Shown piece by piece: positions 1 through 36,648 of a stretch of DNA of 36,648 bases (positions are counted from its first letter, which is position 1; every line of letters starts with the position of its first letter). The notes under the pieces are model-generated. The model searched no databases. It was not told the origin of the DNA and worked only from the letters and a program-made list of their open reading frames with translations. Made by a program: the position numbers and the translations under genes. The DNA lies in contig DAOUWT010000003.1 in NCBI GenBank assembly GCA_030666985.1, positions 1 to 36,648 on the forward strand, read 5' to 3'. Origin of the DNA: Chloroflexota bacterium. Lineage in GTDB: Bacteria; Chloroflexota; Anaerolineae; Anaerolineales; UBA11858.

Positions 1-95
1 AACGAGGAGAAATCTTGGTTTCAGTCTACCATTCACTTACGATGGAAAGATTTCTCCCTGTGGTCGAAATGACATGCTACAACTTAATGATATTG
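1..95. mobile_element. Partial copy of palindromic MITE-like repeat (cut by window edge)
   Basis: GAGAAATCT...AGATTTCTC...GTCGAAATGACAT core plus right end AACTTAATGATATTG (81-95). Same family as 5819-5980 and 17983-18103. Confidence 0.8.
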
Positions 96-127
96 ACTGA
101 ACACTGAATACTGGACACTGAATACTA

Positions 128-1387
128 TCACTCATGCACCGTCGCCGCCACAAACGACAGCCCATTCTCTGTCAACGCCCAGGCGGTTTTGTTGAGGGAG
201 TCAATCTTGTCCTGGAAGTTGAGGGCCAGGGCGTCCCAATCGCCGGAGGCAATGACTTCTTCTTTGTCGCGGAAGTAGTCCAGGATGTCGGAGGGATGCT
301 CGCGGGTCTGGTCAATTTCGGGGTCGCCGCCTTCGTGTTTGGCGGAGATGTTGGCTACGTGGTCGGCGATCTCTATCAATTCGTCGCGGCGGTTGTAGGG
401 CTGGATGACAATGCTCTTGTAAGTCTCGACTATATGATGCTCGAAGCGCACCACGTCCTCGAAGCCCCAATCCTTGCGGAATTGAGCCGTGATCTCCATG
501 GTCTCGTTGTTGATGCTGTTGCTCCAGTTGAAGCCTATCAGGGGGGATGTGCCATCCTCGCGGGCGAAGAGCTTGGCCCCCAGCAGAGTCCACAACCCGG
601 CGTAGGGGTTATCGTTACCCATGTAGACCGAGATTTTGAATTCAATATCCACACCCAAGCGGTGGAGCATGTAGCCGAGGAAGACTGTTCCAGGGTTGAT
701 GTTCAGCACTTGTTTGATGCCATATTCGGTGTAGTAATAGAGATATTCATCCAACCACGCGAGGGCATGGTCGTTAGGCTGACCTACGCCGCCAAAGTAA
801 CCGGTGATAGTCTCTGGGCCGCCCAAGTGGATATTGGAACCGTCTGTGCCTTTTGTGTCGAGGGTTTCCACGTAGCTGGCCCCCACAATTTGCATAGCGG
901 CGGCAAAAGCGGCCAGGTCGCCGTCTTCTTCTTGTTCTTTCATCTGGCGAACGCGGATGAAGCGGCCCGGCATGAGCAATTCTTCTTTGATAGCACGCTT
1001 GGCTGTCGTGATCAAATAAGGGAAATATTGGCACGCGCTGACTTCCAGGGTGACGGCAAAGTCATCGGCGAAATCAGTTTCCTTGGCTTTATCTCCCATC
1101 ACCTTGCGCCGGTAGGCGTCCACGCTGATGAAAGCGCCCTGGTCACGCTGCTCGGTGAGCCATTCTAAATCTCTGAGATATTCTGGTTTGGTTTCTTTCA
1201 CCTTGGCAAGCAGGTTCTCCATCTTGCGGGCTTCCTGTGCCTTAGCGTTGATCTCTTCAGGCGTGCCGTATTTGGCCACCACCTCAAAGAAATCATTCAT
1301 CACGCGCATTTCCGGGTCAAGCAAAACCTTGTTAATAGCATCAATGCGGTCGGGGGATATTTGTAGTCGTTTTCGTAAATCGGTCAT
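128..1387 (-). CDS. Hypothetical protein, soluble and enzyme-like, probably co-transcribed with panB
   Basis: 419-aa ORF with AGGAGA RBS, 63 bp downstream of panB. No family recognised. Confidence 0.85.
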   Translation of the reverse strand: MTDLRKRLQISPDRIDAINKVLLDPEMRVMNDFFEVVAKYGTPEEINAKAQEARKMENLLAKVKETKPEYLRDLEWLTEQRDQGAFISVDAYRRKVMGDKAKETDFADDFAVTLEVSACQYFPYLITTAKRAIKEELLMPGRFIRVRQMKEQEEDGDLAAFAAAMQIVGASYVETLDTKGTDGSNIHLGGPETITGYFGGVGQPNDHALAWLDEYLYYYTEYGIKQVLNINPGTVFLGYMLHRLGVDIEFKISVYMGNDNPYAGLWTLLGAKLFAREDGTSPLIGFNWSNSINNETMEITAQFRKDWGFEDVVRFEHHIVETYKSIVIQPYNRRDELIEIADHVANISAKHEGGDPEIDQTREHPSDILDYFRDKEEVIASGDWDALALNFQDKIDSLNKTAWALTENGLSFVAATVHE

Positions 1388-1450
1388 AATATTCTCCTGG
1401 GGGTAGTCGTTAGTCTCGTAGTCGTTAGTCGCCGCAGACTATCAGACTAA

Positions 1451-2305
1451 TCAATCCATCAACTCCATCAAATCGTCGTATTCTTCGTCTTTCATGGTGA
1501 ACCAATTCTCACGCTGGGGGAAGGTTTTGTCGGTCACTTCGCTCACGTACTCTTGCAGTCCATTCAGGATTATTTCTCCGGCGTTGCCGAAGACTTTTGC
1601 CATGCGCGGCGTAAAGTCGGGGTAGAGGCCGAACATGTCGTGGTAAATCAACAATTGGCCATGAGCGTGGGGGCCGGAACCGAGGCTTAGTATCAGGCAA
1701 TCTTTAGCTCGCTCGGTGATGATCTTGCAGACCCGGTCGGGAACCATTTCTAGCAAGATGGCAAAAGCTCCCGCTTCTTCAATGGCCTTGGCATCGTCAA
1801 TGATCTGTTTGGCCTGGTGCGCTCCCCGCCCCTGCACGCGGAAGCCTCCCAGGGCGGCCACGCTCTGCGGGGTGAGTCCCAGGTGACCAACGACGGGAAT
1901 CCCGGCTGCACGAATCCCGGCCACTCTGCTGGCGATCTCACTTCCACCTTCTAGCTTAATCGCGTCACAACTTGCCTCGGCCATAAATCTCCCCGCGCTA
2001 AGGATGGCTGTTTCAGTGCTGGCCTGGTAGCTCATGTAGGGCATGTCTCCTACCAAAAAAGCTGTTGGCGCTCCCCGTCGAACGGCTTGGGTGTGGCGGA
2101 TCATGTCGTCCATGGTCACGGGCAAAGTGCTGTCGTAGCCCAGCATGGTCATCCCTAAACTGTCGCCGACCAAGATCATGTCTATGCCAGCTTGCTCCTG
2201 AAAAGATGCGGTGGGGTAGTCGTAACAGGTCAACCACGAAATAGGGTCTCCCTTTTTAGCTTTGCCGAACAATGTGCGAATAGTAACTTTTTTACGGTCT
2301 GACAT
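1451..2305 (-). CDS. panB: 3-methyl-2-oxobutanoate hydroxymethyltransferase
   Basis: Motifs LTCYDY, ILVGDSLGM, GDMPYMSY, IKLEGG, GHLGLTPQS, GQLLIYHDMFG; GGAGG RBS. Confidence 0.95.
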   Translation of the reverse strand: MSDRKKVTIRTLFGKAKKGDPISWLTCYDYPTASFQEQAGIDMILVGDSLGMTMLGYDSTLPVTMDDMIRHTQAVRRGAPTAFLVGDMPYMSYQASTETAILSAGRFMAEASCDAIKLEGGSEIASRVAGIRAAGIPVVGHLGLTPQSVAALGGFRVQGRGAHQAKQIIDDAKAIEEAGAFAILLEMVPDRVCKIITERAKDCLILSLGSGPHAHGQLLIYHDMFGLYPDFTPRMAKVFGNAGEIILNGLQEYVSEVTDKTFPQRENWFTMKDEEYDDLMELMD

Positions 2306-2379
2306 TTTGAACCTCCGTTATGTGAGTGAATGTGGCGTTAAACGTAATGAGTAAAACGTGAAGCGTAAACCCATTGGGT

Positions 2380-2408
2380 ATTATAAACTGCGGCTGTCCT
2401 TTATTCAA
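2380..2408 (-). promoter_or_regulatory. Sigma70-type promoter of panB
   Basis: TTGAAT-N17-TATAAT on the minus strand, about 75 nt upstream of the ATG. Confidence 0.7.
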
Positions 2409-2720
2409 TTGACGTTTATCCATAAATGGGGGGAATAGGGAAACAGGAGAGATAGAGGATGCAAAGTGCTCCCCGCCGCCATCCGCCCCCACACACGCTA
2501 CCCGCCCCCCCGCCGCCGCTATCTGCCCCCCGCCCGCCATCCCCCGCCGCCACCCGCTCTCCCCCCAGCCATTCGCCACCCTAATATATCTCTGATATAT
2601 CATCTGAATATTGTGACGAATATAACTTGCAAGGAATGCATTTTTTGACAATAATAGGCGTGGTGTATTAGAGTGGAGAATTTTTTATCAATAAGATATG
2701 ATCGTAAGGGAGTTGATTTT

Positions 2721-3602
2721 ATGACAGCAAAAAAAATTGATGGCCGAGCAATTGCTAAAGACATCCGCGAGGCAGTAAAAGCTGATGTGGCTGCTATGGT
2801 CGCCGAGGGGTATAATCCCCCCGGTCTGGCGACAGTCTTGGTTGGCGAAGACCCAGCTTCACAGGTTTATGTGCGTATGAAGCATAAAGCCTGCGAAGAG
2901 GCGGGCATTAAATCCTTTCAGCACAAATTGCCAGCCACATCCACCCAAGAAGAAGTGGAAATTTTGGTGAAAGAGTTGAACGCAGACCCAGAAGTTCATG
3001 GTATTTTGGTACAATTGCCACTGCCCGATGGCATGGATGATGAACAAGTGCTAAACGCTATTAGTATTGAAAAAGACGTAGACGGCTTCCACCCCCTCAA
3101 CATTGGACGTCTCGCTCAAAAAGGGCGCGAACCTCGATTTGTCCCTTGCACACCCAATGGCTGCATTCACCTTTTGAAAACTTCAGGTATTGAACTAGAA
3201 GGCGCTAACGCGGTTGTTCTAGGACGTTCTAACATTGTGGGCATGCCAGTAGCTCTTTTGTTGGTAGAGGAAAACGCCACGGTTACTATTTGTCACTCAC
3301 GCACACGCGACCTCGAAGCAAAATGCCGTGAGGCAGATGTTTTGATAGCCGCCGTGGGACGTCCCGAAATGGTGCGTGGCGATTGGATTAAACCTGGGGC
3401 CGCTGTCATTGACGTAGGCGTGAACCGCGTGGATGATGAAACCGCCAAGCGAGGTTATCGCCTCGTGGGGGATGTTGCCTACGAGGAAGCCCAACAAGTC
3501 GCGGGGCACTTAACCCCGGTTCCGGGTGGAGTTGGTCCCATGACCATTGCCATGTTGCTTCGCAACACCGTTCGTTCTGCGAAAGTCGCTTACAGCGAAT
3601 AA
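2721..3602 (+). CDS. folD: Bifunctional methylenetetrahydrofolate dehydrogenase/cyclohydrolase
   Basis: [50 protein letters not shown]. Start moved to ATG 2721, which follows an AAGGGAG RBS. Confidence 0.96.
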
Positions 3603-3785
3603 TTTCCACTTGAATATTTTTGGCTCTTTGAGATTTCACAGGATTTACCAGTGAAACGTAATGCGTGATGCGTGAGGTACTCGGTCACGTTTCACGTTTT
3701 ACGCTTCACTTTCTTCTCAACCCCGTAAGTTCCTAGAGACCCATATTCTTTTTAGACACATTTCTATATACAAGGAGTAAAACAA

Positions 3786-5672
3786 ATGCCTATCGAAATT
3801 AAGCACCCCGTCCCCTCAGATATTGACATCGCTCATGCCGCCGAGAAATTTCCAATCTCAAAAATAGCAAAAGAGGTTGGTTTGTTGGAAGATGAACTGG
3901 AACTTTACGGCAAATATAAAGCCAAGGTAACGCTAGACGTCCTGGAACGTTTGAAGGATGTCCCCAATGGAAAATACATTGACGTGACCGCCATCACCCC
4001 CACACCTTTGGGAGAGGGAAAAACAGTCACCACCATCGGCCTCAGCCAAGGATTACACTATATTGGCAAAAAGGTCTTCACCTGCATCCGTCAGCCATCG
4101 CAAGGCCCAACTTTTGGCATCAAGGGCGGCGCGGCTGGCGGCGGATATGCCCAAGTTGTGCCTATGGAGGATTTCAACCTCCACCTGACGGGTGACATCC
4201 ACGCCGTGGGTGCGGCGCATAACCTCTTGGCCGCGGCAATCGATAACCGCATGGCGAAAGAAGCCCGCTGGAGCACCGATTTCTTGGCCAAAGCTCTTTG
4301 CCCGGACGGCGAATACACCGACTCCATGCGCAAACGATTAAAGAAATTAGGCATCAAGTCAGAAAAACCCTCCGATTTGAACGACGCAGACAAAGAGCGC
4401 ATGTTCCGCCTCAACATTGACCCCGACGCCGTTCAATGGCGGCGCGTGGTAGATGTCTCCGACGCTGCGCTGCGCGACATCACCGTTGGCAAGGGCGGCA
4501 AGGGTAATGGCCTGGTGCGCGAAAGCGGATATGACATCACCGTGGCCTCCGAGATCATGGCCGCACTTGCCATGTGCTCCGACCTGGCAGACTTGCGCGA
4601 ACGCATGGGCCGTATCATCATCGGCACCAGCAAAAAAGGCGGCAAGATGCACGCTGGGACTATTGAACCCATCACAGCCGAGGACCTGAACGTAGCCGGC
4701 GCGATGACCGTTTTGCTCAAGGATGCTATCAAGCCTAACCTGATGCAGACCCTGCCCGGCAGCCCGGCCTTTGTACACTGTGGGCCATTCGCTAACATCG
4801 CCCAGGGCAACAGCTCCATCATCGCCGATAAAATCGCCCTCAAGCTGGCTGATTATGTAGTCACCGAGTCCGGTTTTGGCGCTGACTGCGGCATGGAAAA
4901 GTTCATGAACCTCAAATGCCGCTACAGTGGATTAGTTCCCGATTGCGTGGTGCTGGTCGCTACCATTCGCGCCCTAAAGATGCACGGCGGCGGCCCCAAG
5001 GTTGTCGCTGGCAAACCTCTAGGAAAAGCTTATACTGAGGAAAACCTAGAATTACTAGAGGCCGGCTTGCCCAACTTGTTGCAGCATATTGAGAACGCGG
5101 TCAAATTTGGCGTGCCGGTAGTGGTAGCCATCAACCGCTTCAAGTACGACACTGACGCCGAGGTCGAGTTGATCCGCAAACGCGCCAAGGAAACAGGCGC
5201 CGAGGACGCAGCCATGCACTTTGTTTGGGCCAAGGGCGGCGAGGGCGGAGCCGAGCTTGCTCGCGCAGTCGTCAAAGCCTGCGAAAAACCGAACAATTTC
5301 AAATTCCTCTACGATGACGATATGTCCATCAAAGAAAAGATCGAGACCGTCGCCCGTGAAATCTACCGCGCTGACGGAGTGGACTATACACCCGAGGCGG
5401 AGGCCAAGATCAAGCAATTCACCAAGATGGGCCTGAGCCATCTGCCACTTTGTATGGCGAAAACTCACTTATCGTTCACGCATGATCCGGCGCTCAAGGG
5501 CACGCCGCGCGGATTCCGCATGCCAATCACCGACGTGCGGGCCAGCGTGGGGGCAGGGTTCATCTTCCCCCTCTGCGGCACAATGAAGACCATGCCCGGA
5601 CTACCCACCCGCCCAGTTTTCACGGATATTGAAATTGATGTGAAAACCGGTGAGGTCTTAGGGTTATCATAA
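3786..5672 (+). CDS. fhs: Formate--tetrahydrofolate ligase (long, eukaryote-like form)
   Basis: TPTPLGEGKT P-loop, GIKGGAAGGGYAQV, HCGPFANIA, VATIRALKMHGG, MAKTHLS, TMPGLP; AAGGAG RBS. Confidence 0.97.
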   Translation: MPIEIKHPVPSDIDIAHAAEKFPISKIAKEVGLLEDELELYGKYKAKVTLDVLERLKDVPNGKYIDVTAITPTPLGEGKTVTTIGLSQGLHYIGKKVFTCIRQPSQGPTFGIKGGAAGGGYAQVVPMEDFNLHLTGDIHAVGAAHNLLAAAIDNRMAKEARWSTDFLAKALCPDGEYTDSMRKRLKKLGIKSEKPSDLNDADKERMFRLNIDPDAVQWRRVVDVSDAALRDITVGKGGKGNGLVRESGYDITVASEIMAALAMCSDLADLRERMGRIIIGTSKKGGKMHAGTIEPITAEDLNVAGAMTVLLKDAIKPNLMQTLPGSPAFVHCGPFANIAQGNSSIIADKIALKLADYVVTESGFGADCGMEKFMNLKCRYSGLVPDCVVLVATIRALKMHGGGPKVVAGKPLGKAYTEENLELLEAGLPNLLQHIENAVKFGVPVVVAINRFKYDTDAEVELIRKRAKETGAEDAAMHFVWAKGGEGGAELARAVVKACEKPNNFKFLYDDDMSIKEKIETVAREIYRADGVDYTPEAEAKIKQFTKMGLSHLPLCMAKTHLSFTHDPALKGTPRGFRMPITDVRASVGAGFIFPLCGTMKTMPGLPTRPVFTDIEIDVKTGEVLGLS

Positions 5673-5696
5673 CCGTAGGTTGCGAAGCTTAAATGT

Positions 5697-5736
5697 AAAA
5701 GGGTGGCTGTTGCCTGCGGTAGTAGCCACCCTTTTT
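5697..5736 (+). terminator. Intrinsic terminator after fhs (possibly bidirectional)
   Basis: AAAAGGGTGGCT...AGCCACCCTTTTT hairpin with U-tract. Confidence 0.85.
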
Positions 5737-5818
5737 GCGAATCACCCGCAGGTGCATTGCACTTCAGGCTTTTAGAGTGCGTTGCACCTATGGAATCCAT
5801 CACTCATTACTCTTTACT

Positions 5819-5980
5819 CAATGTCGTTAAGTTAGGCAATTAATCATGTCATTTCGACGAGGTTTCGGCACGATTACCGCCGAATAACGAGGAGAAATCT
5901 TGGTTTCAGTCTACTATTCACTTGCGACGGAAAGATTTCTCACTTCGTTCGAAATGACATGTTACAACTAAATGACATTG
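5819..5980. mobile_element. MITE with 15-bp TIRs and 10-bp target-site duplication
   Basis: TIRs CAATGTCGTTAAGTT / AACTAAATGACATTG. Flanks ACTCTTTACT (5809-5818) and ACTCTTTGCT (5981-5990). Interior palindrome ATGTCATTTCGA...TCGAAATGACAT. Confidence 0.8.
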
Positions 5981-6004
5981 ACTCTTTGCTCATCACTCTC
6001 ACAA

Positions 6005-6781
6005 ATGAAACAACCCGGCACCGCACCAGTTCGCAGGTACACCTACCGCCAGGAGTGGCAGCTTGGCGAAGTTGAAATAATCGAAGAAACGCTCATCACT
6101 ATTTACGTCAACGAGCAAGAGCTGATCACCTTAATGGGTTCCCCGCTCAACCTGGATTGGCTGGCCTTAGGATTTTTGAAAAACGAGGGCCTAATTGAGG
6201 GACTTGATGAAGTCGAGCAGATTCGAGTTAACCCCAGTGGCTGCGGCGTTGAAGTGTGGCTGAGTCGCAGTTTCGAAAAACCTGAGCGCATTATCGCTAC
6301 CTCTGGGTGCGGCCGGGGAGTCACTTTCAGCGATCCTTCAGTTGAGATCGAACCATTCCGCGACACTTTAAGAATTGAACCCCAAAGTCTTTCAGAAGCT
6401 ATCAACCGCCTCCAATCCAAAGACAGCCTATACGCCCGCGCTCGCGGCGTCCACGCTGCAGGGCTGCTGGATCCCGATAGCAATCAATTGCTTGCGGTCG
6501 CAGAAGACATTGGCCGTCATAACAGCATTGACAAAGTCCGCGGAGCTTGCTTGGTTGAGGGGATTGAAACACGTGGGCGCGTTCTCCTGACCACCGGGCG
6601 TGTTTCCTCCGAGATGCTGCGTAAAGGGGCCTTGATGGGCTGCCCGATCATCGCCTCCCGCACCTCGCCCACCTCCCTCTCGGTGAATATGGCCCGCGCC
6701 TGGAACATCACCCTGGTCGGTTATGTCCGCAGGGAAGGGGTGCAGGTTTATAGTTTTCCAGAGCGAATGGGGTACAATTGA
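6005..6781 (+). CDS. fdhD: Formate dehydrogenase accessory sulfurtransferase
   Basis: EE..I.VN, GFL..EG.I, TSGCG, GVHAA, EDIGRHNSIDK, TTGRVSSEM, PTSL, TLVGYVR. The ATG at 5972 lies inside the MITE TIR, so 6005 is preferred. Confidence 0.92.
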   Translation: MKQPGTAPVRRYTYRQEWQLGEVEIIEETLITIYVNEQELITLMGSPLNLDWLALGFLKNEGLIEGLDEVEQIRVNPSGCGVEVWLSRSFEKPERIIATSGCGRGVTFSDPSVEIEPFRDTLRIEPQSLSEAINRLQSKDSLYARARGVHAAGLLDPDSNQLLAVAEDIGRHNSIDKVRGACLVEGIETRGRVLLTTGRVSSEMLRKGALMGCPIIASRTSPTSLSVNMARAWNITLVGYVRREGVQVYSFPERMGYN

Positions 6782-6782
6782 C

Positions 6783-6960
6783 GGTAGTGGTTATATATTG
6801 ACTGATAAAGTATCTTCAGATATGTTGTAAATTAACAAAAACTATCTGGAGGTATCCCTTATGATTTGTGAAATCATCACGCATTCTTGCACAAAATGTA
6901 GCAGCATCAATATTGTTAAAAATGGTAAAGATTACAAAAATAAGCAAAAGTTTCACTGTC
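6783..6960 (+). pseudogene. IS1-family remnant: left terminal repeat plus truncated InsA-like zinc ribbon
   Basis: GGTAGTGGTTATATATTGACTGATA resembles IS1 ends. GGAGG RBS, then MICEIITHSCTKCSSINIVKNGKDYKNKQKFHC (CxxC...KNG...Q.F.C), cut by a GTCATTGCGA repeat. Confidence 0.7.
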
Positions 6961-7228
6961 ATTGCGAGTGTCGCCACAGCGCGTTTGGTGCTGCTCAAAG
7001 GGAAAGAAACTTAATGGCATGTCATTGCGAACCCCGGTTTTTGGGGTGTGGCAATCTCCCTGAACACTGTGCCCCTTTGTTGTTCAGGGAGGCTGCCGCG
7101 TCACAAAAGGCGTTCCTCGCAGCGACATATGTTTCTTAGTAGGAACGGCGTGAAACAGAGAGACGAAGCAATCTCCCGGATGACGGGGGGACTGCCACGT
7201 CGCAAAAAACGCTCCTCGCAGTGACATA
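6957..7228. repeat. Cluster of GTCATTGCGA...GCAATCTC...CTCGCAGTGAC palindromic repeats (RPE/REP-like)
   Basis: Starts at 6957 and 7021, ends near 7128 and 7228. Internal inverted repeat CTCCCTGAACA/TGTTCAGGGAG. Confidence 0.75.
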
Positions 7229-7282
7229 TTAATGAAAGTGTAAAGTCAATTCTAAACCATTCCACATTCACGGAGGCTATCT

Positions 7283-7840
7283 ATGCTTACTGAGATATAT
7301 ACAGAAACAAAAACTCGCATGAAAGGCGCCATCGAAGCACTTCAGGATGAACTTAACATCATTCGCACAGGACGAGCAAACCCTGCTTTGGTAGAAATGC
7401 TTCCCATAGAATATTATGGAACCGAAACACCATTGCGGGAGCTGGCTAGCATAAGTGTCCCAGAAGCAAGGTCGCTGCTCATCCGCCCTTATGATCCTTC
7501 TACCCTCAAAAACATCGAACGCTCTATTCTGAAGTCAGATTTGGGACTTATGCCGAATAATAATGGAGAAAATATCCATCTCAACCTCCCAACTCTTACC
7601 GGGGAACGCCGCAAGGAATTAGTTCGAGTCGTTAGCTCCAAAGGAGAAGAGACCCGTATAGCAATTCGTAACATCCGGCGCGACAGTATCCGCGATTTAC
7701 GGAGCTTCGAAGAGGAAAACTTGCTTACCGAAGATGATCTTCACCTGGGCAAAGAGGAAGTTCAAAAGATCACAGATCAATTCAGCGCGGAAGTAGGCGA
7801 TATTTGTGAGCGCAAAGAAAAAGAAGTTATGGAAGTGTAG
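7283..7840 (+). CDS. frr: Ribosome recycling factor
   Basis: IRTGRANP, YYG..TPL, I.PYD, LT.ERRKEL, AIRNIRRD, VQKITD, KEKEVM. Confidence 0.96.
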   Translation: MLTEIYTETKTRMKGAIEALQDELNIIRTGRANPALVEMLPIEYYGTETPLRELASISVPEARSLLIRPYDPSTLKNIERSILKSDLGLMPNNNGENIHLNLPTLTGERRKELVRVVSSKGEETRIAIRNIRRDSIRDLRSFEEENLLTEDDLHLGKEEVQKITDQFSAEVGDICERKEKEVMEV

Positions 7841-7868
7841 GCCATAAGGGAAGTCGCAAAAAAACAGC

Positions 7869-7950
7869 CATCCCAAAATCTGAGTGAAACGTGAAGACGT
7901 GAAGCGTAAAATCACGTTTTCACGTTTCACGTCTTCACGAAGTTGGGATG
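7869..7950. repeat. Hairpin built from AAACGTG/CACGTTT heptamers with CATCCCAA/TTGGGATG ends
   Basis: Inverted arms GTGAAGACGTGAA / TTCACGTCTTCAC. Related arrays near 2340, 3651-3709, 10549-10619, 24396-24488, 26218-26260 and 26710. Confidence 0.8.
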
Positions 7951-7978
7951 ATTATTTATATGGAACTTTCACTTAATC

Positions 7979-8710
7979 ATGAACACGGACTCTGACAGAA
8001 ACCTCCCCGAAAAAATACCCCAGCACGTCGCCATCATAATGGATGGGAATGGGCGCTGGGCGCGAGCTAGAGGGTTGCCACGGCTAGCCGGGCATCGAGC
8101 GGGTACAGAAAATCTTAGAGCTATTCTCGAAGCAAGCGTTGAGTTCGGCATTAAATACCTCACCATCTATGCTTTCTCTACTGAAAATTGGAGCCGTCCG
8201 GAGACAGAAGTGAGCGGCCTCATGCGCATCTTCAAAAACGCGTTTGGCCAAGAGCTTCGAAACTTACACGAAAACGGCGTTCAACTAAGACATATTGGCA
8301 AATTAGACCGCATTGACACCCCTCTCCAACAGAAAATTAAAGATGCTGTTGAACTCACGAAAAACAATGAGCGGCTTATTCTCAACATAGCATTTAATTA
8401 TGGTGGACGAGATGAAATCATCCACGTTATTCAAGAAATCATCAAAGACGGGAGAGCACCAGAAGAAATAGATGACGAGTTGATCAACCAATATCTATAT
8501 ACCGCCGATTCTCCGGACCCTGATCTCATCATCCGAACATCGGGCGAGATGCGTGCCAGCAACTTCCTCGTCTGGCAGGGAGTGTACGCGGAATGGTATT
8601 TCCCCACAGTCTATTGGCCTGACTTCGGGAAAGAAGAACTAAGAAAAGCTTTATTCGATTATAGCGAACGCGAACGTCGTTTTGGACGTGTTTCACCTGG
8701 AGATGCTTAA
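7979..8710 (+). CDS. uppS: Isoprenyl transferase (undecaprenyl-diphosphate synthase family)
   Basis: HVAIIMDGNGRWA, YAFSTENWSRP, NYGGRDEI, PDLIIRTSGE, WPDF, RRFG. Confidence 0.96.
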   Translation: MNTDSDRNLPEKIPQHVAIIMDGNGRWARARGLPRLAGHRAGTENLRAILEASVEFGIKYLTIYAFSTENWSRPETEVSGLMRIFKNAFGQELRNLHENGVQLRHIGKLDRIDTPLQQKIKDAVELTKNNERLILNIAFNYGGRDEIIHVIQEIIKDGRAPEEIDDELINQYLYTADSPDPDLIIRTSGEMRASNFLVWQGVYAEWYFPTVYWPDFGKEELRKALFDYSERERRFGRVSPGDA

Positions 8711-8716
8711 ACTTTC

Positions 8717-9529
8717 ATGTTGCGACAAAGGACAATTGTAGCCCTAATCTTAGGACCCCTTGCCTTGCTGTCCGCCTATCTAGGCGGAGCGGTATATGCT
8801 GCTCTAATCATAACCATGCTGGTAATTGCTGCCTGGGAATACACACAGCTTTTACGCGCTGCACAACTTGAGCCGTCCCACTTTTTGGTAATTGGCGGCG
8901 TACTCTTGTTTATCTTGGGAAGAGCGCTTACCGGCTTCGAAAGCGCGCCGTGGAGCTTTACAATCCTATTGCTGTTCAGCGCAGCCTACCATCTCGTTCG
9001 CTTCGAACAAGGCCGTGATGCAGCGGGTACAGACCTTAGCGCCACGCTCTCTGCGGCAATCTACCTTGGCTGGCTTGGTTCCTACTTCATTTCCCTGCGA
9101 GAACTAGATGGAGGGGCGTGGTGGGTCATGTTTGTTTTCTTCATTGTCTGGTTTACAGATACAGGAGCATATTTTGTGGGAATCTCCTGGGGAAAACACA
9201 AACTATGTCCTCGTTTAAGCCCCAAAAAAACCTGGGAGGGCTTCTTGGGAGGATTAGCGGCGGGCCTGGCAATGGGCGCTTTACTCCCCCTCGCATTAAA
9301 AAACACGATAGATATATCTCCCTGGCGTGGGGCCGTCTTGGGGCTTGTCTTGGCCCTGAGCGTTCCGTTGGGAGATTTAGCGGTAAGCATGATTAAGCGT
9401 CAGGTCGCTCAAAAAGACACAGGGAACTTCCTGCCCGGGCACGGCGGAGCCTTTGACCGCCTCGACACCTTGCTATGGGCTATGCCTATTAGTTATTACC
9501 TTATTTTATACCTGTTTCCAATCCTATGA
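8717..9529 (+). CDS. cdsA: Phosphatidate cytidylyltransferase
   Basis: Polytopic membrane protein with W.TDTGAYF.G, SPKKTWEG, GDL..S..KR, KDTG..LPGHGG.FDRLD. Confidence 0.96.
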   Translation: MLRQRTIVALILGPLALLSAYLGGAVYAALIITMLVIAAWEYTQLLRAAQLEPSHFLVIGGVLLFILGRALTGFESAPWSFTILLLFSAAYHLVRFEQGRDAAGTDLSATLSAAIYLGWLGSYFISLRELDGGAWWVMFVFFIVWFTDTGAYFVGISWGKHKLCPRLSPKKTWEGFLGGLAAGLAMGALLPLALKNTIDISPWRGAVLGLVLALSVPLGDLAVSMIKRQVAQKDTGNFLPGHGGAFDRLDTLLWAMPISYYLILYLFPIL

Positions 9530-10518
9530 AAAAAACACATACTCCCCCCACCCGCAATTTAGCCTTAGAATTAGTACGTGTAACCGAAGCTGCAGCCCTT
9601 TCTGCTGGCCGTTTCATGGGCCGAGGCGACAAAGAAGCGGCCGACAAAGCCGCAGTAGATGCTATGCGCCTGGTCCTGAACTCCATCAAAATGGAAGCCA
9701 CAGTCATCATCGGCGAAGGTGAAAAAGATGAGGCCCCCATGCTCTATAATGGAGAAGTAGTTGGCACCGGGGATGCCCCCGCACTCGACCTTGCCGTTGA
9801 CCCGGTGGATGGCACTCGCCCCCTGGCGAATGGCTTCCTGAACTCCATTGCCACCGCGGCCCTGTCCCCCCAGGGAACCATGTATGATCCCGGCCCATTC
9901 GTTTATATGGACAAAATGGCCGTTGGGCCTAAAGCGAAAGGTGTCATTGATATTGAAGCTCCTTTGGCAGAGAACCTAAAAAGAATTGCCCAGTCTGAAG
10001 ACAAACAGATTGATGACCTGACAGTCATTATTCTCGACCGGCCTCGCCACCAAGAACTCATTACGGAAATTCGCCAGCTTGGCGCTCGCATTCGTCTTAT
10101 CCCCGATGGAGACGTGGCCGCGGCTCTTATGACTTGTTTGCCTGAGGCTGGTATCGATGTCCTGCTGGGAGTGGGTGGCACGCCCGAGGGCGTCTTGGCG
10201 GCCTGTGCCATTCGTGCCATGGGGGGAGAACTTCAAGGAAAATTATACGCCCGCACTCCAGAAGAACGTCAAAAAGGTGAAGATATGGGGTACAATTTCG
10301 ATGACATCATCACCATGGATGATCTGGTTTCTTCAGATGATGTCTTCTTCGCCGCGACCGGTATAACGGATGGCGAACTTCTCGACGGTGTTAGATACTC
10401 TGGGCATGGAGGAGAGACATCTAGCCTGGTGATCCGGGGGATGACTGGAAGTGTCCGGTGGATATCGGCCTCCCACAACTTTGATAAACTGAACCCCATT
10501 AGTGAAATTGAATACTAG
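9526..10518 (+). CDS. glpX: Class II fructose-1,6-bisphosphatase
   Basis: ELVRVTEAAA, IGEGEKDEAPML, AVDPVDGT, DRPRH, DGDV, GGTPEGV, ATGITDG; 4-bp overlap with cdsA. Confidence 0.96.
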   Translation: MKKTHTPPTRNLALELVRVTEAAALSAGRFMGRGDKEAADKAAVDAMRLVLNSIKMEATVIIGEGEKDEAPMLYNGEVVGTGDAPALDLAVDPVDGTRPLANGFLNSIATAALSPQGTMYDPGPFVYMDKMAVGPKAKGVIDIEAPLAENLKRIAQSEDKQIDDLTVIILDRPRHQELITEIRQLGARIRLIPDGDVAAALMTCLPEAGIDVLLGVGGTPEGVLAACAIRAMGGELQGKLYARTPEERQKGEDMGYNFDDIITMDDLVSSDDVFFAATGITDGELLDGVRYSGHGGETSSLVIRGMTGSVRWISASHNFDKLNPISEIEY

Positions 10519-10652
10519 GGAATGGCAGGGTTTAAATCATTCCAGTCCGTAAAACGTGAAACGTGAGAGCGTGCCTCGTGCATCACGAGTTTTAGGATAA
10601 CTCACCGAACGTTGGGATGCTCACCACCTCACCACTCGGTTACAAACCATCG

Positions 10653-13600
10653 CTATCCCCTGGAGGATGGTGAAGGTGTCCTCACCGAACGTTGGGCGGG
10701 TAACCATTCACTCTTCGGGGGGATAGGTAAAGCCTCGCCCACATCTTCCAGAAAAACTTCCATAAGCTGACTAAATTCTTGGATAGTGAACGGTTTTTGG
10801 AGCCAAAACACTTTTTCTTGCTCTAAGAGTTTTTTCTCCTTTCCACGCAGGGGGTGTCCCGTAACAAACAATATCTTCAAATCTGGCCACTTGGCCTGTA
10901 TATGGTTATAGAGGTCTACTCCCCCCATTTCTGGCATGACGATGTCACTCATCACAAAATAAAACTCCTGGGCCTGAAGATGTTCCAATGCCTCTACGCC
11001 GTTCGAAGCAGTCACCACTCGATAGTCGAATATTTCCAGCATGGATTTCAGGGCTTCGCGGGCGGGCCGGTCATCCTCGACTAATAATACACATTGTCCA
11101 GTTCCATTCAAAGTAATATCCTGCATTTGATCAACGTCATCATCCGCTGCGGGGATAAGCATTGGTAAAAACACGGTGAAAGTCGTTCCCTCTCCCTCTG
11201 TGCTTTCTATCTCAATATGCCCTTCGAATTGCTTGATGATTCCATAAACTTGCGCCAAACCTAAGCCGGTTCCTTTTCCAACTTCCTTGGTGGTAAAGAA
11301 AGGTTCGAAAATGTGGGCTTGGACATCTTCTGGAATCCCTGTCCCCGCATCAGAGACAGTAACCGTCACCCACTCTCCGGAAGAAAGGAAAGGATAGAGT
11401 TCAATTTCCTCTTCTCCTTGACGGGCACAGGCCAGCTCGAAACTCAACTCCCCACCATCTGGCATAGCATCCCGCGCGTTGACCGCCAAATTCATGAATA
11501 CTTGCTGCAATCGAGTGGGATCTACATTTACAAAATATTCCCCCGCTTCACTGTGCAGGGTCACTCGAATGCTCTCTGGAAGTGTTCGAGTGAGTAGTTT
11601 TTCTAGCTCTTTCAGGAAGGGGAGTAAATCAATTCGAGCTTCTTTCATAACCGAGCTTCGACTGAAGTCTAGCATTTGGTGAATCAGTTCAGAAGCCTGT
11701 TTAATTTGTTGTTTGATGACATTTAGGCGTTTCTCGAATCTGGGCGGCAAATTCTGTTCCCGCAGCAACAGCTCTGTGTAGACCAAGATAGCAGCCATAA
11801 TGTTGTTGAAATCGTGCCCGATGCCGGCCGCTAGTTGTCCCACTGTTGCCAATCGAGCCTGCATTTGAGTACGTTCCTGGTACTCACGCATAGCTGTCAC
11901 ATCTTGGAGGGTGACTATCCACTGCTGGCTGTCATTTTGCACAGGCCGCATCTGAAGTTCGAAGACTCTTTTGGAAGGTCCCGGCAGCTTAATGTCAACC
12001 GGTAGAGGCTCTTCTGAACGGGCAATAAGCTCAGATAGGGAGTAGGGGCCTAATTTGGCAATTACATCTCCTACTTTTGCGGAAGAAAGCTGCTTTAGAT
12101 ACTTTTTTCCTTGGGTGTTTATGGCCTCCAGCCGGTAATCTTCCGCCAACAAAAGCACCCCTATTGGCAATCCCTCGATCAGAGATTCCTGACGGTGCTG
12201 CTCTCCCGCCAGGCGATCAACCAGGCGATTCACATCTTGGTAGCGGTAAGCATTACTTAGCGCCAACCCCACTTGCTGGCAAATTGCTTCTAACAAATCA
12301 AGATGCTCTTCAGAAAAATCCCCCTCTGTATCAGATTGCACAGATAAAACACCCAAGAGAGATGAACCACTGAGAATAGGAGCAGCAATGAGAGAGCCTT
12401 GGGGTTCATCTACACCTTCGAAATAAGCCCAGCGTTCATCCTTGCTTACATCGGGAATGTATAGGGCTGCTTGGTTTTCTGCTGCCCATCCCATCAGGCC
12501 CTCGTCTAGTCTTAGTTCCCTAACATTCTGCACTTCTGAAGACGTGATATCTCGTCCGTATATGCTGTGTATTTTCAGGGTTTGCGTGTTTTTATTGTAC
12601 AATGTGGCGATCCCCACTTTGCCGCCCAAAGAGTGTGTGATAAGCTCTATGGCTTGTTCCAAAATTGTACCAACGTCTAAGCTGGTGGTCAGCTTTTTAC
12701 CTATATCATACAACAAGCTCAAACGTCTTTGTTCAACAGCAACTTGCTCGAATAAACGCGCATTTTCCACTGCAATGGCCGCCTGGTCGCTGAGCAGCTT
12801 TAAGACACGCAACTCAGTCTCCTGGAAATCACGTGGTTGTTGGTAGGCAATATTCATTACTCCTACAGTTCGATCTCCAATCAGGAGTGGCAGCCCCATA
12901 ATTGCCCCTTTCCAACCTTTTCGAGGGGCGACATCTGCGAATAAGGGATGCGTTTGCATATCTGGAACCAGAATAACCTCCTGGCTTCGGGCAACCTGGT
13001 AAGTCAATCCTTCTGGACGGGGAGCGGCGACTGGCCCCTCTCGGTTTCCATTCCTATGTAAAACAGCCCGAAAATATGCCGATGAACCATCGTACAAGAA
13101 AATATGAGCATCTTGAGCATCCGGCAAGTATTCAAGGACGCTGTTGAGGAGGGCATTAAAAACCTCTTCTGATTGTAAATTTGCCGTGAGGGTGAGAGTA
13201 GCCTGGCGGACGGTTTCTAATTCCTTGGCTCTTTGTTTTGCTTCCTCGAACAGGCGGGCGTTTTCCAAAGAGATGGCGACTTGGGTGGCCAGGGCTTCCA
13301 AAAAGCGTCTATCTTCGTTGTCGAAAGTGTACGGCTCGAACGATTGAACTGTAACCACTCCTATTAGACGTTCTCGAACGATGAAGGGCATCCCCAACCA
13401 AGAAAGCACCTTTCTCCCGTGCTCCTGAGGTTTGACCGGTAACTCATCCTCATCAAAATTCTTCACGAGAAGATATTTTCTGTGCTCTACAACCCAGCCC
13501 AGTAAACTTTCCTCTTCGATAGAGACCCGTCTGCCTATGAGGTCTGTCATTTCTTTCCCGTCTTCGACGGCAATAGCGATGGAAATTTCCTGTGAGGCTT

Positions 13601-15233
13601 CATCCCATAGGCCAACCAAAAAAGTGTCTGGGAGCATCAACCTGTCCACTTGGATATATAAGCGTTCCAGAATTTTCTCTGTATCTAAGACGCTGGAGGT
13701 GATCAAAGTGGTTTCGTATAGGCTGCTCAATTGGAGTGCATGCTGCTGAGAGTCTTCCAAAAGCTGAACGTTCTGAATGGCTACAGCTAATTGGTCGGCC
13801 ATGGTTTCTAGGACGCGAATATCTTCCTCATCGAAAGCTGCTGCGTGACGGCTCTGTACATCCAATACTCCGATAACGATCTCACCTATTTTGAGAGGAA
13901 TTGCCATCTCGGAACGTGTTTCCGGTAAGATAGGGTTTTCGAAATGAACTGGGTCTTCTCCTACATCCAAGGCAATGCGTGCCTCTCCGGTCTCGCAGAC
14001 ATGCCCCACAATGCCTACCATGCCTATCCGCAGCCTATGCTCTCGTTCGATCATTGTCTGTCCTGCTTCACCGGTGGCCGCCGTCAAAACAGCGTAGCGG
14101 CCATCTTCGCTGACCAAGAATAAACCGGCGTGATAAAAACCAAAACGGTCCTTGATCAAGTCAACAGCTTTATTCAGCAAGGGTTGCAATCTGCGCTCTT
14201 TTACTGCATCACGAGCCACCTCAGCTGCTACCTGAAGCTGGATAGCCCGTCGCTCTAAATCCTCGGCCGTTTTTTGTAGGCCTTCTTCGGCTCGAGCCCG
14301 CTCTGTGACATCACGAGCTATACTTAGTATGTAGAGTGGCTCACCATTCGAACCATAGACAGCTACGTCGCTCAACTCAATGGGTATTTCGAAATCCTTT
14401 TTATGAATAAAACGCCGCTCATGAAGTTGCGTTTTTTCTCCTTTACGTAATTTGGCAAACTTTGCCCGGCAGGCTGGGTGATAGTGGCCGGGGATCAGAT
14501 CGAATAAGGTCATACTGAGCAATTCTAATTCAGAATATCCTGTCAAATTTACGGCTTGCCGGTTGACAGTGATATACGCGCCATCAAAATCGTATATGAA
14601 AATAGCATCGTTACTGTGCTCGAAAAGCTCTTTATAAACCCTGTCGACCGCCACATACTCTTGATGAAATCCAAGGTGTTCTTCTGATAACCCAAGGGGG
14701 ATAGTGTCTTCTTCAAGGACGCACCACACCAACGTTGAATAATGGCACAACGCTTCAACTGCGGGGATATCCCCCGAGACCAGATTCTTGGCACGCAGGG
14801 CCAGCACCCCGCGTATTTTCCCGGCAGATGTCAAGGGGGAGTAAATGCTTGCTTCTATCCCATGAAATGTTTGCCGAATGACAGCAGAGGTTTTTTCAAC
14901 CAATCCCTGTTTAGACTGAGCATTTGAGTCTTGTTCTAAAATGTAGGTGCTTTCCCCGTTTTCTAAAACTTGCCGGAAAATATCCTCGTCCCCCAGGGAA
15001 GGTTTCGCGGTCCCTGTTGGAGCCGCAAGGGTCAGGTAAATCGCTTGCTTCTCACCGTTCATACGAATGACAACTTCCCCCTTTATCTCATATTTGGACA
15101 GGTTTTCCAAAAGCAGCGTCCAAATGTTCTTATGCGTTAGTTGTTTCTCGGCAAGCTTTTCTTCGAGTGTATGCAAAACCGTCAGAAGGGCGGTGGTATT
15201 GTGCGACGGGGAACGGTATTTAGAGGTGTTCAT
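10653..15233 (-). CDS. Hybrid sensor histidine kinase/response regulator (degenerate GAF, PAS, about 4 GAF, PAS-like, HisKA, HATPase, REC)
   Basis: PAS ending in ARDVTER; GAF motifs (SEMAIPL..GVLDVQS..F...D); H-box GIGHDFNN; [29 protein letters not shown]; receiver LLVEDD...SDIVMP...TG...KPF. Confidence 0.93.
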
Positions 15234-15285
15234 AATTTATAAATGGGTGATATAGTTTCTCAATATTTTGGGGAAAAGGTGACAT

Positions 15286-15431
15286 GTGGGGGATGGTCGC
15301 CCCGTGGGGGATGGTTGCCCCGTGGGGGAAGGTCGCCCCGTGGGGGGAGAGGTCGCCCCGTGGGGGGAGGTCGCCCCGTGGGGGGAGGTCGCCCCGTGGG
15401 GGAGGGTTGCCGCGTGGGGGAAGCTCGCCCC
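15286..15431. repeat. Tandem array of 8 GC-rich 18-bp units (GTGGGGGRNGGTCGCCCC)
   Basis: Units start at 15286, 15304, 15322, 15340 (20 bp), 15360, 15378, 15396 and 15414, with no spacers. Confidence 0.9.
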
Positions 15432-15539
15432 ACGGGGGAGGTTTTACCTAGCCCCAGCCGCGACCCGTCGCCCATCCGCAATCCCCAAGTAGAGTCTCCC
15501 AAGGGGGACGCAACACGCAACACGCAATATATTAGCATA

Positions 15540-17156
15540 TCACAACCCTTTCACCAAGTAGTATTTTCCGCGCTCGAAGCCGCGTTCCAGATAATATCGC
15601 CGCGTCCCCACAGCGGCAATCACCGCCAAACGCTGAAAACCTGCCCCCCCTGCTATCTCGCCGGCCCTCTCCACCAGGCTCGTTCCCAGGCCAATGTGCT
15701 GGGCGGCCCCTTCCATTTCGCGTCCCACACGCAAAGATTGCCCATATACATGCACCTCGCGGATGATGGCCGCCCCGGCGAGGTCTTCCCAGCCCGTTTC
15801 GGGAGCGTCACCGGAAGGCAAGGAGAGACGCAAAAAGCCAGCCAGTTTATCATCAGGAGTAACGTAAGACAAAAAGTGTTCTTCCGCCCCGTTGGCCGAG
15901 TAGGCCAGATCATGCAGCTCGCATTCGTCAACTTCCACCTCTTGCCCGCGAACTTCCCGGCAGCGAATACATTGGCAGCGTTCCCCGCGCTGCTTTAATT
16001 CCCGGTGTATGTCTTGACGCAAACTTGTCCGCTTATTGCCTTCTACTACGTTATCGGAGGGAATGTCGCGCACCACGCGGTTAACGCGGCAATAGCGGGG
16101 GATAGTGGGCTTTATGTCAGAAATCAGAGCTATCAACTCGGCAGTGGTATAAGGCACGTATTCACCCCGCTTCCAATATTCGAATAGCTCAGTACCTTCC
16201 AATAATTGGGTTGGGTAGATTTTCAATTCATCGGGAGCCAGCCACTCCCATAGGCGGGCAAAATCTTCCTCATCGGATTCTGGAGTCGCGCCCAGGAGAT
16301 TGGGCATCCAATGCAAGACAATTTTGAAGCCAGCCGCCCGCAGCAAAGCCATGGCCTGCCGCGTCTCGGCTACGGTATGGCCGCGTTTGTTGAGAGCCAA
16401 AATCTCGTCATCCAGGCTCTGCACGCCCATTTGTACCTTGGTCACGCCTAATTTTCGCATCCGCTCCAACTCGGAGAGCGTCACCAAATCTGCTCTCGTC
16501 TCCACCGCCAGGCCTACGTTTTTGTGTTGGGCAGTTTCGTTCCGGGTTTGGGCAGCGGCTAAATCACCGGACTCGGCTTCGTTCATGGCCTCGAAACAAC
16601 GCTTCAAAAACCACTCCTGGTAATCTTTCGGATACGTGCCCCAGGAGCCTCCCAAAACCAAAAGCTCAATTTTGTCGGTGGGATGCCCGATCTCATACAA
16701 AGCCTCAATGCGAGCCGCTACCTGATCGTAGGGATCGAATTTGTGGTGCAAAGCACGCATTGCGCCTGGCTCGTCGGGGAGATAACTTGTCGGCATCTCT
16801 TCGTAATCGGGACAGAAAATGCACTCCCCCGGGCAGGGATGCGGCTTTGTCAGCACCGTTACCACAGTCACGCCCGAAAGGGTCCGCGACGGCTTGACGC
16901 GGATTTTGGCCAGCAGCCGCCGGTCGGCCTCTCTCTCCCCCCGGGCGACATCCTGGCGATAGGCTGTGATGAGGGCGTGTTTATTCAAAAAGCCTTTCCC
17001 GCCGGGGAGGGGGTAACGCCGAATGGCTGGGAAAACCTCGCGCCCGCCCTCGATCTCTATCAGAACCTGACGGGCAAGGTCTAAGACTTCTGCGCTATAT
17101 TTCCTGGCATCTACCCAGGCTTGTTCTTTTCCAAATTCATTTTTCATATTATTCAA
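15540..17156 (-). CDS. elp3: Elp3-family tRNA U34 carboxymethyltransferase (radical SAM + KAT)
   Basis: RTLSGV..V...KPHPCPGECIFCP, SY..DEP, ETRAD, HWMPNL, LKIYPT, RVVRDIP, CQCIRCREV, FLRL, IREVHVYG, QHIGLG, VGTRRYY. The start may be ATG 17147. Confidence 0.93.
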   Translation of the reverse strand: MNNMKNEFGKEQAWVDARKYSAEVLDLARQVLIEIEGGREVFPAIRRYPLPGGKGFLNKHALITAYRQDVARGEREADRRLLAKIRVKPSRTLSGVTVVTVLTKPHPCPGECIFCPDYEEMPTSYLPDEPGAMRALHHKFDPYDQVAARIEALYEIGHPTDKIELLVLGGSWGTYPKDYQEWFLKRCFEAMNEAESGDLAAAQTRNETAQHKNVGLAVETRADLVTLSELERMRKLGVTKVQMGVQSLDDEILALNKRGHTVAETRQAMALLRAAGFKIVLHWMPNLLGATPESDEEDFARLWEWLAPDELKIYPTQLLEGTELFEYWKRGEYVPYTTAELIALISDIKPTIPRYCRVNRVVRDIPSDNVVEGNKRTSLRQDIHRELKQRGERCQCIRCREVRGQEVEVDECELHDLAYSANGAEEHFLSYVTPDDKLAGFLRLSLPSGDAPETGWEDLAGAAIIREVHVYGQSLRVGREMEGAAQHIGLGTSLVERAGEIAGGAGFQRLAVIAAVGTRRYYLERGFERGKYYLVKGL

Positions 17157-17182
17157 CTACTCAGGAACCGCGTTCCTGATTC

Positions 17183-17217
17183 CTGACAAACATCCAAAGC
17201 TATCATATAATACTAGC
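17183..17217 (+). promoter_or_regulatory. Promoter giving a probably leaderless methyltransferase mRNA
   Basis: CTGACA-N17-TATAAT, then 6 nt to ATG 17218; no Shine-Dalgarno. Confidence 0.7.
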
Positions 17218-17994
17218 ATGGAGACTAAAATAGCACAACAACTAATCGCGCTCAACCACCAATTTTACCAGACCTTTTCTGAAGAGTTTTCTAATACGCG
17301 CATGAGACTTCAGCCAGGGGTGCAAAAAATTCTGGAGACGCTGCCACCCAAGGCCAGTCTTCTTGATTTGGGGTGCGGAAACGGAGAGTTGGCCCGTGTG
17401 CTGGCCCGAAATTCTTATCAGGGTTCTTATGTCGGAACAGATTTCAGCCCCAACCTGCTAGAGACGGCCCGCCGGAGCCTGCCAGAAGGTTTCCCGGCCA
17501 ATTTTTATCCCCTGGACCTCACCGACCCCGATTGGCAAGAGCAGCTTCCCCCGCTCCAATTCGACTTCATCTTTGCCTTTGCCACTTTGCACCACATCCC
17601 CAGCCGCGAGTTGCACGTAAGCATCCTGGAGAAAATCCGTTTTCGGCTGAAACCTGGGGGAAAATTCATCCACTCCAACTGGCAATTTTTGAACAGTGAA
17701 CGCCTGAAAAAGCGCATCCAGCCCTGGGAGAAAATCAACCTCTCGCCCAGTGACGTAGACGAGGGGGATTACCTGCTTGACTGGCGCCGGGGCGGATACG
17801 GCCTCCGCTACGTGCATCACTTCTCCCCAGCGGAACTCCGCTCCCTGGCGGGGGAAATCGGCTTTAGTGTGGAGGAGTCATTCCTCTCTGATGGGAAAGA
17901 GGGTGATTTGGGGTTGTATCAGGTGTGGGAGGGGGGTAGTGTTCAGTATTCAGTTTTCAGTTTTCAGTCGCCAGTCGTCAGTCAATGTCATTAA
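17218..17994 (+). CDS. Class I SAM methyltransferase, Trm9/ALKBH8-like
   Basis: FY..F..EFSNTR, LLDLGCGNG, GTDFS..LLETAR, FDFI.AFATLHHIPSRE, LKPGG....NW, DYLLDW, RYVHHF...EL follow the Trm9 motif order (from memory). Confidence 0.8.
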   Translation: METKIAQQLIALNHQFYQTFSEEFSNTRMRLQPGVQKILETLPPKASLLDLGCGNGELARVLARNSYQGSYVGTDFSPNLLETARRSLPEGFPANFYPLDLTDPDWQEQLPPLQFDFIFAFATLHHIPSRELHVSILEKIRFRLKPGGKFIHSNWQFLNSERLKKRIQPWEKINLSPSDVDEGDYLLDWRRGGYGLRYVHHFSPAELRSLAGEIGFSVEESFLSDGKEGDLGLYQVWEGGSVQYSVFSFQSPVVSQCH

Positions 17995-18103
17995 GTTAGT
18001 AGGAACAAGCTTGTCGTTTCGACGAGGAACGAGGAGAAATCTTTGGGTTCAGTCTACCATTAACTTACGGCGGAAAGATTTCTCCCTGTGGTCGAAATGA
18101 CAT
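17983..18103. mobile_element. Third copy of the MITE-like palindromic repeat (left TIR present, right TIR missing)
   Basis: CAATGTCATTAAGTT followed by a core very similar to 1-75. Confidence 0.8.
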
Positions 18104-18193
18104 CCTCCTTGAGAGCTTGCGGGGTTGACGCTGCAAGTCATCGGCGGGTTGTCCTTTGCGCTAAAACCCCACTTTCAACAAACTATAAACCGA

Positions 18194-18481
18194 CTATTTT
18201 CTAACCGTAGCAACTTGCCTGTTTAAATCTTTATCAATTCGTTCTCGCAAATATACTTTCATTAACGATTGATAGGGAACATCCATTTTATTTGCTATCA
18301 ATTTCAACTCATTTAACATTGTCTCTGACATACGCAGTGATATTGCTTTATTGGCCGGTTTTAGATTTGGCAATATCACCTGTTCTGCCTGACTCCAATC
18401 CATATATTCTGTGGAATCATGCGTTGCCCAGAATTCTCGTTCTTCATCTTCATTTTCGAATTTAGGAATTGGCTTTGGCAT
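18194..18481 (-). CDS. BrnA/CopG-like antitoxin
   Basis: IPKFENEDEEREFWATHDSTEY.DW, K.ISLR, K..A...VPYQSLMK..L; overlaps the toxin gene. Confidence 0.9.
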   Translation of the reverse strand: MPKPIPKFENEDEEREFWATHDSTEYMDWSQAEQVILPNLKPANKAISLRMSETMLNELKLIANKMDVPYQSLMKVYLRERIDKDLNRQVATVRK

Positions 18482-18758
18482 ATTTTCTTTCTTCCTTTTG
18501 GTTCATGTCACGGGCGGAGATTACCCGAATCTTGTTTTTTCTTATCGTAAAAGCTATAAACAACCATCTGTTTGCATTTGTATGACCCAATACATAGTAA
18601 CGTTTTTCATACTGAGAGTGTTTTGTGTCATCAGCCAACAAAAGCGGGATATTAAAGAATACTTCTTCACATTCTAAATCGGATACCTGATGGTTTATCC
18701 AATTTTTATCAATATTCCCATCGTCCCATTCAAAGCCATCAATGTTATAAATATCCAT
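18462..18758 (-). CDS. brnT: BrnT-family ribonuclease toxin
   Basis: GFEWD.GN..KN...H.V, EEVF, HS..E.RY..LG, FTIR..KIRVISARDM...ERK.Y. Confidence 0.92.
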   Translation of the reverse strand: MDIYNIDGFEWDDGNIDKNWINHQVSDLECEEVFFNIPLLLADDTKHSQYEKRYYVLGHTNANRWLFIAFTIRKNKIRVISARDMNQKEERKYAKANS

Positions 18759-18764
18759 CTGATT

Positions 18765-18795
18765 GTATAGTACCTTTATATACGCACAAAGTCAA
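18765..18795 (-). promoter_or_regulatory. brnTA promoter with operator-like palindrome
   Basis: TTGACT-N17-TACTAT, 8 nt before the ATG. GTATA-N9-TATAC inverted repeat overlaps the -10. Confidence 0.75.
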
Positions 18796-18937
18796 GAATA
18801 CGTTCATTCCAGTTGCTAGAAACAAATCTAAAATGAATACGATGTTCAATTTTAGCTATAGATTTGCACAATGCAAAACGTCAAATAATTCCCCTTTTGA
18901 AATTGATTTTTCAACCTTTTTGGGAGCAAGTATAGCA

Positions 18938-19062
18938 ACCCAACGTTGGCATAACCCGCTCACCGTTTTTGCATTCCGACACACTTCAATTATAGCCTGT
19001 CTTTGCATTTTTCGCGCCGCATACCAGAGCCGAAGGCGAGTCGGATGTACTTTGGGTTAGCT
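18938..19062 (-). other. Integron attC-like recombination site (125 bp)
   Basis: Minus strand: R'' AGCTAAC, 5-nt spacer, L'' GTA[C]ATCC G[A]CTCGCC ... GGTGAGC, L' GGGTTAT, 6-nt spacer, R' GTTGGGT. The two extrahelical bases sit at the canonical positions. Confidence 0.7.
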
Positions 19063-19125
19063 TTTGTTCGTATTCTAAACAAGCCTACGATTTGAGTTCT
19101 GTTCTCTCAAATACGCTACTGTAAG

Positions 19126-19509
19126 TTATTCCTCAAGCAAATGTTCTTCTATCTCACTTAACACTTGTTTGAGAGCAGGTTGATCTGTGGGAGATAATTT
19201 ATTTTCCCCAATGTGTTTATGATGTGGATAAGTAATTATTTCAGGATGGTGCGGAGCGTTATCATACCGAAACACACTTTGATTTTGGCGAATATAAGAA
19301 TACGAGTAAATGACACGCACCGGATATCCTAATTCGGTACTGACGGTTTCATGAATACTCAAAAAAGAGCCATCCCAAAAATAAGCTCTGCACCGGAGTA
19401 TCCCATTAAAATCGTCGGAAGCCAGTATTTCTGTTATCTCAATAGATGTAATCGAATCGTATTGATTTAAACTGCGTTCAATTGATGAAAAATAATCAGT
19501 GATGTTCAT
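19126..19509 (-). CDS. DUF6516/TumE-like putative toxin
   Basis: F.DGS.L.I.E, YSY, FRYDNAPHHP....PHHKH; 4-bp overlap with the upstream small ORF. Confidence 0.85.
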   Translation of the reverse strand: MNITDYFSSIERSLNQYDSITSIEITEILASDDFNGILRCRAYFWDGSFLSIHETVSTELGYPVRVIYSYSYIRQNQSVFRYDNAPHHPEIITYPHHKHIGENKLSPTDQPALKQVLSEIEEHLLEE

Positions 19510-19727
19510 GACACTGACGCAGATTCAAACATAAGTTGTCTGATGGGCAAGGATGTAAGGTATAAATGATACAATCCCGCCCAAGTTAACCACTTATCAT
19601 CGTCACCCATTTCCCCGTTTTGATAGCGCATGTAAAATTCAATTGTAGAGTATCCATATTTCAATTCTAAATCAGACAATCGCTGACTAAGCTCTTGAAA
19701 TGACATCCGTTTGGGTTCAAAAGACAT
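19506..19727 (-). CDS. Putative cognate antitoxin (TumA-like)
   Basis: L..LE.KYG.ST.EFY.RY..GEMGDD....W pattern; AGGAG RBS; translationally coupled to the toxin. Confidence 0.75.
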   Translation of the reverse strand: MSFEPKRMSFQELSQRLSDLELKYGYSTIEFYMRYQNGEMGDDDKWLTWAGLYHLYLTSLPIRQLMFESASVS

Positions 19728-19918
19728 TTTTTACTCCTAGCCATGAATCACAACAAACTAACACATTCCCCTTTAATTAATTCACAATTCGTCTTAAGCC
19801 GAAAATGTTCCGCCGAATCTCCCTCTGATAGGTTTTATACGGAAAAATTTCGGCATAATCATAAACATAGGCGAAACCCTCGCGCATATTCGGAAAATCT
19901 TCCACGCTAACCAAGAAC

Positions 19919-20567
19919 ACAAATATTCTATCATATTCCACTCCCCTTCCAGCAACATTCACCTAGAAAAACCTCACCCTCCAATACCCAATATCTAATA
20001 TCCAATACCCCCAAAAGCCGCGCTGTGCGTGCCGTCACTGTGTGCGCCTCCGGCGGGCAAGGCTAGGCAGCTTAACGCGGAGGTAGCTGACGTTCATAAT
20101 TTTCTTCATTGGCTTCCAATAATAATTTAGCACGCCTGTACGTTTTCCCGCGTGTGGCTACACAATCAAGGCGTAATTTCTTTGTTATATAATCATATAA
20201 TTCGCGGTGCGTCCCATACTCATGCAAAACATCATCACTGTAGGAAACAGGGGAGCAAGCGTCAAAGAGTTTTTGCAACTCCATACGCTCATTTTCTAGC
20301 AATTCTTCTTGCTTGTAGTTTTGGCGTAAAATATCCCAAACAAAACGATGTATCGTATTTTCACTCTTAGCTTCAGGAAGTGGTAATTCTAAAAATGCTT
20401 CTTGCAAAGCGATGTATTCAGAGTAAGCTAAATCTCTCATTCTTCCCACCCCGCTGCTAGAATTTCTCTCTTGCCAGCAAAATGCCAGCTAACCAAGGAT
20501 TGATCCCATCAAAAACACGAGTACAAATATTTTATCATATTCCACTCTTCTTCCAGCAACATCCACC
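19919..20567 (-). repeat. 45-bp direct repeat pair (19919-19963 and 20523-20567) carrying an extended -10
   Basis: 41/45 identical. Minus strand TGATAGAAT / TGATAAAAT, each followed downstream by CTTGGTTAGC. Confidence 0.8.
20072..20440 (-). CDS. Hypothetical protein (low GC, cassette-like)
   Basis: About 122-aa ORF, plausible helical protein, no recognisable motif. Start is ATG 20440 or GTG 20449. Confidence 0.6.
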   Translation of the reverse strand: MRDLAYSEYIALQEAFLELPLPEAKSENTIHRFVWDILRQNYKQEELLENERMELQKLFDACSPVSYSDDVLHEYGTHRELYDYITKKLRLDCVATRGKTYRRAKLLLEANEENYERQLPPR

Positions 20568-20657
20568 GGGAAAAAATTTCATCCCCCACTCCCCTACTTG
20601 GAAGCAAGCTCCCCGACTCCAGAGTCCCCCTGATTCCTAGTCACTATTCACTGATAC

Positions 20658-22340
20658 CTAATCCCCTGATTCCCCGCCCCCCACCAAAAACCCCATCTCT
20701 ATCAAAATATCGGCGAGCTTCTCCTCCGTCCCCTCTTTTATGACCACCGCCGTAGGCCCAAGTTGTTCACGCAGGAATCGTGAGGCCCGCGATTTTTGGA
20801 GAGCCTCTAACATGGCCGGGGAACTCACTCTCAGGACAGTTTCCTTCTCCAGGGAGGCTTCCACGCCCTGCTGCTCCCAGCGGCGCAAGGCCTCTAGCAC
20901 GTTGGGGGGAACTACTCCGGCGTGGCTTTGGAGCAAGGTCAGCAGGTGTGCGGTTCGCAAGCCATGTTCTTCGGCCTGTTCCAAGGATGCGGGGGTGAGC
21001 GAGTAATAATACCTCTCCCGCTTAAGAGGATGCCAGGCGCAGAAACGGGAAATCTGGTAACGAACCGTGCGCGGAACAAGAGCCGAAATGTCAATTTCTC
21101 CCTTGGAGCGGAGGTGAATTGAGTCTGTTTCTGGCTGTAGGGTTTCGGGAAGTTCTCCGGCCAAGAGCGATTTACTCAAGGCTGAAAAGCGGAAAGCAGT
21201 GGCTTGGCCCTGGGGGGCATCGTCAGGGGCAGCTAAATCCAGAATTCCCAGCCAATGCAAAGGGCCGGTGATTGTGTAGCGCAGCAGAGCACCCTCTACT
21301 TGATCCCAATGCTCGAAGCCACGCAGATATTCTCCTGTGCGCGTGTCTTTTAGAAACCAGGAATCATAATCACCAGAAGGACGTTGGAAATCGGGGTATT
21401 TTTCTTTTATGCACGCAATTGTGGCAGATATGCTCCACCACGTATCGCGGGGGACGCGGCTTAGAAAATCTAGGATTTCCTTTCGAACGCGGAGAGGGTC
21501 GTTTTCCCAGGCCCCTTCGGCTTGCAGGCCGGGAACAAGGCGGAGGTCGTTGTGGGTAGGGCTAGTCCGCCAAGCCTGCCACAACTGGAGCAGCGTTTCA
21601 CCCCGTGATGCGCTTAGAAAGGCGCGGGTTTGTTCTGGGTTTGGCTTCCCCCCTGGGTCAAGCACTTCCATTGTCGCGAGGATAGCCCTGAAAAATGTGA
21701 CGGCCTCTTCTGTCACCTGGGGGAGGTGCGGGCGGGGATTGATGCCCATCCGCAGCCCGGCCAAAATGGTGCAGGTGTGGTCGATAATGCGGTCGGTGGC
21801 CAGGATTATGTGCTTGCGCTCTTCGGGTGTAGCCTGCCGGCCCAGGAGAGCGTCCAGGGAGAGGCTCTCTTCCCCCAAGGGGGCGCCTACAGGGCTGGGA
21901 GTGGGGAGGAATTCGGAGATGATTTCGAGCAAATCGCCGGGGATGTAGGCTAATTCTTGGGGGCCGGTTTCGGTGTCGAAAAAGCCTCGGGACAGGAAGG
22001 CGCGGTACCAGAGCACTTCGGCTGGGGAGACGGGGTCACGGTGGGGGTGCTCCCGGTCCCTCCGGCCGGGTCCCATCTCCCGCACCTCTCCCCAGCGACG
22101 AACGAACAGGGACCAGGTAACGCGCCCCCCCGCCCTTGCCAGCCACGCCAGAGCAGCCGCAGCACGTTCGGGCAGGGCCTCCACCACCTCCCCCGCCAGG
22201 GCCGGGTTTTTAATCTCCCCCGCTAGGAGTGGTACGGCGCGGCGGGCATCGGGGGCGTCCAGGGGAATCCCCCACAAATCCGCCACTATTTGGAGATGCC
22301 TATAATCAAACTCGCGCAAGCTATGCTGAAGGTCGGGCAT
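20658..22340 (-). CDS. XPB/Ssl2 helicase-associated domain protein
   Basis: C-terminal F.......Y.LTPASLEQA...G.....LL.LL..H...VPPNV..AL.RW pattern; PDFQRP.GDYDSW; no Walker motifs seen. Confidence 0.8.
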   Translation of the reverse strand: MPDLQHSLREFDYRHLQIVADLWGIPLDAPDARRAVPLLAGEIKNPALAGEVVEALPERAAAALAWLARAGGRVTWSLFVRRWGEVREMGPGRRDREHPHRDPVSPAEVLWYRAFLSRGFFDTETGPQELAYIPGDLLEIISEFLPTPSPVGAPLGEESLSLDALLGRQATPEERKHIILATDRIIDHTCTILAGLRMGINPRPHLPQVTEEAVTFFRAILATMEVLDPGGKPNPEQTRAFLSASRGETLLQLWQAWRTSPTHNDLRLVPGLQAEGAWENDPLRVRKEILDFLSRVPRDTWWSISATIACIKEKYPDFQRPSGDYDSWFLKDTRTGEYLRGFEHWDQVEGALLRYTITGPLHWLGILDLAAPDDAPQGQATAFRFSALSKSLLAGELPETLQPETDSIHLRSKGEIDISALVPRTVRYQISRFCAWHPLKRERYYYSLTPASLEQAEEHGLRTAHLLTLLQSHAGVVPPNVLEALRRWEQQGVEASLEKETVLRVSSPAMLEALQKSRASRFLREQLGPTAVVIKEGTEEKLADILIEMGFLVGGGESGD

Positions 22341-22348
22341 GGGGTTTC

Positions 22349-23269
22349 TTAGAACATTACCTGGATGGCTTTGGGGATGATCTCCAATTTTAGGTCATGT
22401 ATGCTGCTCGTGAAACCGGCAAATACTTCCCCGTCAGTATGGATGTAGAGTGGGTGGTTGGAGCGCAGGGAGAGGGTTTGGAATGTTTCTTCTCGAATTT
22501 GGGGGAAGCGAAGGTGAGTCCCGCGCATGAATTCTGGAATCAACCGAAGCAACATGGCGCGAGACGTTTCTTGAACGGCAATCAGGTTTAGGATGCCGTC
22601 TTTCGAGGATGCGTCTGGGGCCATGAGAAAACCTCCGCCTTCGCGAGGGCCGTTGCAGAGAGTGAGCATGAGGAGGTCGTTATCCCAGGCTTTTTCTCCG
22701 TTTAGGGTGAGTTCAACGTGAAAGGGGCTGTGGTTTAGGAAGATGGTTTTTATGACAGCGGTCAGGTACATTAGAAAACCCTGTACCACGGGGAGATCGT
22801 GAGAATAAATGGTTACTATGGCATCAAAGCCAATTCCTACGGTGTTGTCCCAGTATTCGCGGCGGCCTTGGTCGTCTTCTATGACTCCCATGTCTATGAG
22901 GTGGGGTTCTCCGGTGAATATCTGGCGCAAGGCTTTGGATGGGTCTTCATCCATCCCCAGGGCATGAGCAAAATCATTTCCCGAACCGAGAGGGACGGCT
23001 CCTAGGCGGGGACGTTTTTCCGGGGGGAAGCTCATGAGGCCGTTGATGACTTCGTGGACGGTCCCGTCTCCGCCGGCGGCGATGATGAGGTCGTAGCCAT
23101 CTTCTACGGCTTGTTGGGCTAGTTCTGTGGCGTGGGTGGGGTATACCGTGCCGGCCCAGTCTGCGCCTCCAAATTCGTCCATTACGGGGCGGAGGTCAGC
23201 GGCTTGTCGCCAGGCTTGGCCTAGATTGGCGTTGGGGTTGACGATGAATTTTGTGGTGTGTTTTTTCAT
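22349..23269 (-). CDS. Diacylglycerol kinase family lipid kinase (YegS/DgkB-like)
   Basis: IVNP.A, AGGDGTVHEVING, PLGSGNDFA, GIGFDA, NG...GGG, HTDGE. Confidence 0.93.
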   Translation of the reverse strand: MKKHTTKFIVNPNANLGQAWRQAADLRPVMDEFGGADWAGTVYPTHATELAQQAVEDGYDLIIAAGGDGTVHEVINGLMSFPPEKRPRLGAVPLGSGNDFAHALGMDEDPSKALRQIFTGEPHLIDMGVIEDDQGRREYWDNTVGIGFDAIVTIYSHDLPVVQGFLMYLTAVIKTIFLNHSPFHVELTLNGEKAWDNDLLMLTLCNGPREGGGFLMAPDASSKDGILNLIAVQETSRAMLLRLIPEFMRGTHLRFPQIREETFQTLSLRSNHPLYIHTDGEVFAGFTSSIHDLKLEIIPKAIQVMF

Positions 23270-23446
23270 GGGGTTAGGTATTGGGTATTAGGTATTAGGT
23301 ATTAGTGACTAGGGGGGGGCAGGGAGCAGGGAAGCAGGAGAGCAGGGGGGCAGGGGAGCGAGGGTGAGGAAGAAACAGGACGGCTATACGAAGAAAGAGA
23401 GCGGAGGGGACTCACTCATCACTCTTTACTCATCACGTTTCACGTT

Positions 23447-24214
23447 TCAGTATTTCGTTTCCAGGCTAGCGGTTGGCAAAACAATTTCCCCTTCACGGGA
23501 ATCCCCCACTTGGGTGATTTGCTCAGGTTTGATGGCGGCTGTCCAGGCTGTGTAGGCGGCTATTAGGGCGTCTAGCTCCTCGGGGGAATAGAGGCGATCT
23601 AGGGGCAGGATGCCTTGTAAAATCCGATAGCGGGTGATTTCTTCGAAGATGCGCATGGCGTCCGGGACTTCAACGGATTTTGAATGCAGGAGTACTTGGC
23701 GTTGTAAGCGGCCCATCAGGGTTTTCTTTTTGAAGGGTAGTATGCCCAACAAGACGGTATAAGCCGCGTGGGGATAAACTTCAAGAACTTGCAGGGAGGC
23801 TTCTTCTTGGGGATACTCCCGATAGCCGAATTTTTCCAGACGCCGGTAGATTTTGAAGCCAGTTTGCATCCAGCCCGGACAGGCCTCAGTTTTGGCACAG
23901 GTGCGGGGGATGCGGATATTGTGCTGAAAAAGCCGGTACTCCGCCACTCGAAAGCTTGTCCAACGCCCTGGGGTCGGGATAGGAGATAGCTCCTGGCGTA
24001 TCTCTTCTTGCTGCATTAGCTTCTGGTTTGGACGCCTGGGAGAGTTGATGCCCACAAAGGCCGTTTCCTGCCCGCCCGCAAAAGCCAGGACGTCGTTTAT
24101 GTCGCCTTGGGAGAGAGCCAGCAGCCGCAGGTCTTGGTCCAAGACCGCGTAGGTGATGGGACGTTCTCCTGCTGTGGGGTCTATGCCAATAAAGACGGTG
24201 TTATTGAATAACAT
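23447..24214 (-). CDS. DUF429-family predicted RNase H-fold nuclease
   Basis: FIGID, R.AE..L, EVYPHA, LDALIAAYTA, EG.IVLP. Confidence 0.85.
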   Translation of the reverse strand: MLFNNTVFIGIDPTAGERPITYAVLDQDLRLLALSQGDINDVLAFAGGQETAFVGINSPRRPNQKLMQQEEIRQELSPIPTPGRWTSFRVAEYRLFQHNIRIPRTCAKTEACPGWMQTGFKIYRRLEKFGYREYPQEEASLQVLEVYPHAAYTVLLGILPFKKKTLMGRLQRQVLLHSKSVEVPDAMRIFEEITRYRILQGILPLDRLYSPEELDALIAAYTAWTAAIKPEQITQVGDSREGEIVLPTASLETKY

Positions 24215-24228
24215 AATTTGGGGAGTGG

Positions 24229-24275
24229 GGAACTGAGGAACCGCATTCCTCTAAGGAACGCGGTTCCTCAGTTCC
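24229..24275. repeat. Doubled GGAACCGCGTTCC palindrome (REP-like)
   Basis: GGAACTGAGGAACCGCATTCCT-CTA-AGGAACGCGGTTCCTCAGTTCC. Same motif at 17161-17179 and 33917-33951. Confidence 0.8.
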
Positions 24276-24489
24276 TCAAAAAGCTTGTACTATGAGTGTA
24301 GCGCAAAACCTTGATTATGGCAATGTTTTTTTTGTAATTTGCAGGGCAATTGCATTTGGCATCAAATATATAAGGGGATTCCAAGAAAATAATTGTCCCA
24401 AAGTTCGTGGTGTGTGAAGACGTGATGCGTGAAAACGTGAAACGTGAAATCATGCATCACGTCTTTACGTTTCACGTTTTACGTTTCAT

Positions 24490-24895
24490 TAATTATTCCA
24501 CATGTTGTTAAGTATTTATATTTAGTAGTCTTAGTAGGGGCTGTGGATAAGTGGATAAGGCGCTTATCCGAAGTTGAAATCCCTGACTAGTTTGATGTTC
24601 AGGAGATATATAGGGGATACCATTTGGCAAGGGGGTGTATGTGGGGGTGGGTTGGGGAGAGGGCATGAAAAGTTATCTACAGTTTGCATGTGGAAAAGGC
24701 AGGAATAACTTTCTTAGGAAATAGCGCTTTCTGGTCTTAACTCTATATATGGGGGAAAGAGAGTCTATGACCGCTATATGTGCTAAAAAGGGAATTTGGT
24801 CTGTGGATAAAAAGAGGAGAGTTATCCCCAAAAGAGGGTGGTTATCCACAATTTTTAAGGGGTTATCCACAGTTTTCGTGCTTTGTGGGAAAATT
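24490..24895. other. Candidate chromosomal replication origin (oriC)
   Basis: Perfect DnaA boxes at 24542, 24802, 24842 and 24863; near matches at 24550, 24673, 24689, 24822 and 24884. TAG-TAG-TCT-TAG-TAG trios (24523-24537), GGGC spacer and an AT-rich tract. Confidence 0.8.
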
Positions 24896-24933
24896 CACAC
24901 CCCTACCTATGGGGGTTGAGAATGGGGCTGACC

Positions 24934-26193
24934 CTATACTTGAGGGGCTATTATTGTCCCATCGGGAATGACGGTGTTCTTAGGAATCACCACAATACCA
25001 TCGCGGATAGACCAGTTTCCGAATTGTTCTTCGGTGCCGCGCGGGAAAGGTTTTATAACTACATTGGCGCCAATACGGACATTTTTATCTATGAGCGCAC
25101 CCTCAACATGGCTGTTGGCTCCAATGCCAATTGGCACGTCAGACGCTTGCGATCTATGCTTTTCATAATAATCTGCGCCCATCAAGACGGTGTCTTTCAG
25201 GAAAGCATTATCTTGGATTTGGCTGCGCACCCCAACTACTGAATGGATAATTTCTGCCTGCCCTATGTAGCTGCCGTCTGACAAGAAAACCTGTTCCAGG
25301 CGGGCGCCTTTTACGATTGTCCCCGGCAAAAAGCGGGGATGTGTGTAAATAGGGGCCAGGGGGTTGTAGATTTTAAATGGAGGGTTTTGGAGAGTCAGGT
25401 TGAGGTTTGCTTCATAAAAAGAGCGAATTGTTCCAATATCTTCCCAATAGTCTTCAAAGTCGAATCCAATCACATTTTTGGTGTGGATAGCGTTGGGGAT
25501 AACTTCTCCGCCAAAATCATCTGCGGTGGAGTTTTCTAGGAGTTCAATCAACACTTCTGTTTTGAAAAAATAAATTCCCATAGAACCCAGATAAGGGAGT
25601 TTAGGGTCATCTCGACTGACAACTTTTTTCAAAACATCCGGGTCGCTTGGTTTTTCTACAAAATCGGTGAGAAAGCCACTTGAATCCCTTTTAAGAATGC
25701 CGAGGCTAGGGGCTTGGGATGCAGAAACTGGCTGTACCGCAATGCAGATGTCGGCGTCCTTCTCCCAGAGATGCTTTGCCATAGCCTTGTAATCCATGCG
25801 GTAGAGATGGTCTCCCGCCAAAACTAAGACATATTTTGCCCCCGTGGTGCGAATCTCCAAAAGTTGTTGGCGAACCGCGTCAGCCGTGCCTTGGTACCAG
25901 GTCTGATTTGTGAAAGTTTGTTCCGCCGCCCAAATCTGGACCCAGCCCCGGTGAAAGGGATCAAAGTTGTAGGTCTGGGTGATATGCCGGTGGAGAGAAA
26001 CGGAATTGAATTGAGTAAGTACCGCAATTCGGTTTATGTCAGAATTGATGCAATTGCTGAGAGGTATGTCTATTAGGCGGTATTTCCCAGCGATAGGGAC
26101 GGCAGGTTTGGCGCGTACTTTTGTTAAGGGGTAGAGGCGTGTCCCCCGTCCTCCGCCCATGATGACGCCTAAAATGTCTTTAGTTGAAGGCAT
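24934..26193 (-). CDS. glgC: Glucose-1-phosphate adenylyltransferase
   Basis: GGGRGTRLYPLT..RAKPAVP, LTQFNS.SL, WYQGTADAV, GDHLYRMDY, FVEKP, DFGGEVIP, YWEDIGT. Confidence 0.97.
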   Translation of the reverse strand: MPSTKDILGVIMGGGRGTRLYPLTKVRAKPAVPIAGKYRLIDIPLSNCINSDINRIAVLTQFNSVSLHRHITQTYNFDPFHRGWVQIWAAEQTFTNQTWYQGTADAVRQQLLEIRTTGAKYVLVLAGDHLYRMDYKAMAKHLWEKDADICIAVQPVSASQAPSLGILKRDSSGFLTDFVEKPSDPDVLKKVVSRDDPKLPYLGSMGIYFFKTEVLIELLENSTADDFGGEVIPNAIHTKNVIGFDFEDYWEDIGTIRSFYEANLNLTLQNPPFKIYNPLAPIYTHPRFLPGTIVKGARLEQVFLSDGSYIGQAEIIHSVVGVRSQIQDNAFLKDTVLMGADYYEKHRSQASDVPIGIGANSHVEGALIDKNVRIGANVVIKPFPRGTEEQFGNWSIRDGIVVIPKNTVIPDGTIIAPQV

Positions 26194-26275
26194 AGTATTC
26201 TCCAGGGTTTACGTTATCGTGAAACGTGAACGCACCTCACTCCTCACTCCTCACGTTTCACTATTAGGGTATGTT

Positions 26276-26303
26276 AAAAAAAGCCCTCCCAGAATGGGGA
26301 GGG
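26276..26303 (-). terminator. Intrinsic terminator after tRNA-Leu
   Basis: Minus strand ACCCTCCCA-TTC-TGGGAGGGC followed by a run of T. Confidence 0.8.
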
Positions 26304-26362
26304 TATAGGTGAGGGGATATTTTTTGTTTTCATGGGGGATTATTTCAAAGGAAAATAGCGAA

Positions 26363-26446
26363 TGCCGAAGGTGGGAGTCGAACCCACAATCCTGTAAAGG
26401 AACGCGAGTTTGAGTCGCGCGCGTCTGCCTGTTCCGCCACTCCGGC
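26363..26446 (-). tRNA. tRNA-Leu(CAA), CCA not encoded
   Basis: GCCGGAG acceptor stem, D-arm TGGCGGAACAGGCAGACGC, anticodon arm CGCGA-CTCAAAC-TCGCG, long variable arm, GTGGGTTCGACTCCCAC, discriminator A. Confidence 0.96.
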
Positions 26447-26481
26447 AATGGGCAATGCGGCAATTTTGCATTGCGTCAGTA

Positions 26482-26509
26482 AGTATACCAAACTTGAGAG
26501 AGAGGTCAA
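26482..26509 (-). promoter_or_regulatory. tRNA promoter
   Basis: TTGACC-N16-TATACT with a TG extended -10. Confidence 0.65.
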
Positions 26510-26732
26510 GGTGGGGATGGCGGCGGCGGGGAAGTGAGTTAGGCGTACGGATGTTGGTTGAGGGACGTAGAGCCAGCGGGGAGCGTGGGAGCAGGAGAGC
26601 AGGGGGATACGTGGGAGCAAGAAGGGACAGGAGAGCAGAGGGCGTGGTCGAAGGACATTGCCTCAAAAATACCCACTCACCCACTCGCCCACCTGCCCCT
26701 CGCATCACTCGTCACGTTTCACGTTTTACGTC

Positions 26733-28019
26733 TTACCCATCCAACCGCACCGCCAAAAACGGAACTATCATCTCCTGCGGCGTTAGCCCTCCGTGGCGGC
26801 CAAGGAGGTGATTATCCTTGTCTGCCCACCAGAAATAAGCATCGCCTTTGGACAACACCACCAGATCTCCCACGCGGTTGTGCGCGTCGGGATGGTGGGG
26901 CGCGGGGCCGAACAATCCCGCGTTCATGGCCTGGGCAGAGTCGATTGTGTGGAAATCTCCCGGCCAATGTTCGTCAATATAAATGCGGACGTTTTCCTTT
27001 TGGCCCGGTTTTACATAAAAGTAGGTGCAGCGGTTTTCGCCGGAGGGCAGCATAGAGAGCATATCCACCAAGCGGGGGTGATTCTTCAATTCCCGGTTTG
27101 GGTCGTGGGGAGTATATGCCATACCGTGGTCGGCGGTGAGGATGAGAACCGTGTTCTTCCGGGAACGCTGATTCAGTTTGGAGAGGAATAGCTTCTCGAA
27201 ATTTGCGCTAAAACTGGCGAACTCTGCGGCGGGGCGCTCGTCGTTAGGGCCATACCTGTGGAATAAGCCATCCACCAAGCCCCAATAGGCGTAGGCGTAA
27301 AGGCGTTGGTAGGGTTTGTCTTCTAGCAGTTTACGCAAGTTGACCCACATCTCAGAAGGGCTGCTGATACCCTCTAAATTTGCGTCAGCCAAAAAAGTGC
27401 GCGAGAGGCCAGACTTAATGATGCCCCGATTTTGGAAGACAAAAGATTCCACTCCGTGCGCTTTGAGATGAGTGCCTAGAGTTGGGATAGGTAGATATTT
27501 TTCAGGTTCGAAGCCGGTTTGCTCCAAGCTGCTGTGGGGGCCTCGGAAACTGGCCGGGGTATGGAAGAGCAAATTAGCGACCATATTATATTGCTTGAGC
27601 CACACCTCGAACCCCAGGATGCCATGCGCAGCGGGGGCGTGCCCTGTCCAGAGAGAGGTCAGGGCCGCGTTGGTGGTGCTGGGCGCTATGGACGTGAGAG
27701 TAGCCAGCACTCCCTGGGGGATGAGGTCACGCCACACGGGGGCCGCCCCCTCCCCCCAGCGGTGAAAATGCTCCAGGGATAGCGCATCCACCAGGACTAG
27801 GACCACGCGTCCCACATCCTCCCCCAGCGGGGCCAGATAATCCCCCCCCAATGGGCCAAGGCCCAAGGGTGGGACATCCACCAGTTTACAGACGCTATCT
27901 GCCAAATTGGCGAGCGATTTGCCCCCGTATTGAGGCGTGATAAAATCGGGGCCGAGGTCAAGGCTAGGCAGGCGGAAGTTTTGGATTTTGGGAAGGTGGG
28001 TTGAAGTTATATCTGCCAT
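26733..28019 (-). CDS. Alkaline phosphatase superfamily, nucleotide pyrophosphatase/phosphodiesterase type
   Basis: VLVLVDAL, PSTT.AALTSL.TG..P..HG, D...H.YG, LTADHG, GRHGGLT..EM.VP. Confidence 0.9.
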   Translation of the reverse strand: MADITSTHLPKIQNFRLPSLDLGPDFITPQYGGKSLANLADSVCKLVDVPPLGLGPLGGDYLAPLGEDVGRVVLVLVDALSLEHFHRWGEGAAPVWRDLIPQGVLATLTSIAPSTTNAALTSLWTGHAPAAHGILGFEVWLKQYNMVANLLFHTPASFRGPHSSLEQTGFEPEKYLPIPTLGTHLKAHGVESFVFQNRGIIKSGLSRTFLADANLEGISSPSEMWVNLRKLLEDKPYQRLYAYAYWGLVDGLFHRYGPNDERPAAEFASFSANFEKLFLSKLNQRSRKNTVLILTADHGMAYTPHDPNRELKNHPRLVDMLSMLPSGENRCTYFYVKPGQKENVRIYIDEHWPGDFHTIDSAQAMNAGLFGPAPHHPDAHNRVGDLVVLSKGDAYFWWADKDNHLLGRHGGLTPQEMIVPFLAVRLDG

Positions 28020-28089
28020 GGAAAGTTCCTTGTGGTATGATTAAGGTGCTTTTCTGGGTTAGAGTGTAGTGGCGTAACGGAGGTCAACC

Positions 28090-29745
28090 TTGCTTAGACG
28101 TTTCTTTTCTGGCTATCAGATCCGGCAAATGAGAGAGTATTTTACCGCGTATTTGATGATTGCCCCGGCAACTATTTTGATTTTCACTTTTGGCATTTTC
28201 CCGGTTGGGTTCGCGCTTTATGTGAGTATGCACAAATGGCGCATTAAACAGGGGGATTTCAAGGGACTTTTAAATTACGCAAGAGCTATTGATAATTTGA
28301 TTTATGTGCTCTTATTTGCGCTGGCAATTGGCGCGCTCGCGAGCGTGTATTTATTGCTGCGGCGGATTGTGAAGCGCGTCCAAGAGGGGGAGGGGGGGGC
28401 TTGGCAGCTCGTTTTTCCGGGAGCGTTATTTGCTGGGACAGCAATTGCCTTTCTTCGCTGGACAGTTTTGTTGCTTCCAGAAGTTTTAGATATTGGCAAC
28501 AAAATTTGGGGGATAGAGAAAACGCGGGAGCTTTTTAATCAGTTGTTGGGGGATGCTTTTCGCACGCCTCAAGCTTATGCCGGGTGGTGGCTCTTCGCGG
28601 GGATGGCTTTGGCCTCCATAGTTGTGGCGGCTCTTTGGGGGAGATTCTTCCGAGCGGGGCAGAACTTGGAGCAACTTTCAGATTTTACCATAGCTTGGCT
28701 TGTACTTGCCCTTGGGCTTGGTTTGGCTTGGTTCACTTATCATGAGGTTGTGAGCGCTTACCAAGCTGCGTTCGAAGAGGGCTCTGATCCTGGCATTTGG
28801 CCGCAAATCATTACCATAGGGTCTGGGGTTATTTTGTTAGTGGCGGGATGGAAGGTTTGGCAGAGCGCCGCCCGGCAAGATTCTAATTGGGCCTTTGCGG
28901 GACGTCTGCTGGGGGCGTTGGGATTGCTGGTGGGGGCGTGGCTGCTGATTGGAGAGCTTCCCATTGTGATGGCGTCTGGCGACAAGGACTTGTGGAAAGG
29001 TCTCAAAGTGACGATTTTCTATTCTTTGGGGACGGTTCCGTTTCAATTGTCGTTTTCGCTGGCTTTGGCCATTCTACTATTTCAGAAATTTTGGGGTTCT
29101 GACTTTTTCCGCATTATGTTTTTCTTGCCTTATGTCACTCCCACGGTGGCTAGTGCGGCTGTTTTTAGGCAGTTATTTTCCAACCGCTACCAAGCCCCTC
29201 TGAATCAATTATTATTGGCTTTGAACCTGGAACCACAGCAGTGGATACGGGAGCCGCAAGGTATTTTCACTATGCTGGGCGAGACGCTGGGGTTCGCGGT
29301 TCCCGATTGGGCTGCGGGGCCGAGCATGGCCTTGGTCGTGATCATGATATATTCCATTTGGACTTATGTTGGCTACGACACGGTGATTTACCTGGCGGGG
29401 CTGGGAAACATTTCCACTGAGTTAATTGAAGCGGCCGAGATTGATGGGGCCGGCAAATGGGAAGTTTTTAGGCATATTATTTTCCCCTTGTTGTCGCCCA
29501 CCACGTACTTTTTGTCTTTGATAGCTATTATTGGCACGTTCAAGGCTTTTGGGCATATTTGGGTGATGAGGCAGCAGGAGGCCATAGGCACCGTGGATAC
29601 CTTCAGCGTTATGGTGTTTACGGAATTTTTCGAGAAATTGCGCTATGGCTATGCCTCGGCCTTGGCTTTTGTGCTTTTCGCTATCATTTTGAGCCTAATG
29701 TATATCAATAACAAAGTTCAGGGGTCAAAGGTGTTTTATGGATAA
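28090..29745 (+). CDS. Carbohydrate ABC permease (MalF/UgpA-like) with large extra membrane region
   Basis: TTG start after GGAGG; FFLPYVTP.VA; EAA loop ELIEAAEIDGA..W..F..I..PLL.P; GYASA.A. Confidence 0.92.
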   Translation: MLRRFFSGYQIRQMREYFTAYLMIAPATILIFTFGIFPVGFALYVSMHKWRIKQGDFKGLLNYARAIDNLIYVLLFALAIGALASVYLLLRRIVKRVQEGEGGAWQLVFPGALFAGTAIAFLRWTVLLLPEVLDIGNKIWGIEKTRELFNQLLGDAFRTPQAYAGWWLFAGMALASIVVAALWGRFFRAGQNLEQLSDFTIAWLVLALGLGLAWFTYHEVVSAYQAAFEEGSDPGIWPQIITIGSGVILLVAGWKVWQSAARQDSNWAFAGRLLGALGLLVGAWLLIGELPIVMASGDKDLWKGLKVTIFYSLGTVPFQLSFSLALAILLFQKFWGSDFFRIMFFLPYVTPTVASAAVFRQLFSNRYQAPLNQLLLALNLEPQQWIREPQGIFTMLGETLGFAVPDWAAGPSMALVVIMIYSIWTYVGYDTVIYLAGLGNISTELIEAAEIDGAGKWEVFRHIIFPLLSPTTYFLSLIAIIGTFKAFGHIWVMRQQEAIGTVDTFSVMVFTEFFEKLRYGYASALAFVLFAIILSLMYINNKVQGSKVFYG

Positions 29746-30613
29746 TGTACAAATTTCTCAGTTAGCTCTTTGGGGGCGTGTCCAGAGATGGCTCCAAAAA
29801 GGATTTACATATTTTACTTTACTCTTTGGGTTGTTCATTGCTATTACTCCTTTTATATGGATGATTTTGACGTCTTTCATGTCTTTGGGAGAAGCTCAAG
29901 GCATACGGTGGATACCTTCAAGCTTACATTTTGAAAATTACGCCATAGCCTGGCAGCGAGCGGAGTTTTCGAATTTCTTTCTCAACAGCGTTAAGATTGC
30001 GGCTATCACATTGACGGGGCAGCTTACGGTTTCTGTGCTGGCGGCTTATGCCTTTGCCAGGATCAAGTTCCCTGGACGGGATTTGATTTTCGGCATTATG
30101 TTGAGTACAATGATGATACCCGCCATGGTGTTGATTATTCCTAACTTTTTGACAGTAACGTGGATAGGGCGCATTGGCCCTATCCCGTGGATCAACAATT
30201 GGCCCGCGCTCACAATCCCGTTTATGGGAAGCGTGTTTTCTGTTTTTCTCTTGCGTCAGTTTTTTGCCCAGGTACCTGATGAGCTTTTTGATGCGGCCAG
30301 GATGGATGGGGCCGGGCATTTACGCTTTTTGTGGAAGGTGGTGATGCCTTTGGCGAAAGCGCCCCTGATGGTCATTGTTGTCTTTTCTTTTATTGGCTCA
30401 TGGAACGCTCTGGCGTGGCCTTTGCTAGTGACCAACAACGACGATTGGCGTCCCATTGCGGTTGGTTTATATACCTTTATTGATGAAGCCGGTCAGGAGT
30501 TGAACTTGATGATGGCCGGGGCTTTTATTACTATTATTCCTATTCTAATTATTTATTTCTTCACCCAAAAACAATTTACAGAGAGTATTGCCCGCAGTGG
30601 GCTGAAAGGGTAG
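29738..30613 (+). CDS. Carbohydrate ABC permease (MalG/UgpE-like)
   Basis: NS, AAYAFAR..F.G, FLLRQFF..VP.EL.DAA.MDGA, WN...WPL. Confidence 0.94.
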   Translation: MDNVQISQLALWGRVQRWLQKGFTYFTLLFGLFIAITPFIWMILTSFMSLGEAQGIRWIPSSLHFENYAIAWQRAEFSNFFLNSVKIAAITLTGQLTVSVLAAYAFARIKFPGRDLIFGIMLSTMMIPAMVLIIPNFLTVTWIGRIGPIPWINNWPALTIPFMGSVFSVFLLRQFFAQVPDELFDAARMDGAGHLRFLWKVVMPLAKAPLMVIVVFSFIGSWNALAWPLLVTNNDDWRPIAVGLYTFIDEAGQELNLMMAGAFITIIPILIIYFFTQKQFTESIARSGLKG

Positions 30614-30864
30614 TGGCAGAATGGCGAATGGGTGAATGGCGAATGTGCGAATACCTCATCACTACATCACCTCGCCACCACATCACCCCGTTACCTCGTT
30701 ACCTCGTCACCCCGCTACCTAATTACAAGGAGGTGATAACCCTCAGATAATCCATTTTTTGTGGTAAACTAGTGAACGTTGTTTTGTTCATCGTGACCGT
30801 CCAAATATTTTCTTTTGGTTAGGTGCGATGTAGCTTTTAGTATTTCTCAAGGAGAGAACAATCT

Positions 30865-32250
30865 ATGTATAAGAAACTTTCTATCATTATGTTAGTTGTC
30901 ATGGTTTTCACCATGGTACTGACAGCTTGCAAGACCCCTGCTCCCGAACCTGTAGTAGAGGTCGAGGAAGTAGAAGAAGTTGAGCCTGAGCCAGAGATTG
31001 CAGGTGTTCCTGTTTCTGAGCTTGATGGTATTGAGATCAAATTCTGGCACGTCTGGGGCGAGGAAAAAGAAGAAGCTTTCCTGGCTGTTGTAGAAGAATT
31101 CAACAACACCAACGAATACGGAATCACCGTAATAGCCGAGAATCAAGGTGGTTATAGCGACCTTGAAGATAACTTCAACGCTGCTATTCAATCTGGTGAT
31201 GTTCCTACAGTGTTGGTTGGCTATAACAACGCTCTCGCAAGCTGGTATGGCGTTGATGCTCTTGCAGACCTTAACCCCTATTTCAGTGACCCAGTTGGTG
31301 GTTTCACCGATGAAGAGAAAGCTGATTTTTATCAGAGCGCTCTTGATGGTGGTGTGATTGCCGATGGTTCACGCGTAGGGCTTCCCCTTAGCCAATCTGT
31401 CAATGTTTTGTTCTACAATCATACCTGGGCACAAGAGCTAGGTTTTGAGAACGCCCCTCAGACCGCTGCCGAACTTAAAGAACAAGCTTGTGCGGCTGCA
31501 GAATTCAATAACAATGATGACGATCCTGATAACGATGGCACTGGCGGTTTGGTAATGTATGCTGGCGCTTCCAACGTTATGTCTTGGATATTCGCTTATG
31601 GCGACGACGGCCTAACAGATGATGGCACTGCTTATGACTTCGTTTCTGACGCTTTTGTTGCAGTAGCTACCATCTGGAAAGAGATGTGGGATGCAGGTTG
31701 TGCTTTCCCCACCGAAAGTTATCCCAACCCCGAGTTTGCTAGCCGCGGTACTCTCGCAACCATGAGCTCCAGCGCGGGTGTTTACTACCAGGAGAAGGCC
31801 TTCGAAGATGAAGGCGCCACCGACGATGAGTGGACTTTGATCCCCTTTGTTGGCCCGGATGGACAGAAAGCAGTTGATGCTTATGGTCAGTATCTAGCCG
31901 TTGTCAACACCACCCCCGCAAAGAAAGTTGCCGGTTGGGAGTTCTTGAAGTACTTCACCAGCCCCGCCGCCCAAGCACAGTGGATCAAGGCCAGTGGTTA
32001 TTTCTCTGTTCGCAAGAGTACAATTGATTTGTTGGCAGACTACCAAGAAGCAAACCCGAAATGGGCCACAGCTCGAGAATTGGTTCAATACGGTCATGCC
32101 GAACCCAACCATTCTTCTTGGAGTTCAGTCCGCCGCACTTTGGGCGATGCCTTCTACGAAATTCTTCAAGGTGGCATCCCGGATATTGTCCCGATTCTCG
32201 AAGCATTGAACGCTACCGCTGCCGAACTGATGGCAGAGGTTGAGGAATAA
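30865..32250 (+). CDS. ABC solute-binding lipoprotein (family 1, UgpB-like)
   Basis: Lipobox LTAC, I.FWH, V.EFN, LFYN, P.T..EL, W.FLKYFTSP..Q..W...SGY. Confidence 0.92.
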   Translation: MYKKLSIIMLVVMVFTMVLTACKTPAPEPVVEVEEVEEVEPEPEIAGVPVSELDGIEIKFWHVWGEEKEEAFLAVVEEFNNTNEYGITVIAENQGGYSDLEDNFNAAIQSGDVPTVLVGYNNALASWYGVDALADLNPYFSDPVGGFTDEEKADFYQSALDGGVIADGSRVGLPLSQSVNVLFYNHTWAQELGFENAPQTAAELKEQACAAAEFNNNDDDPDNDGTGGLVMYAGASNVMSWIFAYGDDGLTDDGTAYDFVSDAFVAVATIWKEMWDAGCAFPTESYPNPEFASRGTLATMSSSAGVYYQEKAFEDEGATDDEWTLIPFVGPDGQKAVDAYGQYLAVVNTTPAKKVAGWEFLKYFTSPAAQAQWIKASGYFSVRKSTIDLLADYQEANPKWATARELVQYGHAEPNHSSWSSVRRTLGDAFYEILQGGIPDIVPILEALNATAAELMAEVEE

Positions 32251-32284
32251 CCTTACGATTGAGTTTTTTCAAGTAGTGTAATAG

Positions 32285-32324
32285 AAGAGTGGGCATAGTC
32301 TCAGGACTATTGCCCACTCTTTTT
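32285..32324 (+). terminator. Intrinsic terminator between the two SBP genes
   Basis: AAGAGTGGGCATAGTC...GACTATTGCCCACTCTTTTT. Confidence 0.85.
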
Positions 32325-32358
32325 ATCTAGGCTAAAACTTATAGAGGAGGAAAGCGGC

Positions 32359-33804
32359 GTGCTAAAGAGAACTTTGCCTGTCGTTATATTAATCGCTTTT
32401 TCATTAAATGCTTGTGGCTCAAGTGCATTAGAGGAAACCACAGAAGCTGCTCGAGCAGAGACAGCTATCCCAATAACAGAAACAGTTGCCCCAACAAAAG
32501 ATGCGGAAGTAACTGAAGTAGCGCCGCATGAATCTACAATGACACCTGTATCCGAAGCTATGGGGGTTGAATTCTCGGAGCTTGAAGGCGTTTTAATAGA
32601 AGTTTGGCGGGTTTTGAATTATGGGGAACACGCCGAAGGGATGATGGCTATTGTTGATGCTTTTAACGCTGAAAACGAATGGGGGATTGTCGTTGAATTA
32701 AACACTTACGAGAATGCAGAAGAGGATATTCTTGCTGCTGCCGAATCGGGTAAATTGCCTGATGCCATTTTGTCCAATTCCGCTGTTTTAGCGGAATGGT
32801 ATAAAGACGATAGAGTAGTGGATATTACCCCTTATATCAACAATCCTACTGTTGGTTTGACGGATGAGGAAAAGGCTGATTTTTACCAGAGTATTTTTGA
32901 TAGCGCCACGATTGCCGATGGAGTTAGGGTTGGCTTTCCCTTGAGCCAGACGATCAATGTTTTATTCTATAACAAGACCTGGGCACAAGAGTTGGGCTTT
33001 GAAAACCCACCCCAGACTTCTGTTGAATTGAAGCAACAGGCTTGTGCCGCTGCGGCAGCTAATAACACTGATGAGCACCCTGAAAATGATGGTACTGGTG
33101 GTTTAGTTCTTTACCCAGGAGCTACAAATGTTATGTCTTGGTTATTCGTGTATGGCGATGATGGACTCGCCGATGATAGCACAGCCTACGACTTCACCTC
33201 CGCCGCTGCCCAAGCAGTTGCTGCCATCTGGAAAGAGATGTGGGATGAAGGATGCGCTTTCCCCACCGAGACTTACCCCAATCCCGAATTCGCGACCCGG
33301 CAAGCCCTCTTCATCATGAGTTCGAACGTTGAGATTCCTTACCTGGATAGAGCCTTCGAGACAGAAGATGCCACAGAGGATGAGTGGACCGTACTCTCTT
33401 TTGTTGGCCCGGATGGCACAAAAGCAGTGAATACTTATGGGCAGTATTTCGGTATTGTTGACACTACGCCTGAGAAGAAACTTGCGATTTGGTTGTTCTT
33501 GAAATATTTCACCTCGCCTGAGATACAAGCAGAGTGGAGCGATTGGAGTGCATATTATCCGGTTCGCAAGAGTGCTAGGGTTTTACTTGAGGACTACGGG
33601 ATTGAACATCCTCAATGGGGGTACGGCCTTGATTTGTTAGAGTATGGTCAAGTTGAACCATTTATGACATCTTGGAAATCGGTTCGTCGAGTTGTCTTTG
33701 ATGCTTTTAAGTGTATTCTCCAAGGCAACGCAGAAGATATTCCTTTGATGCTGGAAGAATTAGACGCCACCGCTGCCGAACTGAGGGCAGAGGTTGAGGA
33801 ATAA
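32359..33804 (+). CDS. ABC solute-binding lipoprotein, paralog of 30865-32250
   Basis: Lipobox LNAC; GTG start after GAGGAGG; long shared blocks (VLFYN.TWAQELGFEN.PQT, GCAFPTE.YPNPEFA). Confidence 0.92.
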   Translation: MLKRTLPVVILIAFSLNACGSSALEETTEAARAETAIPITETVAPTKDAEVTEVAPHESTMTPVSEAMGVEFSELEGVLIEVWRVLNYGEHAEGMMAIVDAFNAENEWGIVVELNTYENAEEDILAAAESGKLPDAILSNSAVLAEWYKDDRVVDITPYINNPTVGLTDEEKADFYQSIFDSATIADGVRVGFPLSQTINVLFYNKTWAQELGFENPPQTSVELKQQACAAAAANNTDEHPENDGTGGLVLYPGATNVMSWLFVYGDDGLADDSTAYDFTSAAAQAVAAIWKEMWDEGCAFPTETYPNPEFATRQALFIMSSNVEIPYLDRAFETEDATEDEWTVLSFVGPDGTKAVNTYGQYFGIVDTTPEKKLAIWLFLKYFTSPEIQAEWSDWSAYYPVRKSARVLLEDYGIEHPQWGYGLDLLEYGQVEPFMTSWKSVRRVVFDAFKCILQGNAEDIPLMLEELDATAAELRAEVEE

Positions 33805-33895
33805 ACTCATAGTCTAGTACTGTCAAGCGTGGATTGCCTTTTTTCTCTTTCACCATTACGAAGTACCCCCCTGGGGGTTGACAATGTAATTCAAC

Positions 33896-33985
33896 GTAAC
33901 CGTTCACACTCCCTATTAGGAACCGCGGTCCTTGGAGGAACGCGGTTCCTAAGCGTACATTTGGGGAAGGGAGGTGAACAATTAC
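33896..33985. mobile_element. IS66-like 90-bp MITE with 8-bp target-site duplication
   Basis: Ends GTAACCGTTCAC / GTGAACAATTAC. AATTCAAC duplicated at 33888-33895 and 33986-33993. A similar left end lies at 36583. Confidence 0.8.
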
Positions 33986-34010
33986 AATTCAACGGTAGGC
34001 AGCCATTCAC

Positions 34011-34832
34011 CTATTGAAAGTCATCGAATGAAATGAGCATTAAGGTGTCAAGATACACCTCTCCCCCTTTTGAGCCAATACGAAAACGCCAATCTTTTTC
34101 TATCCATTCTTCTCCAAATACCTGATTATAATGGACAACTTTTGTTGGATCATTTGCATCCCACATTACTGCTAAGAACTCACCATCAGATTTAACAGCC
34201 AACAATATGTAATTCCAATCATTCGCTTTTTGAGTTAGATTGCCAATAAGAGGCTGGTATCCTAACCACTCATCGCCGTGTCGGTTACTCATATTTGTTA
34301 CGTCTCCCCCATGAACTGACCAACCTCGAAAACTAGATGTTCCAAATTCGCCAGTTTGGATTCCAATATTGTAGTTTGCTCCTGACCCGTGTGAAAAGCG
34401 TGCAAATATTGCATGATTCTCTGAGAAACTGTCTTTTGTAATGAAGTATGCATCCCAGCCTGTAGTTTTATTCAGTATAATTTGCCCCTCCGAAAATTTC
34501 CCATTCTCGTACTTCCACATAAACGAAGATGTGTAATCTAAGTCATATTCATTAACAACTGTTGGATTATTTAGATATTCACTTAGAAAGGTAGGCGACT
34601 CGACAGTAGGTGTATAAGTCTGAGTAGGCGTTAGTGTAACAGTCGAGGTCGGTTGAGGTGTAGGCGTATTAGTGGGCACTAATGTTGCAGTTGGCAAAGG
34701 AGTATCCGTCAATTCAATCTCAGTTGGAGAAGGTTCTATTGTTGCTGTCACTTCTGGTGCAGATTTGCATCCAAATATGAAAATGAGACTACATAAGAAA
34801 ACACCTAAATGAAAGTAATTTTTTTGACACAT
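34011..34832 (-). CDS. Hypothetical lipoprotein with Pro/Thr linker and beta-rich domain
   Basis: ATG 34832 after AAAGGA; lipobox IFGC; TPTP repeats; aromatic-rich C-terminal domain; low GC. Confidence 0.8.
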   Translation of the reverse strand: MCQKNYFHLGVFLCSLIFIFGCKSAPEVTATIEPSPTEIELTDTPLPTATLVPTNTPTPQPTSTVTLTPTQTYTPTVESPTFLSEYLNNPTVVNEYDLDYTSSFMWKYENGKFSEGQIILNKTTGWDAYFITKDSFSENHAIFARFSHGSGANYNIGIQTGEFGTSSFRGWSVHGGDVTNMSNRHGDEWLGYQPLIGNLTQKANDWNYILLAVKSDGEFLAVMWDANDPTKVVHYNQVFGEEWIEKDWRFRIGSKGGEVYLDTLMLISFDDFQ

Positions 34833-34893
34833 AGCTAATCCTTTCGACCTAATAAATAACTCTTGGTGAATCTGGCTGGCTAACGATTTGGCG

Positions 34894-34941
34894 CTACAAT
34901 GCATAAAACTTCCAAAATTTCGGAGTCGCCTGGGAGTTCAT
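34894..34941 (-). pseudogene. Truncated ParE/RelE-like toxin N-terminus
   Basis: MNSQATPKFWKFYAL*; ATGA overlap with the extended upstream ORF. Confidence 0.55.
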
Positions 34942-35285
34942 TTTGGCGCGAGCCGCCCGTCTTTAGTGGTCGTTATGTCGGTGGTTTGTCCAGCATGATA
35001 CTCCTCAAGTGCTTCATGTGCCATTTCACGCATCACGCGCCTTCCTCCTGGCTTGGCAAACAATTCATCCTATTTTTCTTCGCTGGTACGGAGTTCTTCT
35101 GTCTCGGTTTCTTCTTTGTCTAACCAATCATCACTTTGATCAACTACCTGCGTATGTGCAGGCCTGGTTTGCAAAAAGCGGACAAAGTTATACGCCTGCG
35201 CAGCACGCTCAACGGGCATTTCTGTCACGAGGTCAGCTATCATTTGGGCGTAGTCTTTAGATTGAGTTGCTGTTTGTGTTTGCAT
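34938..35285 (-). pseudogene. Antitoxin-like gene with an in-frame TAG
   Basis: The frame continues past TAG 35070-35072 as EEK*DELFAKP...MREMAHEALEEYHAGQT to TGA at 34938; GAGG RBS. Confidence 0.65.
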
Positions 35286-35341
35286 GATTCGTTTACCTCT
35301 TCAATTTATACTCGTTCATTCGCTTTGATCTCATATTGATT

Positions 35342-35370
35342 ATTATTAGTCAATACACTGCATTTGTCAA
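35342..35370 (-). promoter_or_regulatory. Promoter of the decayed TA pair
   Basis: TTGACA-N17-AATAAT overlapped by a TATTGA-N10-TCAATA palindrome. Confidence 0.6.
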
Positions 35371-35539
35371 TATTTCGGAGTGTTTTCCACATGTGGTGGT
35401 GCAACCGGAATTGGACGCAGATTCACGCAGATTTGCACAGATAAAAACGGATCCCCCGGAGCGAATTTTACTGAAATCACGTTTGTATATACAGTCGCCC
35501 TATATGAGAAATGAGGTACTCTTTGAATTCTTCTAAAAA

Positions 35540-36535
35540 GTGTTATCATGCTTGCGAGCAACTCAAGTGCATGTGTGCCACAAGGAGAAAGGAATCCTGA
35601 ACAAAAACCGAACCAAAATTGAATCTGATTACCTCGCGCCAGTGCGGGATAAATTGCCGCCAGCATTGAGGCATTCAGGTCTTCTTACGCTTTTACAGCT
35701 TAGCCTGATAGAAGATTTATCCCCGGTAGCTGATTTGGCGCCGTTTGCCCCAAGTATTTCTCAAGGAGACGTGACCAGCGCAGCCACCTTAGAAGCCAAT
35801 ACTTTCTTAGAGGGAGAGATCATCGCCAAAGCAGACGGCGTCCTGGCCGGTTTACCCCTCGCTGAAGCTATATTTGCCCTGCTTGATCCCCAAATCACTT
35901 TTGCCCGCAAAAAAGAGGATGGCGCATTTGTAAAGGCGGGAGATGTTTTGGCCGCGGTTTCTGGCGCTGGCCGGGCCGTGTTGGCCGGAGAACGAGTCGC
36001 CTTGAATTTCTTGGGGCGTTTGTCGGGAATCGCCACCTTGACCCGCCGCTACGTGGACGCGGTGGATGGCACCGGAACGGTGATCCTCGACACCCGCAAG
36101 ACGGCCCCCGGCTTTCGTCTCCTGGATAAGTACGCCGTTCGCTTGGGGGGAGGGCAGAACCATCGCCTGGGTTTATACGATATGGTGCTCATAAAAGAAA
36201 ATCACATCGACGGGGCCGGCGGGATCACTGAGGCGGTGCGGCGCGTGCGCCAAAAATATGGCACTAAATATCCTATCGAGATCGAAACCGAAACCTTGGA
36301 CGATGTAAAAGAAGCCTTAACCCTAGAACCAGACCGCATTATGTTAGATAATATGTCCCTGGCGATCATGCGTCAGGCGGTGGAACTCGCGGCTGGGCGT
36401 GTCCCCCTGGAAGCCTCTGGGAATGTCAATTTACAAACGGTACGCGCTATCGCTGAAACTGGCGTGGACTTTATTTCCAGCGGCGCGTTGACGCATTCGG
36501 CACCTGTGTTCGATGTTAGTATGTTAGTTCGGTGA
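35540..36535 (+). CDS. nadC: Nicotinate-nucleotide diphosphorylase (carboxylating); true start probably further downstream
   Basis: ED...GDVTS, ERVALNFL..LSGIAT, DTRKT.PG, NHR.GL.D..LIKENH, IMLDNM, EASG, SSGALTHSA. Confidence 0.95.
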   Translation: MLSCLRATQVHVCHKEKGILNKNRTKIESDYLAPVRDKLPPALRHSGLLTLLQLSLIEDLSPVADLAPFAPSISQGDVTSAATLEANTFLEGEIIAKADGVLAGLPLAEAIFALLDPQITFARKKEDGAFVKAGDVLAAVSGAGRAVLAGERVALNFLGRLSGIATLTRRYVDAVDGTGTVILDTRKTAPGFRLLDKYAVRLGGGQNHRLGLYDMVLIKENHIDGAGGITEAVRRVRQKYGTKYPIEIETETLDDVKEALTLEPDRIMLDNMSLAIMRQAVELAAGRVPLEASGNVNLQTVRAIAETGVDFISSGALTHSAPVFDVSMLVR

Positions 36536-36648
36536 GCAGGGATTAGGAAATCGGGTATTAGGTATCAGGTAGCAGGCAGGTCGTAACCGTTCACCTCTCC
36601 CACCTCAATTTGGCAGACCTCCGAGGTTAGGCCGTTCCATCCTGGAAC

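Follow-up and report, generated by a model that had tools for sequence, protein, structure and literature searches.

A predicted chromosomal replication origin with a Bacillus-type unwinding module, separate from dnaA and dnaN, in an uncultured Anaerolineales bacterium

The interval between the DUF429 gene and glgC

The DNA analyzed here is a stretch of 36,648 nucleotides (referred to as the window), which comprises the whole contig C26 of an Anaerolineales assembly (G000; 2.9 Mb in 429 contigs, 88% complete). A preceding sequence-only reading had located a probable origin of replication between a DUF429 gene and glgC. Both neighbors were confirmed, the DUF429 gene at 23447-24214 and glgC at 24934-26193, the product of the latter matching the Pfam families NTP_transferase and LbH_GLGC. 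The two genes are encoded on the minus strand, and the 3′-end of glgC faces an array of DnaA boxes. It had also been stated that most genes of the surroundings point away from the site. This holds true for the region from 10.6 to 24.2 kb, whose genes mostly lie on the minus strand, but not for glgC and a phosphodiesterase gene (24.9-28.0 kb), both of which are directed towards the site.

Two dispersed palindromic repeats are inserted between the DUF429 gene and the putative origin, outside its core. The first repeat (24226-24278), which can form a hairpin, exists at 19 places on 16 contigs of the assembly, while the second (24406-24491), composed of ACGTGAAA-like units, was detected at approximately 175 places on 116 contigs. 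Since the second repeat often resides near contig ends, it probably contributes to the fragmentation of the assembly. Related copies of it are present in close relatives. The intergenic region gave no match to an Rfam family and does not contain a tRNA gene; the sole RNA match within the window is a tRNA-Leu at 26362-26447.

Some other parts of the window also attracted attention. The stretch from 18000 to 20500 has a low GC content (0.37-0.42 versus 0.51 for the genome) and harbors a gene for a TumE-family toxin on the minus strand (19126-19509). This stretch, 4 kb away from the putative origin, looks like acquired DNA. At 10653-15233, a hybrid sensor kinase of 1526 amino acids is encoded, which possesses a PAS domain, four GAF domains, a HisKA/HATPase module and a receiver domain.

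The core of the site extends from 24486 to 24558. Read on the minus strand, it had been described as tandem DnaA boxes followed by the spacer GCCC, trio-like repeats and an AT tract, and this string was indeed found at 24523-24558 with the AT tract to its left. The box next to the spacer is the perfect DnaA box TTATCCACA on the minus strand (24542-24550; the plus strand reads TGTGGATAA). It is joined by a second box in tandem, TTATCCACT, on the same strand (24550-24558; plus strand AGTGGATAA), which has one mismatch and overlaps the first by one base. On the other side, the GC-rich spacer GGGC (24538-24541) leads to five DnaA-trios at 24523-24537 on the plus strand, TAG TAG TCT TAG TAG, in which the 3′-GAT-5′ trio is read on that strand. 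Counted from the proximal box, the spacer to the trios thus measures 4 bp, and counted from the upstream box, 12 bp. TAG makes up four of the trios, including the two nearest to the boxes. The third one, TCT, has no central A and breaks the run, so that only two strictly consecutive central-A trios remain. In alignments, several relatives have TAG at this third position, and the three-nucleotide period is kept. Beyond the trios lies an AT-rich tract (24486-24522), a candidate DNA unwinding element. It contains a degenerate box-like sequence, TTATTCCACA (24493-24502), and a weak TTATCCCCA-like box occurs at the aligned position of the AT tract in many relatives. Within the intergenic region, stability is lowest for the 30-mer at 24508-24537, which is made up of AT tract and trios; its dG of -29.0 compares with a window mean of -40.9 ± 3.9 and falls into the top 0.04% of the window.

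The basal unwinding system of Bacillus subtilis oriC is reportedly described by Richardson et al. 2019 (PMC6669920). At incC of this origin, DnaA boxes 6 and 7, a GC cluster, DnaA-trios and an AT-rich region follow one another, and the site shares with it the tandem boxes in the same orientation, the 4-bp GC spacer, a GAT trio nearest to the box and the AT tract beyond the trios. Thus, the claim of a B. subtilis-like unwinding layout was sustained, as its sequence features are present here and conserved across genus and order, the TCT trio being an imperfection. Unlike the B. subtilis system, the site is not positioned between dnaA and dnaN, its boxes overlap by one base, and its third trio is TCT. 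In the basal unwinding systems characterized by Pelliciari et al. 2021 (PMC8287927), one or two DnaA boxes (in tandem in 57%) are combined with a spacer of up to 16 bp, most frequently 13 bp, and with at least three trios containing a central adenine, 3′-GAT-5′ being the commonest one next to the box; the system is reported there to be broadly conserved. The upstream-box spacer of 12 bp at our site compares with this mode of 13 and limit of 16 bp. Those rows of the supplementary table that were compared (PMC8287927) agree with the trio/box polarity of the site, and one Deinococcus row has the same CGGG spacer.

To the right of the core, a middle part of weak conservation, in which three boxes are found (24564-24697), is followed by a phased array. 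The middle part comprises TTATCCGAA (24564-24572, plus strand), which was read from the sequence and has two mismatches, as well as TTATCTACA (24673-24681, plus strand) and TTTTCCACA (24689-24697, minus strand), each with no more than one mismatch. A perfect box resides at 24802-24810 on the minus strand; in the alignment it was common to the genomes G012 and G009 only. The array itself (24822-24871) consists of three direct boxes on the plus strand, TTATCCCCA at 24822 with at most one mismatch and the perfect TTATCCACA at 24842 and 24863, whose starts are spaced by 20 and 21 bp. One more site with two mismatches was read at 24884-24892. Besides the tandem pair, there are accordingly six boxes with one mismatch or less (24673, 24689, 24802, 24822, 24842 and 24863) and the two sites with two mismatches (24564-24572 and 24884-24892), which makes the estimate of about seven additional boxes a fair one.

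Boxes with up to one mismatch are overrepresented in the window, where 16 were counted against 7.5 ± 2.8 in shuffled sequences; a count of 16 was not attained in any of 100 shuffles. Across the assembly, 728 such boxes were recorded (0.25 per kb), of which only 28 are perfect. With eight boxes in 330 bp, the site is the top 500-bp box cluster of the 2.9 Mb, and it accommodates four of the 28 perfect boxes, while the runner-up cluster has five boxes. A second cluster was noticed on contig C202 (14894-14989), where five boxes, three of them perfect, are located within 96 bp. These boxes fall within the 3′-terminal part of an RmlD-like gene, and the contig ends 160 bp away. G020 and G012, the two closest relatives, retain them, but a genus-wide occurrence of the cluster was not observed. 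The cluster may serve in DnaA titration or in regulation, or else be a side effect of the encoded protein sequence.

Conservation of the site and its distance from dnaA

A DNA search of 40 relatives disclosed two short conserved blocks approximately 300 bp apart, one being the block of AT tract, trios, spacer and tandem boxes and the other one the three-box block. Both were recovered from most genomes of the genus and from several other families of the order. All 24 aligned genomes share a core of an AT-rich part, five trios, GGG plus two nucleotides and two boxes. Within the spacer, GGG is invariant in the 24 genomes and succeeded by two variable bases. The trio element is nearly invariant in them, and its variants TCGTAGTCGTAGTAG, TAGTAATAGTAGTAG and TAGTAGTTGTAGTAG keep the period of three bases. 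The right block displayed three direct boxes, about 20-21 bp from start to start, in 23 of 23 aligned genomes, although the bases between the array boxes are unconserved. The sequence around core and array drifts, and that between the two blocks is poorly conserved except in the nearest relative. At the homologous place, each of 25 genomes including G000 revealed three to nine boxes per 450 bp. The preservation of boxes, spacer and trios amid drifting flanks constitutes a phylogenetic footprint of selection on these elements.

The genes on both sides of the cluster differ in this respect. glgC adjoins the cluster in 17 of the 18 loci from the genus and therefore is its conserved right-hand neighbor, whereas the DUF429 gene was not found beside the cluster in any of 21 loci of relatives, the left neighbor being variable.

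From the core alignment a 31-nt IUPAC pattern, TMGTMNTNNTMGTAGGGNNTGNGGAWAWGTG, was derived. Of 201 genomes of the order, 34 (G000 among them) contain precisely one copy of it, while the reversed pattern used as control was absent from all 201. Single copies were found in 11 of 11 genomes of the genus, again including G000, and in 14 of 17 others of the family. A strict scan for a box followed by at least three consecutive T-A-N trios was also attempted and abandoned as a test of uniqueness, as it returned two weak, chance-like sites and missed the present one because of the TCT trio.

The pattern was moreover scanned in species-representative genomes, which gave at least 120 matching stretches, 80 of which were examined. 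Among the matches listed, 46 loci belong to other phyla according to their record titles. They derive from Bacillota (including Sporosarcina, Bacillus, Paenibacillus and Clostridium), Acidobacteriota and Poribacteria, and also from Thermus, Omnitrophota and Bdellovibrionales. In 45 of these 46 listed loci dnaA is situated beside the pattern, and in 42 of them dnaN was encountered on its other side. From the adjacency of dnaA in other phyla we concluded that origins of the classical type are what the pattern recognizes. The site resembles the dnaA-adjacent origins of Sporosarcina, Bacillus, Paenibacillus, Clostridium, Thermus, Acidobacteriota and Poribacteria in exhibiting the same 31 nt in the same polarity, and it differs from the origins of other phyla in that glgC and the DUF429 gene take the places of dnaA and dnaN.

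The Chloroflexota contributed 34 loci to the matches listed, some of them short and most of them from Anaerolineales or Anaerolineaceae. Of these, only two contained dnaA within 6 kb and two contained dnaN, while 30 had neither. In seven of the 34 listed loci a glgC gene is located near the pattern, whose product is 58-72% identical to that of the window, so that the lineage of the window belongs with these loci.

In our assembly, dnaA (C309:765-2120) and dnaN (C269:20905-22080) lie on contigs other than that of the window, and the sequence-only reading was right in regarding the site as unlinked to both. The 765 bp between dnaA and the upstream contig end contain a single perfect box, two further sites with two mismatches and no trios; hence, in contrast to B. 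subtilis, a companion box cluster is missing in these 765 bp up to the contig end. The perfect box (C309:495-503), roughly 270 bp in front of the dnaA start, is probably an autoregulatory site. Within the 2.1 kb upstream of dnaN, no box better than one mismatch was detected.

The distance between dnaA and the pattern was compared in 32 genomes having both. In three genomes of two other families (G029, G035 and G079) it amounts to about 1 kb. Three further genomes have dnaA on the same contig at a considerable distance (21 kb in G048, 166 kb in G038 and 773 kb in G217). In the remaining 26, including 14 of 14 of the window's family, dnaA resides on a different contig, with the restriction that in some of them, e.g., G127 and G092, the pattern is near a contig end and an adjacent dnaA may be hidden by the break. 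Two same-genus genomes have the pattern on long contigs, at 260 kb of the 482-kb contig G005:C6 and at 911 kb of the 1,053-kb contig G003:C3, with dnaA on another contig in either case. For these genomes adjacency to dnaA is excluded. Neither dnaA nor dnaN was identified in 20 same-genus loci, which covered 3-10 kb around the cluster. In G038, dnaN lies approximately 7 kb from the module.

Strand asymmetry at the site and its counterparts

The sequence-only reading had proposed the GC skew of the full contig as a check, which did not furnish any support. Its GC-skew switch is near 20.75 kb and ranks 12th among 58 contigs of at least 12 kb. Since such a switch is unexceptional and skew on the scale of contigs is noisy, the local skew was dropped as evidence for an origin. 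A gradient of read depth would likewise be too slight to be visible over 24 kb of a 2.9-Mb genome.

More informative data were obtained from relatives. In G005:C6 (same genus, 400 kb) the cumulative GC skew has its minimum at 261,201, with the cluster at 260.05-260.39 kb, and in G003:C3 (same genus, 393 kb) at 909,881, with the cluster at 910.7-911.1 kb. After correction for gene orientation, the skew component still changes sign at the cluster in both genomes. The predominant coding strand flips there as well in G005, and its shift is weaker in G003. G217:C9, belonging to another family, gave a minimum at 1,491,874 and a cluster at 1,490,607-1,491,044; the 100 kb analyzed here surround the cluster, and the region of its dnaA, 773 kb away, is outside this span. 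Thus, in three of four relatives the minimum is only about 1 kb from the cluster.

The exception is G038, a member of another family and the only complete relative (2,574,431 bp), of which 1.55 of 2.57 Mb were joined and analyzed. Its cumulative minimum at 2,423,140 is 318 kb apart from the cluster (166.4-166.8 kb) and does not coincide with dnaA either, and correction for gene orientation left this mismatch unchanged. The genome exhibits a zone of flat skew of about 700 kb, extending from about 2.43 Mb through the start of the record to 0.53 Mb, in which the skew is roughly +0.01 as against +/-0.06 elsewhere. The module is positioned near the middle of this zone, roughly opposite a terminus-type switch near 1.5 Mb. 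Even so, no part of the 1.55 Mb analyzed has a denser box cluster, and nothing comparable was found there near the skew minimum or dnaA. The displaced minimum and the flat zone count against the site being an origin. One rather doubtful reading of this zone is that initiation has recently shifted to another site in G038, or that its site is not unique.

A probable origin of replication and competing explanations

Taken together, we consider it highly probable (roughly 0.88) that the region 24486-24871 is the chromosomal oriC, equipped with a basal unwinding system and uncoupled from dnaA and dnaN. This assignment, which agrees with the earlier proposal that the site is the origin, is supported by the anatomy of the site, its footprint in relatives and its occurrence as a single copy in the genome, by the identity of its pattern with that of dnaA-adjacent origins, which served as controls, and by the skew minimum in three of four relatives. 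How the site would function can be sketched after the B. subtilis model, from which the binding of DnaA, the opening of the strands and the firing of the origin in vivo were inferred. DnaA would bind to the double-stranded boxes of the array (24822-24871), to the scattered boxes and to the tandem pair (24542-24558). From the tandem pair, an oligomer of ATP-DnaA is predicted to extend over GGGC onto the plus-strand trios (24523-24537). By stretching this strand, the oligomer would open the adjacent AT tract (approximately 24486-24522), where the helicase could then be loaded.

Clusters of DnaA boxes outside an origin are known from E. coli, in which datA and DARS are examples. The site has in common with them that it is a dense box cluster away from dnaA. 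datA and DARS are not known to possess a module of trios, spacer and AT-rich unwinding element or to reside at a skew minimum; in contrast to them, the present site has the unwinding module, and its homologs coincide with the skew minimum in three of four relatives. One might nevertheless assume that the site merely titrates DnaA or regulates its neighbors, in the manner of datA/DARS or of a controlled promoter, the true origin being elsewhere. Off-origin box clusters do exist, G000 has another one in the rmlD-like gene, the skew minimum of G038 is 318 kb from the homologous cluster, and in an assembly that is 88% complete the origin might perhaps lie in unassembled sequence. However, titration or regulation requires neither trios nor a GC spacer nor an AT tract, and exactly these parts are best conserved. 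Besides the skew minima of the three relatives, the marking of dnaA-adjacent origins in other phyla by the pattern and its single occurrence per genome also speak against such a role. Furthermore, neither the surroundings of dnaA and dnaN nor those of the skew minimum revealed a rival cluster in G038, and none was detected in the 765 bp upstream of dnaA and the 2.1 kb upstream of dnaN in G000. We therefore regard this explanation as very unlikely.

Even less credit was given to the idea, a fallback of the sequence-only reading, that the site supplies only the unwinding part of a bipartite origin, whose other boxes would be elsewhere, for example upstream of dnaA beyond the contig end or on C202. 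Split origins have been reported (PMC8235120), B. subtilis and Helicobacter pylori being examples, the dnaA contig begins only 765 bp in front of the gene and has the perfect box at 495, and the five boxes of C202 are only 160 bp from a contig end. Yet a full box array already adjoins the unwinding module at the site, so that a second half would not be needed; the 765 bp between the contig end and dnaA comprise one perfect box and no trios. In G038, moreover, the 3 kb on each side of dnaA yielded a single box with one mismatch, and the boxes of C202 are part of a coding sequence, common to the two nearest relatives only and not to the genus. The least probable explanation in our opinion is a relic, i.e., an ancestral origin retained for another DnaA-dependent role after initiation moved to a new site. 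The flat zone and the displaced minimum of G038, which fit neither the cluster nor dnaA, would be in line with it, but a relic should decay, while every module of the site is visibly constrained in 24 genomes and the skew minimum sits on the cluster in G005, G003 and G217. Each of these three alternatives explains less of the evidence than the assignment as oriC, and they survive mainly owing to the fragmentation of the genome and the odd behavior of G038.

No new mechanism is implied by the assignment as oriC, and other phyla are already known to have origins distant from dnaA. In E. coli, oriC is located between gidA and mioC, away from dnaA, and cyanobacterial origins lie beside dnaN, likewise away from dnaA. 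The site shares with these origins the physical uncoupling from the initiator gene. It differs from the cyanobacterial ones insofar as in this genus dnaN is unlinked, too. Published work, too, acknowledges origins apart from dnaA (PMC10225481), and the IHF-assisted loop-back arrangement outlined there for E. coli contrasts with the Bacillus-type module of boxes and trios present here. By title or abstract, no paper on origins of Anaerolineae or Chloroflexota was found; DoriC may already list predictions.

The analysis provides an origin call at the sequence level for an uncultured lineage whose dnaA, the customary guide to origins, leads astray. As the pattern is found once per genome, it may be used as an anchor for growth-rate estimates based on read depth, for replichore analyses and for ordering the contigs of metagenome-assembled genomes. 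That the module is intact while its classical neighbors were shuffled supports the published view that the module of boxes and trios, and not its address, is the conserved core.

It would appear that the origin retained the ancestral module and lost the usual neighbors, glgC having taken the place of dnaA in this genus. Elsewhere in the order, some families have kept dnaA next to the box array, and in one family dnaN is 7 kb off. The site is regarded as homologous to the dnaA-adjacent origins of sister families and of other phyla. The genomes of the order can be arranged in a series, beginning with an adjacent dnaA (G029, G035 and G079) and proceeding via a distance of 21 kb (G048) and the combination of dnaN at 7 kb with dnaA at 166 kb (G038) to the genus of the window, in which both genes are unlinked. 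On this basis we tentatively suggest, as a possibility that is still rather doubtful, that a Bacillus-type module became uncoupled from dnaA and dnaN within the Anaerolineales, either repeatedly or at least early. If this is true, predictions guided by dnaA would misplace the origin for much of the class. A possible example would then be Anaerolinea thermophila, for which the entry of the published survey (PMC8287927) gives a weak basal unwinding system at coordinates 420-460, with a box of two mismatches, a 16-bp spacer and a low score.

Two Anaerolineaceae loci (L164 and L194) were observed to have dnaN 3.7-4.7 kb from the module of boxes and trios; the DnaN protein of L194 is 73% identical to that of G000. 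These loci have the appearance of transitional stages from the classical to the fully uncoupled arrangement.
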